Sequence record: NC_061451.1
DNA: 64,000 nt
Strand: one strand, 5' to 3'
Part shown: in pieces, positions 1 to 64,000 of the stretch
How the letters are laid out: the number at the start of each line of letters is the position of its first letter
How positions within the stretch are numbered: the stretch's first letter is position 1
The notes under the pieces: model-generated
Databases searched by the model: none
What the model saw: the letters and a program-made list of their open reading frames with translations, nothing else
What the model was told of the DNA's origin: nothing
Translations under genes and position numbers: made by a program

Positions 1-1446
1 CCGAATATCAAAGAAGCGTACAGGACGGCCATGATGGGCCGTCTTGGCGTTTCCCATTTCAGTTCGGAGATCACTCGCAAAGCATTCCGCCGCATCACCA
101 AGCTGGTGGAAGTTAAAAGCGAAATAATTGAATGGGACGACTTGCTGGAAGACCCGAACTTGGCAGAAGAGTTCAGGGATAGTCTGCGCGAAGCAGATGA
201 GAAGCCAGCAAAGAGCATGAAGGGATTCGACCGCGTCTACGACAATCTGGAGAAGTATCGTCAACGCCGTGACATTATGAATATCGGTAAGATGATTGCG
301 AAAGATTTCGGTGAAGCGGATGCCGAAGAGTTCAACGAGCAAGAGTATATGCAAGGTCTGGCTGATAAGCTGGGTCAAGCGCAACGCGGCACTCGTTCTA
401 CCGAGAAAGTGCATACGTTCGGTGGTAAGAAAAGCAACGCTATCAAACTGGCGAAGCAAGTTATCCTGAACCCGAAAGAGGTGATGTACAAGACAGGCTT
501 CAAGAACTACGACAAACGAAATGGCGGTTGGCCTACAACGGGTGTCGTACTCTTAGCAGGTTCTACCTCTGGCGGTAAGTCTGTAATCTCGATGAACATC
601 GCCGATGCAATGGCAAAGATTAATGGCATCCACTGTTTGAAGGTCACCCTTGAGATGACTGCCGAGCAGGAGATGAAGCGTATGCTGTCCATGATCAGCG
701 GCATCGAGTTCAACAAGATCAAGCAGGGCAAGTTATCGAAGCGTGAGCAGAAGCAGTTAATTGAAGCTGCGAAGCAATACGACAAGATCATGACCAAGTC
801 TAAGGGACGTAACTCATTCACGTCTCCAGAGCGCGGCATGTCTATCGATGACGTTCTGTATATGTCTATCCCGTACGGCGTTCACGTAACCTTCATCGAC
901 TACGTTGGTCTGTTAGAAGGTGTGGACAACGACAACCAGTGGCGTGAACTGTCCACGATTGTTCGTAAAGCGAAAGTACACGCGAACGCAACAGGTCAGC
1001 TTGTTGTTATCCTGTGTCAGCTTGATGACCAGTCTGGTCGTATTCGTTACTCTGGTGGTATGCGTGAGCACGCCGACGTTGTATGGTCATGGAACTACTC
1101 TGACCCTGAGATTCGTGAAGGTCACGTTATCCCGATGCAGGTAATGAAAGCGCGTGATGGTGAGTTGTTCGAAATGGCAATCGCCGAAGCGTTCCACTTG
1201 ATGCGTGTGTCTGACGCAGAAGAAGGTGCTGAGATTCCTCAACGTGCTACAACGTCAGATGATGTTGGTGGATCTCCTGCAAAAGGTAATTTCAAGAAGA
1301 AAGGTAAGGGTAAAGACAAGATCGAAATCAAGAAGTCTCGACGTGCAGCAGCAGCGTTCCTATCAAGCGGCAGCGACGATGATGACGACGATGAAGATCT
1401 GCCGAAGAAGAAAAAGAAACGCAAGCAATATGACGTTGCTGCGTAA
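1..1446 (+). CDS. dnaB: DnaB-like replicative helicase (5'-truncated by window)
   Basis: Walker A GSTSGGKS, TLEM, Walker B FIDYVGLL, LCQL, EHADVV, KARDG; frame open from nt 1; K/D-rich tail. Confidence 0.9.
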   Translation, partial: PNIKEAYRTAMMGRLGVSHFSSEITRKAFRRITKLVEVKSEIIEWDDLLEDPNLAEEFRDSLREADEKPAKSMKGFDRVYDNLEKYRQRRDIMNIGKMIAKDFGEADAEEFNEQEYMQGLADKLGQAQRGTRSTEKVHTFGGKKSNAIKLAKQVILNPKEVMYKTGFKNYDKRNGGWPTTGVVLLAGSTSGGKSVISMNIADAMAKINGIHCLKVTLEMTAEQEMKRMLSMISGIEFNKIKQGKLSKREQKQLIEAAKQYDKIMTKSKGRNSFTSPERGMSIDDVLYMSIPYGVHVTFIDYVGLLEGVDNDNQWRELSTIVRKAKVHANATGQLVVILCQLDDQSGRIRYSGGMREHADVVWSWNYSDPEIREGHVIPMQVMKARDGELFEMAIAEAFHLMRVSDAEEGAEIPQRATTSDDVGGSPAKGNFKKKGKGKDKIEIKKSRRAAAAFLSSGSDDDDDDEDLPKKKKKRKQYDVAA

Positions 1447-1457
1447 AGGAACTGACC

Positions 1458-1706
1458 ATGAGTGATATTCAGCTACAGGAATTCACGCAAGAAATTCGTG
1501 ATGACCTGTCGAAAGACTTTGTGTATCACATCCGTACCAAGGACGGTACGGAGCACACTGGTATGTGGCCCAACTATGCAGGCTTTCATTGTCTCAACCC
1601 AAATGAGGGCAAGCGCATTAGTATGGATGATGTTACGCACATCAGTGAGCAAATGACCTTCGACGATCACTCGGACAAATACGTCTTCAATCGTGAAAAA
1701 GTTTGA
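1458..1706 (+). CDS. hypothetical protein
   Basis: AAGGA RBS, 82 aa ORF coupled to neighbours. Confidence 0.7.
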   Translation: MSDIQLQEFTQEIRDDLSKDFVYHIRTKDGTEHTGMWPNYAGFHCLNPNEGKRISMDDVTHISEQMTFDDHSDKYVFNREKV

Positions 1707-2490
1707 GGGTCCATACGGGCTAGTTGAGTCCGATAACCTTGTCCCACGTTGGACGTACCCTATTGTGCATGGTAGAGTTCGTCAGGTAGAAGCGTGGGAA
1801 CTTGATACGCTACCAAACGTTTCCACAGAAGTTCGTATGGTAAACGATATTCATGCAATTCACAGCACCCCCGTAGAGGATTATGATGACACAATCGACC
1901 TCGAAGCAGAAGCCGAAACGTATTCAAAAACTGAATCCCGACTTCTTATCAAACCTAAGCTCAATGAAATCAGAGCCCGTAAAAACCAAAGTAACACTGG
2001 TCCAGAGAACGTCTTCTCTGTAGCTCCTGAAGTTCTTGACCGTACGCTGGACAGCATTGATCAGCACAGCGAATCCTTCCGTGATTACCTGTTGCATCAA
2101 GTGTTCAGTCCAATCTTAGGCTTTGATATAGCGGCGGGTGAAGTCGAAGCAATTGCGCGTGATTGTCTCAAGACCCCTCTTGAGATCGACAGTGAACTCG
2201 TTCCCTATCTCGAACGAATCGGACTTGCTAATATCATAGGAGTGATGTTGGGCAAATCTGAGTCTGTACCAGAAATCGTGCGTGCAGACGTACTCAAAGA
2301 CTGGCTGATTAAGTCATTCGATGATATTCGTTTAGACAATAAAACGAAAGCTAACGGTACGAAGCTGCGTGATCAAATACGCCGCCTGATGCACGGTAAC
2401 GACGAGCTAGTTGCTCAAGGTGCTGGCATTGGTTCTACCCGAGGCTATTCGGAAGCGAGGAAGCAACAGAAAGAAAATGGCAAAGCCTAA
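1693..2490 (+). CDS. hypothetical protein upstream of terminase
   Basis: 265 aa ORF overlapping both neighbours. Confidence 0.7.
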   Translation: MKKFEGPYGLVESDNLVPRWTYPIVHGRVRQVEAWELDTLPNVSTEVRMVNDIHAIHSTPVEDYDDTIDLEAEAETYSKTESRLLIKPKLNEIRARKNQSNTGPENVFSVAPEVLDRTLDSIDQHSESFRDYLLHQVFSPILGFDIAAGEVEAIARDCLKTPLEIDSELVPYLERIGLANIIGVMLGKSESVPEIVRADVLKDWLIKSFDDIRLDNKTKANGTKLRDQIRRLMHGNDELVAQGAGIGSTRGYSEARKQQKENGKA

Positions 2491-5311
2491 GAAGGGTCCA
2501 GCCTTCCAACTTCGTCCCAAGCGCATAGCTGCATTCGATGCACTGCTTGGTGATGATTTTGAGGAGGCTTCATCTGAGGCGGAAGGGTTAGACTTCCTCT
2601 CAGAAAATAGCGCTAATGCCATAGACTTCCTTGAGAAAGGGGAAGTGAACGTAGTTGACTTGGTGGAGAGTGCGCTAGAGCAGCGTACCCTCGTACCACG
2701 CGACTTGAAGTTCGATGATAGCTCAATGCCGAAAGCAAAGAACTTCTTGGACTGGTGTACTAATCCAAAGTTCCTTAAAGCTGAGCCGTATCTTGAGCAG
2801 GCCATGATCGGTCTGCGTTTGTTTGGTGAGATCTGCGTAAGATGTTCGCCTAACCTACAATGGATGTATACAGAGAATCATGAGCCGCAGGAGGGTACTG
2901 CCGCTATCGGGAAGCATTTGCATCTTCTCCATAACGGTGTGTGTCCTCACTGCGGCGCTCGTCGTTCTGATATGATTCGTAACAAGGAGATTAACTTCTA
3001 CAACGAGCTGGCAGTGAATGCCGGTCAGCGTTGTGTGATTGCGTCTACGCCTGTAGCGACGAACAACGGCATCATGCCTATCGGTCACATGATGATCGGT
3101 CATGACACGCCTGGCTTCCACAAACCTCGTCGCAATTTCAGTGCGCACAACGGACGTGAGATCAAAAAGGTTAGTCAGGTCTATGTGTCAAGCGAGAGTC
3201 CTACCAAGGTCATTACACTCGCTAACGGCATCTGGATTGAAGCAACACACGATCACCCTATCCGTACAGAGACGGGCTTTAAGAAGACCGATAAACTCGT
3301 GCGTGGTGAACGTGTTGAAGTAGCTGTCGGCACGAACACGTGGGGCAAGATACAGCGTCCTACGACTATCTACGAAGCTGGATTGTCTACGCGTGAAGAT
3401 GCGTTGCGATACATTGCAGACAGATCGATTCCGTTCGGCGAAAGCAAGCTACAGTACGTCTCAGAGGACGTTGACGCGATTCAGATGGTATGGTCTATTC
3501 TGCTTAACGCGGGATTTGTGCCGAGCGTGCTGCATGGTGGCGAGGGTTATAGCGTTCTCTACTCTCTGACCGATGAGCCTCAGCGTTGTTCTAAGCACAT
3601 CGAGATCATGTTCGTTGAAGAGGGTACGCCGCAGATAACATACGACTTGCAGATGGAAGGTCTGCCTCAGTTCGTAGCGTCCGGCCTCGTACATCACAAC
3701 AGCGGTAAGTCAGTTGTTGTTGCAATGATCTCTACCTATCTGACGCACAGACTGCTTATGTCGCAGTCGCCTACGGGCATCTTGAGCATCGACAGCACAA
3801 CCGTATTGCACGGTACGTTCGTTGCTCTTACCCAGAAGCAAGCGGCAGATACATTGTGGACTCCCTACTTCAACTACATCATGGGCAGTCCCTGGTTCCA
3901 AGCATACCATGACCTGATTCGTAAACACGAACGGCGCTATGGTATCGAAGTAATGAAGATTCGTGACACGTTCATTCTGTACGGTCACCGTAGCTTTGTT
4001 ATTTATCCTGCAGGTCCTGATGGACGTATTCTTCGTGGTCGAACCCGTGTACTAGCGGTAATCGATGAAGTGGCGTATTTCGACAACGACGCCCAATCGA
4101 AGAAAATCAAAGTCAGTGCTAATGCCGTGTACGGCGCTCTCGACCGCTCGCTCGCCACTGTGCGTGCTAAGGAGAAGCGGCAAGTCGAAGCCGGATATGA
4201 TGAGGCGTTTACGGGTTACTTCTGCAACATTAGTAGCCCGGTACATGCACGCGACAAGATCAATGAACTGATGCGCATGGCAGTTGACTCGAAAACGTTG
4301 CTGGGCATTCATGCTCCTACGTGGAAGATGAACCCAGACATGCCGCGTGACTCAGAGTTCTTGCTCGAAGCGTTCCGTCGTGACCCTGTTGGTGCGGCGC
4401 GTGACTACGGTGCAGAAGCTCCGTTGTCTGCTAACCCGTTCATCACTCAGCCTATCTTTATCGAACAGGCGATACGTGATAAGGGTCGTTCGCTGTGCAG
4501 CTACACGCATCATATTCTACGTCACAAAGATGGCCAGAGACAGCGTTATGGTAGTCTCGTTAAAGCAGTTGAGACAAACAAGAACAGCATCCTCGCAATC
4601 GATGCGGGCTATTCAAACAACAGCTTCTCGCTGGTGACTGGTAGCCGTGACGAAGCAGGGATCATCTCGGTAGACTGCGTTGTGGAGATTATTCCTAAGC
4701 CAGGCATACCTCTCAACTACACGATGATATTCGATGAACTGCTTGTGCCTCTGTGTCGCCTGCGTAACGTTCGCGTAATGCTTGCCGACCAATGGCAGTC
4801 CCTCAAGCTGCTGCAGGATGCGAAGATCAAATGTCCTTCAATCGAAGCTGCCGACAAGTACAGTCTCAAGTATGAGGACATGTGGACAGTTAAGACGATG
4901 TTTGAATCTCAGCCGTCGCGTATCAGTCTGCCTCGTATGGGCTTTGCGAAGACCATTCAGGAAACGTTGCAGTATAACGGTGACGAGTACCCACACTGCT
5001 TTGAGAACAAGCCTACAGAGCACTTGGTGATGCAGCTACAGACGGTGCAAGACACAGGCCGAGGCGTTATCAAGAACACAGGTGCAACAGATGACTTGTG
5101 GCGTGCTATGGCTCTCATGGTATACGGCTTTGAGTGTGGTGAATATGAGGAGTTCTTGTCCACTCCTGCGAAAATCAGCGTTAACCGTGACCCGAATCGT
5201 CTGGGTCGTGTTGCTGGTCGTCTTAACAAAGGCGTTGCAGGGTCTAGTGGTAAGACAGCTCCTACTCGCGTTCTTGGTAGCGCTGCGACTCGTATGATTG
5301 GTCGCAAATAA
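2477..5311 (+). CDS. terL: terminase large subunit, intein-containing
   Basis: After intein removal Walker A reads AGQRSGKS; Walker B VLAVIDEVAYFD; RNase H nuclease ILAIDAGYS...DDLWRAMA; start MAKPKK at 2477 preferred over 2411. Confidence 0.9.
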   Translation: MAKPKKGPAFQLRPKRIAAFDALLGDDFEEASSEAEGLDFLSENSANAIDFLEKGEVNVVDLVESALEQRTLVPRDLKFDDSSMPKAKNFLDWCTNPKFLKAEPYLEQAMIGLRLFGEICVRCSPNLQWMYTENHEPQEGTAAIGKHLHLLHNGVCPHCGARRSDMIRNKEINFYNELAVNAGQRCVIASTPVATNNGIMPIGHMMIGHDTPGFHKPRRNFSAHNGREIKKVSQVYVSSESPTKVITLANGIWIEATHDHPIRTETGFKKTDKLVRGERVEVAVGTNTWGKIQRPTTIYEAGLSTREDALRYIADRSIPFGESKLQYVSEDVDAIQMVWSILLNAGFVPSVLHGGEGYSVLYSLTDEPQRCSKHIEIMFVEEGTPQITYDLQMEGLPQFVASGLVHHNSGKSVVVAMISTYLTHRLLMSQSPTGILSIDSTTVLHGTFVALTQKQAADTLWTPYFNYIMGSPWFQAYHDLIRKHERRYGIEVMKIRDTFILYGHRSFVIYPAGPDGRILRGRTRVLAVIDEVAYFDNDAQSKKIKVSANAVYGALDRSLATVRAKEKRQVEAGYDEAFTGYFCNISSPVHARDKINELMRMAVDSKTLLGIHAPTWKMNPDMPRDSEFLLEAFRRDPVGAARDYGAEAPLSANPFITQPIFIEQAIRDKGRSLCSYTHHILRHKDGQRQRYGSLVKAVETNKNSILAIDAGYSNNSFSLVTGSRDEAGIISVDCVVEIIPKPGIPLNYTMIFDELLVPLCRLRNVRVMLADQWQSLKLLQDAKIKCPSIEAADKYSLKYEDMWTVKTMFESQPSRISLPRMGFAKTIQETLQYNGDEYPHCFENKPTEHLVMQLQTVQDTGRGVIKNTGATDDLWRAMALMVYGFECGEYEEFLSTPAKISVNRDPNRLGRVAGRLNKGVAGSSGKTAPTRVLGSAATRMIGRK
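3032..3700 (+). mobile_element. intein (223 aa) in terminase Walker A, endonuclease largely lost
   Basis: Starts CVIASTPV, block B ATHDHPI, ends FVASGLVHHN followed by Ser. Confidence 0.9.
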
Positions 5312-5350
5312 AAGCTAATTTAACCAAGAAAGCCACTTGAGGAAAAGATC

Positions 5351-5569
5351 ATGGAAAACAAGTTTTACAACCCACTGACAGCCGCCGAGACTGTAAAGTC
5401 ACAGTCAAGCACGGATAAGGCAGAAAGTACGAGCGGTGCGTTTCAAGTTGAAAACCCGAACGTCTGTCCTAAGTGCGCATCGTCTACTGTCCCCACTCAG
5501 TTACTTGACGGGGAACAGGTGATGTTCTGCACATCCTGCCGTGTGAGTCTCGCCATTCCATTGAAGTGA
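5351..5569 (+). CDS. small Zn-ribbon protein
   Basis: CPKC...CTSC, GAGGA RBS. Confidence 0.75.
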   Translation: MENKFYNPLTAAETVKSQSSTDKAESTSGAFQVENPNVCPKCASSTVPTQLLDGEQVMFCTSCRVSLAIPLK

Positions 5570-5576
5570 GGTTATA

Positions 5577-7502
5577 ATGGGCATTCGTGTCGGACGCCAG
5601 TACGCTGGCTCTCCACCGGAGGAGGCCAAGAAAAAGAAACAGTCTACTCTTGGCTCCGCATCCCTCCCCCGAGCAGTAGGCGAAGCTATCCGCAGTGAGA
5701 GTTCGAAGCGTCACACAGAGTTTCTATCTCAGTCTGCTGGTGGCGCAGGAATGGCTGCTGGTAATATGCAGATTGGTACCGTACCGCTAGACATTGACTT
5801 AGAGCCAATGATGGAAGGTATGGACTATGATGCTGATGACCGACAGCTATTCAACGTCTACCGCGATATGTATCACTTCGACCCAATCTGCGGCTCTTAC
5901 GTGGACTTGTTCTCAACGCTGCCGTTCTCTGATGTGAGTTTCAGTGGCGCGAAGGACAGTGTGCTTGAGCCGTATTACGAAGTGAACGAACGTCTGTCAC
6001 TGACGTCCAGTATGCCGAACATCTGTACCGACATTCAGGTTACTGGCGCGTTCATTGGCAGCATGATCTACAACAAAGACCGTAAGAAATTCATCGACCT
6101 GATGACGCACCGTTACGACAATATCGACGTGACACCGCTTCCGTTTATCAGTCAGGACCCGATGTTTGACTTGCGTATTCCTCAGTACGTGAAGCAAGCC
6201 TTCAACAAAGAAGGTAAGCGAATCGATGCGCTCAAGAAAGAGCTGGGGCCTGGCTTTGTTGAAAAGCTGATGAACGATCAAACGATGGAGCTTGACCCTA
6301 TTGGGACAATCTATATCCCTCGCAAGACGTTCACTTTCGGTGAAGGTATCTCTGTATTCCGTCGTGTGTTGCCTATCTGGCTAATTGAGAAGAACCTGTA
6401 TCGCGGTACGTTGATTGAATCTGGTCGTCGTCAACGCGGTATTCTTCATGCTCAGTTGGGTGATGGCGATCAGTGGGAACCTTCGCAGGAAGAAATGGAT
6501 TTCATGACAGACCTGTTGCTGTCTGCTGATAGTGACCCTATCGGTAGTATCATCACAACTCGTCTGGGCGTCAACATTAGTGAGTTCCGCCAAGGCGGTG
6601 ACTTCTGGAAGATTACCGATATCTGGGACCAGACTGCTACGTTTAAGATGCGTGCAATGGGTATCAGTGAGGCATTCCTGAGTGGTGAAGCCAACTATGA
6701 TTCCGGCGCTGCTGGCCTGACTATCTTTGTCGAGGCGATGCGTGCTTTCCGTGATCATCTGACGCGTAAGGTCTACTATGAGAAAGTCTTCCCGCTTATC
6801 AGTATGATGAATGGCCTTGCTGTTCAGCGTAACGGTAAGATCGTTAAGAAGAACAATCTCATGGACGGTGGTCTGACCGAAGTTATGCACAGACTGAATG
6901 ACGGCTCTAAGCTGTTTATCCCGAACGTGCATTGGTCTAAGCAGCTTCGTCCTGATGTTGACCAAGCGATGATGGAAAACTTGCGTGCTATGACTGAACT
7001 GGGTGTTCCAGTTCCGTTACGTGCAATCGCATCTGCTGGTGGCTACAACTTCGACCAGATTCTGATGGACCAAGATGAAGACCTCGCTATGCGCCGTAAG
7101 CTGATGGCTTATAAGAAGCGTATGGCAGAAGTTGATTCTGAGTTCAAAGCACCAGAAGAAGGCGCGGAAGGTGGCGATAGCTTTAGTTCTGTTTCTAACG
7201 ATCTCAAGCGCCGTCGTCGTCACATTGCAGGTATCGGTTTGTCCTCAGCTGTGCTTGGCGGTGAACGCCGTAAAGGCCTGCTGGGCCGTGATTTCGGTGA
7301 GCAGTCAGAAGTCTTCGAGTTCACCAAAACCGGCAAGAAGAAACACATCATCGGTCAGGCGCGTGCTAACCATAAAGCGAACGATGCTATTTGGAAAGCA
7401 GCACGCAACTATGAAGCCAACAAAACGATGCCTCTTGATAACGGTAAAGTGTCCTTTGAGCCTACCGCGCAAGAGCTTCGCGCCATGTCGAGACTTCGCT
7501 AA
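5577..7502 (+). CDS. probable portal protein
   Basis: 641 aa, follows terminase; MY..DPI.GS.VD-type N-terminal pattern and helical character fit portal proteins; mostly positional. Confidence 0.6.
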   Translation: MGIRVGRQYAGSPPEEAKKKKQSTLGSASLPRAVGEAIRSESSKRHTEFLSQSAGGAGMAAGNMQIGTVPLDIDLEPMMEGMDYDADDRQLFNVYRDMYHFDPICGSYVDLFSTLPFSDVSFSGAKDSVLEPYYEVNERLSLTSSMPNICTDIQVTGAFIGSMIYNKDRKKFIDLMTHRYDNIDVTPLPFISQDPMFDLRIPQYVKQAFNKEGKRIDALKKELGPGFVEKLMNDQTMELDPIGTIYIPRKTFTFGEGISVFRRVLPIWLIEKNLYRGTLIESGRRQRGILHAQLGDGDQWEPSQEEMDFMTDLLLSADSDPIGSIITTRLGVNISEFRQGGDFWKITDIWDQTATFKMRAMGISEAFLSGEANYDSGAAGLTIFVEAMRAFRDHLTRKVYYEKVFPLISMMNGLAVQRNGKIVKKNNLMDGGLTEVMHRLNDGSKLFIPNVHWSKQLRPDVDQAMMENLRAMTELGVPVPLRAIASAGGYNFDQILMDQDEDLAMRRKLMAYKKRMAEVDSEFKAPEEGAEGGDSFSSVSNDLKRRRRHIAGIGLSSAVLGGERRKGLLGRDFGEQSEVFEFTKTGKKKHIIGQARANHKANDAIWKAARNYEANKTMPLDNGKVSFEPTAQELRAMSRLR

Positions 7503-7828
7503 TGTATCGCTTCCAGACTTGTCCCATTGAAGGTACGAAGGAGCTGGTGGTGTATCGCCACCCTTCGTTCTCCAACTACGGTCTGGCCTTAAAGGTAAAT
7601 CGCACTGGTGAGCAAGACGCTGTTCAGTGCGATATTGTCTCAGGCAACATTGATGGCGTCTCTCGTCTGGATGCCATTACAGACCATACTGCTCCACTTG
7701 ATGTACAGCTATGGGCTTTTACCTGTATGCACATCTTGCGGGAATCTGTAAATATCGAGAGCATTAATCTTGATACGCTGTTTAGCAATAATGGCGGTAT
7801 CGTATACTATGGTACTTCAGGAGAATAA
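7502..7828 (+). CDS. hypothetical protein
   Basis: TAATG-coupled ORF. Confidence 0.65.
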   Translation: MYRFQTCPIEGTKELVVYRHPSFSNYGLALKVNRTGEQDAVQCDIVSGNIDGVSRLDAITDHTAPLDVQLWAFTCMHILRESVNIESINLDTLFSNNGGIVYYGTSGE

Positions 7829-7830
7829 TC

Positions 7831-8217
7831 GTGAGCGGAATGTTTCCTCATCATGTAATTGAACAAAAGAAAGGCTTCGTGTTTATCGTTACTCCGATTG
7901 AGGACGATCCAGACAGTCTCGAAGCTGCGGAAGAAGTGCGTGCCGTACTCGAAGAGTCGTGGCCTACTGCACCTTCTGAGTTGACCGTGGACGACGTTCG
8001 CGATCCTGAAGAAGCTGAGTTAATCTTGGCTGACATTCTGGAGGTTCTGGGCGAAGCAGAATCTGAGTACGCGAACAAAGTCCTGATCAACAGCGTAATT
8101 GTTGTCGGCGCTCTGGCCATCGTTAACGTCCTGCTGCTGGACGAAGAAGTCAATTCCGAAGAAGAGGAAGAAGACGATGACGCTGATCAGTCTGCGGACG
8201 AAGAAGAGTTCGAATAA
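7831..8217 (+). CDS. highly acidic hypothetical protein
   Basis: GGAGA RBS, GTG start, E/D-rich. Confidence 0.7.
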   Translation: MSGMFPHHVIEQKKGFVFIVTPIEDDPDSLEAAEEVRAVLEESWPTAPSELTVDDVRDPEEAELILADILEVLGEAESEYANKVLINSVIVVGALAIVNVLLLDEEVNSEEEEEDDDADQSADEEEFE

Positions 8218-8225
8218 CGTAGACC

Positions 8226-8247
8226 GTGAGGACCTTCGGGTCCTCAT
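8226..8247 (+). promoter_or_regulatory. stem-loop GTGAGGACC-TTCG-GGTCCTCAT overlapping next ATG
   Basis: 9-bp stem with C(UUCG)G tetraloop, no U tract. Confidence 0.6.
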
Positions 8248-8380
8248 GAATCTAACAGACAAGCATCCCGTACTTGCCGCCAAGTATCTCACTAATCAGA
8301 CCCCTGTGTATGCGCGTGCGTTACTTGATGAACTCAACAACGAGGAAGTATCTGACCTCTACTATCAAATGGTAGCATGA
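8246..8380 (+). CDS. small hypothetical protein (44 aa)
   Basis: MNLTDKHP...YQMVA, ATGA overlap with next gene. Confidence 0.45.
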   Translation: MNLTDKHPVLAAKYLTNQTPVYARALLDELNNEEVSDLYYQMVA

Positions 8381-8859
8381 TGGACAAAACAGAGAGCGCA
8401 AGCTCCAATAGCGAAAGGCACCGAATCTATTTCAGGCAGCCGCAACGAGTACCTCCCTTCGATACAGCTTTTGTTCGTGCGTCAGACACCACGAGCCTCA
8501 AGCTGCTTCTCTCGGCTGCTCCTGAACATTGTCAGATCATATTGTTTACGGACGGCACCGGCACTGCTTATGCCATGAAACGCCTCTTTAAGCGCAAATT
8601 CCTTTTGAACTCTCAAGCTCTACAACTCGATCTGCCTACGATAACACTTACAGGTCAGGTCGTTTATCAGTTCGTTCGCGGCGGCTCTGTGCGCGACAAA
8701 CTGAGTCGTTACTTCTGTGCTGGACCAAGCTATCTGCATGAGCTGGCACAAACGTCCGTTGAATCAGACGTTCTCGATATGTTCTGTTTGGGCTTAGACT
8801 TCCATGCGGTATTGCGTGCGAGGGAGCGTGGCCGTTCTATTGTCTTTACGGAGGAATAA
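8377..8859 (+). CDS. hypothetical protein
   Basis: 160 aa ORF coupled to exonuclease. Confidence 0.65.
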   Translation: MMDKTESASSNSERHRIYFRQPQRVPPFDTAFVRASDTTSLKLLLSAAPEHCQIILFTDGTGTAYAMKRLFKRKFLLNSQALQLDLPTITLTGQVVYQFVRGGSVRDKLSRYFCAGPSYLHELAQTSVESDVLDMFCLGLDFHAVLRARERGRSIVFTEE

Positions 8860-9887
8860 TGGGAAGAACGTTTGCGTCAGTGACTCGCCACTCACCTGTC
8901 GCTCAAATACCTAAGATGGAAATCAAATACGGTAAGAAGCCTATGCTTCACGTAGTTGATGCATCTAACTGGATGTGTCGTGCTTACTTTGCCACACGCG
9001 ATAAGCCTGTATATGCATCAGACGGTACACCCATCTACGGCCTGCGCCAGTTTCTGTACATGGTTCAGGACCTGATTGATATAGCAGCCAAAGACCCTAA
9101 CGGTTGCTACATTGCTTTCTGCTTCGACCCAAGCTCAAACGAAACGTGGCGGTATCGTGCTCTGCAAAACTGGGCAGCAACCAAGAAGAAGAAATTCATC
9201 AGAGGCGTGTTCAAGAAAAGCAGCGACTATAAAGGCAACCGAGACCGCTCTCAAACAGCCGAGCTTGGTGTGCAGATGATTTTAGCGCGGCAGATTCTTG
9301 AACTTGCAGGCTTCTATGTTGGCCTGAAAAAGCCATACGAGTGCGACGACCTTGTAGGAACTATCTGTCATAGATTCAAGCGCAAGTATCTGATCAAACT
9401 CTACTCACGCGATAAGGACTATGTACAGCTTGTTGATCACAAGAACGTTGAACTCATTATGCAGGCGCAGTCTAACGCAAAAGAACGCCGCTTCGATTTC
9501 AAAACAGCGAAAGGCTTCTTCGGTGTTCCTGCCGACCGTGTTATCGATATGCTCGCGCTGTGCGGTGATGGTGTCGATAACGTTCCAGGCATTCCTGGTA
9601 TTGGCGAGAAGACTGCTATTGAACATATTCATCGCCATGGTGGTGCTATTGAACTTCGTGACGCTCTGCTTAATGGCAAAGTGAAATCGAATGCAGGCTG
9701 GGCTAAAGCATTGCGCTCAGAGATTCCTTCGATGGACCTTGAACTCCAGATGGAGCTTGTCACTATCTGCCGCAACGTGCCGGGCATGCCTCGCACTATT
9801 GATGCGTTTGCTAATCGCACGCCTGATGTTAAAGCGCTCAAAGCAGTTAAGAAGCGTCTGGGCCTGACTAAACTATTACACGTATAG
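8859..9887 (+). CDS. 5'-3' exonuclease / flap endonuclease (PolI N-terminal, T4 RNase H-like)
   Basis: VVDASNWMCRAYFA, YKGNR, ECDDLVGT, SRDKDYVQL, GDGVDNVPGIPGIGEKTA. Confidence 0.92.
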   Translation: MGRTFASVTRHSPVAQIPKMEIKYGKKPMLHVVDASNWMCRAYFATRDKPVYASDGTPIYGLRQFLYMVQDLIDIAAKDPNGCYIAFCFDPSSNETWRYRALQNWAATKKKKFIRGVFKKSSDYKGNRDRSQTAELGVQMILARQILELAGFYVGLKKPYECDDLVGTICHRFKRKYLIKLYSRDKDYVQLVDHKNVELIMQAQSNAKERRFDFKTAKGFFGVPADRVIDMLALCGDGVDNVPGIPGIGEKTAIEHIHRHGGAIELRDALLNGKVKSNAGWAKALRSEIPSMDLELQMELVTICRNVPGMPRTIDAFANRTPDVKALKAVKKRLGLTKLLHV

Positions 9888-9894
9888 GAATGAT

Positions 9895-10440
9895 ATGAAA
9901 CATCCTCAGCGCGTTGCTCACTTAGAGCATTGGTTGGAGGCGGGTCGCGCCGCTTTCACCATGGGTGTGCGTACACCAAATAAAGATGGCGTGGAGCTGC
10001 TTGCTATTTTCCGTGCTGTGTCTCGTGGTACAAAAGACCAATGTGCTGCATCAATCGCAAAGCAAACGGCAGAACTGATTGAAGACATTGAACGCGATGT
10101 GCCTGCCTTCAAAGTCATTCGTCGTCGCTTCCGCAAAGAGTTTTATCCAGACTACAACATACCTGCAGAAGTCGAGCTGTATGTTGCGCTTCTGGCAGAG
10201 ACGTTCGGTGACATTGTGCAGACCATGACGTACCTGCATCTTCGTCGCTGTGTCGATACTAAGGACCTGTTGCTTAACTGGCTGCCAAATGGGTATCCAG
10301 CTAAAGACGCTATGGGTCTCCTGTGGAACTTACAGAAAGTGCCTACCGAAAACGAGTTCATGTTCACCGGAAATGCTGTAGACTGCATACAATCTGTAAA
10401 TGACCTATACAACAAAATGTATAAGACAGGAGACAAGTAA
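9895..10440 (+). CDS. hypothetical protein
   Basis: 181 aa ORF with RBS. Confidence 0.7.
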   Translation: MKHPQRVAHLEHWLEAGRAAFTMGVRTPNKDGVELLAIFRAVSRGTKDQCAASIAKQTAELIEDIERDVPAFKVIRRRFRKEFYPDYNIPAEVELYVALLAETFGDIVQTMTYLHLRRCVDTKDLLLNWLPNGYPAKDAMGLLWNLQKVPTENEFMFTGNAVDCIQSVNDLYNKMYKTGDK

Positions 10441-11027
10441 TGGATTTATCTTCTATCGGCTATGCAAACAAACCATTTCGCGTTATCCCTGTTACTTCTG
10501 GTAATATCGTAACTGATTTCATTGCCGGAAAGTTTCAGGTGATTGGCGTTGAGTGTAATGCTCGTGGTGCGTACGGCTCGCCGATTCAACAAAGCATTGC
10601 ACGCCGCTTCCCTGACGTGTTGCAGAAGATGAACGCGCTCGACTACGACCACCAGAACTTCATGGGCAGCACGTTGATGCATCCTGTGCAGACTCAGCAT
10701 CGTCGTCGTTTGTTTGTCGCTAACATGTTCCTTGCACGCGGCTTTGGGTTAGGCCAGAATCGCACTCAAAGTGAAGGTCCGATTAATCGTTTCAGTGAGC
10801 GACACTTGACGCAAGCCTTCGACAGTCTTGTTGATAGCTGTGCATCACTCAACATTAGTCTGGACCGCCAGATTGCTGTGCAGCGTTTCTACGGCGGTCT
10901 TGGTGGGGTATCTTGGGAAGAAGTATGTGAAGTGCTGGACGCTATTTGCGCCAAGCATAAATTCAACATGCTGGCTTATCTCCCTAAGAACTATAACTCT
11001 AACTTTGTGCGGGGTTCTGCGCAATAA
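10440..11027 (+). CDS. macrodomain-like protein (divergent)
   Basis: GNIVTDF, ECNARGAYGSPIQQSIARRFP, GGLGGVSWEEV match the macro pattern GDL..N..G.MG.GIA..FP / GCGLGGLDW. Confidence 0.65.
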   Translation: MDLSSIGYANKPFRVIPVTSGNIVTDFIAGKFQVIGVECNARGAYGSPIQQSIARRFPDVLQKMNALDYDHQNFMGSTLMHPVQTQHRRRLFVANMFLARGFGLGQNRTQSEGPINRFSERHLTQAFDSLVDSCASLNISLDRQIAVQRFYGGLGGVSWEEVCEVLDAICAKHKFNMLAYLPKNYNSNFVRGSAQ

Positions 11028-11042
11028 CTCTGGGGTGTATTG

Positions 11043-11375
11043 ATGAATACAATACGCGGTTTTGATTGGCTTTTTTATGAGGATGGCACCGACAGTGGCC
11101 AACACTCTGTTTTAAATATCGTCTGTGAACCACAGACTAAATCAATGCAGGTAGAAGTTCGAAAGGGATGCGCCGCACCTGTAATTCAAGCAATTCAGGA
11201 AAATGAAATCCTGTATGCTCAGACCGATGAAGGACTTTATCGAGTTCGTTATCGTTGTTCGTTTAAGCATCTTGCAGCGAACGCATTTCCTCCAGAGATG
11301 ACAGTGATCAAGTTGAAGTTGCTTGCACTCGACTTTCTTCCGGGCGTTACTACGCACGATAAACCTTTGGACTAA
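11043..11375 (+). CDS. hypothetical protein
   Basis: 110 aa ORF. Confidence 0.6.
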   Translation: MNTIRGFDWLFYEDGTDSGQHSVLNIVCEPQTKSMQVEVRKGCAAPVIQAIQENEILYAQTDEGLYRVRYRCSFKHLAANAFPPEMTVIKLKLLALDFLPGVTTHDKPLD

Positions 11376-11380
11376 CCGCC

Positions 11381-12103
11381 ATGATTACAGCGAAACACAT
11401 TGAAAGCCGTTTAAGAACAATAGACTATACCAAGCCTAATCCTGATCGGGAAATGCTTGTGGCGCTTGTGTCTGATGGACGTTCTCGTATTTTGAAGACA
11501 GCACAGATCGATGGTCTGTGTCCGCTGTCTGATAAGTATTTTGAGTTCTGCCTCAGCCAGGTCGGCTCTTTCTGCACGGCAGGTTACAACGCTGTGGAGA
11601 TTGCAATGTCTATCGGTGTTCAGCCTATCTATGTCGCAGCGCATATCCATCTGCATGGCTGCGATTGGGCACACAGACTTTTAGGCTTGAAGCGATTTGC
11701 TGCGCTTGCCCGTGGTCCACATACTGTGTGGTCATCAGGTGAAGCGTGGTTCGCTTTGGGTGAATGCCAGCGTCGCTCTAAGCTGCACTATGGCACTTCA
11801 AGCGGGCAGGAAGCACTGCGCAAAGCAATCCAAAAAGCAGAGATGCCTTATGTGCTTGCTGCCGCTGTCACACATCCCCATCGTCTCATGAGCATTCTCC
11901 GTCCGCGTGATGGTCTGTTGTATCGTGACCCACGTATCGAGAAGACGCTGAAACAACGTGAGAAAGCCGCTGCTGATGCAAAGGCGGAAGGCCGTTCTGT
12001 GCTAACGACTGAGAAGCGTAGCGAGTACGGCGACATGGGCAAGTTGTTTAACGGTCATCTGTCTCGTGCTGACAAGACAGGTAACCCTCGCGTAACTGAA
12101 TAA
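11381..12103 (+). CDS. hypothetical protein
   Basis: 240 aa ORF. Confidence 0.7.
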   Translation: MITAKHIESRLRTIDYTKPNPDREMLVALVSDGRSRILKTAQIDGLCPLSDKYFEFCLSQVGSFCTAGYNAVEIAMSIGVQPIYVAAHIHLHGCDWAHRLLGLKRFAALARGPHTVWSSGEAWFALGECQRRSKLHYGTSSGQEALRKAIQKAEMPYVLAAAVTHPHRLMSILRPRDGLLYRDPRIEKTLKQREKAAADAKAEGRSVLTTEKRSEYGDMGKLFNGHLSRADKTGNPRVTE

Positions 12104-12114
12104 GGAAACTTATC

Positions 12115-12495
12115 GTGGACAAGAATGAAATCACGCTGTTGATTGATAGCCTGAACGGAAATCGCAATTTCCCAATCGATCCGGAAGCTGCAATAGGCAT
12201 GACCCTTGAACAGTTCATCAAAACCAATGGGAACTTTGTGTTTCTCATGAATGATGCGCTCGTCCGTGACATGGTAAGCAAGCAGCATGAGTACGATCCA
12301 AACTTCGTACCGGCTACTACTCTCGACGAGATCAACAACGGTCTTATGGGAACTTTCCACGGTGTCAATGTGTACAGCACTTGGGTGTATCGTGCTCCTG
12401 GTGATCTGCCTGCGGACGCGAAGCCTCGTTTCGGTATGTATCGCGCCGACCTAAAACAAATCTTCCCGTTGACTAAACATTTTATCGTAAAGTAA
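12115..12495 (+). CDS. hypothetical protein, possible capsid-like fragment
   Basis: AAGGA RBS, GTG start; FVPATTLDEINNGLMGTFHGVNVYS. Confidence 0.6.
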   Translation: MDKNEITLLIDSLNGNRNFPIDPEAAIGMTLEQFIKTNGNFVFLMNDALVRDMVSKQHEYDPNFVPATTLDEINNGLMGTFHGVNVYSTWVYRAPGDLPADAKPRFGMYRADLKQIFPLTKHFIVK

Positions 12496-12546
12496 AACTG
12501 TTTACGGTAATTTCTGAAGGTCAATCAGAATAACGGAATCCTCATC

Positions 12547-13317
12547 ATGAGCAATATCGATACCACAATGCCTGAAGGCAAATGGGAGTTCAACGAGTCG
12601 GTTGCTTGCGTGTTTGATAACATGCTGCAAAACTCCATCCCATCTTATGGCCGTATGCGTGACCTGACGTACCGTCTGGGTCGTCGCTTCGTAACTCCCG
12701 GTTCAGCTATCGTTGATCTCGGTGCTTCACTCGGCCGAGCTATCGAGCCGTTTGCAAAAGAGTTCGGCAAGTATGACTATCATCATGCTGCGGACGCGCC
12801 GGGCGAAGACTACGAAACAGGCAATCACTATAGCCTGTATGAAGTAGCTCCTGCTATGCGCGAACGTCTGGTGCAGAATGAAGTGCTCAACTCAGTGAAT
12901 GCCAAACTGGAAAGTGAATCGCTGGTAGATACTGACACGTTTATGTTCGACGGTCAGGTGCATTGCTCGTTGATTCTGAGTGTGCTAACTCTCCAGTTCA
13001 CGCCGATTGAACATCGTCAACACATTCTGGAGAACGTGTACAACTCGCTGCAACCAGGCGGCGCATTCATCCTCGTTGAGAAGGTGTTAGGTGATAACAA
13101 CTATCTCGACAAAATGCTGGTGGACACCTACTACCAGATGAAGGGCGGTAACGGTTACAGCGCCGAGTCGATTGCGACTAAACGTAAGTCACTGGAAGGC
13201 GTACTCGTTCCTGTTAAAGCAGCATGGAACGAAGAACTGTTGCGTAAAGCAGGCTTCGGTCAGGTAGAAAGTTTCTATCGTGACCTGAACTTCGCAGGAT
13301 GGATTGCTATTAAGTAA
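12547..13317 (+). CDS. cmoA: CmoA-like carboxy-S-adenosylmethionine synthase
   Basis: WEFNESVACVFDNMLQNSIPSY, VDLGASLG, TLQF, PGGAFILVEK, NGYS...KRKSL (Arg199 equivalent at 13183-13185), AGF...F..LNF, collinear with E. coli CmoA as recalled. Confidence 0.9.
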   Translation: MSNIDTTMPEGKWEFNESVACVFDNMLQNSIPSYGRMRDLTYRLGRRFVTPGSAIVDLGASLGRAIEPFAKEFGKYDYHHAADAPGEDYETGNHYSLYEVAPAMRERLVQNEVLNSVNAKLESESLVDTDTFMFDGQVHCSLILSVLTLQFTPIEHRQHILENVYNSLQPGGAFILVEKVLGDNNYLDKMLVDTYYQMKGGNGYSAESIATKRKSLEGVLVPVKAAWNEELLRKAGFGQVESFYRDLNFAGWIAIK

Positions 13318-13326
13318 GGAAATACT

Positions 13327-14589
13327 ATGAAATTAAACGGGCGTATCTTAGCTATCGTCCCACACAAGACAATGCAAGACCGTACCAAGTCGGGTGTGGG
13401 TTCGTACATTGATGGGCTAGAGGCATACGGCTTCTGCGACTTTATCACAGACGGAGAGAACAGCTCCGTTACGAAAAGTCAGTGGTTCACTTATGGTGAC
13501 ACTACTCTCAGTGACGGTTATAAGATAGGGCATATCCAGAGCGAGTTGCTGATTGCACTTGAGCGCCTCCCATACCGTGCGATTATTTGCAGCACGTATG
13601 AGGCGATTGAAGCCTGTGTGTCTCTGGGACTGCCAAAGATTATGCCCGTTTACTATCGCACGCACAACAGCTTTTTGCTCACACAAGATCTCAAGGGTCT
13701 TGGTGCAGAGAAGATCCATCGTGCGTTGTTGCAAGCACGCGTCACAGGGCTGCGCATACTTGCTAACTGTGATTCGACTGCGATCAATCTTACTGAGCGC
13801 TATAAGACGCCAGCACACGTTGCCTACAACTCGTTCTCGGTGCCTGACTACAACCCACCAGCTCGGCGTTCTCCGCAACTGTTGATTATCTGTCGCTATG
13901 AGAAGGTCAAGCGCACGTTGTTTGCTGCGCGTATTGCTGCTGCATCAGGACTACCCGTTCGTGTTATGACAGGCAGTGATCGTCAAGCACGCAATTGGGA
14001 GAAAGAGCTGGCTGAGGCGGGCGTCAAAGAGTATACGGTCGTCAGTGGCCTTAGCGGCAAACAGAAACTCGAATTTATAGGCGCTTGCACCGTAGCCCTT
14101 TCTACTGCGAGCGTTGAATCATTTGCTAATGGTGTGCGTGAGTCTATCCCCTACTGTCCTACCTTTATCGTGCAAACATCCAAGTACGATTGGGCTAAGG
14201 ACTATACGCGCTTCTGTACCGCCGACAAGCATGTTCATATCAGAACTGTTGATCGCGTATCGGACCAAGCCGTAGCTGAAATCGGAAGTGAGATAGCGCA
14301 AACAGCTACCACTCGTTATCTGACAGGACCTCAGCGTAAGCAGCTACTGACTGCTTGGGCAAAGCAAGTTGATCGTGGTTGGTCCGACTTTGTTCAGAAG
14401 GCTGTTGTTGACGATGACGGCAAGCCGCTGCGCACCGAGCTGTATCAAGAACTGATCGACAAGTCAGAGATCGATTGGTCACAGACGCCCACGCTGATGC
14501 GTACTGTAAATGCGTTACATAAATGCCACGCTCGTTTGGGCCTGACATTTGATGGCACTAAAATCAAATATAAGAGGAAGCGCAAATGA
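13327..14589 (+). CDS. GT-B (GT4-like) glycosyltransferase
   Basis: SGVGSY N-terminal loop, CRYEKVKR, E-x7-E motif ESFANGVRE. Confidence 0.75.
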   Translation: MKLNGRILAIVPHKTMQDRTKSGVGSYIDGLEAYGFCDFITDGENSSVTKSQWFTYGDTTLSDGYKIGHIQSELLIALERLPYRAIICSTYEAIEACVSLGLPKIMPVYYRTHNSFLLTQDLKGLGAEKIHRALLQARVTGLRILANCDSTAINLTERYKTPAHVAYNSFSVPDYNPPARRSPQLLIICRYEKVKRTLFAARIAAASGLPVRVMTGSDRQARNWEKELAEAGVKEYTVVSGLSGKQKLEFIGACTVALSTASVESFANGVRESIPYCPTFIVQTSKYDWAKDYTRFCTADKHVHIRTVDRVSDQAVAEIGSEIAQTATTRYLTGPQRKQLLTAWAKQVDRGWSDFVQKAVVDDDGKPLRTELYQELIDKSEIDWSQTPTLMRTVNALHKCHARLGLTFDGTKIKYKRKRK

Positions 14590-15662
14590 GTGTTATCGGT
14601 GATATTTATAACATCCCACAACCGTTCGCAATGTATGTCGGGAATTGTGAGACGCGTGCTCAAGCCAAAGTTGCTGCTGGCACAATCGAGTGGGCGCCAG
14701 AGAAAGTGTGCTGCACCGTAGATGATGGTAACAACCTGTTCCCTAACGTACCTTCAATCAACCCTGCTGACGTGCATAAGACAGATGCAGAAACTTTAGT
14801 GATTGGCTGTGCACCTTTCGGCGGCCGCATTGACGAGCACATGGACAAAGCTATTCGTAGCGCTATCTATCGTGGCCGCAACATCGCTGCTGCTATGCAT
14901 ACGCGCCTGGCGGATAATCCTGAATACGTTGAGCTGGCTGATCGCTACAACGTCAAGCTGTATGACTTCCGCCATCGTCCTGATGCGTACCCACTCGGTA
15001 CTGGTGAGAAGCGTAGCGGTCTGCGTCTGTTAACTGTCGGTACTGATAGCTCATGCGGTAAGAAGTTTACCACGCTGTCTCTGTATCGTGAACTCAAAGC
15101 TATTCATGAAGCCACTACGTTCTGCTCTACTGGCCAGACGGGTTTCTTGATTAGCGGTTGCGGTATCAACAACGACACGATTGTTGCCGACTTCCTTGCT
15201 GGTGCCGCTGAATCACTTTCGCCTGATGGTCCTGCTGATCATGTTTATCTGATTGAGGGTCAAGGCGCTATCACGCACCCAGCATACACAGGCGGCAGTA
15301 TGAGTCTGATTGCTGGCTCGCAGCCTGATCATCTCATCCTGTGTCACGCATGGAACCGTCAGAATCAGTTGGGCGTTAAGCGTAAGCCTGACCTTGATTT
15401 CGAGATGCGTGCTAACATTGAAGCGGCACGTATTCACGGTCTCAACCCGACTTACATCGGTATCAGCATTAACTTCTCTGAGTGCGACCTCACCGCCGAT
15501 GAGCAAGATAAAATCCTGTACCAACTCGCATCAACGTATGAGATTCCCGTGTTCGACCCATCACAGGACACTTCTGTGTTGCGCGATCTCGCTCGTATGT
15601 TAGCAACTAAAGCCAAAGCAAGGAGCCTCGATGGCCAAGCATCAACTGCGCAAGCTGTTTGA
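14586..15662 (+). CDS. DUF1611 family protein (DgcN-like)
   Basis: LVIGCAPFGG, LLTVGTDSSCGKKFT, STGQTG, IEGQGAITHPAY, GSQPDHLILCH. Confidence 0.88.
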   Translation: MSVIGDIYNIPQPFAMYVGNCETRAQAKVAAGTIEWAPEKVCCTVDDGNNLFPNVPSINPADVHKTDAETLVIGCAPFGGRIDEHMDKAIRSAIYRGRNIAAAMHTRLADNPEYVELADRYNVKLYDFRHRPDAYPLGTGEKRSGLRLLTVGTDSSCGKKFTTLSLYRELKAIHEATTFCSTGQTGFLISGCGINNDTIVADFLAGAAESLSPDGPADHVYLIEGQGAITHPAYTGGSMSLIAGSQPDHLILCHAWNRQNQLGVKRKPDLDFEMRANIEAARIHGLNPTYIGISINFSECDLTADEQDKILYQLASTYEIPVFDPSQDTSVLRDLARMLATKAKARSLDGQASTAQAV

Positions 15663-16506
15663 ACAGCATGTGAAAAAAGAAGTGAAAGCAGACAAGGTAG
15701 CTGTGCTGCTTTCATCTGGCCTCGATGGTTTGGTCAGTGCGTTAGCTGCACACGACCTGGGCAAGAAGGTACATGCCTTCACATTCCAAATGGGTGACAA
15801 CCCTAGCTTTGACAGTCGCCACGCACAGGTCGTTGCACAGAAGATGGGATGGGAGTTCACTCTCGTTAAAGTTCCCACCAGCGTGTCTGCTATCGCGTTA
15901 GCGTGGCGCGTGCTACACTCCAAGTATCGCTGCATCAAGAAGCGTGACTATGAATGTGCGTACCCTATGGTCTATTGCTACAAGGCAATCAAAGACGCTG
16001 GGTATAAGTATGTGTTAAGCGGGCTGGTGGCCGATGGCTACTTCCTGTATAACCGTAACACGCACATTCAGAAAATCAGCGGCCCGCACTCTGACGCTCA
16101 GAAGTATCATGAGTTCCGTACTCAATACTTTAGTCCGTGGCTTAAACACGGTAAGAAGTCTCTGGGCGTTGACGGGTACAACCCGAGCGGTATGTTGCAG
16201 CATGAAATGTTGTGCGATAACTTCGGCCTGATTCACGTTAACCCGTGGATGCAGAACAAGGTGTTTGACTACTTCATCAAATACACTTGGCAGGAGCTGA
16301 ATCAGCCTAAGCAGAAGATGCCACTAACCGAAGCGTGGGCAGAACACATTGCTCTTGTTGGTCATCGCCCACACAGGGGCTATCAGACAGAAGCCAAAGT
16401 GCCTGAATACTTTGAGCATCTGATCGATAACCCTGAGATTAACTTTAACGGGCGCAAGCGCATCATGGACGTGGCACGCGACTGGTCCAAACGAGAGCCT
16501 GAATAA
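15631..16506 (+). CDS. AsnB-synthetase-domain ATP-dependent amide ligase lacking a glutaminase domain (CmoY-like)
   Basis: PP-loop LLSSGLDG, VLSGLVADGYF (AsnB VLSGEGADE), P..K..L; only 291 aa. Confidence 0.75.
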   Translation: MAKHQLRKLFEQHVKKEVKADKVAVLLSSGLDGLVSALAAHDLGKKVHAFTFQMGDNPSFDSRHAQVVAQKMGWEFTLVKVPTSVSAIALAWRVLHSKYRCIKKRDYECAYPMVYCYKAIKDAGYKYVLSGLVADGYFLYNRNTHIQKISGPHSDAQKYHEFRTQYFSPWLKHGKKSLGVDGYNPSGMLQHEMLCDNFGLIHVNPWMQNKVFDYFIKYTWQELNQPKQKMPLTEAWAEHIALVGHRPHRGYQTEAKVPEYFEHLIDNPEINFNGRKRIMDVARDWSKREPE

Positions 16507-16761
16507 ATGCATCCTGTTATCACAGACTTTCTTGGTCCTATCGTTAAGCGGCTGGGCTTATTCACTGCTATATTCGGTTTTGTCGGCGTGCTGCTGTCTG
16601 TGATCGCAGTGCTTGTGTGCCGCCCAGAAGTCCTTCAATACGAATACGATACTGTAAATAGACTTCGTACTGAGGGTATTGTATTCTTGGGTAAAGGCGT
16701 TCTTGTTTACATCGTAGGCGAGATACTTGAAGGCACGTTCAAGTGGAGAAAAGATGATTAA
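16507..16761 (+). CDS. small membrane protein
   Basis: Two hydrophobic segments. Confidence 0.6.
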   Translation: MHPVITDFLGPIVKRLGLFTAIFGFVGVLLSVIAVLVCRPEVLQYEYDTVNRLRTEGIVFLGKGVLVYIVGEILEGTFKWRKDD

Positions 16762-17017
16762 CAAATTCGTGATGAAGAAGACTCCATCCATTGAAGCCTG
16801 TCAGTGGAACGGAGAGAACAAGGAAGAGATTGAAGCCTTCCTTGGCAATAACGGATTCGTTGTTGGGCGTTACGTGCAGATTGGTGTTCTGGATAAATAT
16901 CAGAAGCCAACCATTGCTAACGTAAGCGTGGGCAACTATGTGATCAAGCGTGATGATGGTAAGTTCTATGCCATTACTGCGCAAGATCTGTTTGAGAATT
17001 ATGTATTAGCAGATTGA
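16754..17017 (+). CDS. conserved phage hypothetical protein
   Basis: IEACQWNGEN...VGNYVIKRDDGKFY...F...Y pattern typical of a common small phage family. Confidence 0.7.
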   Translation: MINKFVMKKTPSIEACQWNGENKEEIEAFLGNNGFVVGRYVQIGVLDKYQKPTIANVSVGNYVIKRDDGKFYAITAQDLFENYVLAD

Positions 17018-17024
17018 GGCCATA

Positions 17025-17477
17025 ATGAATCTGTTTTCTATTTTAAAACAGCAAGTGAAGAAATCCCTGACGACCGAAGCAACACTTGAACCAGAAGTGC
17101 GCAAACACTTTGACTGGCGTTTCAGTGTTGACGTCAAGGGCATGATGTACATTGTAGGCAAGACGGGCGCTAACACCTGCTTCTATCTTGAGCCAGGTCA
17201 CGTTGAGCCTACTGCCTGCTACCCTGATGAACTTCTTGCGAAGATCGATAGCTGGGGCGCTGCGAAGTATGTGTCCTACGCTGTCTATTTCAAGAAGTTC
17301 ACCAGTCCTGTAGCTGAAAACATCAAGACGCTTGAGCAAGCCAAGACAGGCAAGCCTAAAGCGTTTAAGAAAGGCTACTTTATCTGTGGCGTAACACCGA
17401 AAGGTAAGCGCGTCAAACTGTGTCGTCTACACAACAGCCTGAGCGGTATGCAGTGGGTTGATGTAGACCAGAAGTAA
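17025..17477 (+). CDS. hypothetical protein
   Basis: GAGG RBS, 150 aa. Confidence 0.7.
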   Translation: MNLFSILKQQVKKSLTTEATLEPEVRKHFDWRFSVDVKGMMYIVGKTGANTCFYLEPGHVEPTACYPDELLAKIDSWGAAKYVSYAVYFKKFTSPVAENIKTLEQAKTGKPKAFKKGYFICGVTPKGKRVKLCRLHNSLSGMQWVDVDQK

Positions 17478-17491
17478 AACAAGGAGCTTAT

Positions 17492-17812
17492 ATGATTAGC
17501 GACATTGACATTGGCCATTATTATAGTTCTGCGAGCGGTATACCGTTTCGCGTAAAAGAACGTGCAGCACACGGACAAGATTGTTCTCTGTCGATGATCG
17601 TATTTGAGAACGTGGAGGCAACTAAGGATTACCCTGTTGGTCAAACTTGGGTGCTTCCAGAATCTCTGTTCGTGAAACAGTATTCCGAATTTACGGAAGG
17701 AAAGTATCATGAACGAAACAACGCTCTTAGAGCATCTGAAAACAAGACACTGGCAACCAGAGAAGCATTTCGGGTGGCTTTCGCCGAAGACCCTGACAGT
17801 GCCACTGTATAG
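17492..17812 (+). CDS. DUF1653-like SH3-fold protein
   Basis: IGHYY...FRV...AAHGQDCSLSMIVF...WVLP..LF. Confidence 0.55.
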   Translation: MISDIDIGHYYSSASGIPFRVKERAAHGQDCSLSMIVFENVEATKDYPVGQTWVLPESLFVKQYSEFTEGKYHERNNALRASENKTLATREAFRVAFAEDPDSATV

Positions 17813-18225
17813 CTTTGACCGACAGATGAGAGGCGTTCAAGTCTATACGCCTAGCGCACCGAAGAAAGACCCGAACCCCAAAGCGTGTCGTTACTTCACT
17901 CGCGTGTTCGGTGGCAAACAGTTGGTGTGGGGAACGGAAATTAGACCTATACGGGCCGACCGTTTTCTTAACTGAGTCTGTGTTCAAAGCGTGTGCGCTA
18001 CATCGTCTCGGTCTCAATTCGTGGTCTGTTTTAGGCTCGAACGTGAGTGACTATTTATACCACCAGCTTAGTCTTCTTGACCTGCGTTTTGTTTGTCTAG
18101 GTGATGCGGATAAAGCTGGTGAGGAGTTCAGTCAGACGTTTGGTCGTGGTGCTGTTAGTGCCGACTTGGACGAGATGACTGATGAGCAGTTACTCGATTT
18201 AACTCTACCACTATTAAGGAAATAG
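17709..18225 (+). pseudogene. Toprim-domain primase-like gene split by a +1 frameshift near 17940
   Basis: Frame A ends QLVWGTE; frame B continues LDLYGPTVFLTESVFKA...GDADKAG (Toprim E and DxD) and has no good start of its own. Confidence 0.7.
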
Positions 18226-18226
18226 G

Positions 18227-18655
18227 ATGGAACATAAAGTTGTCGTGCGTATTCTCGGACCTGTTGGCAGCGGTAAGTCTTCTGTTTACGCCAAGCTCGT
18301 TAAAGGTCTGACTGATACTGGCGCTATCATCAAACACGCAGATGAGCAAGCGTGGAATATGCTGAATAACAGCGGTGAGGTAACTTCGGCCGACACGGTT
18401 CTCGATGAGTTTCGCACCGAAGTTACCTTCGAAGAAGTTGTGATTCGTGACGACTACACCAAGTCTAAGAATCAGATCATGCAGTTCTTCGCGTACTCGC
18501 ATCTGCCGCCTAACTTGCAAGCGATCAGTAAACCGATTGCGTTGCTCGCTCAGGAGATGGACCAGAATCTGCCTGATGGTGCTGAGAAAGCCGCTGGTCT
18601 GCGTAAGCTGCTTGAAGCGAAAGACTGTCTGGTTCGTGCGCTGGTAGCCAAGTAA
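18227..18655 (+). CDS. P-loop fragment fused to an Acb2/Tad1-like helical hairpin
   Basis: GPVGSGKS; C-terminal FFAYSHLPPNLQ..SKP...EKAAGLRKLLEAKDCLVRA. Confidence 0.6.
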   Translation: MEHKVVVRILGPVGSGKSSVYAKLVKGLTDTGAIIKHADEQAWNMLNNSGEVTSADTVLDEFRTEVTFEEVVIRDDYTKSKNQIMQFFAYSHLPPNLQAISKPIALLAQEMDQNLPDGAEKAAGLRKLLEAKDCLVRALVAK

Positions 18656-18669
18656 CTCGGAGAGCAAAC

Positions 18670-19059
18670 ATGCCTAATTTTATTCGCCCTCCTTCATTAC
18701 TCAAGTCAGTGCCTACGTCGTCAACTGTAGAAGCAACTGACATTTTCGCATCACTCGCACCTATCAACAACGTAATTAACCTAAGTGCCGCTCAAGCTCT
18801 GCGCCGTGAGCAAATCGGTGCTGGTCATGTTGAGCAGTTCTCTGAGGCTATTGGTCTGCATCCAGAAGACCCTGCTCCTGAAAATGATCTTGTCAGCGTT
18901 CCAGCGATCACTTTCTCATTTGAAGGAGATGCATGTGAGACCTGGTATTTCTGCGGACCTGAACGTACTCTAGCTGAATGGTCTGTAGTGCGTGATGCCG
19001 TTGAACAATCTTTTGTTGATAATTCATACCATCATGATATGAACTTCGAAATCAACTAA
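18670..19059 (+). CDS. hypothetical protein
   Basis: GGAGA RBS, 129 aa. Confidence 0.7.
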   Translation: MPNFIRPPSLLKSVPTSSTVEATDIFASLAPINNVINLSAAQALRREQIGAGHVEQFSEAIGLHPEDPAPENDLVSVPAITFSFEGDACETWYFCGPERTLAEWSVVRDAVEQSFVDNSYHHDMNFEIN

Positions 19060-19065
19060 CAACAC

Positions 19066-19091
19066 AAAGGGTGGCTTCGGCTGCCCTTTTT
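19066..19091 (+). terminator. intrinsic terminator
   Basis: AAAGGGTGGC-TTCG-GCTGCCCTTTTT. Confidence 0.85.
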
Positions 19092-19095
19092 CGAT

Positions 19096-19103
19096 CTGTA
19101 AAT
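19096..19103 (+). promoter_or_regulatory. candidate phage promoter CTGTAAAT (one of at least 13 copies)
   Basis: Intergenic, directly after the terminator and 31 nt before an ATG. Confidence 0.6.
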
Positions 19104-19133
19104 AACTCGTATAACATCTAACGAGAAGCTACC

Positions 19134-19535
19134 ATGAGACCTGAAAACATTTCACGCACCTATCGCGTCGGTCAGTCTGACCTGGAGAAAGCACACAACG
19201 TCTGCGGAGAGAACAATGTAACACTCTCAGATGTGGTACGCAGATACATCGAAAGAATCGTACTGACTGAGGGTGAGTTCCTTATGAGCGAGCGTAAGCA
19301 CGTACCTGAGTCTCAACTGAATGTACGCCTGCCCTTTTACATTGCGCACTCCTTTGCATCTGTGTGTAAGTCTCGTGGTACGTTAGCCTCTAAAACCATT
19401 CTCAACTTTGTCAGGAATATTGCTCTTTCAGGTACTATCCCTGAGGAGTTAAAGTACGCCTCAGACACAGAGTTGCGTGCCTATATTACCTCCGAGCGCT
19501 CTCGCCTCGATGCACTGGAAGCAAAACTTAAATGA
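19134..19535 (+). CDS. tandem ribbon-helix-helix DNA-binding protein
   Basis: RTYRV...TLSDVVRRYIE and QLNVRLP...ASKTILNFVR. Confidence 0.6.
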   Translation: MRPENISRTYRVGQSDLEKAHNVCGENNVTLSDVVRRYIERIVLTEGEFLMSERKHVPESQLNVRLPFYIAHSFASVCKSRGTLASKTILNFVRNIALSGTIPEELKYASDTELRAYITSERSRLDALEAKLK

Positions 19536-20371
19536 TTCTAACTAGCCCCATTCGCTATCAGGGCAACAAGCGCACTCTGATGCCTCTTATTCTTGAACAT
19601 GCGCCTGTGAAGGATTGCGTTCGCATGATAGACGCATTCGGCGGTAGCGGTACTGTTGCGCTCAACATGCCTCACAAGTTTCGCATCTACAATGAATTGA
19701 GCACGCCTGTGTTTGAGATCGTCCAGTTGCTTGCGCATCAAGATCCGAAGAAAACGTTGGGTCAGATCAAGCGTATCGTCAAGCGTTTTTGTCTAACCAA
19801 TAGCAGCCAAGACAACTACGACATGTTCCGCGCGTATGTGCAGAAGAAGCCTAGCCCTCTTCACCATTACATCGCACACAGGCATGCACGCTCTAACATG
19901 CTGCGCTTCAACCAGAAAGGCATCTACAACGTGCCGTTCGGCGAGCGGGGCCTGATTGGCAAGTTCGATCAGCTCGAACAGGAGCTGGTGCAGTTCCACG
20001 AGCGTATGCAGAACACGCACATCACCAACATGCGCTACAACATGTTGCTCAAGTCTGTGTCAAAGCATATCGGACCTAACACGTTCATTTACTTTGACCC
20101 TCCGTATCTTGCTAGCGGTGCGATGCAATACGGTAAGTGGACTGAGCACAACGAACGCAACCTGCTGTCCGTACTTGAGTATCTGAATCGTCAAGGCTGC
20201 CCGTGGATGTTGAGCAACGTTCTCCAACATCGGCATCACACGAACGACCTGCTCAAACGCTGGCTAAAGAAACACGCAACGACTGTCATCTATCCTGACA
20301 AGTCTTATTCAATGGCCAACTCTCATTCCGATAGTCACAGCACTATCGAGATCCTGGCAATGAACTACTGA
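19532..20371 (+). CDS. dam: DNA adenine methyltransferase (Dam/D12 class)
   Basis: SPIRYQGNK, DAFGGSG, YFDPPY, WMLSN. Confidence 0.92.
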   Translation: MILTSPIRYQGNKRTLMPLILEHAPVKDCVRMIDAFGGSGTVALNMPHKFRIYNELSTPVFEIVQLLAHQDPKKTLGQIKRIVKRFCLTNSSQDNYDMFRAYVQKKPSPLHHYIAHRHARSNMLRFNQKGIYNVPFGERGLIGKFDQLEQELVQFHERMQNTHITNMRYNMLLKSVSKHIGPNTFIYFDPPYLASGAMQYGKWTEHNERNLLSVLEYLNRQGCPWMLSNVLQHRHHTNDLLKRWLKKHATTVIYPDKSYSMANSHSDSHSTIEILAMNY

Positions 20372-20378
20372 GGTGCAT

Positions 20379-20843
20379 ATGAACAAGATTGAAGAACTGC
20401 GCAGCCGTCTTGCTGCTGCATTGGGCTTTCGTGTTAAGTCTTTAAACGGTGCTGACCACTACGTTGACGGCGATGATGTTCTCGGCCTAGTCGAGCAGTG
20501 GCTGCCAGATGAGCCTCAGCACATCCTTGCAGTTATTGAGCGCTATGGGCTGAAAGTCGAACGTATGGTCAAAGAAGGCACTCGCCCTCGGCCCGGTGAA
20601 GAGCCTGTGTTCGTTTTCTGTGTGAGATCAAAGACTCTGGTGTACCGCAGCCTATCTGAGAGTAATCTCGCACGTAGTAGTCTGCCTTACGTATCAGGCA
20701 ACACCCTGACTGAGGCTGTTCTCCTGTGGGCTGTGTTACGTGCAGAGCGCATTGTTGCATATAAGGCCGACCCACTAATGTCTAGCGCCTACAACTTCGA
20801 CCGACTGGAAGAGCTGGTATACATAACGCGGTTTGGAGAATAA
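20379..20843 (+). CDS. hypothetical protein (NinX/DUF2591-like?)
   Basis: WLP...ILAVIERYGL...GNTLTEAV pattern. Confidence 0.6.
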   Translation: MNKIEELRSRLAAALGFRVKSLNGADHYVDGDDVLGLVEQWLPDEPQHILAVIERYGLKVERMVKEGTRPRPGEEPVFVFCVRSKTLVYRSLSESNLARSSLPYVSGNTLTEAVLLWAVLRAERIVAYKADPLMSSAYNFDRLEELVYITRFGE

Positions 20844-20844
20844 A

Positions 20845-21147
20845 ATGGAGGCACCAGAAGGTACTAACTTAAAGCTGTGGTCTATTGCGAAGCGTATGGA
20901 CAGAGTGCTTGAACATGTGGCAAGAGAAGCATGGTTCGTGTCCGGCGATCCAAAAGACACCTGCGGCGCTGTTGCGTGGGCGGGCAACTTTGATGATGAG
21001 TCTTTGATCGCGCATATTGAAATGCGTGCTGCCCAGATTGAAGAACGCCGTCGATACACAACACGTATCAGACAGGGCTCTACTGCCTATACGGTAGCGT
21101 TAGAGAATCATGCAGACGCTATCTATGCTAAGTATGGTCGAACATGA
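20845..21147 (+). CDS. hypothetical protein
   Basis: GGAGA RBS. Confidence 0.65.
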   Translation: MEAPEGTNLKLWSIAKRMDRVLEHVAREAWFVSGDPKDTCGAVAWAGNFDDESLIAHIEMRAAQIEERRRYTTRIRQGSTAYTVALENHADAIYAKYGRT

Positions 21148-21452
21148 TGGACATACTGAACGTCCTTGATACACGCATCATTCAATACGAAGATCTTGTC
21201 TATGCGTTAGGCCGTAAGTATCGCACGTCTCAAGGTCAATGGGGTGCGCTTGCCCCTTTCTCTCATGCAGGTCAAGCCCGTAAGATATTCATTTCACGAA
21301 CCCGTGCAGCCTATAGAAGTTTGCGTACATGGGCACAGGAGCCTATGAACATTGAAGTGGCTTACTATGAGATTCGCATATTGCTCAAGCATCCTATCGC
21401 GCAAGAAATAGAGCATCTGTCTGAATCTGTAAAGAAACCTAAAGCCATCTAA
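21144..21452 (+). CDS. hypothetical protein
   Basis: ATGA-coupled ORF. Confidence 0.6.
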   Translation: MMDILNVLDTRIIQYEDLVYALGRKYRTSQGQWGALAPFSHAGQARKIFISRTRAAYRSLRTWAQEPMNIEVAYYEIRILLKHPIAQEIEHLSESVKKPKAI

Positions 21453-21463
21453 TTGAGGTCAGT

Positions 21464-22186
21464 ATGGAATACACCTTAGAAGAACAACTCAAAGCCTTGT
21501 CTCAAATTCGTATCGATCAGATTCAGGCCTTTGATCATATCGCTCGTCTGGTGCTGAGAAGCATGGACCCAGTAGCTCACACAGAACAATGGCGGTCTCA
21601 TGTATGTGAAGCTATGGGTCTCGATTATTCATTGTGGCCATACTACAATGAACTGTCCAACTTCATGGTGAGTGGTATGCCTCCGTGCTTGGTTATGTTG
21701 CAGATAGCATGTACAACGTTTGTGGGTGCTGACGTGCGGGAGACAATAGCTCGCTTCTCCTCAGTTGATGCAGAGACTGCGCTCAATGCCATGGAGTTTG
21801 GCAACAAGTGGCGTGCAGACAATCAGCGAATCATCTACACAATGAAAGCCATTGATGATCTGCTTGTTTTGTATTCGTCGCTTGTGTCAGATGAAGATGC
21901 AGAGGCGGACGAAAGTCGTTGTATAGGATATCCTGGTATGCCTAATATGCATCCGTATCTGAACATGATCTTCCAGTTGATTGAAGATCATAATATGGTA
22001 ATTGATGGCCGTTGGCGCACACCTGCTGAGTGGTTCAATCAACCTAAGCGCGACTTTGCGCTGATGTACCCGCCGAATCTTTCTGAACAGCATAACGCTA
22101 TCATTAAAACGGAAGTTGGCACTATCTATCTCACCAAAGCGCCAAAGCGCGGTGATACCAACTCTAACCATTTACGCTCCGTCTGA
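21464..22186 (+). CDS. hypothetical protein
   Basis: GAGG RBS, 240 aa. Confidence 0.7.
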   Translation: MEYTLEEQLKALSQIRIDQIQAFDHIARLVLRSMDPVAHTEQWRSHVCEAMGLDYSLWPYYNELSNFMVSGMPPCLVMLQIACTTFVGADVRETIARFSSVDAETALNAMEFGNKWRADNQRIIYTMKAIDDLLVLYSSLVSDEDAEADESRCIGYPGMPNMHPYLNMIFQLIEDHNMVIDGRWRTPAEWFNQPKRDFALMYPPNLSEQHNAIIKTEVGTIYLTKAPKRGDTNSNHLRSV

Positions 22187-22193
22187 GGTCAGT

Positions 22194-22937
22194 ATGGAAC
22201 ACGAAGAAAACATTGCAGATCGTCCTGACGTTATCGTTAACGGTTTTCAGTTCAACGATGCTAACACGAAGCTGCTGGCGTATGCGCTTAATCTCCATCG
22301 TCTGGGTGCAAAGATTGGTCCTGAGTTTTGGACGCAACACATCATTAGCGATGTTGTAGAACAGTCCGATGACGGCTTCGACAAACTTGCAGGCGTAGAC
22401 GAACCTGCCCGTCCTATTACGTCTTCTGATTTGCTTATGCATCAACTGACTGTTGTGGGTCCTGTTATCACTCGCCGTGACTTCTGCCTGTTCGACAGCC
22501 TTGAGAAGTGCCGTAATGATGCTGCTATTGTTCTTGAAGCTCTGAGCAGAGGTCTGCTGCATATGCATGGCTCAATGATTGAGATCTGGGCAATCATTGC
22601 GGATAATCCAGTTAAAGTGTTGACTGAAAAGCAGATGACAAGCCTGGGTCGTGCTACGCTGCGTTATCTCACCAGTAGCGCTAAGCTGGACGAACAGGAC
22701 GAGCGGGTGTCTGTAGCTACGGTACATGCTGACTCTGAGCCTGTGCTGATTCATGTGCCTACAACGCCAGTCGATCAGTACGTGTTTAGCGGTAGCTGGA
22801 CGCATGTGTCTCATCTCGGTCCTCGCGCAGACAAGCTGCGTCTGTGGTATTACAACCACCAGCTCACGCGCTTCCGTATGCAGCAACTGCTGAACATCTT
22901 CCTCACTCTCGATTTCCCCGAAAAGTTTAAGGCCTGA
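22194..22937 (+). CDS. hypothetical protein
   Basis: GAGG RBS, start MEHEEN. Confidence 0.7.
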   Translation: MEHEENIADRPDVIVNGFQFNDANTKLLAYALNLHRLGAKIGPEFWTQHIISDVVEQSDDGFDKLAGVDEPARPITSSDLLMHQLTVVGPVITRRDFCLFDSLEKCRNDAAIVLEALSRGLLHMHGSMIEIWAIIADNPVKVLTEKQMTSLGRATLRYLTSSAKLDEQDERVSVATVHADSEPVLIHVPTTPVDQYVFSGSWTHVSHLGPRADKLRLWYYNHQLTRFRMQQLLNIFLTLDFPEKFKA

Positions 22938-22939
22938 TT

Positions 22940-23284
22940 ATGTCCATCGCGCTCGTTGTAGAAATGAATCATGTGGAACAGATTGACACTGGTTACGAGA
23001 ACAGTCCTATCTTTCGCATTCAGTACATCGCAGACAAATCGGTAGCTCCTGCTGATTATATCCGCGAAAAGCTCGTACCGAAAGCATTCCCGTTCGGTGT
23101 GGACAAAGCAGTAGTGCAAGGCCATGACTATATGGTGCTTACTGCTATCATCGACGGTACTGAGCACGATGTTTGTCCTGGCGATCTGCTTGTCTATCAC
23201 GTTGGTGGTCGTGTGACGTATATCGCAGGCGCCACCAAAGACTGTCTCGTAATCAACGGAGACGGAACAATTGTCATCAGTTAA
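22940..23284 (+). CDS. hypothetical protein
   Basis: 114 aa ORF. Confidence 0.65.
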   Translation: MSIALVVEMNHVEQIDTGYENSPIFRIQYIADKSVAPADYIREKLVPKAFPFGVDKAVVQGHDYMVLTAIIDGTEHDVCPGDLLVYHVGGRVTYIAGATKDCLVINGDGTIVIS

Positions 23285-23669
23285 TCAGTTACGTGATCAA
23301 TTGACCGAAGCTGAATACGCAGAACTTGAGCGCACTACAGCGCGGTCGATCATGGAACAAGTGTGGGCACTACGCGGCTGGACGGTAAAGCTCGACTGGT
23401 GCAACTATATGTGCGACGACGTTGATTGGTTATTCCATGGTAATGAGCGTAAAGCACCAGTTGATCACGCTATGCCGAATTCTGGTGTTGGCACTAGCAT
23501 TGAGCAGCATCGCCTTAATGTCGTGTTTACTCCTACTGAGGTTAGCGTTACGAACTCACTGGTAGACAGCCCTGTCACGGGCACTGGTATGTCACTGCGC
23601 TGTGCTTACTGCGCGTGGCTTTTAGAAATCGAAAAACAAAAGGCTGCCAATGCGCTGCAATCTGACTGA
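23271..23669 (+). CDS. hypothetical protein (NinX/DUF2591-like?)
   Basis: P....GTSIEQHRLNV...G.SLR.A pattern. Confidence 0.55.
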   Translation: MSSVNQLRDQLTEAEYAELERTTARSIMEQVWALRGWTVKLDWCNYMCDDVDWLFHGNERKAPVDHAMPNSGVGTSIEQHRLNVVFTPTEVSVTNSLVDSPVTGTGMSLRCAYCAWLLEIEKQKAANALQSD

Positions 23670-24165
23670 ACTGCCTATCAAACTCGATCAGGCTGAAAAC
23701 ATTATGGGCAGCGTGTTCGCGCTTGCTGCTGGCTCCAAGTCCAAACGCCGTGCTACTGCGGCAATGCTCATTCACTTCCATGAAGGCTACCCTACCATTA
23801 TCAGTAGTGGCGTCAATGGTACTGTGCCCGGTGAGAGCAACGTGTGTGAGAATGAAGACCTCACTCTGACGTTTGCGCACGTCACCCACGCAGAAGCTAA
23901 CTGCCTCAATCGCATGGACGAATACAGTCTGTGGCCAGAAGAAGAGGACATCCTGTTTTGTACTGACAGCCCATGTCCTGATTGTTTGCAGCAACTCGAA
24001 TCTGCTGGTGTGCAGACCATCATTTATGCGCGTGAATACAGACTCACAGAGCACCTGGATAAGTCTGCTATTCGCATGTATTGTCTCGATATTGAGAACG
24101 TGCGGGCGTCTTTGCTGAAATCTGTAAATCGTATAGACGAAGTGATTGCAACCATACCTACTTAA
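23650..24165 (+). CDS. dCMP deaminase
   Basis: SGVNG.PG, HAEAN, SPCPDC Zn motifs. Confidence 0.9.
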   Translation: MRCNLTELPIKLDQAENIMGSVFALAAGSKSKRRATAAMLIHFHEGYPTIISSGVNGTVPGESNVCENEDLTLTFAHVTHAEANCLNRMDEYSLWPEEEDILFCTDSPCPDCLQQLESAGVQTIIYAREYRLTEHLDKSAIRMYCLDIENVRASLLKSVNRIDEVIATIPT

Positions 24166-24182
24166 ATACCATAAGGATTGTC

Positions 24183-24863
24183 ATGATGGACAAGAATCTG
24201 ACTATTGAGTTTTTTGCTCCCCGTATCGAAGGAAAGACAGTGCATGTTGGACCTAAGCCTATCGATGCACCTTCCTGGGAAGAGCAAATGGCTACTGTGT
24301 CTGGTGAGCCTAATGCACAGATGCGCCAGCGTGCGTTTGATCGCTTGGATAAGGAATTCAAATTCACTATTCAAGACATTGCAGACTCTTTGGACTGTCG
24401 TGATAATCCTTCCAGTCCTACTGGTCGTATTCAAGACCCGTATCGTCCGCGTTTGCACAACATCAATCTTCGCCCAGAACAAGCCGCAGTGTTGCGTGAA
24501 GTAATGAGTCCGCCGCGTCATATGGGTGGCCTGCCTGTTGAGTTGATGCAGGGTACGGAGTCCTCTCTTAATGCACGCGCTCTCTTTGAGCATACCAAAG
24601 AGCATTTTCGTAAGGAAGGACCTATCGTTACGATTGATAGCATCCCTGTTGAGTTCACACAGAAAGGTGATGACAGTATCGTCATTGCAGAAGATAAGAT
24701 CGGCCAACAGGCGTGGGGGCGCACGCTTCGTATCGACTATGAATCACGTTCTGACTGGTCGATGAATCGCACCAATCGAGCTGCAACGCCTGCTAAAAGC
24801 CGCAGCAAACTTCGCGCAAAGGGTCGTGCTCAAAAGCAAGCACGCAAGCGCCAAAGAGGATAA
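24183..24863 (+). CDS. hypothetical protein with basic tail
   Basis: AAGGA RBS, 226 aa. Confidence 0.7.
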   Translation: MMDKNLTIEFFAPRIEGKTVHVGPKPIDAPSWEEQMATVSGEPNAQMRQRAFDRLDKEFKFTIQDIADSLDCRDNPSSPTGRIQDPYRPRLHNINLRPEQAAVLREVMSPPRHMGGLPVELMQGTESSLNARALFEHTKEHFRKEGPIVTIDSIPVEFTQKGDDSIVIAEDKIGQQAWGRTLRIDYESRSDWSMNRTNRAATPAKSRSKLRAKGRAQKQARKRQRG

Positions 24864-24868
24864 CAACA

Positions 24869-25366
24869 ATGAGCGACATTAATCAATTACGCCGCAACTG
24901 GTTACAGTCTATGGACGTGCCCGAAGAGCTGGTAGACAAAGTATGCGGCACTGACATTGAACAGCAAGACCTGTTTGAGCGTCTAAGCGCACAGCAACAA
25001 CGCAAAGTAACGATCGGCCTTGCGCTGCTCCATCTGCAAGTGCCTGATGAAATTCGTTTCGATTTGCTCACCAATCATCTGGACGAGACTGAACGTTTGG
25101 TCAAAGAGCAATTCGAAGAACTGGCAGCACGTCTCGTTAATCAAGTGACGCAGACGGGTTCACCGGAGAAGCAATCAATGACAGGCGGTGTTCGTTTAGC
25201 AATGCTGATGAACATCCTTGGCTTTGATGATACCACGCTGCACGGTATCATGTCGAACCCCAGCTTGATGCGTCAGGCGGGCCTTGTTGCTATGACTGGC
25301 CTTCAAGATATGGGACAGAAAATACAGCAACTTTACGACGGAAATAAAAGCAATGAGCCAAAATGA
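24869..25366 (+). CDS. hypothetical protein
   Basis: GAGGA RBS, 165 aa. Confidence 0.7.
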   Translation: MSDINQLRRNWLQSMDVPEELVDKVCGTDIEQQDLFERLSAQQQRKVTIGLALLHLQVPDEIRFDLLTNHLDETERLVKEQFEELAARLVNQVTQTGSPEKQSMTGGVRLAMLMNILGFDDTTLHGIMSNPSLMRQAGLVAMTGLQDMGQKIQQLYDGNKSNEPK

Positions 25367-25490
25367 ATTAGACGATTTCGACATTCCTGATCTGGACGAA
25401 GCTGAACAACGCGCAGAAGCTAAGCGTGATGGTGGCGGAGAAGTTGTCGAAGCATCTGATGAATGTGAAGGCGGCGCCTGCAAAATCTAA
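25353..25490 (+). CDS. 45-aa acidic peptide ending CEGGACKI (NrdA C-terminal tail mimic); not in ORF track
   Basis: MSQNELDDFDIPDLDEAEQRAEAKRDGGGEVVEASDECEGGACKI*; overlaps upstream stop and is followed by a terminator. Confidence 0.75.
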   Translation: MSQNELDDFDIPDLDEAEQRAEAKRDGGGEVVEASDECEGGACKI

Positions 25491-25493
25491 TTC

Positions 25494-25515
25494 ATGGGGC
25501 CTCGTGCCCCATTTC
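25494..25515 (+). terminator. intrinsic terminator
   Basis: ATGGGGC-CTCGT-GCCCCAT-TTC. Confidence 0.65.
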
Positions 25516-25534
25516 TGTTTCTCGGAGAGATGCT

Positions 25535-25990
25535 ATGTCTATTTTATATTCCAACCTTACGCCCAATGAGCGTGACAATTTTCGTGCGCATATTCACCAG
25601 TGGTATCAGTTGAGCACCCAGAAGTCTGCATATCTCGATCTGATGGATCGTGTTGATGAAATTCTCGGCAATATTGTCATGGAGTTTGCCAACATGCAGG
25701 TTGCGGACACTACTCAGATTCGCATCGACCTTGCCTTAGAAGAGTGGTCTGCTAAATATCCTAGATGCATTGCGTTTCGTGACCGTTCTGCCTTCTGGGT
25801 GAAGGTCTCATTCAAAGAGTGGTTGAATAGCACAACCCTATATGTGGAGCGTTCTCATTCATTGCGTGATCTGAGTGCAGGTACTTGTTATGGCGTTGAT
25901 GTGGTAGACACTCACGATTGGCCAGATAGTATTTTGGTCAAGACCTACCACGATATAGAACAACATAAAATGCGACGAGGTGCTCGCTGA
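25535..25990 (+). CDS. hypothetical protein
   Basis: GGAGA RBS. Confidence 0.7.
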   Translation: MSILYSNLTPNERDNFRAHIHQWYQLSTQKSAYLDLMDRVDEILGNIVMEFANMQVADTTQIRIDLALEEWSAKYPRCIAFRDRSAFWVKVSFKEWLNSTTLYVERSHSLRDLSAGTCYGVDVVDTHDWPDSILVKTYHDIEQHKMRRGAR

Positions 25991-26520
25991 TGGAGATCGG
26001 CTACCGCTGTGTCAACTGTCGCCACGTCTATCAAGACATTATCGGCAAGTGTGATTGCAACAACGACAAGTTCGTGTTCAAGCGCGTTGCGATCATTGAT
26101 GTTCCTGACGAGGAAGAAAAGATTCCTCAACTGAATGAGCTGCATCATTCGCGCGGCCCTCGTTTCGTCAACTACCGCAATGGCAGTTCTTGGAATGGCG
26201 TGTACGAGTATCAAGGCCTGCATGAGAACGGTCGTCCTCGCGTAGGCATTCTCGGTAATATGGGTAGCAGCTACGACCACGTAGAAATGTCTAAACAGTT
26301 CGGTGATCGTAATATGCAGTCTAACTGTGTGTTGGCTGCTGCTAGTCCTGAGTTGCTGGAAGTTGCCTACATGTGCTACAACTATTTCAATACGAAGCGC
26401 AAGGTGCAAGGCAACAGTCCTAAAACTGAAATGCGTATCAAACTAATCGCGCAGGCTATCCATGCTGCGACTGACCTCTCCGTCTACAAGGAACCGCAAG
26501 ATGCTCCAGTATCTAAGTGA
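25990..26520 (+). CDS. hypothetical protein with N-terminal Cys cluster
   Basis: CVNC...CDC, TGATG coupling. Confidence 0.65.
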   Translation: MEIGYRCVNCRHVYQDIIGKCDCNNDKFVFKRVAIIDVPDEEEKIPQLNELHHSRGPRFVNYRNGSSWNGVYEYQGLHENGRPRVGILGNMGSSYDHVEMSKQFGDRNMQSNCVLAAASPELLEVAYMCYNYFNTKRKVQGNSPKTEMRIKLIAQAIHAATDLSVYKEPQDAPVSK

Positions 26521-27142
26521 CCCGCATTTTATGACGCGCTTTCTGTGCGCTGTAATTCTGATTATCGTTGCTTATCTGATTTGGCAGAAATTGAAGATCA
26601 GACGCGCAGAGAGCATGAACAACTACCGCGCTTCGTTGGCGGTACGTGCCGGTGATTTCAATTTCGGGCGTTGCTGGCGTCATCGCAGTTCGGGCCGTGA
26701 TTACGTTATACTGTGGATGACCAACCTTACTGCTAACAAGCAGGGCTGGGAAGTTATGGTAACGTACACAAACAACCATCGCGATCTGTACACGCGTCCT
26801 GTGTCGCAGTTCTACGCTAAGTTCCGTCGTATGCCTGACTCTGATAGTGTGAAAGACCTGTCGCTGTCTGAGCTGCTTACTCTGGCTACAGCTAACTGTA
26901 AGATGCGCGTACCACTTGCGGGTGAGACGTGGGTTCGTGAAACCTCGTTGAATCTTAATGGCACGGAAGGTTCGTCCATCACAGAAGCCACAATCACTGA
27001 CGTGTTGGCGCTTGACACGTCTCGTCCTGTTGTCACGTATACTGTAAATGGTAAACACACAGCAATGCTGATGTATGTTTTCCTCGCTGATTTCAAACTA
27101 AAGGAAGTGCAACGTGAGCAACAACCAAAAGTTACCGCCTAA
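26501..27142 (+). CDS. membrane-anchored DUF1653-like protein
   Basis: N-terminal TM; WRHRSSGRDY.IL..TN...VTY...LYTRP.SQF..KF. Confidence 0.6.
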   Translation: MLQYLSDPHFMTRFLCAVILIIVAYLIWQKLKIRRAESMNNYRASLAVRAGDFNFGRCWRHRSSGRDYVILWMTNLTANKQGWEVMVTYTNNHRDLYTRPVSQFYAKFRRMPDSDSVKDLSLSELLTLATANCKMRVPLAGETWVRETSLNLNGTEGSSITEATITDVLALDTSRPVVTYTVNGKHTAMLMYVFLADFKLKEVQREQQPKVTA

Positions 27143-27470
27143 CGTTTTCAAATACGTGATGTTCTTGCTGGTCAAAGACGAGCGCACGAACAAAGATCGC
27201 ACGCATATCCCTATAATCTTCCCACGTCATATCATGCACAGTGATATGGGCGATGAGATGCGCGGCTATGCGATACATAACGGTTACGTGGAGAATCGTT
27301 ACCACCAGACAATGGAACCTGTTAGCGCAGGCTTTGTTGATCTCAACACACTGTCGTGCTTTGGTGAGTCTGAGTCTATGGAACTCAAGTCTCGTCCAGA
27401 AGAAGACAGCCTAATCCTTCGTGAGTATTTCAAAGATGATGGAAAACTTCCTGAAGTACCTGTGGAGTGA
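27114..27470 (+). CDS. hypothetical protein
   Basis: PIIFP...HS.M...PVSAGFV...CFGESESM.LKSRPEED phage-type pattern. Confidence 0.65.
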   Translation: MSNNQKLPPNVFKYVMFLLVKDERTNKDRTHIPIIFPRHIMHSDMGDEMRGYAIHNGYVENRYHQTMEPVSAGFVDLNTLSCFGESESMELKSRPEEDSLILREYFKDDGKLPEVPVE

Positions 27471-27774
27471 TGAGTTCTGGTCCTCTCCTGCTTCTGCGTT
27501 CGCACCCACTGTTGTAATCATCTCATGGTTTGTGTTCTGTGAGATTCGTGAACGCCGTGCGTTACGTGCAGCACAGCGCGTTGTAGCAAGTGGCTGGGAG
27601 CCTGTTGAACACGCCACGTATCAACACAAATGGCTGCCGTGGGTGAAGTGCTATGTCATGTTCTATACTGTCAGTCTGAACGATAAGTTCATGCCTGCTG
27701 TGTACGTGCTAAGAGGCAAGCATAGCTCTGAAATCCCCATGCACAAATTCCATTCTCGTTGGAGTTTAGTATGA
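27436..27774 (+). CDS. hypothetical membrane protein
   Basis: One TM segment. Confidence 0.55.
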   Translation: MMENFLKYLWSDEFWSSPASAFAPTVVIISWFVFCEIRERRALRAAQRVVASGWEPVEHATYQHKWLPWVKCYVMFYTVSLNDKFMPAVYVLRGKHSSEIPMHKFHSRWSLV

Positions 27775-28088
27775 CACCCCTTATTATGTTTGACGCACGA
27801 ACCATTCGCGTACTCAAGCAAAGTTTCGGTCAGGACAAACCTTTCGTTGTTGCTGGGCTGAACCCAATCGTTGGCAACAAAGGTGATCGTGTTACTCTCG
27901 CTAATGCCTGTAGCGTAGTCGCCATCCCTCGTGTGATGGGACTTGAAGTAGGTCAAGTGCTTTACGTAGGAACGGATGATGAAGTCTACGCATGGCCTTC
28001 TGATATGGTGATGGAATTTGCTTCTGTCTCTGATAACCAAACTCGGACCATTGCTTATGCATTGCGTCCAATACTCTCGGATGATTAA
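27771..28088 (+). CDS. hypothetical protein
   Basis: GGAG RBS. Confidence 0.6.
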   Translation: MTPLIMFDARTIRVLKQSFGQDKPFVVAGLNPIVGNKGDRVTLANACSVVAIPRVMGLEVGQVLYVGTDDEVYAWPSDMVMEFASVSDNQTRTIAYALRPILSDD

Positions 28089-28090
28089 AA

Positions 28091-29191
28091 ATGACAGGTC
28101 CTCTCGATCTCACTAACCCACAGCACTTCGAACTGTACTCGCTGCACAGCGTTGATGCACAGTATATCAATCTGTGTGACGCACTCCTCACTCAGGGTAC
28201 GCACGAATCTGACCCAGAGCGCACTACTGATACGTGGCATACGCTGATCGGTATTGGCTTCCAGTTGTCTAACACCAACATCGCTTTCCCTGCGCTGCTG
28301 TCTAAGCGTGTCAACGTCCGTGCAGCTATCGATGAATCATGCTGGTTCGCACGCGGTGAAACGAACATCGCAACTCTCGGTTCTAAAATCTGGAACGAGT
28401 GGGCAGACGAAGAAGGTGAGAACGGTCCTATCTACGGCTTCCAGTATCGCAACTGGCCTGACATTAAAGTGTTCAATACTGTCGAAGGTATGATTGAGCA
28501 GCACATCCCACCAGCAATGATTGAGCGCATCTCGAAAGAGATCAACCGCATGAAGGCGCAGGGCTATATCGAAACTGCGTTGCCTGATGGTCGCGTGCTG
28601 TATGAAGGCTATATCGATCAGTACGCTGATGCACTACGTCAAATCATGGCGCGTAGTCGTAGCCGCCGCATTCGTGTGCAAGCGTTCAACCCTGGTTACG
28701 TTGGTATGCAGAGCCTGCCTCCGTGTCACACTGAGTTTGAGTTCAACGTGACCAAAGCTACTGCGTATGAAATTGCGCAGATGGAAGCACGCTCAATGCG
28801 TCCTGACGCCGACTCACTGCATATCGTGGTGACGATGCGCAGCAATGATGCACTTCTCGGGCGCCCCTTCAACATCGTTGGCTACAGCGCCATGCACCAG
28901 TTGTTTGCGAAGTGGGCGGGTCTGAACGTTGGTTCGTTTACTCTGAATGTGACCAATATGCACATGTACGATCACCACCGCGAAGCGTATGCACAACAGC
29001 GTGAGCAGTGGCTGGAACTACAGACGCAGATGCAGACGACAGGCAAACCTGTTGTTTACCCTACCCTCGAAATCACTGACGACATTCTGGGCCTGACGCC
29101 AGAAGAGCTGCTGGATAACGTCAACGTCGATTGGTTCGAGCTGGTGGACTACTCTCCTAAACCTGCTGTTAAAGGACGCGTAACCAAATGA
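28091..29191 (+). CDS. thyA: thymidylate synthase
   Basis: IWNEWAD, GPIYGFQYRNW, SRR, LPPCH, RSND..LG.PFN, HMY. Confidence 0.93.
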   Translation: MTGPLDLTNPQHFELYSLHSVDAQYINLCDALLTQGTHESDPERTTDTWHTLIGIGFQLSNTNIAFPALLSKRVNVRAAIDESCWFARGETNIATLGSKIWNEWADEEGENGPIYGFQYRNWPDIKVFNTVEGMIEQHIPPAMIERISKEINRMKAQGYIETALPDGRVLYEGYIDQYADALRQIMARSRSRRIRVQAFNPGYVGMQSLPPCHTEFEFNVTKATAYEIAQMEARSMRPDADSLHIVVTMRSNDALLGRPFNIVGYSAMHQLFAKWAGLNVGSFTLNVTNMHMYDHHREAYAQQREQWLELQTQMQTTGKPVVYPTLEITDDILGLTPEELLDNVNVDWFELVDYSPKPAVKGRVTK

Positions 29192-29850
29192 TGCTAATCA
29201 GCCGCATTGCTGCATTCCTGTATGTTGGGTATGCAGAGTCAGTGGAAGATATTCCACGTTTGCTCGTCGAAAAAGTTAAGGTGCGCATCGAAGATCCCGA
29301 TTGGGACCCGTTTGATGACGTTACCGTTGAAGATGCACCGCCTATTCTCGAAATGACAGGCAAGGTCATCTATCATCTGCCGCTCAACTGCTTCCTGATT
29401 GACGGTCGCATGGAGCAGGACGAATCGTCCGAAGATACTCTCAAGATGCAGAAGTATTGTCAGACCAACTTCTTCAAGCACAAGCAGACGCGTAATGGCC
29501 GTGTAGGCATTGCCGTGGACAGCATGATCAGAGAACTGTCTTATGCAGAGGCACAGCACCCTAACTGGCCTACTGAGCCTCTGCACGCTGGTGCTATCCT
29601 TGCAGAAGAAGCTGGTGAGTGTCTGCGTGATTGCGTGTCATACGATGAAACAGGGCGTGAAGATCTGCTTGCATCTATGGCAGAAGAAGCGGTGCAGACA
29701 GGCGCTATGGCGATTCGTTTTCTGATCAATGCGCATCGCTCTAAAGAGCGCACGCTGCCTCGCTCTACAGTCCGTGACCTGCTGTCAGACACATCCATTC
29801 CTCTGGCTGAGCGTGTTGCTAAACTTCTTGATGTGGTGGACGCTAAATGA
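29188..29850 (+). CDS. protein with C-terminal MazG-like NTP pyrophosphohydrolase domain
   Basis: ILAEEAGE...EEAVQTGAMAIRFL. Confidence 0.6.
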   Translation: MMLISRIAAFLYVGYAESVEDIPRLLVEKVKVRIEDPDWDPFDDVTVEDAPPILEMTGKVIYHLPLNCFLIDGRMEQDESSEDTLKMQKYCQTNFFKHKQTRNGRVGIAVDSMIRELSYAEAQHPNWPTEPLHAGAILAEEAGECLRDCVSYDETGREDLLASMAEEAVQTGAMAIRFLINAHRSKERTLPRSTVRDLLSDTSIPLAERVAKLLDVVDAK

Positions 29851-30758
29851 AACTACTTGCACTTATTCCAGCTGCTACCACCAATGTTTTCCGCACGCTG
29901 CATTGTGTAGGCACGGCAGAAGAGTTCCCTGTAGGCGAGCATCCTAAGTGGTCTGGCTTTGGTTTGAATATGACTAACGTCAAAATCATTCCTGACCTGG
30001 CTAAAGACGCCGTGCCTGATTCGTTCTACGTCACTATCGATAGCCACCTCGACTGGTCTGTTGATCTTGATCGTATCGATACATTCAGCGCTGATTATCT
30101 CATCTGGTGCGGTAAGCATACGCCTTCAATTGAAGCTGTGCTCGAAGCCCACATGATTAAAGGCCAGCTGCCGAATCTGGTGCAGGACTTCGATGCTTTT
30201 GTCGCTGATCTGCAAGAGCGTCTGGACAACATGACCAGCCTAGCCAAAGATCGTATGACCATCTCAGGCAGCACGCTGATCGATAGCGACACCACAGCCA
30301 AGTATAACCTGTGGGCTATCTATCGTCACTGTCTAATGTTGGACAACAAGATGGTCCTGCTGTACGGTAAAGACAATCACATCCATGTGTCCGACACGCA
30401 CGTATCTGAAAAGGGTATCGGCTGGTGGTTGACCGAGCACAACAAACACATGATGAGCATTGCACAGCAAAACGATCTGCTGGCCGCTTACATTACGTTT
30501 GAGCGCGATAGCTCTGGCTATACGTTTGTTGGTGCTGACGGTACTCAGGTTAAACGTCCTGTCGAGAGCAGCGAGTTCATGCACATGGCGCATCACGGCC
30601 TGTTCCCTAAAGTGGTAGTGCGTGAAGACGCAGACGGCCGTAACTTTGAACTGTCGTTTGATTACGCCGAATACTTCCCGCAAGCGTATCACGATTTCGT
30701 CAATCATGCGTGGGCCGGCCGTTCTGATCGTTCACGCGATTTGGTTCGCTTCGTCTGA
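29847..30758 (+). CDS. hypothetical protein
   Basis: 303 aa ATGA-coupled ORF. Confidence 0.7.
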   Translation: MKLLALIPAATTNVFRTLHCVGTAEEFPVGEHPKWSGFGLNMTNVKIIPDLAKDAVPDSFYVTIDSHLDWSVDLDRIDTFSADYLIWCGKHTPSIEAVLEAHMIKGQLPNLVQDFDAFVADLQERLDNMTSLAKDRMTISGSTLIDSDTTAKYNLWAIYRHCLMLDNKMVLLYGKDNHIHVSDTHVSEKGIGWWLTEHNKHMMSIAQQNDLLAAYITFERDSSGYTFVGADGTQVKRPVESSEFMHMAHHGLFPKVVVREDADGRNFELSFDYAEYFPQAYHDFVNHAWAGRSDRSRDLVRFV

Positions 30759-30809
30759 TCGTTGCGCTGTCTGCTGTCAGTAATTTGAAGCTACTATAGG
30801 AGACAGCGC

Positions 30810-31148
30810 ATGAAATATGATAAGACCAAAGACTACCAACCGTTCAAGTATCTTGAGCCGGACCCAAAGGCTCCAAGAGTAGGCTTCTACGGTTCGACTG
30901 GCCACACTGTCACAAAGGACGTTCTGATAGGGCAGGACGTATGCGAGTTTGAGTTCAAGCCTGAAGAGTTGAACAATATGAATCGCGGTACGCTGCTCTT
31001 CCGTGCTAAAGATAGTGGCGGAACTATTGTCGTAAAGAAATGCTCTGTGCTTGGATTGAAAATGGTAATTACGCTAGAGAGAAGGGTGATTCAGTTCGGC
31101 AAGGTTCAAGCTGAATGGATGACCACATCCCGACTGTATAACTACTAA
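30810..31148 (+). CDS. hypothetical protein
   Basis: AGGAG RBS. Confidence 0.65.
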   Translation: MKYDKTKDYQPFKYLEPDPKAPRVGFYGSTGHTVTKDVLIGQDVCEFEFKPEELNNMNRGTLLFRAKDSGGTIVVKKCSVLGLKMVITLERRVIQFGKVQAEWMTTSRLYNY

Positions 31149-31190
31149 CTGTAAATACATTGTACAGAAGCAACTACAAGAGAAAAGAGA

Positions 31191-31889
31191 ATGGCAAAAA
31201 TTGCTAAAGCAAAGGAAGGGAAAAAGAAAAGCAACCCTATGTTGATTGACCTGAAAAAGTTCAAGTCAGTTAAACAGCTTAAGGGTGCGAAGTACAACCC
31301 TCGTTTCATTACAGACAGCCGACTGAGAGCGCTCGAAGGTTCTTTGGGCAGCTTCGGTGATTTGTCTGGCGTGGTGTTCAACAACAGCGTAGACAGTGGC
31401 GTATTGATCTCAGGCCACCAGCGTCTCAAGTCGATTGAGAAGTGGGACTCGCGCATTGAGATTCAACAAACGTCTGACAAGTACGGCACGGTAGCGTTGG
31501 GTTATATCCATGCTACCAGCGCCAAAGGTAAAACGATCAGCATCCCACTGCGTATCGTTAACTGGTCAGATAAGAAAGTGGAGTTTGCTGCTAACATTGC
31601 TGCGAATGCCCACGGCGGTGAGTTCGATAACAAAAAGCTCGCGTCTCTTGTTGAGAAGCTGGACCTGACTACAATCAAGCCAGCTCTTATCGGGCTTGAC
31701 CCGTTAGAGATTCGCGGCCTGCAACAGACGCTGAGCAAACAAGCTATCGTCGAGCAGGAAAAGCGTGTTGGTAAAACAACAGGCAAAATGAACGGCAGTA
31801 CTGGCGAGTTCAAAGAGTACACGACTGATGAAGTTGGTACTGCGCTGACCTGCACCTGCCCACGTTGTGGCTTTAAGTTCGAGGGATAA
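31191..31889 (+). CDS. ParB/Srx-like domain protein with C-terminal Zn ribbon
   Basis: KYNPR, SFGDLSGVVFN, LISGHQRLK; CTCPRCGFKF. Confidence 0.8.
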   Translation: MAKIAKAKEGKKKSNPMLIDLKKFKSVKQLKGAKYNPRFITDSRLRALEGSLGSFGDLSGVVFNNSVDSGVLISGHQRLKSIEKWDSRIEIQQTSDKYGTVALGYIHATSAKGKTISIPLRIVNWSDKKVEFAANIAANAHGGEFDNKKLASLVEKLDLTTIKPALIGLDPLEIRGLQQTLSKQAIVEQEKRVGKTTGKMNGSTGEFKEYTTDEVGTALTCTCPRCGFKFEG

Positions 31890-31890
31890 C

Positions 31891-34026
31891 ATGATCATCA
31901 AGCCGCCTACAATGAAAGAGATTAATAAGCTGCCCAAGCCTTGGTCAGGTATGAGTTTCTTTGCAGGTTGCGGTGGTTCATCTACCGGTCACAAGATGGC
32001 CGGTATTAACATCCTACTGAGCAACGAGTTCGTGGACGCGGCTCGTGAATCGTATGAAGCGAACCATCCAACAACCAAAGTGTTGCCCCACGATATTCGT
32101 CGTCTTGACCCGAAAAAGCTGCTTAGCTATTGCGGCCTGAGTCAGGGCGAACTGGACTTGCTCGACGGCAGTCCTCCGTGCTTCACCGAAGACACGTTCA
32201 TTCATACCGACACTGGTATGAAGTTCATCACTGATATGCGCATCGGTGACTTCGCTATGACCTCTGTTGGTAAGTATCATCCAGTGTATGACACGATGGT
32301 ACGTCCGTATGACGGTCAGATGCACAGAATTGAAACGCTGCTTGGTCAGAACAATGCAACGCCTGAACATCCGTTCTTTGTTCGTCGTCAGAATGAAGAA
32401 ACTGGCGGGTACAGTGAGCCGTTCTGGTGTGACGCTAAAGATGTGCAGGAAGGTGACCTGTTAGGTACGCCTCGTGTTACGCCTGATATGGGCGAAGCAC
32501 ACACGCATGAGATTATCTCGTCGTTGACTGCGCAGCTTGTGCGTTGGATTGCATTGCCTGAGTTCTGGTGGCTGATTGGTCACTGGTGCAATCGCGGTGC
32601 AATCGATAAGATTCGTGGTGTCGATGTTATTCAATTCACCTCGATGACAGCGATGGAAAACTCGCTGGTGGAACAAGCGTTCGACGTGCTCAAGTTAAGC
32701 AGCATCAACAGCGCTTCGTCCGACATGGGCGTTCATCGTAAGACCGTTCGTGTTGTTATGGACACAGACCTGTTGCTGTTCTTGCGTATGTTTATCGCGC
32801 AGGGCAAGAAGTCTATGTCCCGCCGTCTGCCTGGCATGATCTTCCATCTGGCTAAAGAGCTGAAACAGCAATTCATTCTCGGCTATCTGGGTCGTGATTA
32901 CGTCACAGCAATGGGCGTTGGTCATGCGTTAGAGGCTGACTCAAAGCGCTTCCTAGTTGAGATGAATTACCTGTGCTGCTCTGCGTTCAACAGACCGCTG
33001 TTCGATGCAATGTTGTTCACTGACTTGCATTACGGTAGTCCGATGTTACCACCGAGTCGCTTCATTACCAAAGAGCACATCGGCTTCCTGTTCTTGCAAG
33101 AAGAGGTTAATTTCTTCTTTGAGTTCGAGCCGGAAGACCCGCATCTGTGGGTTGAAGTGATTGAGAACTTTACGCATCATGAAACGTGCAACGTCTATAA
33201 CTTCTCAGTCAGTGTTGATGAGACGTATGTTGCTAACGGCATGGTCGTGCATAACTGCAAAGGGTTCTCGACTGCTGGCGTGAAAGAAGACGGCTGGGGC
33301 AAAGAGGTTAAGTACAGCGGCAACAAGTATCAGCAAGTCGATGACCTGTTCGATCAGTATTGCCGTATGCTCAAGCACATGCAGCCTAAAACGTTCACTG
33401 CGGAAAACGTTAGTGGCCTCGTTAAAGGTGCGTCGAAGGGTTACTTCATTGAAATCATGAAGACCTTTGATCAGCTGGGCTACTATGTGCGAGCGCCGTT
33501 GCTTAATGCTGCGTGGCTTGGTGTGCCTCAGTCTCGTGAGCGTATCATCTTTATGGGTGTGCGCAAAGACGTGGCGAAAGCACTCGGCTATAAAACTGCG
33601 TTGACTGCTGTGCCTGATGTAACACCTCAATCAAGCATGGCGTTCCTTGCAGATGCATTGCCGAACATTCGTCGCTATAAAGGTACGGAGCGTGACATTA
33701 TCAAGTATCTGCCTGCTGTTAACGGCCCGATGCCTACGATTACCGCTGCTGATGCTATCGCATACGAAACAGCACGCTTCTCCTCTGCTGGCTTCATTGA
33801 AGACGACAAAGGGCACAGACGCAAGCTGACGATTGACGAACTCAAAGTTGTGTCAGGCATGCCTAGTGATTACGTGCTCACAGGTAAGTTTGAAGAACAA
33901 TGGGAACGTCTCGGTCGTGTGTGCGTACCTGCAATGACGTGTGCTGCGGCAAGCGCGTTGATACGCCATGTGCTTGAGCCTTACGCGAAGCTGCGTAAAA
34001 AGAAACCTGGGGATCGTTTTCGTTAA
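31891..34026 (+). CDS. DNA cytosine-C5 transferase (Dcm fold), predicted carboxymethyltransferase (CmoX-like), intein-containing
   Basis: Motif I FFAGCGG, IV GSPP|CKGFS, VI ENVSGL, VIII PQSRERI; motif X reads LGRVCVP instead of GN(S/A)V. Confidence 0.88.
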   Translation: MIIKPPTMKEINKLPKPWSGMSFFAGCGGSSTGHKMAGINILLSNEFVDAARESYEANHPTTKVLPHDIRRLDPKKLLSYCGLSQGELDLLDGSPPCFTEDTFIHTDTGMKFITDMRIGDFAMTSVGKYHPVYDTMVRPYDGQMHRIETLLGQNNATPEHPFFVRRQNEETGGYSEPFWCDAKDVQEGDLLGTPRVTPDMGEAHTHEIISSLTAQLVRWIALPEFWWLIGHWCNRGAIDKIRGVDVIQFTSMTAMENSLVEQAFDVLKLSSINSASSDMGVHRKTVRVVMDTDLLLFLRMFIAQGKKSMSRRLPGMIFHLAKELKQQFILGYLGRDYVTAMGVGHALEADSKRFLVEMNYLCCSAFNRPLFDAMLFTDLHYGSPMLPPSRFITKEHIGFLFLQEEVNFFFEFEPEDPHLWVEVIENFTHHETCNVYNFSVSVDETYVANGMVVHNCKGFSTAGVKEDGWGKEVKYSGNKYQQVDDLFDQYCRMLKHMQPKTFTAENVSGLVKGASKGYFIEIMKTFDQLGYYVRAPLLNAAWLGVPQSRERIIFMGVRKDVAKALGYKTALTAVPDVTPQSSMAFLADALPNIRRYKGTERDIIKYLPAVNGPMPTITAADAIAYETARFSSAGFIEDDKGHRRKLTIDELKVVSGMPSDYVLTGKFEEQWERLGRVCVPAMTCAAASALIRHVLEPYAKLRKKKPGDRFR
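32179..33255 (+). mobile_element. intein (359 aa) with degenerate LAGLIDADG endonuclease
   Basis: Starts CFTEDT, block B ATPEHPF, ends YVANGMVVHN; +1 residue is the catalytic Cys. Confidence 0.92.
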
Positions 34027-34035
34027 GGAGCAGTT

Positions 34036-34119
34036 ATGTTGTGGGTCGGGTTTATTTTAGGTTTTATGCTCGGCACACTGCTAACGTTGCTGCTGCCTAT
34101 CCCTTACTTGTCATGGTGA
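34036..34119 (+). CDS. 27-aa membrane peptide; not in ORF track
   Basis: AAGGAG RBS; MLWVGFILGFMLGTLLTLLLPIPYLSW. Confidence 0.55.
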   Translation: MLWVGFILGFMLGTLLTLLLPIPYLSW

Positions 34120-34189
34120 CAATCTGTGTATTATCTCCGAAGCCTGTCACATTTGAAGGTGGGCATGTCGTCCACTAGGAGATAGTATT

Positions 34190-34360
34190 ATGACAAACGT
34201 AAACACAAACGAAATCGAAACCCCTTGGTACGAAGCAGACGATGAGCAGCTAACCGCAGAGCACATTGCAATCATTCAGCAAAAGGCTAATGCTGATGCG
34301 ATAGCTCGCGGAAAGCCGTTGCCAGATGCGGATGACCCGAGCTGGATTCGTCTGTTCTAA
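34190..34360 (+). CDS. 56-aa hypothetical protein; not in ORF track
   Basis: AGGAG RBS; MTNVNTNEIETPWYEADD...WIRLF. Confidence 0.6.
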   Translation: MTNVNTNEIETPWYEADDEQLTAEHIAIIQQKANADAIARGKPLPDADDPSWIRLF

Positions 34361-34697
34361 AATAAACTTGGGACAAGGATGTCCTTTGGAGAATGCCATG
34401 AACGATCCCGTTGTTCTTTGGTCTATTATCGGTGTGCTGTTGTTTCTGCTTGCGTGCGGTGGTGCGTTCATCTATTTCTTGCTGCGCACTGTATCGGAGA
34501 CAATCTTCCGGAGTCTCTGGGGTGGACACTAGACTTCGTGTGGGTCTAGCCTTCATCATTACAGGGGCACTCACATTCATGTCCTGTAGATCACTGGATA
34601 TGTTATTTGATGACGCCCTACCAATATCTTTAGTGTTCGGCACTCTTGTCGCACTGCATGAGTTTCATTATCTCATGTCAATGAGGGATTTTGAAAA

Positions 34698-34934
34698 TTG
34701 AAAATACCTAAAAAGTGGCGAACGGCTTCGAACTCGTTGGCGCACACTGTTGAGATTATTAACGATAATGCGCAACTCGTTGTCGTGTATAAAGTGTGGT
34801 ACGCTAGGCGCAAACGTTGGGAGTATTGTGCTGAGCCTATCGAAGTCGTCTTGTATATCATTAAGGACCTGCATTTTGGCGGGTCCCTTGCCGAACTTCG
34901 AGCAATCAAAGCCAGTCGAAAAAACAGCAACTGA
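34698..34934 (+). CDS. hypothetical protein
   Basis: GAGGG RBS, TTG start. Confidence 0.5.
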   Translation: MKIPKKWRTASNSLAHTVEIINDNAQLVVVYKVWYARRKRWEYCAEPIEVVLYIIKDLHFGGSLAELRAIKASRKNSN

Positions 34935-35053
34935 AATAATATACAGGCAAACCGAATGTGTCTTGGCCCGACCAAGACGAAACCGCCGAGTAATCGGCAC
35001 TCATGGTGTGAGACACACAAGTGAACTCACCCTCTACCTAAAAGGTATGTAAT

Positions 35054-35920
35054 ATGACTAAGCAACACACTAACTACAGCTCCGCATTCGCTATCAATGA
35101 AATGGCCGTGCTGTCTTTTGATAGCTTCGGTTCGGATAAGCTGTACGGCGTTGTATCAGGCGTTATGTTCTACGGCCCACAACGTATGTATCGCGTCAGT
35201 ATATTCGCCAACGACGGTCCTGAGTCGGCGCCTACTGCGTTCCTGCATGAAGGTCGTCCTATCGATGGATTCATTGCAGATGACCTGCTGCCTGTAACTG
35301 ACCAGTACATTCCGCATATTGGTCATGTTGGTCGCTACGAATCAACTGACCACAAGACGTTTGGTGACTCACCATTCACTAGTGGTCAATTGGTTGAAAT
35401 CAAGATCAAAGATATTGCCGACAGCTTTAACGTGCCTGTTCTCATCACAGGCGTCACTTACGTTGAAGGTAAGATCATGTACGATGTGAGCATCGAGCGC
35501 GCCTACTACAGTGATGGTCGTGTTAACGGTGGTCGTCTGGTGCGTGATACTCTTACCGGCATTGATGGTATCTTCATCAAACCTGTTGGTGGCTGGCCAG
35601 AAGAAGGCGATGACATTAGTGAGTATGCGCTGGAGATTGGCGTTGAAGACAGCGCTGTGCCTATCTCAAACGATATTTTTGACGCGGCGTATGATGCGCA
35701 TCTCCTAGGCGTTCAGTGTGGTGAGCTGAATAAACACGCTGCCCGTAATTTCTTGGGTGCTTACATTAACGCTGAGAATGCGCGTGTGGAAAAGTATCTT
35801 GGTGCACGTACGGGTCGCTGGGACACAAGCAAACTGAATGAAAGCTCCAAACCTCGTTCAGTATCCGACATTGATACGTCGAAGATCTCCCAAGTTCAGC
35901 CTTGGCCAAAAGATGAATAA
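35054..35920 (+). CDS. hypothetical protein with internal domain duplication
   Basis: VSGVMFYGPQRMYRVSI / ITGVTYVEGKIMYDVSI. Confidence 0.7.
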   Translation: MTKQHTNYSSAFAINEMAVLSFDSFGSDKLYGVVSGVMFYGPQRMYRVSIFANDGPESAPTAFLHEGRPIDGFIADDLLPVTDQYIPHIGHVGRYESTDHKTFGDSPFTSGQLVEIKIKDIADSFNVPVLITGVTYVEGKIMYDVSIERAYYSDGRVNGGRLVRDTLTGIDGIFIKPVGGWPEEGDDISEYALEIGVEDSAVPISNDIFDAAYDAHLLGVQCGELNKHAARNFLGAYINAENARVEKYLGARTGRWDTSKLNESSKPRSVSDIDTSKISQVQPWPKDE

Positions 35921-35926
35921 ATAACT

Positions 35927-35952
35927 AAAGGGTGGCTTCGGCTGCCCTTTTT
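35927..35952 (+). terminator. intrinsic terminator identical to 19066-19091
   Basis: AAAGGGTGGCTTCGGCTGCCCTTTTT followed by ATCTGTAAA. Confidence 0.85.
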
Positions 35953-35987
35953 AGATCTGTAAACAACTTATACAAGAGGAGCATACA

Positions 35988-36341
35988 ATGAAAGACTATG
36001 TTATGAAGCGCCTTGCGGAAGACAATATCGATCCTGAAAACAAGGATATGATTATGAGCCGCATACGCGATATTATGGGAGGTGTGTTGCGTGCGCAGCC
36101 TACCTTGCCTCATATGTTCGGTGCACTGGAACACTCACGCGTACCGTCACTGTTTGATGCAATGGTTGTCTGCGATCACACGAACAACTCTGAGGAGGAT
36201 ATTGCAAACAACATCCTTAACGTTTCTATTCTCCCTCGCACTCCAGTACAACAAATTTATTTCAACATCGATCCTGGGAGCAAAGAAGATGCGTCTTTTA
36301 TTTCAAAGACTGTTAAAGTTTCTAAGTCTGAGCAGCAATAA
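35988..36341 (+). CDS. stand-alone tail-sheath C-terminal-like domain protein
   Basis: VVCDHTNNSEEDIANN.L...LP..P...IYFNI resembles T4 gp18 VVCDTTNNTPSVIDRN. Confidence 0.55.
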   Translation: MKDYVMKRLAEDNIDPENKDMIMSRIRDIMGGVLRAQPTLPHMFGALEHSRVPSLFDAMVVCDHTNNSEEDIANNILNVSILPRTPVQQIYFNIDPGSKEDASFISKTVKVSKSEQQ

Positions 36342-36738
36342 ATCTAAGCAGGTTCATGATCGTGAGCTGCGCAAGTATCTGGAGCCTAAACGCGAGCCAT
36401 TCAATCCCGCTAAAGGCCCTCGTATCCCGCCAGTAGTCGACCGTGACTTGGAGTATCGTCGTCGCGTTCTCGCTACGGGCGGTCAACCGCCTAAAGCTGA
36501 CCCTTCTTTGCGCTCCAGCCCTCAACGCCGCAGAGACGATGTAGTTCCGTCACAAGTTGTGATGATGGATGTTAGTACAGGCTTCGGTCCTAGTAAGAAG
36601 ATCCCATCGCACAGCCAGCGTGATTCTGATTCTTACTGTTCACCACATCATACGCACCACACACCGAGTCATACACCGTCTGATAACTATGATGGCGGCT
36701 CGAATGATGGTGGCGGTGGAGGAGGTTCTTGTGATTAA
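36289..36738 (+). CDS. hypothetical protein with low-complexity H/S/G tail
   Basis: GGGAG RBS; ends DGGGGGGSCD. Confidence 0.55.
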   Translation: MRLLFQRLLKFLSLSSNKSKQVHDRELRKYLEPKREPFNPAKGPRIPPVVDRDLEYRRRVLATGGQPPKADPSLRSSPQRRRDDVVPSQVVMMDVSTGFGPSKKIPSHSQRDSDSYCSPHHTHHTPSHTPSDNYDGGSNDGGGGGGSCD

Positions 36739-37057
36739 AGTGTTATTGAACGCGATCGGTCTCCGCCTGATTACTAAAGCGAATCGCCGTAAGATAGAAC
36801 AACACCACTACATGATGCAGGCCTGTACGGATGTGTATGACTGGTGTGGTGCCGAGTTCCCTCAAGCTGCTGAGGCTGTTGAGCATGTTCGCACACGCGC
36901 ACTCGGCTATGAAGGACGCTCTGGCCACAATAGCAAAATCATGACCCCGTACGAAGCACATACGGGCATCAGCAACTGGCGTGAACTTATGCGCAGTAAG
37001 TATAAGGATTGGCCGCCCGTTGATTTCCCTCTTGAGTACAAGAAAGACAATGAGTAA
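36731..37057 (+). CDS. hypothetical protein
   Basis: GGAGG RBS, GTG start. Confidence 0.6.
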   Translation: MIKVLLNAIGLRLITKANRRKIEQHHYMMQACTDVYDWCGAEFPQAAEAVEHVRTRALGYEGRSGHNSKIMTPYEAHTGISNWRELMRSKYKDWPPVDFPLEYKKDNE

Positions 37058-37185
37058 AGAAGGCGATAAAGAAAAGCTGCAAGAGTTCCGAGACGAACTT
37101 GAGAGCGACTGCGACGGTGAAGAGGAAGAGGACTTCGATTTCACCGATCATCAATAATCCGTTTCATCTATACCGAGAATAAAAT

Positions 37186-37407
37186 ATGACACACGAAACT
37201 CAAGGTATTATCTTACTGACCTGGCTGCTGGTCGGCATCTTTGTTTCACTTGCGAAGACCTTCCGTCTGCTTGGTGAATCAGACCGCAGCTACAAGAATG
37301 CACCCTTCTGGCTGTTCATCTTCAACATGTTCTTCTGTCTTATTGTATGGCCGTTCCCTGTTGTGTTTTGTTCAGCACACCAGCGACTCCTCAATCGCTT
37401 CTGGTAA
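37186..37407 (+). CDS. small membrane protein
   Basis: Two TM segments. Confidence 0.6.
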   Translation: MTHETQGIILLTWLLVGIFVSLAKTFRLLGESDRSYKNAPFWLFIFNMFFCLIVWPFPVVFCSAHQRLLNRFW

Positions 37408-37416
37408 GGGACTACT

Positions 37417-37956
37417 GTGGAAAAGAACTCAGACAAGAAAATCATCGTGCTGGACATAGACCGTTTCGCACAACTGTTAGCGCTTGCATCAGTAGGTGAT
37501 CAGGAGCTGTGTGGCCAAACGAATCTGGAAGAGATTATACGCCATGTGCGTAAGTTCAATCCAGTGTTGAAAGCCGCACAGGACGAAGAACAAAAGGAAG
37601 AACGTGAACGCCGTAAAGCTGCGCATCGTGAGCGTGCAAAGGCCAATCGCATTCTGACTAACAGAACGGTGCACAGTTGGCCTTATGAGTCTCGGGGCTG
37701 CGGTACGTTTGAGCAAGTACACAAGGAAGAGCCTCGTGTTTTCTATTACCTGTATGATCATGAAAAGCTGGCGTTCCCTGTTCATGTTCTCGGTCCGTCA
37801 AGCAATGCCATTGGCCTCCTCTGCGTCTCGTTCCTCACTAAAGATCATATTCATCTCGCAGGCCAATACTTTATCCAGATTAATTGCCCTGCTCGAAGCA
37901 TAGCAGAGAGACTTAAAGATATTCCTGAAGGCTACACGCTCATGGAGGTCGAATGA
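37417..37956 (+). CDS. hypothetical protein
   Basis: 179 aa. Confidence 0.65.
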   Translation: MEKNSDKKIIVLDIDRFAQLLALASVGDQELCGQTNLEEIIRHVRKFNPVLKAAQDEEQKEERERRKAAHRERAKANRILTNRTVHSWPYESRGCGTFEQVHKEEPRVFYYLYDHEKLAFPVHVLGPSSNAIGLLCVSFLTKDHIHLAGQYFIQINCPARSIAERLKDIPEGYTLMEVE

Positions 37957-38198
37957 TCGGCAACATGATCGTCCTAATTTTGCTAGGCTCTTTCTTGTTT
38001 GCATTCTGTTCTTATATAGCCTACAAGTTGGAAAGTAGCCACAAAGAGAAAGCAGATCAAGGTATCTATGCATACCGCATAGCCTTCAATATGAAACGCT
38101 ATCTGTTCGCGCGGCTGCTGTGGCGCATCTCTAGCGCAGTCTATTGCGTGCTCTTTGCGTTCGCGCTTTGCTATCTATATTTCACAGGACAACTATGA
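37953..38198 (+). CDS. small membrane protein
   Basis: GGAGG RBS, two TM segments. Confidence 0.6.
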   Translation: MIGNMIVLILLGSFLFAFCSYIAYKLESSHKEKADQGIYAYRIAFNMKRYLFARLLWRISSAVYCVLFAFALCYLYFTGQL

Positions 38199-38593
38199 AA
38201 GCACTATCTATCAGGCAGCCTTGGGCATGGCTCATCGTTCAAGGCCACAAGAAAGTTGAGAACCGTACGTGGGATACAAAGAAGCGCGGACGTTTCCTCA
38301 TTCACGCGAGTTCTAAGCGTCCGTCCGATGATGACATGGCTGCGGCTCAAGCTATCTGTGACAAGCTGAACGTAACGCTGCCACAAAAGTCTGAGTTCGT
38401 GCTCGGTTCCATTGTAGGCTATGCGACACTTATCGGCACAGTGACTGAATCGCGTGACCCGTTCTTCTTTGGTCCTGTGGGTCACTTGCTCAAAGACTGC
38501 CGCGCTGTCGAACCTGTGCAGTTTAAAGGAGCACTCAGTTTCTTTAATACACCGTTCTGTATTGTAGGCGGTAAGCTAGTTCGCTCACGATGA
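38195..38593 (+). CDS. ASCH domain protein
   Basis: MKALSIRQPWAWLIV.G.K.VENRTW.T..RG.FLIHAS. Confidence 0.88.
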   Translation: MKALSIRQPWAWLIVQGHKKVENRTWDTKKRGRFLIHASSKRPSDDDMAAAQAICDKLNVTLPQKSEFVLGSIVGYATLIGTVTESRDPFFFGPVGHLLKDCRAVEPVQFKGALSFFNTPFCIVGGKLVRSR

Positions 38594-38817
38594 GTAGACC
38601 TATCTTGCTACATGGTTCTGGTCACTGTGCGTTTGCTCGGCAGTCAGGCATTGACGGTAAACTCGTATACTTTGTCCGTGACATAAACATCAAAGGGCAC
38701 TCAGCTTTGATGGTAGGGTCCACAACGGTAGATAACGTTATCTTCCTCTACCAGTACGTTCCTAACGCAGATGACGCAGAAGTAATCATAGCTTATAAAA
38801 ACAAGGGTGGCCATTAG
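38590..38817 (+). CDS. hypothetical protein
   Basis: ATGA coupling. Confidence 0.55.
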   Translation: MSRPILLHGSGHCAFARQSGIDGKLVYFVRDINIKGHSALMVGSTTVDNVIFLYQYVPNADDAEVIIAYKNKGGH

Positions 38818-38828
38818 GCTGCCCTTTT
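38803..38828 (+). terminator. intrinsic terminator
   Basis: AAGGGTGGCC-ATTA-GGCTGCCCTTTT. Confidence 0.75.
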
Positions 38829-38900
38829 CTGTTTAATTTGCCAGTGACGAGGGTCCTACACAAGTAGGAAATTTAACTAGCAACAGCTTAAGGAACTATC

Positions 38901-39905
38901 ATGCAACTAGCATTCCCCAGAAAGAGCGACGACCATGTAAGTCTAATGCGCCGTTCGTTGAGTCGTCTATATTTTTTCGATGATGCCGCACCTAAAGAAA
39001 GCATGAAAGCAGGCCACCTTAATTGGTTACAGAACCTGCCTATGTGCAAAGCTATGGGTGTCGGCAGAACTGATAATGTTGTGAGCACAGGTCAGCTACA
39101 GGGTCAAGGTGATAATAACCGCTGGTATGTTGCTACTGGTGGCTATGTAGGTACGGCAGATGCCTACAACTTTATCAATATGACGTATGCTTCCTTTGGT
39201 CAAACAGATGTTGTGTCTGATACGACAACGCCTGTAAGTAATCCTACCACACAAGCAGAAGTCATAGGTTCTACGCTGCTTCCTTCAAACAGACTGATGA
39301 CAGCCTGCCAATATTCAGGCACGATCTATGTAGGCAACAATAGTGGCGGCACTGTCGGTCTAACTGTGTCTGAGATAACGCGCTGGCCTAGTGGCGGCGT
39401 ACACTATAATGACACGTACACGCAAAAGCTGCGTTCGTACCGATTCTGGGTGACAAACAACACATTGACCTCAGTGGCTGGTGTTGATGGTACAGCCAGT
39501 TCAGTAGCTGCTAACGGTACGTATCAGGTATCTTCGTCCACCAGCGCTCCGTTCTTTGCGTTTGTGTCAGCGTACTACACTCTAGTGAGATTGTCGTATA
39601 ACGCGAGTGGCGAAGCAAGCGGAGGAGGAGGCACGTTTGATTACAATGGTGTGTACTCGTCGTTCTCTCGCAACAGAACTGCGCAGCCTATATATCTGCC
39701 ACGAACTGCTGCTAAAGCTGCGGTGAATATTACGTGGGCTGGAATATTTGTAAAGTACCAACAAGCTGAATCTTATTTGCTTCTGGACTCTGCTGATATA
39801 CTCAACGTAAGTACCACAGAGCCAGGGCAATACGCCCAGATACAGATCGCAGACATTGAACCGCTCTTAGCTCAATGGTCACCTGCTCGCCAAATCATGT
39901 TATAA
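38901..39905 (+). CDS. putative virion protein, displaced paralog of the 57.7-62 kb family
   Basis: RRSLSRLYFFDD vs RAMSSLYLFDS; C-terminal ITWAGI...QIQIADI vs LTWAML...QISVATI. Confidence 0.6.
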   Translation: MQLAFPRKSDDHVSLMRRSLSRLYFFDDAAPKESMKAGHLNWLQNLPMCKAMGVGRTDNVVSTGQLQGQGDNNRWYVATGGYVGTADAYNFINMTYASFGQTDVVSDTTTPVSNPTTQAEVIGSTLLPSNRLMTACQYSGTIYVGNNSGGTVGLTVSEITRWPSGGVHYNDTYTQKLRSYRFWVTNNTLTSVAGVDGTASSVAANGTYQVSSSTSAPFFAFVSAYYTLVRLSYNASGEASGGGGTFDYNGVYSSFSRNRTAQPIYLPRTAAKAAVNITWAGIFVKYQQAESYLLLDSADILNVSTTEPGQYAQIQIADIEPLLAQWSPARQIML

Positions 39906-39914
39906 GGAGTCGTC

Positions 39915-40334
39915 ATGTTACCTTTTGCCCCTCGGACGTTAGTGGTTAGTATGCGCAATGGCAACAAAGAGTTTGATGTACGCATCGACCGCGAATCTAT
40001 GTGGGGCAATAAGTTCTACATGAAGAACGAAAGCAAGGAAGAACGTGCGCGAGTTATCTATGAGTATGGCGTGTGGTTGTGGACTAAAATCTACAACGGA
40101 GACATTACACTAAGTCAGCTAGACGCACTATATGGGAAGCGTCTAGGCTGCTGGTGCTCACCTAAGCCTTGTCATGGCGATGAGTTGAGAAAAGCCGTAG
40201 AATGGGCACACGCTACAATCTGTAAATGGGAACGTATATCACGCACATATGCAAGGAGAAAGAAACATGGGCACAGGCAGACCAAGAAAAGAAAAAGCGA
40301 TGACAGCAGCCGAGCGTTCAAAAAAGCTGCGTAA
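39915..40334 (+). CDS. DUF4326 domain protein
   Basis: DVRIDRESMWGNKF...L.GKRLGCWCSPKPCHGDEL. Confidence 0.85.
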   Translation: MLPFAPRTLVVSMRNGNKEFDVRIDRESMWGNKFYMKNESKEERARVIYEYGVWLWTKIYNGDITLSQLDALYGKRLGCWCSPKPCHGDELRKAVEWAHATICKWERISRTYARRKKHGHRQTKKRKSDDSSRAFKKAA

Positions 40335-40548
40335 TCGTATGGCCCCTTTGGGCAAGCGAGTTGATATTTATATGGACGAGGAGACTCTTAAGGCGATTGA
40401 CCGTGAAGTAGCTCAACGTCCTGCGCTGGTGGGCATTACGCCTGCTGTTGCACGTAGCCAGTTGCTGCGTGAGATTCTTACAGGTCGTGAGTTCCTTGCT
40501 GACCTGACTGCATTCGAATACCACAGAGGTCAGACACGCGATGCGTAA
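40267..40548 (+). CDS. putative DNA-binding protein
   Basis: GRPRKEKAMTAAERSKK.R; RHH-like RVDIYMDEETL..ID. Confidence 0.6.
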   Translation: MGTGRPRKEKAMTAAERSKKLRNRMAPLGKRVDIYMDEETLKAIDREVAQRPALVGITPAVARSQLLREILTGREFLADLTAFEYHRGQTRDA

Positions 40549-41092
40549 CAAAGAAAAAGTAAGACGCCGTTTCCTTTCCGCTGGCCGTTCGTTGGACGCT
40601 ATCAGTTCTCAGGTGTTCACAAGCCCGTACTCGGGATTAGCATACGGCAGCTTTAGCCTAGCTGTGGGTTCGAGTTTTGTGCATATCCACGCGCTGGATG
40701 AGAGCACTGCCCCAGAGTCTGATGTTCTGTACCTGATGAAAGTCGATGCTGTTATTCGTCACCTCAAGGACTACATCGCGTTGTTGACTGATTGGGCTGA
40801 CGGCCATGCGCGTATGTGGCTGAACCCTGAAGGCTCTGCTGCTACAGGCTGCGTCGCGTACCACCACGATGTATCGCACCCAGAAAAGCTCGCCTTCTTT
40901 GAGCTATCGTCCTGTAGTCAGACGTTCCGTTTGCAGATGATGACCTTCACGCATAAGGAATACAAGAAGCACATTAACCTGCTGTCCAAAATTAAGGACC
41001 ATCTTATTCGCCATCGCTTTGATATGGATGACTGGATGAAGGCTATTACTGCTGAGTCTGCACGACTCATGGATTCTGTAAATGAACAATAA
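40541..41092 (+). CDS. hypothetical protein
   Basis: 183 aa. Confidence 0.65.
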   Translation: MRNKEKVRRRFLSAGRSLDAISSQVFTSPYSGLAYGSFSLAVGSSFVHIHALDESTAPESDVLYLMKVDAVIRHLKDYIALLTDWADGHARMWLNPEGSAATGCVAYHHDVSHPEKLAFFELSSCSQTFRLQMMTFTHKEYKKHINLLSKIKDHLIRHRFDMDDWMKAITAESARLMDSVNEQ

Positions 41093-41201
41093 CAACGATT
41101 GCTGCTGGTGTGCTTTCGGTATGGGTATAGTTCTCGGACTATTTATCGGCCTGTCGATTGCTGCCTTCGCTGTTAAATACGGCGTCTTCATAAAACTATA
41201 G
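41082..41201 (+). CDS. 39-aa membrane peptide; not in ORF track
   Basis: MNNNNDCCWCAFGMGIVLGLFIGLSIAAFAVKYGVFIKL. Confidence 0.45.
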   Translation: MNNNNDCCWCAFGMGIVLGLFIGLSIAAFAVKYGVFIKL

Positions 41202-41215
41202 GACAAAAGTACCTC

Positions 41216-41884
41216 ATGCTTACTAACATTGCTCGACTTGCTGCGACTAACGCACACGCAAAACAAACTCGTCGCTTCACCGGCGAACCGTACATCAACC
41301 ATCCGCAAGCTGTCGTTCAATTCCTTGAGCGCTTCAACGTGGGTGAACAGATTCTCGCTGCTGCCTGGTGCCACGATGTGTTGGAAGATTGTGGCATCTG
41401 CTACGAAGCTCTGGAACTTTGCATCGGTACGATTGCGACCGACATCGTGTTCGAAGTAACGAACAAAGAGTTCCCAGAAGGCACGCCACGCATTGAGAAA
41501 TATTGGCATAACATCGAACGTCTGGTAAGGGCTTCGCATCAGGCTCAGACGCTCAAGTGCGGTGACATTTACGATAACTGCAAAGATGTATATGAGCGTG
41601 ACCAACACTACGGTGCTAAGTACATCGCAGAGAAGTATTTCCTGATTCGCATATTTGCGCGTGCTCAATCTGATGTACGTCAGACCGTTATGCAGATGCT
41701 GCATGATCGCTATCTGTCCATGACGCCAGATGATCGCATGTACTGCTTAGAGTATATGGCGCGTCTCGATAAAGAATGTCCAGCCGACCTGCGTTCTTTG
41801 TTTGACCAGGCCCGCAAAGAAGCTGGTATTGAAAGCCTCTGCTGTGGAGAACATGATGGAGCTACCTGCATTCAAAACGCGTAA
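41216..41884 (+). CDS. HD-domain hydrolase, RelA/SpoT hydrolase (Mesh1)-like
   Basis: AHAKQTR..TGEPYINHP, AWCHDVLED, KCGDIYDN. Confidence 0.85.
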   Translation: MLTNIARLAATNAHAKQTRRFTGEPYINHPQAVVQFLERFNVGEQILAAAWCHDVLEDCGICYEALELCIGTIATDIVFEVTNKEFPEGTPRIEKYWHNIERLVRASHQAQTLKCGDIYDNCKDVYERDQHYGAKYIAEKYFLIRIFARAQSDVRQTVMQMLHDRYLSMTPDDRMYCLEYMARLDKECPADLRSLFDQARKEAGIESLCCGEHDGATCIQNA

Positions 41885-42230
41885 CGCTCTGGTTGAAAGC
41901 CTCACCATTCGTGATAAGCAAGCGTCTGCATTAGTGCGCGTGTACGAAACGAGCTGGTGGGGTTTCTGCAAACGTGACCTGTGCGTTGCTATCAACTGTC
42001 GTAAGATAACGCGCAAGGAACTCAAGTGGTCTAGCTATGTGCGGTGGTCTGAGGGTTATCAGATTCTGCCTGTATGCGAAGACAGCGAAGTCCTTCAGGT
42101 AGCAAACAGTGCGCTGAAAGATATGCGTCATCTTGGTTACACCAAGTATGAACAGCTTCTGGCGTATCGTCTCCAAATTCACATGAGAAAGCACAATGCC
42201 AAAGAAAATTCTCACGCTCATTCACACTGA
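41853..42230 (+). CDS. hypothetical protein
   Basis: GGAGA RBS. Confidence 0.6.
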   Translation: MMELPAFKTRNALVESLTIRDKQASALVRVYETSWWGFCKRDLCVAINCRKITRKELKWSSYVRWSEGYQILPVCEDSEVLQVANSALKDMRHLGYTKYEQLLAYRLQIHMRKHNAKENSHAHSH

Positions 42231-42585
42231 TGTGGAAGACCAGAAGGCGTATCTGGAAGACCGCTTTCATCGCAGCATTATGTTCATGCACACGACGACG
42301 AACCGCGACCCGTACAAACGTGAATCGAATCCGTGTACGTTCTGCATATATAAAGTGGAAGGCGCGAATGTGTATATCAACCTTCACGGCAACAATGAGA
42401 TGCCAGAAGAGTTGGCGAGCACTCTCGGTCTGGTCAAAGTAAAAGAGTGGACTCTTATCCGCCGTCAGTCGAACGTCTTCTTTGTAGGCCGTAGCTCAGA
42501 AGCTATCATCGCAGAGAACGTTGTACCAATGGAAATTCGTGTTGAAGGGGCGCGTGATGCTGAACGATGCTGGTCCGGACATTGA
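42196..42585 (+). CDS. hypothetical protein
   Basis: 129 aa. Confidence 0.6.
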   Translation: MPKKILTLIHTDVEDQKAYLEDRFHRSIMFMHTTTNRDPYKRESNPCTFCIYKVEGANVYINLHGNNEMPEELASTLGLVKVKEWTLIRRQSNVFFVGRSSEAIIAENVVPMEIRVEGARDAERCWSGH

Positions 42586-43171
42586 GTTCGAAGCAATTGA
42601 TATTGAGAAGTATTGGCAGGGTCGTATCTATCTCGAAGCGGGTCGTTTGCAAGACGCAGACACTAATCTGGAGAACGTGGCTTATACCACTGATACGATT
42701 AAGCCCTACATCGAAGCCGCGACTAAGATCGTTGCATCGAAGCGTGAGCTGCACGAGGAAGGCACTGACTTGCCTAAGGTGGAGTTGGGTGAAGGGCACA
42801 CGATGAGTCCGTACTTTGTCATTGTGTTCTGTCTGATGTTCGAAGCGGAAGGCGTTATCAATGCGCAGACACGCAATGCCCTTAAGGGTTTGTCTCAGGC
42901 CGAGCGTGATAAAAAGATACGCATTGAGATTGCTGGGCATAGCAGCAAAATCGGTGTGAGTCTTCTCAAAGAGCTGGAAGCATCTTTGGCTGATCGTATT
43001 CATGGCCGTCGTCCTGACTTCGCGTTTGCAGAGCTGTCCGAGCCTCGTGAGAAGAAGCCTACGTTTCGTGCTAATGCCCATCTCAAGCAAGGTCGTGTTG
43101 GCAGACACAGCGGCAATCAGCGATTCAATGCTAAGCCGCAGCGTCAGAACTTTAAAGGTAGAGGTCGCTGA
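42557..43171 (+). CDS. hypothetical protein
   Basis: Basic C-terminal tail; start uncertain. Confidence 0.6.
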   Translation: MLNDAGPDIEFEAIDIEKYWQGRIYLEAGRLQDADTNLENVAYTTDTIKPYIEAATKIVASKRELHEEGTDLPKVELGEGHTMSPYFVIVFCLMFEAEGVINAQTRNALKGLSQAERDKKIRIEIAGHSSKIGVSLLKELEASLADRIHGRRPDFAFAELSEPREKKPTFRANAHLKQGRVGRHSGNQRFNAKPQRQNFKGRGR

Positions 43172-43521
43172 TGCCTACTCCTGATAATCTGATGCTCCGA
43201 GTCGTTGAATATAAAGACGGCAATCCCGCTCATATTCATTTGTTCAGCATCGTGCGTGAATATGGTGAGAATCCTTCTAAGGCTATGAATGCGATCAGGG
43301 GTTTTGAGAACATCCTAGACCGACAGAGACCCAACACATATCGCGTAATGACTCCGCAAGAGTGGAAAACTCAGGTTCAAATCGAAACACGCTGGGCAGC
43401 ACGCGGTGTAGCGTATGAGTTCACAGCACTCCCTGTAATTGAGCATGAGAACATCTGGACGTTCTTTCCTACAATTGACTTCAATCCTATAGAAGCTATG
43501 TTTTGTGGGGCAGGCAAATGA
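43171..43521 (+). CDS. hypothetical protein, paralog of next gene
   Basis: EYKDGNPAHIHLF...IEHENIWTFF. Confidence 0.65.
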   Translation: MPTPDNLMLRVVEYKDGNPAHIHLFSIVREYGENPSKAMNAIRGFENILDRQRPNTYRVMTPQEWKTQVQIETRWAARGVAYEFTALPVIEHENIWTFFPTIDFNPIEAMFCGAGK

Positions 43522-43886
43522 GCAAAATCTTCTATGCTACGGAGTATATTGATAATAAGCCTGTGGCAGTTCATCGCTTTCCTGCTGTTGAGCAAGGTCG
43601 AGCACTATCTGATTACCGTTCCTTGATCTCATTGGGTGCGTTCGATAAGCGTCAGACCGAGCAGTGTCTCAAAGACTGCATGGTGCGTCGATTCTACGTG
43701 AAGAACAAACGCGACTATGAGGCAGACAAGGAGATCTTGCAGAAGTCCTCTGCGCGTCTCAATCTACCTGAGGTAGGGCTAAGCACTGTCGAACACAAAG
43801 ACGTGTGGGCATTCTATAAAGCTGTCGGTTATGACTACCGTACTAAAACTCTGGGAGTGAAAGCAGATGACAAGCAACCTGTCTGA
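43518..43886 (+). CDS. hypothetical protein, paralog of previous gene
   Basis: EYIDNKPVAVHRF...VEHKDVWAFY. Confidence 0.65.
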   Translation: MSKIFYATEYIDNKPVAVHRFPAVEQGRALSDYRSLISLGAFDKRQTEQCLKDCMVRRFYVKNKRDYEADKEILQKSSARLNLPEVGLSTVEHKDVWAFYKAVGYDYRTKTLGVKADDKQPV

Positions 43887-44604
43887 CATTAAATTCGGTA
43901 GTCCATTGCCTGATATGGCGCAGAAGTTAGGCGAAGAAATCATCAAAGGCCGTATCGCAATCCCCAACACTCTGTGGGATTTGCATATTCAGTCTAATGT
44001 GCAGCTTCGTCCTATGACTGAGTTGGATATGGCTCTGACAAATACGCTGAACGGCTCATGGACTTACGTGCCCAAATACTTGGGTCCAGCGCGAGCAATG
44101 CGTCAGGCATACAGCTTAGGCCGAACTGTGACAAGCGATGAGCCTCGTGCAGGCTATGAATTGCTGTTGAACCAAATGACCCGTCAGGCGGAGCAGCAAT
44201 TCTTCTACAAGCCGCTGGGTGTGTTGCGCGATCATCTGCTCATTGACGGTAAAATCCGTATGCCTAAACGCTGGCATGTTGAGATTGGTCCGAAGTTTGC
44301 ACTGACTGTTGCCTCTTCCTCGTTTGAGTTGTTCCTCAATCAGGTAGATCACCAGGAAATGCTGCGTACCGTGTATGATATGCTATCGAGTGCGCTGGAT
44401 AATAACGATCCCGCGAATGCATCACACGTGGTGTGCTCTGATAGTTCTCGCGGTCCTACGGATGTGCATGTGCTGAACACGCAAGCAACTCCACCAGCAG
44501 GTTCTGTCAATATGACCAATATTTTCAGATTCCTGCTGCATCCAATCGGTCATGATCTGACGCAAGACAGACTTCAGGACTATTTGGAATCTGTAAATAA
44601 CTGA
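43867..44604 (+). CDS. hypothetical protein
   Basis: 245 aa. Confidence 0.65.
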   Translation: MTSNLSDIKFGSPLPDMAQKLGEEIIKGRIAIPNTLWDLHIQSNVQLRPMTELDMALTNTLNGSWTYVPKYLGPARAMRQAYSLGRTVTSDEPRAGYELLLNQMTRQAEQQFFYKPLGVLRDHLLIDGKIRMPKRWHVEIGPKFALTVASSSFELFLNQVDHQEMLRTVYDMLSSALDNNDPANASHVVCSDSSRGPTDVHVLNTQATPPAGSVNMTNIFRFLLHPIGHDLTQDRLQDYLESVNN

Positions 44605-44649
44605 TGTAAGCAAGCGCCACTCTTTTAATCTAATGTTAAGGAATAAGTA

Positions 44650-45315
44650 ATGTCTGAGAAAACTAGCGGTATCGCTAAAGCACCTAAATCTCGCAACGGT
44701 GCAATGATCTCCCAAACGTATGCAGGCGCAGAAGTTGGTTCTGCCCGTGCTCCAGGTATCAGCACTGCTGGCTCTATCGTCAATCGCATCAACAATCTGT
44801 CCAATGAAGCGTATTCTTTACGCGACACTCTGCGTCAGATTGGTGTTATCGTAGAAGTGCCCGCTAAAGGTTCTGCGGGTGAAGCTAAAGCTGCCGCGCC
44901 TTCTATGCTGCTGGACGTTATCAAAACCGAACTGGGCGACGTTGTGCGTTTCACACAGAATGTGGTGAACGAAGCCGTCCATGGTGCTGATTGCGGTCAC
45001 GAAGACAAAGACTGCGGTGAGGAAGAAGATAAAGAGAACGAAGGCTCTATCCTCTCTACCGAATATGGCCGCACTATCTTCTACGCCGTTGGTCGCACTA
45101 CTGATCGTCTGAGCGATATTCGTCGTCAGGTGGAAACAATCGACCGCACGTTCTTTGGCGATAAGCCGAATGACAACGTTAGCCGTGTGCAGAACAGCTC
45201 CGAATCTGTTGTTGCTTCGGTTAGCGTCCTGATCGACAACCTCGATGACACCATCGTCGCTATCCAGCGTCTGAACGGTGATCTGCGTGCTAACATTCTG
45301 GGTGAGAACGTTTAA
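44650..45315 (+). CDS. helical hypothetical protein
   Basis: AAGGA RBS, highly biased codon usage. Confidence 0.7.
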   Translation: MSEKTSGIAKAPKSRNGAMISQTYAGAEVGSARAPGISTAGSIVNRINNLSNEAYSLRDTLRQIGVIVEVPAKGSAGEAKAAAPSMLLDVIKTELGDVVRFTQNVVNEAVHGADCGHEDKDCGEEEDKENEGSILSTEYGRTIFYAVGRTTDRLSDIRRQVETIDRTFFGDKPNDNVSRVQNSSESVVASVSVLIDNLDDTIVAIQRLNGDLRANILGENV

Positions 45316-45317
45316 TT

Positions 45318-46235
45318 ATGATTGATTGGTCACAAGTAAACGTGAAGTGGGAAGAGGGCACTAACGGTGTTCACGTTCCCTATGTACTTGAGCGCGGCCC
45401 GAAAGGTCGTTTCGTAAAACGCTACCTGACTGACGCTGAGCAGAACGAATACAAACGTTCGCATCATAGTGCAAGCGTATCAGCCTCATCTGATCCAGTT
45501 AATCTGAGCGCAGGTGAGGCTGGTCCTGTGGGTCCTGGTCCTTGTCCGCAGGGTCCTGCTAATGCATACGACCCAGCCCCTGAGCCTCTGTACGAAAGCG
45601 ATGTTGATCTGGGTGCTGCTACACGTCTGGCACGGCGTAGCACAACGCTGTTGCTGTCTGTGCAACGTCTATCTGCTGCGCTGTATGACTTCGGTCTGAT
45701 CTACGATAACTCGTTTGCAGAGATTATCAACCGCGCTAAATCGCTTAACCAAAATCAGGAAGCGGACTCAAGTTCGCCTACTCAGGCTGATTACAACGAC
45801 ACTGATTCTAACTTCCTGCGTCTGGCTGGCTTGTTAAATCACTCGTGGTATATGGATCGCGGCGCTTCTCCTGCGCGTGTTATCGGTAACTATGCTGCAC
45901 CAACTCTGGTGACGTTGCAGTATCTGCTGGGTCTGGCGCTGCCTGATTCTGATTGCTGCATCCGTGCTTCTCACGACGAGCTGATGTTCCGCACCGATGC
46001 ACAGCAAGTGCCTGCGCTGGCTAACGATCTGCTGAACGAATACAACCACATTCAGTCATGCATCACTGCGCTGTGTCAGAACCTGGCGGGCCATGATATT
46101 CCACAGTCTGGCGGCGACATGCAGTACCCACAGAATGCGTCTATCATCGAATACGTCAGCGGCGTTGATGATCTGATTAGCTATCTGGTTGAACGTGTTG
46201 ATGCCCTGTCTGAGATTATCGAAGGCACGATGTAA
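45318..46235 (+). CDS. helical hypothetical protein
   Basis: 305 aa, highly biased codon usage. Confidence 0.7.
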   Translation: MIDWSQVNVKWEEGTNGVHVPYVLERGPKGRFVKRYLTDAEQNEYKRSHHSASVSASSDPVNLSAGEAGPVGPGPCPQGPANAYDPAPEPLYESDVDLGAATRLARRSTTLLLSVQRLSAALYDFGLIYDNSFAEIINRAKSLNQNQEADSSSPTQADYNDTDSNFLRLAGLLNHSWYMDRGASPARVIGNYAAPTLVTLQYLLGLALPDSDCCIRASHDELMFRTDAQQVPALANDLLNEYNHIQSCITALCQNLAGHDIPQSGGDMQYPQNASIIEYVSGVDDLISYLVERVDALSEIIEGTM

Positions 46236-46252
46236 CAACAGTTTGGACAAAT

Positions 46253-46290
46253 AAAAAGGGCGACTCTCAATCACGAGGGCCGCCCTTTTT
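46253..46290. terminator. bidirectional terminator at strand switch
   Basis: AAAAAGGGCG...CGCCCTTTTT between convergent genes. Confidence 0.8.
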
Positions 46291-46293
46291 CGA

Positions 46294-46761
46294 TCACAAC
46301 GCCAATCCAATCCCTATCGCTGCAACAATACGCGTAAACCAAATCTGCATGTTGGCCGACTTCTGGTCTTCTATACGCGCCTTCCTTTCTGCTGCTAAGT
46401 CTTCGGAATAACCGTTAGCACGCACCTCTTCGGCTTGTGCAAGTCTCAGCAACTTGTTGCGCTCATCAATCGTCAGGTTAAGAGTCTCAAGCAGCTTGTT
46501 ACGCTCCTCAGTTCTGTCCTTACCTGCCTTGTACAGATTTATTAGATCAACCATCCCTTTCTTGTCCAGAGTTGCCAGCTTCTGATCGTCAACTTGCTTG
46601 AGCACAATCTGAGGCTTGGCAGGAACCTTTTCTGCTTCCCACTGAACTTTGTTGATCTGCTGAACATCCTGCATGGTAGTCTTTTTCTGAGCATCAATGT
46701 TACTCAGATTGGACGAACATCCGCACAGAATAAGGCACAACAGCATAATGATAGTTTTCAT
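46294..46761 (-). CDS. lipoprotein, probable o-spanin with extra C-terminal hydrophobic helix
   Basis: Lipobox LCGC at Cys15, coiled-coil body, C-terminal IWFTRIVAAIGIGLAL. Confidence 0.55.
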   Translation of the reverse strand: MKTIIMLLCLILCGCSSNLSNIDAQKKTTMQDVQQINKVQWEAEKVPAKPQIVLKQVDDQKLATLDKKGMVDLINLYKAGKDRTEERNKLLETLNLTIDERNKLLRLAQAEEVRANGYSEDLAAERKARIEDQKSANMQIWFTRIVAAIGIGLAL

Positions 46762-47063
46762 AGCTTGTTGTATTTCTCCGCCAGATCATCCATAGAATCG
46801 TTTTCAGATGCGGGCTTAGGGTCAGTCTCAGGCTTCCGTTCGTTCAAGCCCGCCACAGCATCGTTGACAGTCTTGCTGTCTTGGACCTGATTGGCAATAG
46901 CTTGTTCTCGCGTATTCTCTGCGGCTTTCTCTTCACCTGACGTGATTGATTCACTCGCTTTCGGACGACGAAAGAAAAGTGCAGCAACAATCAACACGAC
47001 TACTGAGGCGAAAATCTTCCAGTACTTCTTAAAAATTTCAATAGCCTTCGACATACCAATCAC
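46758..47063 (-). CDS. probable i-spanin
   Basis: Basic N-terminus, one TM, periplasmic helical tail; overlaps the lipoprotein gene. Confidence 0.5.
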   Translation of the reverse strand: MIGMSKAIEIFKKYWKIFASVVVLIVAALFFRRPKASESITSGEEKAAENTREQAIANQVQDSKTVNDAVAGLNERKPETDPKPASENDSMDDLAEKYNKL

Positions 47064-47384
47064 CTATTGGTTGTTATCGTTCTGATCAGTGTTCTGACCG
47101 TCAGCATCTTCTTTCTTTGACTTGGAGATTTGAGTGTTAATCAAGTTCTCTACCGTAAAAGCAAGAGAGAAATAGGTAAGATGATCTGTTTGGCCACTGC
47201 GAATCAAACTAATCATCATGCCTGTAGAGACGCATAGTGCCGCGATACTTGCGACAGGATTGAGCGTCCAGTACTCTTTCCATCCCAAGTGTTCGCGTCG
47301 CGTCTTAACGATATAGTTCATCAACACTCCGCCGATGTATGTGCAGGTGAAGGCGAAAATATCGGTATACGACAAATGCTCCAT
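47064..47384 (-). CDS. putative holin
   Basis: 2-3 hydrophobic segments, charged C-terminal tail, upstream of spanin pair. Confidence 0.45.
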   Translation of the reverse strand: MEHLSYTDIFAFTCTYIGGVLMNYIVKTRREHLGWKEYWTLNPVASIAALCVSTGMMISLIRSGQTDHLTYFSLAFTVENLINTQISKSKKEDADGQNTDQNDNNQ

Positions 47385-47439
47385 TGATCAATACTCCGTA
47401 TCGACAAAAGAAAAGGGAAGCCGAAGCCTCCCTCATGTA

Positions 47440-47679
47440 TCACAGCTGATCAGCGGTAATCTGACCTGCTTGATATAGTTCACGCTTGCGTTCTTTCCAT
47501 GTAGATGATACTTCTGAGAAGAACTCTTTCAGACGGTCGTCATCTAGCTCGAACGGCTGATCAACGCCATACTTGGTACATAAGGCATTGAACGTGGATT
47601 GGTACTCAGATTGCAGTAAGGACTTACCAGCACTAACTGACGTATATTCCTTAGCTGCCAAAGCAACTCGAATTTGCAT
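47440..47679 (-). CDS. hypothetical protein
   Basis: AGGAG RBS. Confidence 0.65.
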   Translation of the reverse strand: MQIRVALAAKEYTSVSAGKSLLQSEYQSTFNALCTKYGVDQPFELDDDRLKEFFSEVSSTWKERKRELYQAGQITADQL

Positions 47680-47714
47680 AACAGGCTCCTCGTATTAGAC
47701 TCTAGTAAATTAGC

Positions 47715-48320
47715 TTACTTGAAAGTAATAACGAGGTCGTTGATTACTGTGGCTTTCGATTGATCGTTGCCTGTTGTAGCGTTGGCATAGACCTTACCAC
47801 CAGCAATGCGAAGCTCTGCGCTGCTGTTCTCGTTACCCACTGAACCCACTGCAATGAAGTCGCAGTAGTATGAAGCGGTAGGCAAGCCTGTTGTCAGATT
47901 CAGCGCTAACGAACCACCAGCAACAAGCGCGAACCACGTAGGCGTTGCATCCTTAGTGATATAGCTGTTGCGGGTATCGGTGTTAGCAGCAACCAGTTTG
48001 GTGTTCATGGCAGCACCGAGAGTAATCGGTACGTTACTTGCCATAAGCGTTATGCTAGGCTTTAAGCCACCAACGCCACCAACGTAGTCTGCGTTGCGTG
48101 CGGTCAGGAACGAAGTCAGGTTCTGATAAGCTGCGTTCGAGCCTGCGTGCTGCGTAGCGCCGTTCAGAAAAGCATTCATCTCAGCTTTAGTTGGCTGAGT
48201 ACCTGTGAACAGCAACACTGCCACGTTCATTGAAGCATACGCGGTAGGCACAGAGCCAGACACATATGTTGAGATAGCGTTGCGCTGCATTGCGTTTGCT
48301 GTAGCTGGTAACATTCTCAT
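47715..48320 (-). CDS. virion structural protein, short paralog type
   Basis: LFTGTQPT...TPTWF...GSVGNENSSAELRIAGGKV. Confidence 0.65.
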   Translation of the reverse strand: MRMLPATANAMQRNAISTYVSGSVPTAYASMNVAVLLFTGTQPTKAEMNAFLNGATQHAGSNAAYQNLTSFLTARNADYVGGVGGLKPSITLMASNVPITLGAAMNTKLVAANTDTRNSYITKDATPTWFALVAGGSLALNLTTGLPTASYYCDFIAVGSVGNENSSAELRIAGGKVYANATTGNDQSKATVINDLVITFK

Positions 48321-49222
48321 TACACACTCTCCAGGAAGTTATCAGCGATGCGGAACGACAGGTCAGGCACGGCTTGCTGTGTGAACTTACCGATGTTAGG
48401 CACACCCAGCGTCATATCAGTAGGCACGTCAAGCACCAGACCATAATAGTCGTCTGCAACGTTACCCAGATAGTTGTTCGCGCCAGAAGGCATAGCAAGC
48501 AGCAACGGAACCAACACAACGTGCGTGAGAGCAGCGCTAACGTACTCACTGGACCGCTCTGCATACAGCGTGAATGACTGATAGGCTGTGGTTGCTGTCT
48601 TGCATGTGATGCGAATACGACGAGCAGTAATGTCCAGACCATCGTTCATGCCTTGAGCAAGCCCTGTGATTGACGTCCACACGTTGCTGCTGTCCAGATA
48701 GCTAATGTCAAACCAACCACTGCTTGGAAGCTGTGCAGAGTTAATCATCATACCACGTATATGCAACGAGCGACCGTAATCGTACTCAACCACATCGCCT
48801 AACGCCCATGAAGGAGAAACAGGACTAGTGAAGTCGAATGCGGCAGAGAGCTGTGAGCACACTTGCTGTGGTGTGTTGTTAGTACCAATAGCAGGCGTGA
48901 GGCGCGAATACTCAGGGTAAGTAGCAAACGTATCAACAGACGCACCAGCAATGAACTGAGTGCGCTTCTGCCCGTAACCGCCAATAGGAAGCATTGAACG
49001 CCCACGACTGAACTGACGCGTCAACAGACCATTAGCTTCTGTGCCTTGAGACTGGAACTTATATTCCACAGCACAACGTGAGCTTGCAATCAAGTCCATG
49101 AGTGTGCGTGGAATGGATGCGCTACTGCCGTTACGGAAGAAAGCAGCAAACCCGCTAGAGTTAGCGGCCGTGCCGACTGTCTGTAAGAACTGGTATAGCG
49201 CAACTTTTTCAGAGACTAACAT
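48320..49222 (-). CDS. virion structural protein with discoidin-like insert
   Basis: EYDYG, VWTSI, ARRIRI. Confidence 0.6.
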   Translation of the reverse strand: MLVSEKVALYQFLQTVGTAANSSGFAAFFRNGSSASIPRTLMDLIASSRCAVEYKFQSQGTEANGLLTRQFSRGRSMLPIGGYGQKRTQFIAGASVDTFATYPEYSRLTPAIGTNNTPQQVCSQLSAAFDFTSPVSPSWALGDVVEYDYGRSLHIRGMMINSAQLPSSGWFDISYLDSSNVWTSITGLAQGMNDGLDITARRIRITCKTATTAYQSFTLYAERSSEYVSAALTHVVLVPLLLAMPSGANNYLGNVADDYYGLVLDVPTDMTLGVPNIGKFTQQAVPDLSFRIADNFLESV

Positions 49223-49231
49223 CGTGCCTCC

Positions 49232-49762
49232 TTAGAGCTTGATGCGGATGTCAGATGGACGCACGGCAACGTTAGCTGTTACGGTACCGCCAACGATTTT
49301 AAGATCCGCTGTGGAGTTCTCATCGCCGACAGTTCCCCAGACCAACGCACTGCACGTAGTAGAGGCAGACCAGTTCGCAAACGCAGATCCCGCTGAGGCC
49401 GCTGCGCACAAACGCATCATGAACCAAGTAGGCGTGCCTGACGTAGCGATCACAAAGTTGTTAGCCTGTGAACTAAGAGGGATAACAAGCGACAGCGCAT
49501 CTGGGTCGATAGTCGGTACGATAGACAGACACGCTAAGTCACCGAGAAAGTTTGACGCTGTAGCGAAAGGTGCAACCGCAGCAGCCGTCCACGTAGGCAG
49601 CTGACTGGATCCCAACAGAGCGAGGATCTGATCGTCTGTAGGCATAGTTCCGTTGAACAGACCTACATGCAGCACGTTGTCCAACATAGTTGAGTTAGGA
49701 ACAAAACGCAGCAGCAGGTTGACCAAACTCTGGTTACTATTGAAAGAAGCAGATACACGCAT
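49232..49762 (-). CDS. virion structural protein, short paralog type
   Basis: GLFNGTMPT...TPTWF...GTVGDENSTADLKIVGGTV. Confidence 0.65.
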   Translation of the reverse strand: MRVSASFNSNQSLVNLLLRFVPNSTMLDNVLHVGLFNGTMPTDDQILALLGSSQLPTWTAAAVAPFATASNFLGDLACLSIVPTIDPDALSLVIPLSSQANNFVIATSGTPTWFMMRLCAAASAGSAFANWSASTTCSALVWGTVGDENSTADLKIVGGTVTANVAVRPSDIRIKL

Positions 49763-50826
49763 TAGTAGTTCTCCAGAGTTACAGGACGCAGGTTGATAAC
49801 AAGACTCGGGCACAGTTGCTCCTGTGCAGGAATCACAGTCGCGTCAGGCATAAGAATGTCGTTTGATGCAGAGACTTTCAGATCGTCTGTCACGCTAAGG
49901 CCAAAGTGGTTGAAGACACGCCCGTAGTTATACCCAGACTGATTCGACACCGCAGGGATAGCAGTGAATGACGTGGCAAAAGCAAACAAGCATCCAACCA
50001 TGTGACCGATTTTACTCATGGTACGCGGTGAAGTGCCTGAAACGTAGTCGCCATAGAAGTGCAGCGCGAACTGACCAAAGCCCGTAGGCCACTGAGTCAC
50101 AGCGTTAGCAGCTTTAGTCACTAAACGGAAACGACGTCCAGTAACAGTTGAAGGCAACTGGAAGTATTTCTCCGAGGCTGCACTGGCGTTGAACAGGTTA
50201 GCTGTTACGCTAGTAACGTCAGTCCAGCTACTGCCATTCTGCACCTGCAGGAAGACCATATACGGAGCAGATGAGACCAAGACGTTATTGCTGCCTGTAG
50301 CGAACGTCAATGACGCCAGAGAGTTGATAGCAACATCAGCACCAAAATCGTACTCAGCAATCGTCCACGAACCATCTGTGTTCTGCACACGAGGTTGAGG
50401 TAGAGAAGCTGTAGCATTCGCAGGGAATGGAATTAAGTTAGCGGCCGTAGTTGACGCACAACGATGTGCCAGAATCGTGAAGAAGATTTGGTCTAACTGT
50501 AAGGCAACGTTGGTCAATGAGTTTTGCGACAGCACGTTCGCATAGTCTGTGCTATACGTAGGCAGATTCACTTTAGGCAACACGCGTTTGCCACGATAAC
50601 CTTGAACAGTAGTCCACGCTGGTGCAGGAGATACCTGATATGCTGTCACTGTGTTCGGCGTAGCTGTGAACTGACCGCCACTTGGAGCCGCTGTAAAAGA
50701 ACGCGCAGACAGCATGTTGTTCAGCACTGTTTGCAGATCATAGTTCAAGGGATCCGGCATAGCTCCCTCAAGGAATGCACCGTAGATTTGCTGCGTGGTA
50801 CTCGAATTAAATGGAGCGAGTTTCAT
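49762..50826 (-). CDS. virion structural protein with discoidin-like insert
   Basis: AEYDFG, NGSSWTDV, GRRFRLV. Confidence 0.6.
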   Translation of the reverse strand: MKLAPFNSSTTQQIYGAFLEGAMPDPLNYDLQTVLNNMLSARSFTAAPSGGQFTATPNTVTAYQVSPAPAWTTVQGYRGKRVLPKVNLPTYSTDYANVLSQNSLTNVALQLDQIFFTILAHRCASTTAANLIPFPANATASLPQPRVQNTDGSWTIAEYDFGADVAINSLASLTFATGSNNVLVSSAPYMVFLQVQNGSSWTDVTSVTANLFNASAASEKYFQLPSTVTGRRFRLVTKAANAVTQWPTGFGQFALHFYGDYVSGTSPRTMSKIGHMVGCLFAFATSFTAIPAVSNQSGYNYGRVFNHFGLSVTDDLKVSASNDILMPDATVIPAQEQLCPSLVINLRPVTLENY

Positions 50827-50892
50827 ATTATGCCCTTGTGTTGAAGACACATCAAATTAATGAGTGCGGCACATATAGCACCGCACACAATC

Positions 50893-51423
50893 TTATACCT
50901 GGAACGACAGATCGAGGAAGCGATATGCCTGACTGGTCTTAATCGTGCCGCCGATGAACTGTAGTTCAGCATCAGAGCCTTCTGCACCGACAGTGCCGAT
51001 AATCACAGGCCCTGCAAGCAGCGTACCAGGAGAAGACGTTAGCATGAAGTTAGCCCATGAAGCCACAGCGGCCGCACCCGCAGCGGCAACGATACGAGCT
51101 ACGAAGTAGGTAGGTGTACCATCAGCCACGCCAACAAGTGTACGACTACTACCCGCAAGAGGCAGAGAGATTGTACGAGATGAAGGGTTGACAGAAGGTG
51201 TAAGGTTATCAATGGCGATAGAGCCAAGGAAGTTAGCCTGCGTCAAACCTAAACCTGTACCACCCAGCACGTTCCAACCCGAAGTTAGAGACATAGCCAT
51301 GAGATTTTTCATCTGAGGCTTAGTGCCTTTAAACAGACCGATATGCAACGTATTTGCCGCAATTGCAGTAGCAGGAAACACTGAGTTCAGTTGAGCCAAA
51401 GAAAGGCCACGGTTACTAATCAT
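50893..51423 (-). CDS. virion structural protein, short paralog type
   Basis: GLFKGTKP...TPTYF...GTVGAEGSDAELQFIGGTI. Confidence 0.65.
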   Translation of the reverse strand: MISNRGLSLAQLNSVFPATAIAANTLHIGLFKGTKPQMKNLMAMSLTSGWNVLGGTGLGLTQANFLGSIAIDNLTPSVNPSSRTISLPLAGSSRTLVGVADGTPTYFVARIVAAAGAAAVASWANFMLTSSPGTLLAGPVIIGTVGAEGSDAELQFIGGTIKTSQAYRFLDLSFQV

Positions 51424-52496
51424 ACGCCTCTCCCTACAATTGCATCAGCACGAACTTTGAAAGCAGGCACAGGCACGTCCGTAAACTTGTCTAGCGTGTA
51501 AGTTGCGTCACGCATGTAGATGTCCGAAGTGGCTGCTTTCGTCAGGTCATCTGTGATAGTCACGTGGAACATCGCGCAGTAACGGCCAAGCACTGTAGTA
51601 ATAGCAGCAGGATAGTTGAAAGCCCACTCAGTGGTAGTAGTATAGCCCGCGGCAGGGATTACATGCAGCATAGTCATGTGCTTGTACTTGCCCAATGTAC
51701 GTGGCTTGGTAGTGGTATAGTTGCCAAAGAAATGCAAACCAAACGGATAGTGACCAACAGTAGACCACGGGAAGGTCGGGTTCTTATTCACTACGCGGAA
51801 CTTCTGCGCTTTAACAGAAGCAGGAAGAACGTAATGATTCGAACCGTAGTTAGTGGACACACGGGTAGCTGCGTATACGTCTACTGCATCTATCCACTGC
51901 CCGTCAACTTGAGCCTGCAAAATAGTTTGCTGGGTATTCGTTATCATGTACGTGCTGTTGGTAGAACCACATGTTGTGCCGAGGATGCTCTTGAGTTCAA
52001 TCTCTGCACCGAAGTCGTACTCAGCACACAGCCACCAGCCTTCCGCAGTTGTGTTATAGATATTACTTAACACGCGGTTGCCTGATGTAGAGAAGGCAAC
52101 AATCGTATCAAAGTGATGCGCAATCATCGCAGCAGCTACAGCCTCGTTGTAATACTGAGCCTGAATAGAGAAACGCTGATCGATAGGTGCGAAACGAATT
52201 TTAGGCACGATACGCTTAGCACCAGCAGGCACGGCAATAGCTGAGTTACGTGCAACGGTTTCGATCCAAGAAGGAACAAAGTTGTTACCGCTAAACGTTG
52301 TATTGCTAATGCTTGGCGTAAACTGAGAAGCGATTGGCGATCCAATACGCGCCATGTTAAACAGACGTATAGCAACAGCTTCATTGAATGCGCTGTGAAT
52401 CCCTTTCTCACCATCGGCAGGAGCATCAGTATCATAGAGCAGACCAAAATACTGAGCGTTGCCTGACAGCAGAGGGTTGTACGGTAGAATCTCCAT
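51420..52496 (-). CDS. virion structural protein with discoidin-like insert
   Basis: AEYDFG, DGQWID, AQKFRV. Confidence 0.6.
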   Translation of the reverse strand: MEILPYNPLLSGNAQYFGLLYDTDAPADGEKGIHSAFNEAVAIRLFNMARIGSPIASQFTPSISNTTFSGNNFVPSWIETVARNSAIAVPAGAKRIVPKIRFAPIDQRFSIQAQYYNEAVAAAMIAHHFDTIVAFSTSGNRVLSNIYNTTAEGWWLCAEYDFGAEIELKSILGTTCGSTNSTYMITNTQQTILQAQVDGQWIDAVDVYAATRVSTNYGSNHYVLPASVKAQKFRVVNKNPTFPWSTVGHYPFGLHFFGNYTTTKPRTLGKYKHMTMLHVIPAAGYTTTTEWAFNYPAAITTVLGRYCAMFHVTITDDLTKAATSDIYMRDATYTLDKFTDVPVPAFKVRADAIVGRGV

Positions 52497-52503
52497 AATG
52501 TCC

Positions 52504-53085
52504 TCAGCTAAAAGTTATGTTATTGAGAACGATAGGACCGCTCAGTGTATAGGTACCATCACCGTTGTCAGTCAGAGTCGCACCCATCTGAGTCAGGTCA
52601 GCAGGCGTAAGCTCAACAACTGAGGGTATCGCAGTTGTTGTACCGATGGCGGCAACACCACTAAGGAACAAATACATGCGATTGAACGGTTGCGTGTATG
52701 TGATGCGACCCAAGTTCTGAATCAGAATATCCAACATGCGAGTACCATCACCCTGATTGATGATACGCACAGCGTTAGAACTGGAATTCACGACTGCGCT
52801 CATCGTACAGTTAACGCCAGCAGCATTCAGCGCTGTGCTCAGAGCATTGATCGTGATGTTCGACGCATACAGCGTATTCCAAATAGAGTCTGGAATGGTG
52901 TCGCCTGTAGAGAAAAGAATAGCTGCTCCTACTTCTGTACTGTAAGGAGCGCCGCCACCTTGCACAGCAACAGCATTATAGGGAGTCACTAGTGCTGGCA
53001 CCCAAGGCGCATCCACTGGAGAACTTGAGTTGTTAGAACTCAGAGCATCACCACGCATGTTCATCATGGCTTTAGAAATATACAT
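52504..53085 (-). CDS. virion structural protein, divergent short type
   Basis: Position and composition in the array. Confidence 0.55.
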   Translation of the reverse strand: MYISKAMMNMRGDALSSNNSSSPVDAPWVPALVTPYNAVAVQGGGAPYSTEVGAAILFSTGDTIPDSIWNTLYASNITINALSTALNAAGVNCTMSAVVNSSSNAVRIINQGDGTRMLDILIQNLGRITYTQPFNRMYLFLSGVAAIGTTTAIPSVVELTPADLTQMGATLTDNGDGTYTLSGPIVLNNITFS

Positions 53086-53987
53086 CAGCTACTCCTTGTG
53101 GTGAAGCGCAGCTTAGGACAATACATGATTGTCTTCTGGTTAGGAATAACGTCGCCCACGATCTTGAATGGACCTGACGTACCGCACGCACCAGCCGCAA
53201 ACATAATGTCATCAGAGTAGTCAATGCTACCATGAGTGAACGTATTGCAGTGAGTGAAAGCAGCCCACGTAGGAGCAGTTGCAGCAGCGCTTGGTGCAGC
53301 ATCTACGGAACTCAACAGGATGCGAGGCATGGACGCAGTGGTGCCTGAGTATTTGAAGCGATAGCGCTTAGCCGCACGTGGCGTAGACAGAGCGAGACAA
53401 GTAGCCTCACCAGCAACAGCCGTAGCACTACCTAACGCATATTCAGTCGCACCATCGTCAGACAACGCCACCAGCGTAAAGCCATCAGAAACAGTGCCGA
53501 GGAATTTGATGTGCGTTACAGTAACCGCAGTATCAAACTCAATGTCCGTATTGCTCGAAGCGGAACGTGAATACACGGACGCTACGGACCCAACGCCAAG
53601 AGGCAGCGTGATGTTTCTGTCAGTGAATCCGCTACGCGTAATGCGATTAGGCAGAAGCTGATTAACAGCGAGCGCAGCAGTACCCACAGTGCCGTAATAC
53701 GAAACGCCTTTAGGTATGTACTGCGACTGTAGAGCAAGCGCAATAACGTTACCGTTTTCTGTTCCTGTCACAGGATTACGCACGATACCAATCGCTTGGT
53801 TGTACATGTCCGCAAGTGACTTCTGGTTGAAAGCCGCAGCGAAGCCCGCATCAGATGTAGGCAGCTTACCGCTAAATGCAAAGATATTCCAGCCGGCGCC
53901 TACGTTCGGGTCATTCAGGACACCAGCTACGTTTGAGGCCGACCCAACAACTGCTTGAGCCATTTGGCGAGTATTGATGATTTTCAT
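53085..53987 (-). CDS. virion structural protein
   Basis: AFSGKLPT, IEFDT, AKRYRF, PTWAAF. Confidence 0.6.
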   Translation of the reverse strand: MKIINTRQMAQAVVGSASNVAGVLNDPNVGAGWNIFAFSGKLPTSDAGFAAAFNQKSLADMYNQAIGIVRNPVTGTENGNVIALALQSQYIPKGVSYYGTVGTAALAVNQLLPNRITRSGFTDRNITLPLGVGSVASVYSRSASSNTDIEFDTAVTVTHIKFLGTVSDGFTLVALSDDGATEYALGSATAVAGEATCLALSTPRAAKRYRFKYSGTTASMPRILLSSVDAAPSAAATAPTWAAFTHCNTFTHGSIDYSDDIMFAAGACGTSGPFKIVGDVIPNQKTIMYCPKLRFTTRSS

Positions 53988-54445
53988 TATCCCACCACCG
54001 GTGCAACAGGTTTGTTGGTAACTTTCGTATCGGACAGATCGAGATTACCTGTCTGCACACGAAACACGATGTTATCAAACAGCACGTCCAGTGTTGCTGT
54101 TGTGACGAACTGGCCACACACCACAGGCGCGTACTGCACAGGCGCTGGTGGGTTTGAGTTGAACGACTCAGGCATAAACTTAGACTGAGACTGCGTAGCC
54201 AGCACAGGTTTAAGCGTCAGAGTATCAACAGCCGCAGTACGCTTGCGCTGAATGAGCGACCACACATTCGCACCCAGCGTTAACGAAATGGCGGTAGCGC
54301 TAGTACGCGTCAGACTAATAGCAGACTGGTTTTCGTTGTCGTACTTACGGTTAGGCTGAGAGGAGCTGCTAATCTCTTGCTGTGAAAGCACGAACGTAAA
54401 GTCCGCAAACATATCTGGGTCATATGTGACGACAGGAATAAACAT
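53987..54445 (-). CDS. putative virion protein
   Basis: N-terminus MFIPVVTYD resembles the 57157 gene. Confidence 0.6.
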   Translation of the reverse strand: MFIPVVTYDPDMFADFTFVLSQQEISSSSQPNRKYDNENQSAISLTRTSATAISLTLGANVWSLIQRKRTAAVDTLTLKPVLATQSQSKFMPESFNSNPPAPVQYAPVVCGQFVTTATLDVLFDNIVFRVQTGNLDLSDTKVTNKPVAPVVG

Positions 54446-54447
54446 CG

Positions 54448-55542
54448 TTACACTCCTTGGCGAATGCTGTATTTGTCAATGATAGGCGTGTAGGCCGCAT
54501 TCGCACTTGAACCATAACCGCCTGTAACGATACTTCCAGTAACATTCGGCTTAACAATCGCATACGTGAAGCTATCCACAACAGTACCGTTGATGGAAAT
54601 AGTATGGATGTTTGACAGTGCGTTATACACATACTTGATGTGGACGTTGCTGGTGGTTTTCATCGCGGCATATGCAGCAATAGGACGAACCACTTTAGCA
54701 GCAGCCGCACCGCCACCTGAGTTGTTCCACAACAGGAAGCCTTTCTCGTTCGAACGGTCAAACGATAGCGTCAGTCTGTCAGTTAACGTGGTGCCCATCT
54801 TGAGCAGCGTGAACTCAGAGTAGTCCGTAGTGCTTGACTGACGATAATCAAACTCAATGGTGAATGACTGACTCAGATCGATATTGGACGTGAGAGACAT
54901 AACGCCTGTCGTGCCTAAATCGATACCAGCAGCACCGTCAGCAGGAGCTTTAGCGTTACCACTTACAGTCGCAGTGGCTCCAAGATAGTCAGCAAAGCTG
55001 GTGGCGCCAGGCGTCCACAACGAACTGTCCAGAGCTACAACCTCTGAACCGCCAAGCCATGTCGCTGTTGTGTTCTCTACCCACATGTTGGTCAGTGGAA
55101 TAGTGAAGCTGTTGATCGTAATCTGCGTCTTATATCCCGCTGCATCGTACTTGATGTTCAGGTCAGGATAAAGCAGAGTAACGTCCGTGCCTACAGTCAG
55201 ACACACAGGCAAGATGCCACCCAGAATAAGATGAGTAGGCACGCCTTCTGCAACTGCGGTCAACAGGCAATCAGATACGGAAATCTTCTGACGGTCGATA
55301 GTGCGAACGCAGTTGGTGCCTTTAGCCAGCACAGTACAGATACCGCTAGACGCTGCTAGTGCTGCATCAAACGAGTAACCTGCACCAGTCTGTGTCTGAT
55401 AGTTAAGGCACTTATTAATGTCTGTCTCAGTGAATCCGTTGTTGAGACGAACGAGATAACAGGACTTATCGTCGGCGGTAGCCTGAGCAAACAGACGAGT
55501 AAGCTGAGGTACGGCAGATGCTGCAAATAAACTGTATTTCAT
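54448..55542 (-). CDS. virion protein with C-terminal LamG/ConA-like domain
   Basis: SFTIEFDY, HIKYVYN...TISINGT, IDKY. Confidence 0.6.
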   Translation of the reverse strand: MKYSLFAASAVPQLTRLFAQATADDKSCYLVRLNNGFTETDINKCLNYQTQTGAGYSFDAALAASSGICTVLAKGTNCVRTIDRQKISVSDCLLTAVAEGVPTHLILGGILPVCLTVGTDVTLLYPDLNIKYDAAGYKTQITINSFTIPLTNMWVENTTATWLGGSEVVALDSSLWTPGATSFADYLGATATVSGNAKAPADGAAGIDLGTTGVMSLTSNIDLSQSFTIEFDYRQSSTTDYSEFTLLKMGTTLTDRLTLSFDRSNEKGFLLWNNSGGGAAAAKVVRPIAAYAAMKTTSNVHIKYVYNALSNIHTISINGTVVDSFTYAIVKPNVTGSIVTGGYGSSANAAYTPIIDKYSIRQGV

Positions 55543-55543
55543 G

Positions 55544-56500
55544 TTATACCTCAGTAGACAGGCGCATCTGAGCGATAGTAGCGAACTCACCCGGGCCCAA
55601 TGCGGTAGCCTGTACTTCGATTGGCTTACCACTACCGATAGCTCCGACTTCGCAAGCGAAATAAGTTGGGATGTAGTTGCCATTTGCCAAAGCACCATAG
55701 TTGGTATCTTGAATCACGACGATAGCGCTTTGCACAGTCTTGTAACTCGCATTCACACCAACATCAGATGCAGTCACAGGAATAGCGCGGCGGTTAGCTA
55801 CAGAGTGGACAAGTCTAAAGCGATTGCTTGCAGCAGGCACGGTGGCCAGCATGTTACCTTCCTGGTTGGCTGCAATAGACCACGCAACAGCAGTTCCAAT
55901 AGAACCATCACTGTTGATAGGAGCAATCGTACCACTCGTAATCAGCGACTGATCGTTAACGTCAGACAGCATGGCATTGATCGTTACCACGTTGTCATAC
56001 GTCAGGTCAGTAGTTGATAAGTGAATCCCAGGCTGCGCTGCATCGTGAGGGATACCCGCATAGTCCCAAGGACGATAGCCCGCTTGACCAATACCCCACA
56101 GTGCTTTGTTGCCTGCATCGATCGAGGTAGTGTACGCAGTTTGAATCGCAACGTTTGCAGCAGCCGAGTAGCCTACAGGAAATGCCTTAGAAGGATAGTG
56201 AATCGTTGCCCCGTTCTTTGGTTCGTACACAGAACCCGAACGCGCTTTCCATCCCTCAGACAAATCAAGCAGTGGCAGCAGGCCTTCTGTTGTTGGACGC
56301 AATACTACCTTCGTTGCAGCAACTGCGTTGTTGAACAGGTTGCGCATGTCAGTCAAATGCTGGCGGAAGTTGCCTTGATCTGCAATGGTGTTCTCAAAGA
56401 AGAACACGTTGGCGATAATACCATTGGACGCTGTATTCGCCCAGCCGGAGCCTTGCTGTAGCACAGACAGCGGCAGAATGTTATGTCCTAAGATACGCAT
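55544..56500 (-). CDS. virion structural protein
   Basis: SNRFRLV, EVGAIGSGKPIE shared with the array. Confidence 0.6.
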   Translation of the reverse strand: MRILGHNILPLSVLQQGSGWANTASNGIIANVFFFENTIADQGNFRQHLTDMRNLFNNAVAATKVVLRPTTEGLLPLLDLSEGWKARSGSVYEPKNGATIHYPSKAFPVGYSAAANVAIQTAYTTSIDAGNKALWGIGQAGYRPWDYAGIPHDAAQPGIHLSTTDLTYDNVVTINAMLSDVNDQSLITSGTIAPINSDGSIGTAVAWSIAANQEGNMLATVPAASNRFRLVHSVANRRAIPVTASDVGVNASYKTVQSAIVVIQDTNYGALANGNYIPTYFACEVGAIGSGKPIEVQATALGPGEFATIAQMRLSTEV

Positions 56501-56509
56501 CAGAACCTC

Positions 56510-57157
56510 TTAATCATATAAAAATACACCAGCACGCAGACGCACTCTATCAATAACTCCAAACGGTCCAGCGACATTTCCATATCTGCCTATAGCCCAA
56601 GGCGTATCGCTTACTTTCGGCATAGCCTGTACGACTTGAGCAACTTGTTGGCCATTGACAAAGATCGTGTGGGTCTTAGCTGTTGCGTCATAGACATACT
56701 TGAAAGGGACCATGCTCAAAGTCAACAGGCCGCCAAGAACACCAGACTGAGCAATTTGCTTTTCTGCCCATGAGCCGCCCGTGCTATACCAAACGCCTAT
56801 GCGAATGTTAGAGCCATTCCATTGGTTCTGCATCAACAGCTCCACCTTGTCTGGGTTAGACTTTAGGTAGGACATGAATATGAACTGTGCTAACACATTC
56901 GTATCAGTCTGTGCATAGAGCAAATCAAGCGTATATGAGGCAGTCGTATCAAACAGCAGATTACCTGCGGTCTTCACGTTACCACCACAGACAATACCTA
57001 CATCAGACAGAGACAATGAAGAAGCAGCAAACTGATTGCCTACATAATCAGTGAACCCGTCTGCGGAGAAGTTGTCACGGTCAAAGGCCACCAGCTCATC
57101 GCCTGTGAACCAAGGAGGCACGTCCGCTATTTCGTATGAAACGACAGGAATATGCAT
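56510..57157 (-). CDS. virion protein with LamG/ConA-like domain
   Basis: YTLDLLY, FKYVYD...TIFVNGQQV, IDRVRL. Confidence 0.6.
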   Translation of the reverse strand: MHIPVVSYEIADVPPWFTGDELVAFDRDNFSADGFTDYVGNQFAASSLSLSDVGIVCGGNVKTAGNLLFDTTASYTLDLLYAQTDTNVLAQFIFMSYLKSNPDKVELLMQNQWNGSNIRIGVWYSTGGSWAEKQIAQSGVLGGLLTLSMVPFKYVYDATAKTHTIFVNGQQVAQVVQAMPKVSDTPWAIGRYGNVAGPFGVIDRVRLRAGVFLYD

Positions 57158-57158
57158 G

Positions 57159-57656
57159 TTAGAACTCCTTAGAGTCTCTGCATACAGTCGCTAAGAACTT
57201 ACCGTTACGCAAGTTGTCTGAACTAAGAATCAGGTCAGCACCCGAACCCGCAGCACCGATAGTCAAGATCAAGAAGCCACCATACGGCGTGCTTGCAATG
57301 CTCTTGTTAAACACAATCACGTTGTACTGAGCAAGCAACTCGGTGATTGTTCCAGCAAACGTTCCCTGAAGTGTGGCAGCAAGTTTGAATTTATATTTAT
57401 TGCCTGAACCGTGAATCCAGCGAACAGGATTGTTAGTCACAGACGTTAGGTCAAGCACAGCAGTTGCGCCAATCGCAGCCTGAACGGTAGTACCATCAGC
57501 AACTACGATGTTCGCAGGGTCAGGCACTTTCGCAAAGCAGATTGTTTTCTGCATGTTTGAAAGGCCATACTTCAACGGCGGATCAGCAGCAGGACGTTTG
57601 CCTGCGTCTGGGATAACGATGCCGTTAGCGACCAGCGGGAAAGAAATGATTTCCAT
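57159..57656 (-). CDS. virion structural protein
   Basis: LTIGAAGSGADLILS array motif. Confidence 0.6.
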   Translation of the reverse strand: MEIISFPLVANGIVIPDAGKRPAADPPLKYGLSNMQKTICFAKVPDPANIVVADGTTVQAAIGATAVLDLTSVTNNPVRWIHGSGNKYKFKLAATLQGTFAGTITELLAQYNVIVFNKSIASTPYGGFLILTIGAAGSGADLILSSDNLRNGKFLATVCRDSKEF

Positions 57657-57720
57657 TATAGTTCTCCAGTTGTTTCGCGTTTAAATTACTGACTGCATGT
57701 GGTAAGTGCGGAACACTATG

Positions 57721-58776
57721 CTACAGCGAAACGGTTTTTGTTAGCGCAACGTCTGTGATAGTTGCTACGGATATCTGAGGGATATCGCCAGGCAGCGTAG
57801 ATGTAGCGTGAGTGAAGTCCGTACCTTCGCGCAGCACTTGCACCATACACGGATGCTGTGGGTCAAACGCTATTGGAAGCATAGCCCACGTCAGTTTGGT
57901 TGCTGGCGTATCAGCACGCGTAACAAGAGGCACAGAATACAGACGATCTGTTTCAACAAAGTTCGTGGTGTTATTCAGCGCACCCTTTGAGTATGATGTG
58001 CTGTACGACCAACCACCTCCTGAGAAATAGCGCGTACCGTACACGTTAGTTCTCCACGAATACAGAACACGCAGGCTTCTAGCAGGCGCAGAACTCAACG
58101 TAGTCTGAGCATTGGCTATGAGCGCACTCTGACCTACAATACCAGACCGCACCGTTACGTTCGTTGCGTCAGAGTAGGTATAGGTATCCATATAGACGTT
58201 AGTGATAGAGCTGGAATCACTAGAAGACCAGTTACCTATTGTGCCTATGTTACCACTGTTAGAGTCAGACATGGGTACAGTCACACCTGTCTGCACTGCA
58301 CACTTAGGGCTTAGGTTAGCTTCTGTGATTGTACTGTCAAATACAGGCAACAACATAGAAGCAGATGAAGGAATGCGCTTACCATCAATGTTCGTATTGT
58401 CCAGTAAGCTGCCTTGCATTGTAACAACAGAACCTTCTGCAAACAAAGTACCGACGCTGTAGTAGCGTCTGAATACTTCTTGAGGAGTCCAGACAACGGA
58501 TTCGGCAGCTGTAGGCAACGTTGACCCGTACGTAGGGTTATCTATCATTGTGTGATAGTATCGCATACTACGATAGCCTGCCATGCGCGTACATTGAAAG
58601 GTATCGTTTGCTACATACTGAGAGAACGAACGCGCCAAGTTAATCGTGTTCATTGCAGAGGCTGCGGTAGACTGTGCTGTTGGAGGAACTGTGTCATCCG
58701 TGAACAGAAATACCCTTCTTCTAGCTAGTGCTAGTTTCTTCTCCAACAGCTTAGCCCCACTTGAGGCAAATAACAT
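57721..58776 (-). CDS. putative fibre protein, MLFAS paralog 4
   Basis: MLFASSG...RRRVFLF; S/T/N/G-rich. Confidence 0.6.
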   Translation of the reverse strand: MLFASSGAKLLEKKLALARRRVFLFTDDTVPPTAQSTAASAMNTINLARSFSQYVANDTFQCTRMAGYRSMRYYHTMIDNPTYGSTLPTAAESVVWTPQEVFRRYYSVGTLFAEGSVVTMQGSLLDNTNIDGKRIPSSASMLLPVFDSTITEANLSPKCAVQTGVTVPMSDSNSGNIGTIGNWSSSDSSSITNVYMDTYTYSDATNVTVRSGIVGQSALIANAQTTLSSAPARSLRVLYSWRTNVYGTRYFSGGGWSYSTSYSKGALNNTTNFVETDRLYSVPLVTRADTPATKLTWAMLPIAFDPQHPCMVQVLREGTDFTHATSTLPGDIPQISVATITDVALTKTVSL

Positions 58777-58785
58777 AAACTCTCC

Positions 58786-59820
58786 TTAGACAGAGATAAC
58801 CGATGCAACCCCGGGGACAGCGAGCGTTTGGAGAAATGATACATCGGGCTCAACGTTTGTCTGTTGCTGTACGTTGTTTTTGAAGTCAGTACCTTTGCGG
58901 AAGATCTCACAGCTAATCTTCTCGCCGTTCCATATAGGACAGCCCAGCCATTCAATTTCGAATGCAGGAGTGTCAGCAGGCGCAGTTGACGCAAAGCCGA
59001 TCTTAACAACAGGCTTATGTTGAAGCGGAACGTCTACGTTACCTGGTCTGGAGTACGTCCAGGTATTCACGTTATTGCCTACAAGCGTGTTATAGATATA
59101 GTTCTGCACACCGTACACAGAGGCCATACCCGCAACAGGAGCGGAACCAAACAGTCGTATGATATTACCTATCGAGGAAGAACCAAAGCTGATGTTGCCT
59201 TGAGCATATGAGTTATCCTCAGTTCCGTACGAGGCTCTTGATGCAAAGTACGTGTAGCTCCAACTGTTGTTACTACCACTGCCAGACGAGTTGTATGTGC
59301 CAGTCCTATCAGGGAAGTGACCACCTACTCCGTAAAGAGACGCGTACTTCTTAGGAATCAGCACGGTCTTTATCGTGCCAACAACAGGCAGATGGCTAGG
59401 GTTATACGTGTCATAAGCAGAAGGTGCAGACAACGACACAGGACCTGCCAGTGGGTTAGCAAACGAATTGTCTGCATTTAGATAGCTCATCACACCGTGC
59501 TTGAGAGCGCGTTGTTGGGCAGTAAGCGTATCTGACATGCTGAATATCGGTGAGTTGTTCACAGTGCGCTCATAGGCATCATGATTCACCTCAGCAGGAA
59601 AGAAATACTGACTCGCAATGCCACTGCATGAACACCCGAGTAGTTTGTTGTCTGCTACACTATACCCGATAGAGCGAGCTTCTACCATATTCTTTACCCA
59701 TGCCACAGGGTCAGTGAGTGCAGCTTCTGGTGTTATTGAACTGTCAAACATGAAGGCACGCTTACGCGCAACAGCCATAAGCGTCTTCTGGATGTTTCCA
59801 CCTGACGATGCAAAAATCAT
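58786..59820 (-). CDS. putative fibre protein, MLFAS paralog 3
   Basis: MIFASSG...RKRAFMFDS. Confidence 0.6.
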   Translation of the reverse strand: MIFASSGGNIQKTLMAVARKRAFMFDSSITPEAALTDPVAWVKNMVEARSIGYSVADNKLLGCSCSGIASQYFFPAEVNHDAYERTVNNSPIFSMSDTLTAQQRALKHGVMSYLNADNSFANPLAGPVSLSAPSAYDTYNPSHLPVVGTIKTVLIPKKYASLYGVGGHFPDRTGTYNSSGSGSNNSWSYTYFASRASYGTEDNSYAQGNISFGSSSIGNIIRLFGSAPVAGMASVYGVQNYIYNTLVGNNVNTWTYSRPGNVDVPLQHKPVVKIGFASTAPADTPAFEIEWLGCPIWNGEKISCEIFRKGTDFKNNVQQQTNVEPDVSFLQTLAVPGVASVISV

Positions 59821-59829
59821 ATTATTGCC

Positions 59830-60927
59830 TCATAGCGTAATAGAGGACGGGGCATTGCACCAGTCTTTAACTGCTTGAGCAACTACCAAGTCAGCTTGTT
59901 GGGCTACTGTCGTCCCTGTCTGCTTAATATCGGCGGAATCGTCCTGTGCAATATCGAACATAGCGAGCCTGTACCCACCAACAGTCTCGTAAGCAATGGC
60001 ACCAACAGTCAGCACACACGCACCATCATCAGCCATGCCTGTTACAATGACAGAAGGAACATCGGGAATAGTCATTGCATTCTGATCTGCGTTCGGCGTT
60101 AGTCCTTCATTGAATGAGTTGTTAGTGGTGCCTCCACCTATAGGGTACGTGGTGAAGCGCCGCTCCTGCATAGTGATTACCATAGCGCCCGACACCGTGT
60201 TGAATGCCTGGGGATCGAATACATCTGCCCAATTGCCATTCCCGCCATAAGTCGTATCGTTCGGCAGCATAATATCAATATAGTTTTGCGCCTGATAAGT
60301 ATTAGGTATAGGGTAGAACACAGCAGACGAATAGAACTGGTCATAGTAATAGTTAACACCAGATTGACCTGAACTACGAAACGATATTGTCGCGTTATTG
60401 AGAAACTTAGGCTGGTACTGCGTCTTATTCTTCGTACTACGCATACTGGTGACGATGCGCTGCGGATAAAGATACAAGCGAGAGGCCAGCTTTGCTTTAT
60501 CGTACTGCCCAACAAGAGTAGAGCCAAGAATGTTGCTCGTCTTGTCTCCGATAGTACCCCTGGGTGCGAGATACTTCACGGTGCAATAGCGGTCAGCTTG
60601 TTGGTCTGGCGTGTTGCCGTCTGAGGAAACGTTATACATGCCATTCCATGAAGCACTATTCGACGCGTTGTTCTGGTTGAATAGCTGAATGTTTGCGCTG
60701 TGTGCAGGGTAATAGCGATTGGACTTTACACCACTAAGCGCTGTTGATTTAAGAGCGTCTACGGTACCGCAAGTCATCGCACGACATTCAGGCACGGACT
60801 GTAATAGATACTGGCGTGCTTGTCTGATAGTGTCTTTGCTGATTGTGCTGTCAAACAGATATAAGGAGGACATTGCACGAGTTCGCACAGCTTTATCTCG
60901 TACTCCTCCTACGGAAGCGAATAGCAT
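59830..60927 (-). CDS. putative fibre protein, MLFAS paralog 2
   Basis: MLFASVG...MSSLYLFDS. Confidence 0.6.
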   Translation of the reverse strand: MLFASVGGVRDKAVRTRAMSSLYLFDSTISKDTIRQARQYLLQSVPECRAMTCGTVDALKSTALSGVKSNRYYPAHSANIQLFNQNNASNSASWNGMYNVSSDGNTPDQQADRYCTVKYLAPRGTIGDKTSNILGSTLVGQYDKAKLASRLYLYPQRIVTSMRSTKNKTQYQPKFLNNATISFRSSGQSGVNYYYDQFYSSAVFYPIPNTYQAQNYIDIMLPNDTTYGGNGNWADVFDPQAFNTVSGAMVITMQERRFTTYPIGGGTTNNSFNEGLTPNADQNAMTIPDVPSVIVTGMADDGACVLTVGAIAYETVGGYRLAMFDIAQDDSADIKQTGTTVAQQADLVVAQAVKDWCNAPSSITL

Positions 60928-60934
60928 AGCTACC

Positions 60935-61990
60935 TCATATTGTGTAGGACTTCGTTGTTACTAAGGCAGCTAACACAGCACTTGAACAAGTGAAGGCAGG
61001 CTGAGTGCCGACCGAAGTACCTGTCGTCAGTGTTAGGTCTGAGCCAATGTCCATTACCATAAGCTCGCTGGACTGTTCAGTGGCTACAGCGATAGCGCCA
61101 AAGCTCAGTGCTGCATCCGGGTCATCGGCCTGAGTAACATCAATGTATGGCAGTTCGACACATACCTCATTGGGTGTACCGTTTCGCCAGTTCTGACCAC
61201 TACCGTAGCTCGTATACCACGTGGCGTTAGCAAACCATGTACGCGTGTAGTTATATTGTGGGTTTATCATGTACAGACCGCCATACTCCGTACGCAGCGC
61301 ACCTAACGCAGTAGGCGTACTGTTTTCATAGTAACCAGCACCAACAGGGAAAGATACACCAGGCATCGTCCAGAATCGAGAAACACCAGAACCCAGAGAG
61401 ATGAATCCAGGAGTTATGCTCTGCGTATAATCAAAGTAGTCCGTGCTTGTACCTGTACGTCCTCCCATCGTGCTCTTTGGTCGGAGTTTAACGGACTTGC
61501 CGCCAAACAAAGAAAGCCGGGATGTAGGCAGCAGATACGTACGGCTCATGCTATCGAATGAAGTAACACCACCGTAACCAGATTGCGTACCGAGCATGTT
61601 GCCTGTAGCGACATCAAAAGCAGCTTTAGTTGCAGGCGAGGCTACCGTAACAAAACGCGCAGCATAGTTCTCAACAGTCTGACCGTCGCTTATGCCATTT
61701 GTCAGACGGAAGAACCAACCGTTGTTACTGGACACAGGACTGAACTGACCGATACGTCCTGTATGCGACAAATAAAACTTATTGTTCTTTATACCGCCTA
61801 TAGCAGTAGCATCCAGAGTATTACCTGTCATTGTGTGCGTGCAGCTACGCGCTTCATGGCACACGTTCAGCAAACCTACAGGGGTGCGAACATTCTGTTT
61901 GTCTACGGACGTGTCAAACAAAAATAGGTGCTGCATAGCGGACTTGCGAATGTTTTCCTGTATAACAGCTCCAGCAGAAACGAATAGCAT
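60935..61990 (-). CDS. putative fibre protein, MLFAS paralog 1
   Basis: AGGAG RBS; MLFVSAG...MQHLFLFDT. Confidence 0.6.
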   Translation of the reverse strand: MLFVSAGAVIQENIRKSAMQHLFLFDTSVDKQNVRTPVGLLNVCHEARSCTHTMTGNTLDATAIGGIKNNKFYLSHTGRIGQFSPVSSNNGWFFRLTNGISDGQTVENYAARFVTVASPATKAAFDVATGNMLGTQSGYGGVTSFDSMSRTYLLPTSRLSLFGGKSVKLRPKSTMGGRTGTSTDYFDYTQSITPGFISLGSGVSRFWTMPGVSFPVGAGYYENSTPTALGALRTEYGGLYMINPQYNYTRTWFANATWYTSYGSGQNWRNGTPNEVCVELPYIDVTQADDPDAALSFGAIAVATEQSSELMVMDIGSDLTLTTGTSVGTQPAFTCSSAVLAALVTTKSYTI

Positions 61991-62000
61991 ACAAGCTCCT

Positions 62001-62040
62001 AAAACGAAAGAGGGCAGACACCTTTCGATGCCCACCCTTT
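62001..62040 (-). terminator. intrinsic terminator
   Basis: AAAGGGTGGGCATC-GAAA-GGTGTCTGCCCTCTTTCGTTTT on - strand. Confidence 0.7.
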
Positions 62041-62043
62041 AGA

Positions 62044-62625
62044 TCACACGAGCAGGCGTCCTGCGATAGTGATCGCCACACCGTTAAGCGTAGTATCAGC
62101 AGTATCAGGCGCAACGATGCGAAGCTGATCACCAGATACGAGAATGATTTCCTGATCTTGGTAAGCAGCAAGCGGAGCAAATACGCCAGATTTTGAACCA
62201 GCACCGAATGAGACGGTACCAAGCTGGATAACAGCCGCAGTTGCAGAGTCATACGCGCTGATCTTAAAAGCAGAAGCAGCGGTAGCAGCAACGTCGGCAG
62301 TAGCCAGAGAACCTGCAAAGTTTTTAGTGATAGCTGTTGTGCGCACAGAGAGGAAACGAGAAATCTCCTGGCCACCAGCGTAACGCTTGAGCACGTTCAT
62401 GCCCAAGTCGTATGGGTTGTATGATTGTAGTTGATTAACCCACTTTGCTCGCACTTGGCTATACACGTATAAGCCAGGCTGGTTAGCACCAGACACAGCA
62501 GTCAGGTTCCACACGCGGCCGTTAGTCGGGCTAGCAGGGAAAGTTGGGCCAGAAGAATTGGGATCACCTGGGGCGCGAACAATCTGAGAGTTCACACCTG
62601 CAAGCTGTAGACCGTAAGATAACAT
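62044..62625 (-). CDS. putative virion/fibre protein
   Basis: GPTFPASPTNGRVW fibre-type motif, AAGGAG RBS. Confidence 0.6.
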   Translation of the reverse strand: MLSYGLQLAGVNSQIVRAPGDPNSSGPTFPASPTNGRVWNLTAVSGANQPGLYVYSQVRAKWVNQLQSYNPYDLGMNVLKRYAGGQEISRFLSVRTTAITKNFAGSLATADVAATAASAFKISAYDSATAAVIQLGTVSFGAGSKSGVFAPLAAYQDQEIILVSGDQLRIVAPDTADTTLNGVAITIAGRLLV

Positions 62626-62636
62626 CAGTATTCTCC

Positions 62637-62843
62637 TTAGGCGATTCGCACTTCACCAGTCACCGCGTACGGGAAGGTAATCTTAACAGTGTCCGAGTCA
62701 ACGATGACTACATCCAGCGGCAGCACTTGATGTAGCTTACCATCAGGTTGCATAGTGCATGTAGTCACGGCGACAGGACGCCCGAAGTTGTGCAGAATCG
62801 TCCATTCAGAAGCAGGCGTGTCTTGCTTGAAGCTACGCCCCAT
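62637..62843 (-). CDS. small fibre-associated protein (W.I.HN motif)
   Basis: PASEWTILHNFGRPV. Confidence 0.6.
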   Translation of the reverse strand: MGRSFKQDTPASEWTILHNFGRPVAVTTCTMQPDGKLHQVLPLDVVIVDSDTVKITFPYAVTGEVRIA

Positions 62844-62879
62844 CGAATAGTTGAGCATAAGAGCCTCGCGATTGTGGCG

Positions 62880-63476
62880 TTAGTACAGGATTACAGTGCC
62901 AGACTCAGGATTGTCGAAGGTAATCGTCAACTGGCTGGTGCTGTCATGCACGATAGACTTAGGCTGCACTTCATTCGCACCTTGATAGATACGCACCGCA
63001 GGGTTATAACCGAGATTATGCACAACAACCCACGTAGCCAGATTCTCGTAAGATGCAGTGAATGCAACGGTAGGAGTAGGCAGACCTGACTCAACGCCAG
63101 ACAACAGTACCGCAGTACCGGCCACAGCAGAAGGGAAGAGGACAACGATGTTGTTAGCATCATCAGCGTGAATTGAAGATGGCTGCACCACGTCACCATT
63201 CTCATCGTAGCACTGTACGATAGGCGTAGCGGTATTCATCTTGTGGTTAATCTCCCAACGAGACGAGGCAGTAGGTTGCGAGTAGCGAACCATAGTCATC
63301 TGTTGAGTTAATGGAACCCAGACAGGAACATCTTCGATAGACACGCAGAACATCAGACGCTTGTCCATGAAGATAGCCATACCAGGCTTAGGGTTAAGAG
63401 GCCAGTCAGTCGCTACGTCAAACGCGAAGTTAGCAAGTGAGCCAAACTCTAAATCAAGAGTCCCTAGGACTTTCAT
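62880..63476 (-). CDS. fibre-associated protein with two W.I.H(N) repeats
   Basis: RWEINHKMN..PIVQCYD..G; WVVVHNLGYNPAVRIY. Confidence 0.65.
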   Translation of the reverse strand: MKVLGTLDLEFGSLANFAFDVATDWPLNPKPGMAIFMDKRLMFCVSIEDVPVWVPLTQQMTMVRYSQPTASSRWEINHKMNTATPIVQCYDENGDVVQPSSIHADDANNIVVLFPSAVAGTAVLLSGVESGLPTPTVAFTASYENLATWVVVHNLGYNPAVRIYQGANEVQPKSIVHDSTSQLTITFDNPESGTVILY

Positions 63477-63496
63477 AAATCTTTCTCCTGAGAGGT

Positions 63497-63526
63497 AAAA
63501 GGGGCAGGCAGAAGCCCACCCCTTTT
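63497..63526 (-). terminator. intrinsic terminator
   Basis: AAAAGGGGTGGGC-TTCT-GCCTGCCCCTTTT on - strand. Confidence 0.75.
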
Positions 63527-63539
63527 GTATGTGTCGTTA

Positions 63540-64000
63540 TTACTCAGCCGGAGTGTAAGCGTTCGCACCAGTAACGAATGCGATTGCAACTTTCTTCTCG
63601 GTGGTCAGTTCAACACGCAGCGTGTTAGCGTCAACAAACACGACCTCATCAGGGATGATCTGATAGCCGGTATCATCAACGACGGTAACGGTACCGTATT
63701 TGACGCCTGCATTGTGTGCGAAGGTGTGAGTAGTGTTAGCCACGTCACCGCTTGCAGTTTTGTCGTACTGGTACAGCTTAGCAGCAGAACCGCTTGAGCC
63801 AGCAGCAATCGCATCGTCAACATATTTCTTGCTGACAACAGACTCATCAACCAGCGCTTCGGTGCCGGTCAGAGTAAGGGCTTCGACAGCGCCGCCTTCA
63901 CCAGCGATGAAACCAGCGCTTTTTAAGGCGTCTTGGTCCACGATGATTTTGCTGTTGGTAGTGTCCTGTTTCAGGCCAGTACCCAGAGCAGCGCCTGCAA
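63540..64000 (-). CDS. fibre/virion protein C-terminus (5'-truncated by window)
   Basis: Frame open to nt 64000; SKKYVDD, THTFAHNAG..TVVDDTG. Confidence 0.7.
   Translation of the reverse strand, partial: AGAALGTGLKQDTTNSKIIVDQDALKSAGFIAGEGGAVEALTLTGTEALVDESVVSKKYVDDAIAAGSSGSAAKLYQYDKTASGDVANTTHTFAHNAGVKYGTVTVVDDTGYQIIPDEVVFVDANTLRVELTTEKKVAIAFVTGANAYTPAE

Follow-up and report, generated by a model that had tools for sequence, protein, structure and literature searches.

A predicted CmoY-type amide ligase of an Erwinia jumbo phage belongs to a clade distinct from that of the glycine ligase SpCmoY

Within a 64,000-nucleotide stretch of sequence record NC_061451.1 (the window), the gene gp020 encodes a predicted AMP-forming amide ligase of the CmoY type. 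The explanation that best joins the available evidence, and that we consider likely, is that this ligase acts on 5cxmC of the phage DNA with an amine that is most probably not glycine and possibly a D-amino acid; it draws on sequence comparison and on analogy with the characterised enzyme SpCmoY. Taken by itself, the gp020 ligase is unremarkable within a family that is already known. The 2025 description of that family does not cover the distinct ligase clade seen here at the level of sequence, with its insertion, remodelled motif and DUF1611 partner.

The gene and its immediate surroundings comprise the following features:

14586..15662, + strand: gp019, a DUF1611/DgcN-like protein of 358 aa (PF07755, E 2e-46; PF17396, E 5.5e-18)
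15620..15625, + strand: Shine-Dalgarno sequence AAGGAG, 5 nt before the gp020 ATG and within the 3' end of gp019
15631..16506, + strand: gp020, the predicted CmoY-type AMP-forming amide ligase of 291 aa, assigned by family, fold and tree

The open reading frame at 15631-16506 (+) corresponds to the annotated coding sequence MPK74_gp020, a 'hypothetical protein' of Erwinia phage pEa_SNUABM_7 (NC_061451.1). This phage is an Erwinia jumbo phage with a genome of 265,635 bp. The gp019 and gp020 frames overlap by 32 nt. Because homologs of gp020 (46-87% identity) span at least nine phage or metagenome lineages, the frame is more than a chance occurrence. These homologs are 285-301 aa long and share a common start residue, which counts against reading gp020 as a fragment of AsnB. 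We reject the idea that gp020 is a piece of a longer AsnB gene, since the frame upstream encodes a complete DUF1611 protein and not a glutaminase.

Profile searches place gp020 in the asparagine synthetase superfamily at a distance from its named members. Pfam Asn_synthase (PF00733) matches residues 5-138 with an E value of 1.8e-13, and this is the sole such domain in the 265,635-bp genome. The match to TIGR01536 is confined to model positions 234-394 of 517 and scores 58.4 bits where the cut-off is 267.1; NF006949 gives 31.6 bits (cut-off 499). Similarly, the QueC model TIGR00364 aligns with residues 25-83 only (23.6 bits, cut-off 150.3), the NadE model scores 22.8 bits (cut-off 63.65) and PF06508 scores 21.8 bits (cut-off 22). 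Among PDB sequences, phmmer found no meaningful match to gp020 (best E 0.26), so that for known structures the comparison of folds alone was informative. The GATase_7 glutaminase domain (PF13537) was not found in a search of the whole genome, in which control genomes did match.

The AlphaFold2 model of gp020 (pLDDT 96.3, pTM 0.92) was compared with known structures by fold search. Residues 1-291 align with residues 228-526 of human ASNS (Z 22.6), 220-486 of beta-lactam synthetase (1mc1, Z 22.5) and 207-506 of E. coli AsnB (Z 20.2), and with the carbapenam synthetase CarA (1q19, Z 21.7); these matches range from Z 20 to 22.6. The QueC-like ArtA (Z 12.2), LarE, NadE and ASS reach only Z values of about 11-12. 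The first residue of gp020 is equivalent to AsnB residue 207-209. Because gp020 aligns with the synthetase domains alone, its start corresponds to the end of the AsnB Ntn glutaminase domain, and the predicted fold thus identifies gp020 as no more than an AsnB-type synthetase domain. Aligned by profile, gp020 and E. coli AsnB pair at only about 210 positions, and the posterior probability is low over the C-terminal half; equivalents of AsnB catalytic residues were assigned for the PP-loop and the SG..D motif only. A sequence-only reading of this DNA had described a 291-aa protein with a variant PP-loop SSGLDG and a SGLVADG motif, lacking an N-terminal Ntn domain. The motif positions (residues 28-33 and 130-136, respectively), the fold alignment and the PF13537 search bear out that description.

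The closest characterised homolog is SpCmoY (A0A514ABJ0) of Synechococcus phage S-B43, which ligates glycine to 5cxmC in DNA with ATP (Yang et al., Nat Commun 2025, PMC12783734). The two proteins align over their full length (275 aa) with 33% identity and 53% positives at an E value of 1e-50, and a tblastn search with gp020 finds the S-B43 gene, at 147774-148589, with an E value of 6e-33. A maximum-likelihood tree of 46 rows, one E. coli AsnB and one E. coli QueC included, was built with IQ-TREE. In this tree the gp020 clade has a support of 100/99 and joins the SpCmoY clade at 92/84, while the Rivsvirus, PaBG, Yersinia-phage and Staphylococcus-phage ligases, AsnB and QueC all lie outside the grouping of the two. 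The branches leading to AsnB and QueC measure 5.99 and 7.94 changes per site. A bona fide AsnB or QueC is rejected on the sub-cut-off scores, the missing glutaminase domain and the tree.

Residues S28, G30, D32, G131 and D135 are invariant in an alignment of 71 sequences, and the set invariant in both clades comprises S28, G30, D32, D61, C101, K104, E108, G131, D135, R163, P205, H248, R275 and D284. The testable basic residues that are invariant in the SpCmoY clade (K103, K104, R163, K229, R275 and R277) are likewise kept in gp020 and, because they are, the amine could be an alpha-amino acid, glycine included.

The sequence-only reading had proposed that this amide ligase activates the carboxylate of 5cxmC by adenylation and joins it to an external amine. 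Homology to SpCmoY, the tree and the presence of CmoA and CmoX homologs in the phage support this proposal. Clustering with AsnB or QueC, which that reading named as the outcome that would speak against it, does not occur; the phylogeny puts gp020 with SpCmoY. What does not hold is the glutaminase-less build as a difference from CmoY, because SpCmoY too, at 271 aa, has the ATP-binding domain only (PMC12783734).

The remaining steps of a carboxymethylation pathway have candidate genes in the window:

12547..13317, + strand: gp017, a CmoA homolog (carboxy-SAM synthase) of 256 aa, by TIGR00740, SpCmoA and phrog_4752
31191..31889, + strand: ParB-like protein of 232 aa, directly upstream of CmoX, 43% identical to its counterparts in metagenome relatives L010 and L102
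31867..34026, + strand: CmoX homolog (DNA cytosine C5-carboxymethyltransferase), 719-aa precursor, matching PF00145 in two pieces (E 6e-38)
32179..33255, + strand: intein in CmoX, about 359 aa (C105 to N463), at the catalytic cysteine of SPPC

The CmoA homolog lies 2.3 kb upstream of gp020. It matches TIGR00740 with an E value of 1.2e-39 and 136 bits, under the 193-bit cut-off, shares 28% identity with SpCmoA (E 3e-25) and matches phrog_4752 at E 3e-78. The CmoX exteins consist of residues 1-104 and 464-719, with 55% (N-extein) and 31% (C-extein) identity to SpCmoX. They keep the SPPC motif (GSPP|C), and R684 aligns with R350, the Cx-SAM arginine of SpCmoX. The intein junctions read GSPP-C...VVHN-CKGFS; profile matches to the intein are weak for Hint_2 (E 1.7e-4) and below the cut-off for Intein_splicing (E 1.3e-7). 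A split CmoX frame of 723-726 aa is also found in three related complete genomes. The distance of 15 kb between CmoX and the ligase counts against the pathway reading, as does the need for splicing before CmoX could be active. In the metagenome relatives L010 and L102 and in L103, the pathway genes are adjacent: L010 carries ParB-like, CmoX, CmoA, GT-like, DUF1611, Alr-like and ligase genes in a single operon, and L102 carries ParB-like, CmoX, DUF1611, ligase and CmoA genes in another. The ParB-like protein of the window has no Pfam match, and its L010 counterpart upstream of CmoX matches ParB_N weakly (E 0.005); ParBc proteins adjoin many CmoX genes (PMC12783734). A CmoB-like gene (PF08003) was not found in the phage genome.

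By sequence, gp020 belongs to a ligase clade that is distinct from the SpCmoY clade. The stem branch of the gp020 clade is long (0.95), and at least 20 positions are conserved within each clade and differ between the two. The gp020 clade has an insertion of about 12 residues at about 169-183. Around the invariant H248 and Q252 it reads R-P-H-R-G-Y-Q-T-E-A, whereas the SpCmoY clade reads K-D-H-I-N-L-Q-L-G-S; after SG..ADG it has F-x-x-x-R-N in place of Y-G-x-S-K-K, and T99 of the SpCmoY clade is R105. These clade-specific changes adjoin invariant residues in the sequence. In the PP-loop, members of the gp020 clade typically have the variant letters S29 and G33.

The two clades also differ in their neighbouring genes. 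A DUF1611 gene lies directly upstream of the ligase in 19/19 gp020-clade loci, which represent about nine lineages (46-100% identity), and in 0/76 SpCmoY-clade loci, 63 of which have more than 1.5 kb of sequence upstream of the ligase. In Dickeya phage AD1, the DUF1611 and ligase reading frames overlap by 8 nt. The window's own DUF1611 protein, gp019, scores 289.8 bits against the DgcN model NF041892, under the equivalog cut-off of 480 bits, and aligns over 317 residues with the D-glutamate acetyltransferase structure PDB 7XRJ (E 4e-53). In 5/9 lineages, an alanine-racemase-like (Alr-like) gene sits between DUF1611 and ligase, with stop and start codons that overlap those of its neighbours and with the PLP-lysine and tyrosine motifs kept. 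A racemase like that of pEa_SNUABM_3 is absent from the pEa_SNUABM_7 genome by genome search; this counts against the explanation proposed here, as does an identity to SpCmoY of no more than 33%. One further gene joins the module as an optional member:

13327..14589, + strand: gp018, a divergent GT4-like (GT-B) glycosyltransferase-like protein of 420 aa, assigned by ESM Atlas features

Searches of Pfam, NCBIfam and PDB gave no sequence match for gp018; compared by ESM Atlas features, it scores 0.98 with GT4 clusters of viruses and bacteria, and its homologs in L010 and L103 have weak PF00534 matches. Phage pEa_SNUABM_3 carries a GT4-like gene as well as a racemase, and Dickeya phage AD1 has neither. 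Genes of the gp018 type occur in 11/19 gp020-clade loci, and neither Alr-like nor GT4-like genes occur in any SpCmoY-clade locus.

We propose that gp020 is an ATP-dependent ligase of the CmoY type that works on phage DNA. The phage CmoA would produce carboxy-SAM, and CmoX, after intein splicing, would put the carboxymethyl group on C5 of DNA cytosines. Acting after replication, gp020 would bind ATP via S28, G30 and D32 of the PP-loop together with D135 of the SG..AD motif and would adenylate the 5cxmC carboxylate; attack of an external amine on the acyl-adenylate would give a 5-(amido)carboxymethylcytosine. Homology, fold, the conservation of catalytic motifs, gene neighbourhood and co-occurrence are what the data show; the DNA substrate and the adenylation chemistry of gp020 we infer by analogy with SpCmoY, and all that concerns the amine is inference as well. 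Because there is no glutaminase domain to supply ammonia, the amine would come from the cell pool. We suggest a small amino acid, possibly in the D form, such as D-Ala or D-Glu, which the phage, having no racemase, would draw from the host pool.

The separate clade, the constant DgcN-like DUF1611 gene and the frequent Alr-like gene together make it most likely that the amine is not glycine. Judged from these sequence data, the final DNA base of phages with gp020-type ligases is probably not the published glycine form, and the amine may be a D-amino acid. The earlier suggestion that the amine might differ from the glycine of CmoY is accordingly a reasonable one, given the contextual evidence of clade-specific changes and DUF1611 association. 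The authors of the SpCmoY study, whose ligase similarity network has 2,251 members, state that the amines of further ligase clusters are probably different ones (PMC12783734). A more elaborate version, in which the ligase and its DgcN-like partner attach a D-amino acid, supplied by the racemase-like enzyme in lineages that encode it and by the host peptidoglycan-precursor pool in pEa_SNUABM_7, to carboxymethylcytosine, and phages with a GT4-like gene add a sugar cap, strikes us as improbable. Literature searches on pEa_SNUABM_7, Snuvirus, Alexandravirus and AD1 turned up no data on modification of their DNA.

Other explanations assign the amine, the division of labour or the substrate differently. 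If gp020 ligated glycine to 5cxmC as in S-B43, the DUF1611, GT4-like and racemase-like proteins would perform unrelated or later steps. Homology to SpCmoY is in keeping with this, as are the retention of all invariant residues of the joint alignment, conserved basic ones included, the position of the gp020 clade as sister to or nested among SpCmoY-clade sequences, and the report that the largest ligase cluster and several smaller ones retain glycine-carboxylate residues (PMC12783734). We nevertheless hold a glycine product to be unlikely: the long stem, the insertion and the rewritten motif at H248 and Q252 speak against it, and an identical ligase product is hard to square with the 19/19 versus 0/76 distribution of DUF1611 or with a racemase-like gene wedged between DUF1611 and ligase by overlapping stop and start codons.

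DgcN acetylates the alpha-amine, with acetyl-CoA rather than an adenylate. An amino acid joined via its alpha-amine has none left for DgcN, so that simple sequential decoration does not account for DUF1611, a point against the preferred reading. In a hand-off between two enzymes, gp020 would only or mainly adenylate, and gp019 would bind a D-amino acid and N-acylate it with the activated cytosin-5-yl-acetyl group. The product would formally be an N-(substituted acetyl)-D-amino acid, by our analogy the same class as the N-acetyl-D-glutamate of DgcN, and the strict co-occurrence of ligase clade and DUF1611, the overlapping frames here and in AD1, the homology of gp019 to a D-glutamate N-acetyltransferase of solved structure and the racemase-like gene of five lineages all fit such a scheme. 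It is distinctly unlikely all the same, in view of the acetyl-CoA dependence of DgcN, the score of gp019 well under the DgcN equivalog cut-off (290 versus 480 bits) and the retention in gp020 of all family-invariant residues; moreover, SpCmoY alone performs both half-reactions (PMC12783734). Action away from DNA, whether as an ammonia-dependent AsnB-like enzyme, as a QueC-like enzyme or by amidating a free metabolite, a nucleotide or tRNA cmo5U, could appeal to the weak AsnB, QueC and NadE model matches and to a phage CmoA that could in principle feed host CmoB too. We regard it as highly improbable: the TIGR01536, QueC and NadE scores are far under the family cut-offs, in the tree AsnB and QueC each have a very long branch of their own, the genome is without a CmoB-like gene, genes of the gp020 clade share operons with the DNA cytosine methyltransferase homolog CmoX, and the closest characterised homolog works on DNA (PMC12783734).

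A CmoY-type ligase with an amine other than glycine remains our preferred reading, and it would matter for several reasons. Erwinia and Dickeya jumbo phages of this type are used in fire-blight and soft-rot biocontrol, and gp020 offers a cultured, sequenced example, in such phages, of a candidate other-amine ligase cluster. The CmoA/CmoX/CmoY pathway was first described in December 2025, with one characterised ligase and glycine as its amine (PMC12783734). The genomic signature found here, an obligatory DUF1611/DgcN-like gene with optional racemase-like and glycosyltransferase-like genes, tells where to seek a new hypermodified cytosine. Identification of the base would widen the known chemistry of phage DNA camouflage, give DUF1611 a first non-catabolic role and add a new amide ligase to the enzymes available for labelling DNA. 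Were the D-amino-acid reading true, the product would be a DNA base bearing a D-amino acid, made by a ligase paired with an N-acyltransferase, a pairing that is not known from any nucleic-acid modification.

Among known systems, SpCmoY resembles gp020 most: both are lone, glutaminase-less AsnB-type synthetase domains of similar length with a PP-loop and an SG..ADG motif, co-encoded with CmoA and CmoX. They differ in the PP-loop (SGGVDS in SpCmoY, SSGLDG in gp020), in the insertion and the rewritten motifs after D135 and at H248/Q252, and in clade, gp020 lying in a separate one with a long stem. Loci of the SpCmoY clade are without DUF1611, Alr-like and GT4-like genes, whereas the gp020 clade always has DUF1611; furthermore, the pEa_SNUABM_7 CmoX, unlike that of the S-B43 system, is 15 kb away and bears an intein.

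E. coli AsnB and human ASNS have the same C-terminal synthetase fold (Z 20.2-22.6, 260 aligned residues, rmsd 2.9) and a PP-loop ATP pyrophosphatase chemistry via an acyl-adenylate that gp020 is predicted to share. Unlike them, gp020 is without the N-terminal Ntn glutaminase domain (Cys1) and the ammonia tunnel partner, and the Glu of the AsnB motif SGEGSDE is Leu in its SGLVADG. The acyl substrate of AsnB is aspartate, whereas that of gp020 is presumably a modified base in DNA. Beta-lactam and carbapenam synthetases are AsnB-family enzymes whose nitrogen is not from ammonia. As predicted for gp020, they activate a carboxylate by adenylation and make a C-N bond with no hydrolysis of glutamine, but they retain a vestigial N-terminal domain that gp020 lacks, and they cyclise a small molecule through its intramolecular amine where gp020 presumably joins two separate substrates. 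QueC, NadE, LarE and argininosuccinate synthetase have the PP-loop Rossmann-like core in common with gp020 (Z about 11-12 over about 160 residues); in QueC and the other PP-loop pyrophosphatases only the N-terminal half aligns, and QueC is a very distant outgroup. Finally, DgcN (7XRJ) is the closest known relative of gp019, which has both DUF1611 domains, and not of gp020; DgcN comes from a D-glutamate catabolic cluster, whereas gp019 belongs to what appears to be a phage DNA-modification operon.

The gene at 15631-16506 (+ strand) of the window encodes a probable DNA-modification ligase of the CmoY type. Bases 12000-17000 show 100% identity with Erwinia phage pEa_SNUABM_7 (NC_061451.1; record and window coordinates coincide), a jumbo phage of the genus Snuvirus with a genome of 265,635 bp, in which the gene is CDS MPK74_gp020 (gp020), annotated as 'hypothetical protein'. 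The 291-aa frame is open, with many stops on the opposite strand. AAGGAG lies 5 nt before its ATG, within the 3' end of gp019, and the two genes overlap by 32 nt. Immediately after the gp020 stop is an 84-aa ORF without family match (16507-16761); loci L008 and L009 carry an 87-aa ORF at the equivalent position.

Residues 28-33 of gp020 read SSGLDG and residues 130-136 SGLVADG. Residues 5-138 match Pfam Asn_synthase (E 1.8e-13), QueC and NAD_synthase matches being only marginal. Against the NCBIfam asparagine synthase model TIGR01536, gp020 scores 58 bits (cut-off 267) and covers only model positions 234-394 of 517. A confident AlphaFold2 model (71 homologs; pLDDT 96.3, pTM 0.92) was used for structural comparison, and the best matches, all AsnB-family synthetase domains, span the whole model:

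Best structural matches to the gp020 model
Human ASNS, residues 228-526: Z 22.6, rmsd 2.9, 261 aligned
Beta-lactam synthetase, residues 220-486: Z 22.5
Carbapenam synthetase, residues 217-483: Z 21.7
E. coli AsnB, residues 207-506: Z 20.2

For a second tier, comprising ArtA, LarE, argininosuccinate synthetase and NadE, Z is only 11-12, with about 160 residues aligned. A whole-genome search of pEa_SNUABM_7 found no glutaminase domain (PF13537) and no Asn_synthase domain other than that of gp020. Open frame, Pfam match, fold and genome search thus confirm what the sequence-only reading had described, variant motifs in an AsnB-type protein of 291 aa lacking a glutaminase domain. This architecture is not a peculiarity of gp020, being common to the CmoY family.

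Among characterised proteins, SpCmoY from Synechococcus phage S-B43 is the nearest to gp020. By tblastn, gp020 matched the S-B43 genome at 147891-148559 (E 6e-33), and in the source data cmoY lies at 147774-148589, flanked by cmoA and cmoX (PMC12783734). Pairwise, the two proteins align over 275 residues with 33% identity and 53% positives (E 1e-50). In the characterised pathway, CmoA makes carboxy-SAM (Yang et al., PMC12783734); DNA cytosines are carboxymethylated at C5 by CmoX, which is homologous to C5-methyltransferases and has an SPPC motif and R350; and CmoY, with ATP and glycine, converts the resulting DNA 5-carboxymethylcytosine (5cxmC) to the glycine amide, as shown in E. coli, in vitro and in the native phage (PMC12783734). 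By analogy with SpCmoY, gp020 would adenylate the 5cxmC carboxylate in double-stranded phage DNA; the adenylate would then be attacked by an external amine.

We built a maximum-likelihood tree of 46 proteins: 17 of the gp020 clade, 22 of the SpCmoY clade, the 35%-identical metagenome homolog P0024, ligases from four further phages (Rivsvirus pEa_SNUABM_5, PaBG, Yersinia phage fHe-Yen9-02 and Staphylococcus phage vB-SscS-F1), the synthetase domain of E. coli AsnB, and, as outgroup, E. coli QueC. Sequences of the gp020 clade form a monophyletic group (100/99), set off by a long stem (0.95), that joins the SpCmoY clade at 92/84. The ligases of the four further phages group separately. One sequence each stands for AsnB and QueC; their branches measure 6 and 8 substitutions per site, and the placement of such long branches has little certainty. 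A bona fide AsnB or QueC, the identity that the sequence-only reading had set against its own proposal, was rejected for gp020: in this tree it clusters with neither and groups with the SpCmoY clade. By every feature that can be assessed computationally, gp020 is a CmoY-type ligase, and the hallmarks of AsnB and QueC are lacking.

Homologs of the other two pathway enzymes were found in the same phage, together with two further genes upstream of gp020:

Pathway and neighbouring genes in the window
12547-13317: gp017, CmoA homolog (TIGR00740 E 1.2e-39; 28% identity to SpCmoA, E 3e-25)
13327-14589: gp018, GT4-like, 420 aa (language-model features, 0.98 to GT4 glycosyltransferases)
14586-15662: gp019, DUF1611/DgcN-like, with both DUF1611 Pfam domains
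31867-34026: CmoX homolog, 719-aa frame, the sole C5-methyltransferase-family gene in a whole-genome search
32179-33255: intein in the CmoX homolog, about 359 aa, exactly at the catalytic Cys of SPPC (GSPP-C...HN-C)

The N-terminal 105 residues of the CmoX homolog, ending in LDGSPPC, are 55% identical to SpCmoX, and residues 464-703 align with SpCmoX 98-369 at 31% identity. R684 aligns with SpCmoX R350, which contacts the carboxymethyl group (PMC12783734). Because the insert starts with Cys, ends in HN followed by Cys, and has weak Hint and intein-splicing matches, we read it as an intein on the catalytic cysteine. The same split frame (723-726 aa) occurs in three related complete genomes, pEa_SNUABM_33, Alexandra and pEa_SNUABM_3. 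No CmoB-like gene was found in the pEa_SNUABM_7 genome. A few kb downstream of gp020 lie a Dam-family adenine methyltransferase (TIGR00571, E 9e-33; 19532-20371) and an annotated dCMP deaminase (23650-24165); from its gene content, pEa_SNUABM_7 DNA is probably also N6-adenine methylated.

To examine gene context, tblastn scans were run on loci of both ligase clades taken from isolate phages, IMG/VR and metagenome assemblies. A DUF1611 gene precedes the ligase, either immediately or with one gene between, in 19/19 gp020-clade loci, which represent about nine distinct lineages with ligases 46-100% identical. It occurs in 0/76 SpCmoY-clade loci (in 63 of these, the sequence upstream of the ligase exceeds 1.5 kb) and is also absent from the Rivsvirus, PaBG, Yersinia-phage and Staphylococcus-phage ligase loci. 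Metagenome contigs hold the full set in single operons: ParB-like, CmoX, CmoA, GT-like, DUF1611, racemase-like and ligase genes in L010, and ParB-like, CmoX, DUF1611, ligase and CmoA in L102. Through these operons, gp020-type ligases and DUF1611 are firmly linked to the 5cxmC pathway. At the syntenic site of Rivsvirus pEa_SNUABM_5 (L013:3044-4737), the gene after CmoA is a ligase from another clade, 25% identical to gp020, and DUF1611 is absent; PaBG, fHe-Yen9-02 and a Staphylococcus phage carry this other type as well. The hypermodification module appears to be swapped as a cassette between genera of syntenic Erwinia jumbo phages.

Other members are optional. An alanine/serine-racemase-like gene (300-325 aa) lies between DUF1611 and ligase in 5/9 lineages:

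Racemase-like genes
L012:3824-4759 (pEa_SNUABM_3)
L006:7099-8001
L010:7055-8032
L103:2869-3780
L104:1231-2181

In the pEa_SNUABM_3 copy, both the PLP-lysine motif (VVKGNFYGHG) and the GY(Y/A)D tyrosine are retained; the gene is found nowhere in the pEa_SNUABM_7 genome. The GT4-like gene is present in 11/19 gp020-clade loci and missing in Dickeya phage AD1. No Pfam, NCBIfam or PDB sequence match was found for gp018, and its homologs in L010 and L103 have weak Glycos_transf_1 matches. A 302-aa GNAT acetyltransferase gene (L008:9192-10100, L009:9526-10434) follows the ligase at a distance of one or two genes in one metagenome lineage, which carries the GT4-like gene and lacks the racemase-like one. 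In two SpCmoY-clade contigs (L015:3728-5032, L016:3895-5004), an unannotated 369-434-aa gene without Pfam match overlaps the ligase start.

Judged from this context, the amine used by the gp020 clade would differ from glycine, and a small D-amino acid would be the most economical candidate. It is favoured because most lineages have the racemase-like gene embedded in the module, because the constant partner DUF1611 resembles a D-amino-acid N-acyltransferase, and because racemase-free phages such as pEa_SNUABM_7 could take D-Ala or D-Glu from the cell-wall precursor pool of the host. Ligases from racemase-bearing and racemase-free phages are interleaved in the tree and up to 83% identical, which argues for the same amine with or without a phage racemase. 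As for the partner, gp019 scores 290 bits against NCBIfam DgcN, under the 480-bit equivalog cut-off, contains a Walker-A-like motif (GTDSSCGKK) and matches PDB 7XRJ (E 4e-53), cited in a GapMind preprint as the structure of a D-glutamate acetyltransferase. A hand-off, in which the ligase adenylates and the DUF1611 protein positions the D-amino acid, would be chemically coherent, since the CmoY-type product, cytosin-5-yl-acetyl-NH-CHR-COOH, is formally an N-(substituted acetyl)-amino acid and falls in the DgcN product class. Alternatively, the DUF1611 protein may acetylate a second amine of the appended group, but this requires a diamino substrate.

Compared with SpCmoY, gp020 keeps all SpCmoY-clade invariant positions that are obvious catalytic candidates; more than 20 positions are conserved in each clade yet differ between the two. 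More specifically, the PP-loop is SSGLDG in the gp020 clade and SGGVDS in the SpCmoY clade; the SG..ADG motif is followed by FxxxRN instead of YGxSKK; SpCmoY T99 and K60 correspond to gp020 R105 and H64; and the invariant H248/Q252 are set in RPHRGYQTEA instead of KDHINLQLGS. An insertion at about 169-183 belongs to the gp020 clade alone, being missing in every other ligase group. A CmoY relative using another amine than glycine was already anticipated, since 2,251 AMP-forming ligases adjoin CmoX genes in several clusters with differing pocket residues, for which other amines were predicted (PMC12783734). The main text of that paper mentions neither DUF1611 nor Erwinia; what goes beyond it is therefore that one ligase clade is strictly paired with a DgcN-like protein, that racemase-like and GT4-like genes accompany this pair as accessories, and that the module occurs in cultured Erwinia and Dickeya jumbo phages. 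Taken alone, the gp020 ligase is ordinary; the module suggests a hypermodified cytosine not described before.

Follow-up and report, generated by a model that had tools for sequence, protein, structure and literature searches.

The 45-residue product of gene gp040 of the Erwinia jumbo phage pEa_SNUABM_7 carries at its C terminus what appears, judged from its sequence, to be a copy of part of a host enzyme. Its last 16 to 19 residues reproduce, with both redox cysteines, the flexible tail of NrdA, the large subunit of the host's class Ia ribonucleotide reductase (RNR). For its role we propose a surrogate alpha tail that would act in trans and shuttle electrons from thioredoxin or glutaredoxin (Trx/Grx) to host NrdA, a proposal on which we are evenly divided. 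No description of a phage-encoded NrdA-tail mimic was found in the open literature.

gp040 and its genomic setting

The window analyzed here comprises bases 1 to 64000 of pEa_SNUABM_7 (Snuvirus; genome of 265,635 bp). Within it, gp040 (MPK74_gp040) occupies positions 25353 to 25490 on the plus strand, with an ATG start, 45 codons and a TAA stop. The product is strongly acidic (15 Asp plus Glu versus 4 Lys plus Arg; net charge of about −11), and its C terminus reads ...SDECEGGACKI. An initial annotation, made from the letters of the DNA, had described an acidic 45-residue frame with this ending, and the coordinates and translation agree with that description. The terminator that it placed behind the frame corresponds to a hairpin with a 7-bp G+C-rich stem and a T-run at 25494 to 25522 (plus strand), a terminator-like element that closes the transcription unit. 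The frame had also been called unannotated, which does not hold as such, since the public record lists MPK74_gp040 as a "hypothetical protein" and only its function is unannotated.

The gene immediately upstream, gp039 (24869 to 25366, plus strand), encodes a 165-residue protein with no assigned function that is kept only in Snuvirus and Alexandravirus and that gave no match in Pfam and PHROG searches. The ATG of gp040 lies 14 nucleotides inside the 3' end of the gp039 open reading frame (ORF), and this overlap of stop and start suggests translational coupling. The wider neighborhood is one of nucleotide supply, as the initial annotation had recognized, with a dCMP deaminase gene (23650 to 24165, plus strand) 1.2 kb upstream of gp040 and a gene for a 366-residue thymidylate synthase homolog (28091 to 29191, plus strand) 2.6 kb downstream. 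The latter scored 126.5 bits against TIGR03284, above the cutoff of 108.35, and is labeled only "hypothetical" in the public record.

The short protein can be divided into four parts, all encoded on the plus strand. Residues 5 to 14 (ELDDFDIPDL; 25365 to 25394) form an acidic and hydrophobic motif with a weak likeness to the C-terminal docking motif of the RNR small subunit, NrdB. Residues 14 to 26 (25392 to 25430) contain the sole helix predicted by AlphaFold2 and form a linker, and residues 27 to 29 (25431 to 25439) are a Gly-Gly-Gly hinge preceding the tail. The tail itself, the mimic of the NrdA redox tail, spans residues 30 to 45 (EVVEASDECEGGACKI; 25440 to 25487) and holds the cysteine pair Cys38 (25464 to 25466) and Cys43 (25479 to 25481). 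Apart from the helix the AlphaFold2 model was coil, with a mean pLDDT of 58.8, and this combination fits a disordered peptide. Searches of Pfam and NCBIfam with gp040 gave no match, and PHROGs returned only phrog_10239, to which no function is assigned there. Thus, at 45 residues and with no Pfam or NCBIfam match, gp040 lacks the catalytic ten-stranded barrel (Ribonuc_red_lgC/lgN) and the ATP-cone of NrdA, and what it has is the NrdA-type flexible tail with two cysteines at the extreme C terminus.

Likeness to the NrdA C-terminal tail

When a profile of the gp040 family was searched against the PDB, residues 751 to 761 of Escherichia coli NrdA aligned end to end with the last 11 positions of the profile, terminus on terminus. 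Taken by itself this match has an E value of about 1 to 2, as only 11 residues are aligned. NrdA surfaced with the family profile alone; a single-peptide phmmer search of the PDB produced only spurious matches to LptE.

The tail was then surveyed in one genome per bacterial species with the pattern C-E-x-G-[A/G]-C-K-I-stop, which yielded at least 120 loci. About 105 of those listed are NrdA C termini, from Enterobacterales, Vibrionales, Alteromonadales, Pasteurellales, Orbales and some Betaproteobacteria. Among the matches listed, the NrdA of at least three Erwinia species ends ...DDGCESGACKI. A longer likeness to gp040 was seen, among the matches listed, in Proteus, Providencia, Photorhabdus and Xenorhabdus, whose NrdA ends ...EEVVESADSDCEGGACKI, compared with GGGEVVEASDECEGGACKI in gp040; the likeness to these Morganellaceae proteins extends over about 17 residues, with about 14 of 18 identical. 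In the Alexandra homolog all of the final 10 residues (DGCESGACKI) are the same as those of E. coli NrdA. The initial annotation had called gp040 a free-standing mimic of the redox tail of the RNR alpha subunit, and the profile alignment, the occurrence of the same tail in Erwinia NrdA and the conservation of the cysteine pair, its spacing and the terminal Ile all bear this out.

At the nucleotide level, a blastn search of 5,426 E. coli genomes with the ORF and its terminator gave no match. With DNA-level similarity to E. coli nrdA absent, a recent capture is not visible; the sequence fits old descent and convergence alike, and the two cannot be told apart on this basis.

Conservation of the gp040 family

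The initial annotation had proposed a tBLASTn search of related phages as a check, and this search found relatives of gp040 in 72 phage records, which belong to several jumbo-phage lineages not related to one another. The carriers are Snuvirus, Alexandravirus, Dickeya phage AD1, Y3-type phages, the chimalliviruses Miami and PCH45 and their relatives, phiR1-37, FBKp24, SA002 and SPLA10. A HMMER search over 1.84 billion representative proteins recovered only 32 clusters (50% identity), and in the 30 of these that were read the module reached the last residue of the protein every time.

The 42 distinct family members all have a Cys at position −3 and exactly two cysteines within the last 45 residues, so that the cysteine pair is kept throughout. 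The two are separated by four residues in 38 members and by three in the other 4. The last residue is Ile in 41/42 and the penultimate one Lys in 29/42, a Glu directly follows the first Cys in 33/42, and GGGE occurs within the last 25 residues in 36/42. No further ORF in the 265-kb genome of pEa_SNUABM_7 has a comparable terminal two-Cys motif preceded by acidic residues. We conclude that gp040 is a genuine gene, conserved beyond chance.

The final 66 nucleotides of the ORF (25425 to 25490) were 92% identical between Snuvirus and Klebsiella phage Miami and its relatives, the distant Miami-type chimalliviruses, in which the rest of a 3-kb query had no match. This identity suggests strong constraint on the module or its lateral transfer. 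Among the last 22 codons, Snuvirus and Miami differ at 5, all of them synonymously, and codon choice differs again in other lineages. Synonymous-only change together with varied codons places the constraint on the protein, and we therefore rejected the view that the nucleotide identity is due to an RNA or DNA element.

The module of the gp040 family also terminates proteins of 84 to 296 residues, with two types of N-terminal domain. Neither these fused domains nor the neighbors in other phages matched Pfam or PHROGs. A RiPP precursor was considered and ruled out, as the neighbors are not the same from one lineage to the next and none of them matches an enzyme family of Pfam or PHROGs. In phiR1-37, the homolog g117 (L005:2956-3111) stands solitary behind a tRNA gene and is almost without transcript in the published infection time course, with RNA-seq values of 3.9, 1.5 and 1.2 versus hundreds to tens of thousands for its neighbors (PMC4848604, supplement).

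The tail on other phage proteins

Scanning viral contigs with the same tail pattern gave 73 loci, of which about 25 are true NrdA. About 35 others are short acidic ORFs of 40 to 86 residues with several unrelated N-terminal parts, and no nrdA or nrdB was found in the flanks of these short-ORF loci. The remainder are larger proteins that terminate in the tail. Among these is gp48 of phage N4 (L210:33632-34003; NC_008720.1), a 123-residue member of PF13876 that ends ...DDNCEGGGCKI and that weakly matched PDB entry 9e4w (E = 9e−4). PF13876 is the family of the Acb4 anti-CBASS sponge (PMC11722364). The tail also terminates proteins of 123, 263 and 360 residues without a recognized domain.

Several further loci were observed. 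On contig L028 (1249 to 1437, minus strand), a 63-residue zinc-ribbon-like protein with two CxxC pairs has an NrdA-type tail at its end. Free-standing ORFs of 46 to 60 residues that end ...DDGCEGGACKI were found in at least five Neisseria genomes (L093, L103, L170, L173 and L187) and on viral contig L042; from their sequences these probably belong to a further family of tail peptides and are carried by prophages. The peptide of contig L030 had no tblastn match among named phages.

An NrdB-like motif in the N-terminal part

In the same bacteria NrdB finishes with an acidic stretch in which hydrophobic residues keep a fixed register, as in ENDFDDFQL and DDFSDFQL of Erwinia species. To score the N-terminal parts of the tail peptides for this motif, a position-specific scoring matrix (PSSM) was built from 46 distinct NrdB 9-mers and compared with 2,000 shuffles of each N-terminal part. 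The match of gp040 (LDDFDIPDL) was weak, with a P value of 0.036. Much closer matches were obtained for L030 (VSDFDDFDL) and L026 (SLDFDDFEL), both with P values of ≤0.0005, for FBKp24 and L024 (SLDFDSFTL), with P values of about 0.001, and for P0035 and L051, with P values of ≤0.002. With the same matrix the motif was not significant in the peptides of Alexandra, SNUABM_3 and phiR1-37. The idea that one peptide may copy both RNR tails is thus a lead for the wider phenomenon and a weak one for gp040 itself, whose N-terminal motif may dock weakly on NrdA at the groove for the NrdB tail.

RNR genes of the carrier phages

The initial annotation had considered that the peptide might boost a phage RNR and had asked whether the phage NrdA lacks a tail of its own. 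The first idea fails for pEa_SNUABM_7, a phage without any RNR and hence with no NrdA to examine. A tblastn search of the whole genome with six diverse class Ia NrdA proteins and one E. coli-type NrdB (E ≤ 1e−3) detected neither nrdA nor nrdB. A Pfam search of 30 ORFs of at least 450 residues identified 23 families, none of them RNR; gp220 and a few ORFs of more than 1,300 residues were covered by the tblastn search. The annotation of the whole genome names no RNR either, and no small ORF with a CxxC motif of the Trx/Grx type was seen in the annotation or with a regular expression.

Serratia phage PCH45, an unrelated jumbo phage of the nucleus-forming kind, encodes an NrdB (L213:24783-25889) with 80.6% identity to the E. 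coli type and a complete docking tail, and no NrdA was detected anywhere in its 212,807 bp (E ≤ 0.01). With nrdB present and nrdA absent, the PCH45 beta subunit can only pair with host NrdA. Phage N4, whose replication needs host RNR, has neither nrdA nor nrdB. The three fully checked carriers (pEa_SNUABM_7, PCH45 and N4) thus come from three unrelated lineages and all lack the alpha subunit, in agreement with a reliance on host RNR; SPLA10, being syntenic with PCH45, was not counted as independent. In a host Tn-seq study, the thioredoxin reductase gene trxB was found to contribute to PCH45 infection (PMC11797060), and nothing on the essentiality of the PCH45 homolog of gp040 was found in the text of the host Tn-seq preprint.

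Proposed mechanism and alternatives

De novo supply of DNA precursors depends on RNR alone, and the turnover of the enzyme is limited by the tail-mediated regeneration of the active site. In class I enzymes each turnover leaves a disulfide in the active site, which the C-terminal cysteine pair reduces before it exits and is itself re-reduced by Trx/Grx; the NrdA tail is a natural substrate of both Trx1 and Grx1. The sequences show that the tail is mimicked, conserved and portable and that the phage has no RNR, and from this we infer that gp040 would bind NrdA, would undergo redox cycling and would stimulate the enzyme. In this model pEa_SNUABM_7, having no RNR, has to live on the host enzyme. 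Made in excess, gp040 would enter the NrdA active site as the native tail does, reduce the disulfide after each turnover and depart oxidized, and host thioredoxin or glutaredoxin would re-reduce it. The peptide would thereby provide a second channel of electron delivery in trans, and the dNDP output needed for a 265-kb genome would be raised or sustained. A second dithiol that acts straight on the RNR active site has been found to add to tail-mediated reduction (PMC4078304).

Stimulation is favored over blockade by the strict retention of both cysteines at their natural spacing and by the PCH45 genome with its NrdB only. A boost to host RNR, one of the roles offered in the initial annotation, also gains indirect support from that nrdB without nrdA together with the contribution of host trxB to PCH45 infection. 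The location of gp040 among genes of nucleotide supply is likewise in keeping with a shuttle. Several points count against a shuttle. The tethered tail of NrdA is present at very high local concentration, and a free peptide must therefore be abundant or docked. Docking in the beta-tail groove would bring gp040 into competition with NrdB, the means by which beta-tail peptides inhibit RNR, and docking is itself called into question by the weakness of the NrdB-like motif in gp040 and by the lack of a significant match in Alexandra, SNUABM_3 and phiR1-37. The near-zero transcript level of phiR1-37 g117 also counts against the shuttle, and the presence of the tail on an Acb4-family domain in N4 indicates that it may serve a partner other than NrdA.

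The same contacts could serve the opposite end if gp040 filled the active site of host NrdA as well as the groove for the NrdB tail, blocking subunit association or tail access. Such an inhibitor would shut down host dNTP synthesis, for instance, to halt host replication or to starve competing phages, with an effect like that of Sml1 or synthetic beta-tail peptides. The resemblance of the N-terminal motifs of several tail peptides (L030, L026 and FBKp24) to NrdB tails such as ENDFDDFQL speaks for inhibition; peptides from the C terminus of the RNR small subunit inhibit the enzyme competitively, and Sml1 competes with the RNR alpha tail. We nevertheless consider inhibition unlikely, since a phage without its own RNR has a 265-kb genome to fill, the host-type NrdB of PCH45 would be senseless beside an inhibitor of the only NrdA it can use, retention of both cysteines at the natural spacing suits full dithiol-disulfide exchange and not a plug, and gp040 itself shows only a weak beta-like motif. 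A different partner would be involved if host Trx/Grx, and not NrdA, recognized the tail, with reductants being diverted or else recruited to the tail-bearing protein. This fits the portability of the tail, which is found on N4 gp48, on the L028 protein, on the proteins of 123, 263 and 360 residues and on the longer members of the gp040 family, and it fits the importance of host trxB for PCH45 (PMC11797060). Yet a dithiol peptide in a reducing cytoplasm uses no reductant unless it is oxidized, the NrdB-like motif that co-occurs in several peptides points to NrdA, as Trx/Grx do not bind that motif, and the carriers checked have no NrdA, in keeping with dependence on host RNR. A handle or decoy for Trx/Grx, the decoy being another role offered in the initial annotation, is accordingly quite unlikely in our estimation.

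The resemblance might also have arisen by convergence unrelated to RNR, the cysteine pair being a metal-binding or dimerizing knuckle on an acidic, possibly DNA-mimicking peptide. Acidic disordered proteins are common in phages, and the E value of the NrdA profile match would by itself permit this reading. We regard it as very unlikely in view of the complete identity of the last 10 residues in Alexandra and the extended match to Morganellaceae NrdA, the constant position at the extreme C terminus with the same cysteine spacing and terminal Lys-Ile, and the recurrence of the same tail on unrelated proteins of phages that infect hosts with such an NrdA tail. The initial annotation had named a recent dead remnant of nrdA as the outcome that would overturn its reading, and the last 16 to 19 residues do resemble the 3' end of nrdA. 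A remnant was excluded by purifying selection in many lineages, with the ORF kept in 72 records from several genera and its tail changing only synonymously, and by the absence of any other NrdA-like sequence in the genome. The N-terminal part of the ORF is moreover its own and is conserved, its start is coupled to the gene before it and a terminator follows, and we give the remnant next to no chance.

Comparison with known systems

In its proposed role gp040 comes closest to the NrdA tail, provided here in trans. It shares with the E. coli tail (Cys754/Cys759) the last 8 to 11 residues, the Cys-x4-Cys spacing, the Lys-Ile end and the acidic residues that come before, and it differs from NrdA in being a separate 45-residue polypeptide, with no barrel or ATP-cone, from a phage that lacks RNR. 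Among proteins that stand free, its nearest analogs are the yeast regulator Sml1 and the Sml1-type regulators Spd1, Dif1 and Hug1, which resemble gp040 in being small, disordered and free-standing, and the target, RNR tail-dependent regeneration of the active site, is presumably the same. These proteins attach to the large subunit of RNR, where they compete with the C-terminal tail, and Sml1 is inhibitory. There is no sequence relation between Sml1 and gp040: no Sml1 relative was present among the matches to solved structures (PDB, with the peptide and the profile), and Pfam assigns gp040 to no family. Unlike gp040, Sml1 has no redox cysteine pair, and the intact pair in gp040 points to electron delivery over blockade.

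By PSSM, the motif of several sister peptides was indistinguishable from NrdB C termini, a likeness to the inhibitor peptides derived from the RNR small subunit. In the sister peptides it is internal and N-terminal and joined to a copy of the alpha tail, and in gp040 it is weak. With the thioredoxins, glutaredoxins and NrdH redoxins of phages, gp040 would share the role of providing electrons to RNR. It differs from them in having neither a thioredoxin fold nor a CxxC motif (the cysteines are four residues apart), in comprising only 45 residues and in being predicted to be disordered (Pfam and AlphaFold2). Acb4 is connected to gp040 through N4 gp48, which belongs to PF13876 and has the same kind of tail. 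gp040 itself has no PF13876 match, and only N4 gp48 and its relatives have the domain, so that the kinship is that of the portable tail only.

Wider significance

We tentatively suggest that the terminal residues of host NrdA serve phages of Gamma- and Betaproteobacteria as a short linear motif that can be carried by different proteins. The smallest carriers would add a copy of the NrdB docking tail and so plug into the alpha subunit of host RNR, and phages without an alpha subunit (Snuvirus, Alexandravirus, PCH45-type chimalliviruses and N4) would tune or commandeer host dNTP synthesis in this way. Other phage proteins with the tail, among them N4 gp48 of the Acb4 family, would be anchored by it to the machinery of RNR or Trx/Grx. 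Mimicry of short linear motifs is well known in eukaryotic viruses, and if our suggestion is true, this would be a clear case from phages, in which a tail peptide of 45 residues would be a very cheap means of taking over a central host enzyme. It would make testable whether an RNR tail is fully functional in trans and why some phages have nrdB without nrdA, as well as what role is played by an orphan gene that many jumbo phages conserve and by the C terminus of N4 gp48.

Other features of the genomes and contigs

The thymidylate synthase homolog of pEa_SNUABM_7 exceeds the usual length of ThyA by about 100 residues, and its match is broken into several stretches; from this it may be a modified-pyrimidine enzyme. 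Among the large ORFs (at least 450 residues) of the phage, one has an intein splicing domain (PF14890; E = 1.3e−7), one has a C-5 cytosine methylase domain, and two have a KMPT-N domain. On viral contigs L021 and L060, ORFs of 597 and 467 residues with an NrdA tail align only from about residue 302 of NrdA to its end, which indicates that nrdA may be split in these phages.

Follow-up and report, generated by a model that had tools for sequence, protein, structure and literature searches.

A C5-methyltransferase gene split by a predicted intein

The window analyzed here is a stretch of 64,000 nt from Erwinia phage pEa_SNUABM_7 (NC_061451.1). Its gene gp052 (31891..34026, + strand) encodes a protein of 711 aa (YP_010303193.1) that carries the label "hypothetical protein" in the record. 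The following features could be identified in and directly upstream of the gene:

31191..31889, + strand: ParB-like gene gp051 (PHROG 620 "ParB-like partition protein", E 2.3e-31)
31891..34026, + strand: gp052, putative CmoX precursor gene, with PF00145, TIGR00675 and intein profile matches
31891..32178, + strand: N-extein, aa 1–96, with motif I FAGCGGSS (31960–31983), S-P-P from motif IV and the residues that contact the cofactor
32179..33255, + strand: predicted intein of 359 aa (CFTEDT...VVHN) between S-P-P and the catalytic Cys, assigned from its class-1 residues and its absence in relatives
33256..34023, + strand: C-extein, 256 aa, with the catalytic Cys first (TGC, 33256–33258), the target-recognition region and motifs IX–X
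33403–33411, + strand: ENV, within the C-extein
33529–33543, + strand: QSRER (QxRxR), within the C-extein
33901..33930, + strand: motif X, WERLGRVCVP, with Arg (CGT, 33916–33918) in place of the canonical Asn

The longest open reading frame over gp052 has a GTG start and covers 31867..34026, while the annotated protein starts with the ATG at 31891, which is backed by the N-termini of the homologs (MIIKPP/MLIKPP). The open reading frame matches the Pfam profile PF00145 (E 6e-38) and TIGR00675 dcm (8e-35, over its cutoff), and also the Intein_splicing, Hint_2 and intein_Cterm profiles. As judged from its sequence, gp052 is a C5-cytosine methyltransferase fold that is split by a 359-aa intein. 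Scans for promoters and terminators around the gene returned fewer sites than shuffled sequence and were thus uninformative.

The predicted intein at the catalytic cysteine

The intein has Cys1 (CFTEDT), a block B TPEH at intein residues 61–64, a terminal VVHN and a Cys at the +1 position. It scores just under the cutoff of the Pfam profile Intein_splicing (E 1.8e-08, 34.8 vs. 35.8 bits) and below that of Hint_2 (21.9 vs. 28.4 bits), and exceeds that of TIGR01443 intein_Cterm (17.2 vs. 15.6). Searched by itself against PDB sequences, the intein gave nothing significant, just a match with E 7.8 to the termini of another intein, and no endonuclease family in Pfam or the PDB matched its central ≈240 aa. 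Distant and weak relatives of the intein carry PF14528 (LAGLIDADG_3), and the central domain may be a diverged LAGLIDADG endonuclease. Five genera of Erwinia/Dickeya phages have the intein block (349–359 aa), which is exactly missing from SpCmoX and from the PaBG, TurkishDelight, Mcat8 and P0028/P0029 homologs.

An intein that splices inefficiently or not at all would make gp052 a disabled relic that yields no active enzyme, with its motif X arginine the fossil of a former CmoX. The catalytic loop is indeed split, the Pfam intein scores are under threshold, no homing-endonuclease domain can be recognized, and the central intein region evolves fast, with 32–63% identity. Yet the reading frame is uninterrupted for 2,136 nt, and the splicing residues Cys1, TPEH, HN and Cys+1 are intact and kept in Y3, AD1, Yoloswag and SNUABM_5. 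The exteins are also clearly better conserved across the five phage genera (74–90% identity) than the intein (39–66%), and the architecture of ≈700 aa is kept in about 20 protein clusters. With these features against it, a relic is very improbable.

The motif X arginine

The sequence-only reading of this DNA had placed WERLGRVCVP at 33901–33930 with an Arg codon at 33916–33918. Translation gives this motif, with CGT as the codon, and the Arg is residue 684 of the GTG-initiated frame, 676 of the annotated protein and 317 of the spliced product. That the Arg occupies the position of the motif X Asn of C5 methyltransferases was also borne out, and the similarity is not fortuitous. A profile of five CmoX-type sequences aligned with M.HhaI over the full length (E 1e-28) and with M.HaeIII (2e-39), and its column "G-r" fell on G303-N304 of M.HhaI ("QFGNSVV") and on "IGNAVP" of M.HaeIII, which puts the Arg on M.HhaI N304.

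The closest structural counterpart is PDB entry 8yf3, [quoted passage not shown], which is SpCmoX of Synechococcus phage S-B43 (Yang et al., Nat Commun 2025, PMC12783734). A phmmer comparison of the C-extein with 8yf3_A scored E 5.8e-33 for the chain as a whole, with an ungapped motif X stretch (1.4e-05) that sets the Arg on residue 350. As a check of the numbering, the MAFFT column also pairs the gp052 Arg with SpCmoX R350. In the 8YF3 crystal structure R350 touches the carboxymethyl group (carboxylate) of Cx-SAM and, according to the authors, is a counterpart of the engineered N374K of M.MpeI (PMC12783734); the salt-bridge rationale for such N-to-K carboxymethyltransferases has been described separately (PMC12015181). 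In our own alignments to M.MpeI, with the single sequence and with the profile, the 4dkj/8c56 matches span profile positions 71–283 only and end before motif X, and the equivalence of the gp052 Arg to M.MpeI N374 is thus taken from these papers. The R350N variant of SpCmoX has no activity with either SAM or Cx-SAM (PMC12783734), and an Arg-to-Asn change in gp052 is therefore unlikely to give a 5mC enzyme.

Among gp052 and its 120 best database homologs (n = 121), the motif X column holds Arg in 115 sequences, Asn in four ("GNSV"/"GNAV") and Met in two, with Arg present in all five phage genera compared. At the sequence level the family is thus not uniform, as a few close homologs have Asn or Met at the Arg position. 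The proposal that the Arg marks specificity for carboxy-SAM is supported by its equivalence to SpCmoX R350 and M.HhaI N304. As a signature, this one residue was known before: CmoX has been defined in print by SPPC together with R350, and exactly this signature has been described (PMC12783734).

Probable membership of the CmoX family

Enzymes of the CmoX family, published in December 2025 with 5,615 candidates, carboxymethylate the cytosine of DNA rather than methylating it (PMC12783734). Residue mapping by alignment pairs F25, E47, F48, D69, S95, P96 and P97 of SpCmoX with F24, E46, F47, D68, S94, P95 and P96 of gp052. The SPPC motif, S95-P96-P97-C98 in SpCmoX, is divided in gp052, since S94-P95-P96 close the N-extein and the Cys opens the C-extein, and it becomes contiguous only once the intein is removed. 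The ENV motif and the Q, R and R of QxRxR, which supply the active-site Glu and Arg in contact with the cytosine, are invariant in all 121 sequences, and the other catalytic and cofactor-contact residues of CmoX are all present in gp052 and invariant or nearly so over the same set.

The AF2 model of spliced gp052 has a pLDDT of 93.6 and a pTM of 0.92. A Foldseek search with this model returned 8yf3 as the best PDB match (E 7e-27, TM 0.75/0.79), ahead of M.HhaI. We consider it very probable that gp052 is an ortholog-type member of the CmoX family and a putative DNA cytosine C5-carboxymethyltransferase. The CmoX paper describes neither an intein at this Cys nor GT-B glycosyltransferase-like and DUF1611/DgcN-like genes in the CmoA operon.

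The CmoA operon and the ParB-like neighbor

Further upstream in the window lies an operon with a homolog of CmoA:

12547..13317, + strand: CmoA homolog (carboxy-SAM synthase), annotated "tRNA methyltransferase", with TIGR00740, 4gek and PHROG 4752 matches
13327..14589, + strand: GT-B glycosyltransferase-like protein of 420 aa, from its AF2 model and Foldseek, inside the CmoA operon
14586..15662, + strand: DUF1611/DgcN-like protein of the CmoA operon (PF07755 2e-46, PF17396 5e-18, PDB 7xrj 4e-53)
15631..16506, + strand: CmoY homolog, an asparagine-synthase-like ATP-dependent amide ligase without glutaminase domain (PF00733 1.8e-13)

The CmoA homolog matches TIGR00740 with E 1.2e-39, under the equivalog cutoff (136 vs. 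193 bits). Its best PDB matches are E. coli CmoA (4gek, 4e-28) and YecO (1im8), and it also matches PHROG 4752 (3e-78). The CmoY homolog shares 33% identity with SpCmoY over 275 aa (BLASTP, E 1e-50) and 24% with the AsnS-like protein of PaBG (E 5e-16). The DUF1611 protein matches NF041892 DgcN with 2e-86, under its cutoff. The 420-aa protein had no sequence match in Pfam, NCBIfam, PHROG or the PDB and has homologs in 7 clusters only, one of them with PF00534. Its AF2 model (pLDDT 82.7) led in Foldseek to GT4/GT-B enzymes (E 2e-10 to 6e-9, TM 0.5–0.6), and its role in the CmoA operon is one that we infer.

The cmoA homolog ends at 13317, 18.6 kb upstream of the gp052 start at 31891, and because of this separation co-regulation of the two genes is not evident. 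In the immediate neighborhood of gp052, the stop codon of gp051 ends one base ahead of the gp052 start codon. Pfam PF02195 was not detected in gp051. In PaBG, TurkishDelight, Y3 and AD1, too, the CmoX homolog directly follows a ParB-like gene. CmoX is often accompanied by an AMP-forming amide ligase (CmoY) and a protein with a ParBc domain, and ParBc genes occur on 1,660 CmoX contigs (PMC12783734).

A separate candidate, namely that dC is fully replaced in this phage and leaves CmoX without a substrate, was rejected on sequence. The thymidylate-synthase-like gene at 28091..29191 matches genuine ThyA structures and not dCMP hydroxymethylases among the matches listed.

Distribution in other phages

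Matches to CmoX, and likewise to CmoA, come from 48 phage records of Erwinia and 2 of Dickeya. Both are missing together from JA11, a related Dickeya phage (PMC6143709). In Pseudomonas phage PaBG the order ParB-CmoX-CmoA-x-AsnS is contiguous. The link that had been drawn between the distant gp052 and the CmoA operon is supported by this contiguity, by the matching phage distribution and by the presence of both CmoA and CmoY homologs in the window. On a 311-kb metagenomic phage contig, the neighbors of a homolog of the Arg type are genes for a chorismate mutase and an Asn synthase and a 261-aa gene for which no Pfam match is recorded. Chorismate mutase is a source of prephenate.

The additional genes vary between phages. 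The operon of CmoA, GT-B-like, DUF1611/DgcN-like and CmoY genes is specific to Snuvirus; among the sister genera, a 2OG-Fe(II) oxygenase is found instead in Y3 and Yoloswag, and DUF1611 alone in AD1. The homolog P0087, an Asn variant, sits on a 5-kb contig that is too short to tell whether CmoA is absent.

As an alternative, gp052 could be a conventional C5-cytosine methyltransferase that depends on SAM and yields 5mC, with a neutral or structural Arg. Its fold and catalytic motifs are those of M.HhaI and M.HaeIII, the engineered N-to-K enzymes keep some SAM activity (PMC12015181), and four of the 121 sequences are close homologs with Asn at the Arg position. However, SpCmoX, a natural Arg enzyme, took Cx-SAM only (PMC12783734), and the Arg is kept in 115 of the 121 sequences and throughout the five phage genera. 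Moreover, the CmoA and CmoY homologs of the phage would be left without a partner, as no enzyme of the CmoB type turned up in the vicinity of the cmoA homolog. An ordinary 5mC enzyme is thus very improbable.

Proposed pathway

For a CmoX-type gp052, the pathway might proceed as follows. The 711-aa precursor, which displays the motifs for it, would splice out the class-1 intein of 359 aa, and this would fuse S-P-P to the +1 Cys into the SPPC catalytic loop. The precursor itself should not be able to act, because the SPPC loop forms only by splicing. The CmoA homolog of the phage would convert SAM and prephenate to carboxy-SAM, as expected from its homology. By analogy with SpCmoX, the motif IV Cys of the spliced 352-aa enzyme would then attack C6 of a flipped-out cytosine, and Arg317 (spliced numbering), which is equivalent in position to the motif X Asn that it substitutes, would pair with the carboxylate of Cx-SAM. 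As a result of this pairing, the enzyme would move -CH2-COO- to C5 and produce 5-carboxymethylcytosine, again as for SpCmoX. The CmoY homolog may, more speculatively, adenylate the carboxylate and ligate an amine onto it, and the GT-B-like and DUF1611 proteins might perhaps elaborate the product further.

The purpose is likely to be the shielding of phage DNA from host nucleases. That gp052 instead uses Cx-SAM on a target other than double-stranded phage DNA (e.g., host DNA or RNA), as a weapon against the host, a reading suggested by the origin of CmoA chemistry in tRNA modification and by C5-MTase-fold enzymes that act on tRNA (DNMT2), is the least probable of the alternatives, since the closest characterized relative modifies dsDNA and has 5gcxmC in its virion DNA (PMC12783734), the ParB-like DNA-binding partner is conserved, and matches of the DNMT2 type are far weaker than those to DNA MTases.

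Since the +1 nucleophile of the intein is the catalytic Cys and the precursor is necessarily inactive, splicing could time DNA modification. A wider scheme would have carboxymethylation gated by such conditional splicing, and the Snuvirus-specific operon building a cytosine hypermodification beyond 5-glycyl-carboxymethylcytosine (e.g., a glycosylated and/or acylated amide), with other end products in the sister genera; we regard this scheme as rather unlikely.

With the assignment of gp052 to CmoX, a "hypothetical protein" and its orthologs in ≈50 deposited genomes of Erwinia/Dickeya jumbo phages become probable DNA carboxymethyltransferases. Phages used in the biocontrol of fire blight and soft rot are accordingly predicted to carry 5cxmC-derived cytosines. 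If true, this would bear on resistance to host restriction and on the sequencing, cloning and restriction mapping of phage DNA. No report of modified DNA in Erwinia/Dickeya jumbo phages was found within the literature library searched. The CmoA/CmoX/CmoY pathway would be extended to enterobacterial jumbo phages with tractable hosts, and pEa_SNUABM_7 indicates that the pathway genes need not cluster. New hypermodified bases could be sought in the natural variants seen here, which are the intein-split enzyme and those operons that include a glycosyltransferase-like, DgcN-like or oxygenase gene.

Comparison with known systems

The intein of gp052 resembles the class-1 inteins of phage replication and nucleotide-metabolism proteins in its Cys1...His-Asn/Cys+1 residues, its site in the most conserved catalytic loop and its sporadic occurrence among close relatives. 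It differs from these in that its host protein is of the CmoX type, its +1 nucleophile is the catalytic Cys of the enzyme itself, and its central domain is without a recognizable endonuclease family. Within the literature library searched, no C5-MTase or CmoX with an intein was found.

M.HhaI and M.HaeIII have the fold and the catalytic mechanism in common with gp052, but their motif X reads G-N-S/A-V, their motif IV is (F/P)PCQ as opposed to SPPC-K/S/A, and they have no association with CmoA. In M.MpeI N374K and M.MedI N377K, a positive charge at the motif X Asn pairs with the Cx-SAM carboxylate, as proposed for the Arg of gp052. These enzymes are laboratory mutants of CpG methyltransferases, however, with Lys rather than Arg and with their SAM activity kept.

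Features common to SpCmoX and gp052 are the C5-MTase fold, the SPPC, ENV and QxRxR motifs, R350 and, at F25/E47/F48/D69, the contacts to Cx-SAM (SpCmoX numbering). S-B43, like pEa_SNUABM_7, also encodes CmoA and a CmoY-type ligase. The two proteins are ≈31% identical over the C-extein and 37–39% overall. The target-recognition region of gp052 is shorter than that of SpCmoX and has large indels, and because these regions differ the GC specificity of SpCmoX is not transferable to gp052. Unlike SpCmoX, which adjoins cmoA, gp052 is separated from it by 18.6 kb, follows a ParB-like gene and has an intein at SPP|C. The CmoA operon of pEa_SNUABM_7 also has GT-B-like and DUF1611 genes in addition to those of S-B43.

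Among named phages, the nearest relative that lacks an intein is the "DNA cytosine methylase" gp177 of PaBG, 48% identical to the C-extein of gp052. Its locus comprises the ParB-like gp176, the CmoA-like gp178 and the Asn synthase gp180. In contrast to pEa_SNUABM_7, PaBG has no intein, its pathway genes are all contiguous, and its AsnS-like protein is only 24% identical. Both phages have in common the ERLGR motif, the ParB-like upstream gene and a jumbo-myovirus background.

Reading Frame and Fold of gp052

The 265.6-kb jumbo myovirus pEa_SNUABM_7 (NC_061451.1 / MZ475896.1; genus Snuvirus, host Erwinia amylovora) carries the CmoX-type gene gp052, annotated as "hypothetical protein", immediately downstream of a ParB-like gene (PHROG 620, 2e-31). 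The window matches positions 1-64000 of this genome without a difference.

31891..34026, + strand: gp052
32179..33255, + strand: intein, 359 aa, beginning CFTEDT, with block-B TPEH and a VVHN end, then Cys

The frame is open to 34026 from either GTG 31867 or ATG 31891. Homologs of gp052 have the N-terminus MIIKPP or MLIKPP, and ATG 31891, one base past the stop of the ParB-like gene, is therefore the start. Pfam matched a C-5 cytosine DNA methylase domain as two segments (E 6e-38) with intein/Hint matches between them, and in NCBIfam both TIGR00675 dcm and intein_Cterm exceeded their cutoffs. AlphaFold2 modelled the spliced 352-aa protein with high confidence (pLDDT 93.6, pTM 0.92), and the PDB structure that best matches the model is 8yf3, the Cx-SAM complex of SpCmoX (E 7e-27, TM 0.75/0.79), with M.HhaI ranking behind. 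Sequence and model establish the fold, the residues for catalysis and cofactor contact, and an Arg at the N304/R350 position.

The Motif-X Arginine

The sequence-only reading placed W-E-R-L-G-R-V-C-V-P at 33901-33930 and took its Arg to replace the motif-X Asn of C5 methyltransferases. The translation agrees exactly, the Arg being CGT at 33916-33918, and misalignment against the Asn, which that reading named as refuting, was examined and is not the case, since three alignment routes agree. First, the C-extein has 8yf3_A as its best PDB sequence match (E 5.8e-33), and a second, ungapped aligned stretch (1.4e-05) puts the Arg on chain residue 350; in the S-B43 genome this SpCmoX residue is Arg and residues 95-98 are SPPC. 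Second, a profile of the spliced protein and four intein-free relatives aligns with the whole of M.HhaI (E 1e-28) and M.HaeIII (2e-39), matching "erlGr" to "KQFGN" (G303-N304) and "MIGN", respectively. Third, among 121 sequences (the window protein plus its top 120 database homologs) the motif-X column holds Arg in 115, Asn in four, which read GNSV/GNAV as in the canonical motif, and Met in two; SPPC, ENV and QxRxR do not vary.

Met is a third state of this position beside Arg and Asn. It is seen with SPPC retained in the Flavobacterium phage Fpv11 (L010:4704-5768) and in the database proteins P0130 and P0137, as "IGMSVPP" or "LGMSVPP". The CmoA matches in the phage collection include no Flavobacterium phages.

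At the level of sequence, gp052 shows every defining CmoX feature open to in silico testing. The proposed carboxy-SAM specificity is supported by the equivalence of the Arg to SpCmoX R350 and by the CmoA and CmoY homologs in the window. We consider it highly probable that gp052 is a Cx-SAM-dependent DNA carboxymethyltransferase. An ordinary 5mC methyltransferase would have the same fold and catalytic motifs; with SpCmoX accepting only Cx-SAM, Arg kept in 115 of the 121 sequences and CmoA and CmoY homologs encoded by the phage itself, such an activity seems very improbable.

By analogy with the characterised homolog, the intein would splice out, thereby forming SPPC, and the CmoA homolog would produce Cx-SAM. 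The Cys would then attack C6 while the Arg grips the Cx-SAM carboxylate, placing -CH2COO- onto C5, and the CmoY homolog would subsequently amidate the carboxylate. Action on a substrate other than DNA is hardly to be expected, as the closest characterised relative, SpCmoX, modifies dsDNA.

An Intein on the Catalytic Cysteine

Alignment of the window protein with nine relatives revealed a block of 349-359 residues that separates S-P-P from the motif-IV Cys, and the intein boundaries and splicing residues are established by sequence. This position, together with Cys1, TPEH and the terminal VVHN followed by Cys, identifies the block as a predicted class-1 intein that would use the catalytic cysteine of the enzyme itself as its +1 nucleophile. 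Since it sits at SPP|C, the SPPC loop would be complete only after splicing.

The intein is carried by five Erwinia/Dickeya jumbo-phage genera (Snuvirus, Sasquatchvirus Y3, Alexandravirus AD1, Yoloswagvirus, and Rivsvirus) and is precisely missing from Pseudomonas phage PaBG, Synechococcus phage S-B43, Streptomyces phage TurkishDelight and Moraxella phage Mcat8. Identity among the five phages is 74-90% in the exteins, 50-77% at the intein ends and 32-63% in the intein centre. The higher conservation of the exteins fits a functional host protein with a selfish insert; that gp052 is a non-splicing relic, its catalytic loop left interrupted, is thus very unlikely. Pfam and PDB sequence searches placed the intein centre in no endonuclease family, and weak relatives of the intein carry LAGLIDADG_3.

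Intein-free database homologs exist at ~70% identity (P0028, P0029), and the P0029 contig has a Dam-type methylase, dCMP deaminase and thymidylate synthase upstream of CmoX in the same gene order as the window. Other inteins, unrelated or shorter, occupy the same SPP|C site in the CmoX homologs P0031 (602 aa) and P0044 (506 aa, a mini-intein), and a different C5-MTase, P0023 (SWP|C...TDLS), has a weak relative of the window intein at the equivalent site. Inteins therefore appear to insert repeatedly at the motif-IV Cys.

The terminase large subunit (2477..5311, + strand, 944 aa) matches Intein_splicing weakly over aa 228-408 (E 0.003). TerL inteins occur in related phages according to the PaBG paper, and this match, if an intein, would be the second in the window.

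The CmoA Operon and Its Tie to CmoX

Homologs of CmoA and CmoY are both present in the window, with two genes between them.

12547..13317: CmoA homolog (E. coli CmoA 4gek, 4e-28; TIGR00740, 1e-39, under the equivalog cutoff)
13327..14589, + strand: 420-aa protein, AF2 model GT-B/GT4-like
14586..15662, + strand: DUF1611/DgcN-like protein, between the 420-aa gene and the CmoY homolog
15631..16506: CmoY homolog (33% identity to SpCmoY over 275 residues, E 1e-50)

The operon lies 18.6 kb upstream of CmoX, and the tie that had been proposed between the two is supported by three independent observations. The PaBG orthologs adjoin one another: ParB-like, CmoX, CmoA, an unknown gene, then Asn synthase. 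Matches of the CmoX type and of the CmoA type are found in equal numbers of phage-collection records (48 Erwinia and 2 Dickeya), with CmoA always at ~12-13 kb and CmoX at ~28-35 kb. Lastly, the CmoA methyltransferase, asparagine synthase, ParB-like "transcriptional repressor" and DNA-cytosine methyltransferase are present in AD1 and Y3 and jointly absent from the related Dickeya phage JA11 (Day et al., 2018; PMC6143709).

On a 311-kb metagenomic phage contig (L015:11847-13787), the genes after an Arg-type CmoX homolog are, in order, a chorismate mutase (PF01817), a 261-aa gene without a Pfam match on record and Asn synthase. The product of chorismate mutase is prephenate, the co-substrate of CmoA, and this phage may thereby provide the prephenate for Cx-SAM itself. 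Neither of the two ORFs that immediately precede the window cmoA homolog was recognised as a chorismate mutase.

Variable Gene Content Around CmoA and CmoY

In Y3 (L012) and Yoloswag (L014), CmoA-CmoY is followed by a 2OG-Fe(II) oxygenase, AD1 (L013) has CmoA-DUF1611-CmoY, and in the window the order is CmoA, 420-aa protein, DUF1611, CmoY. This genus-specific content suggests that a shared 5cxmC handle leads to different end products. Pfam, NCBIfam, PHROG and the PDB gave no sequence match for the 420-aa protein, which has no more than seven homolog clusters. The AF2 model of this protein (pLDDT 82.7) structurally matches GT-B/GT4 glycosyltransferases (E 2e-10 to 6e-9), including SenB, GlgM, BshA and a phage HY126 glycosyltransferase, and the protein may glycosylate the hypermodified base or its precursor. 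Speculatively, each lineage may elaborate the carboxymethyl handle in its own way, as the cassette hints.

Other Genes of the Early Region

19532..20371, + strand: Dam-type N6-adenine methyltransferase
23650..24165, + strand: dCMP deaminase
28091..29191, + strand: thymidylate synthase, 366 aa

Because of the Dam-type enzyme in this region, the phage DNA probably also bears 6mA. The thymidylate synthase has an insertion of ~50-100 residues relative to bacterial ThyA, and its PDB matches are split at ~aa 124/171. The RefSeq "DNA ligase" (5351..5569, + strand, 72 aa) and "DNA primase" (17980..18225, + strand, 81 aa) are far too short and are probably fragments or mis-annotations.

Comparison With the Published CmoX Family

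SpCmoX of Synechococcus phage S-B43 (8YF3) forms 5-carboxymethylcytosine in GC motifs with carboxy-SAM from a phage CmoA, and CmoY, an asparagine-synthase-like ligase, subsequently adds glycine (Yang et al., 2025, Nat Commun; PMC12783734). R350 stands in for HhaI N304 and touches the carboxymethyl group; the wild type uses Cx-SAM only, and R350N neither SAM nor Cx-SAM (PMC12783734). As R350N is inactive, an Arg-to-Asn change in gp052 is by analogy unlikely to give a 5mC enzyme. The R350 arrangement has been likened to the engineered M.MpeI N374K (PMC12783734), which has a salt-bridge rationale (PMC12015181). We took the equivalence of N374 to the window Arg from these papers, since the M.MpeI match (4dkj) ends ahead of motif X.

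The motif-X signature is not new, as the CmoX family was defined in print by SPPC plus R350, with which 5,615 candidates were selected, many having genes for CmoA, an AMP-forming ligase and a ParBc-domain protein close by (PMC12783734). Judged by these residues, gp052 is a new member of this known family with a predicted function, differing from SpCmoX in the target-recognition region. Of interest are its catalytic-Cys intein, the scattered placement of the pathway genes and possibly new downstream chemistry. Neither inteins nor these Erwinia/Dickeya phages appear in the CmoX paper (PMC12783734), and the intein at SPP|C and the variable cassette between CmoA and CmoY are additions to the system described there.
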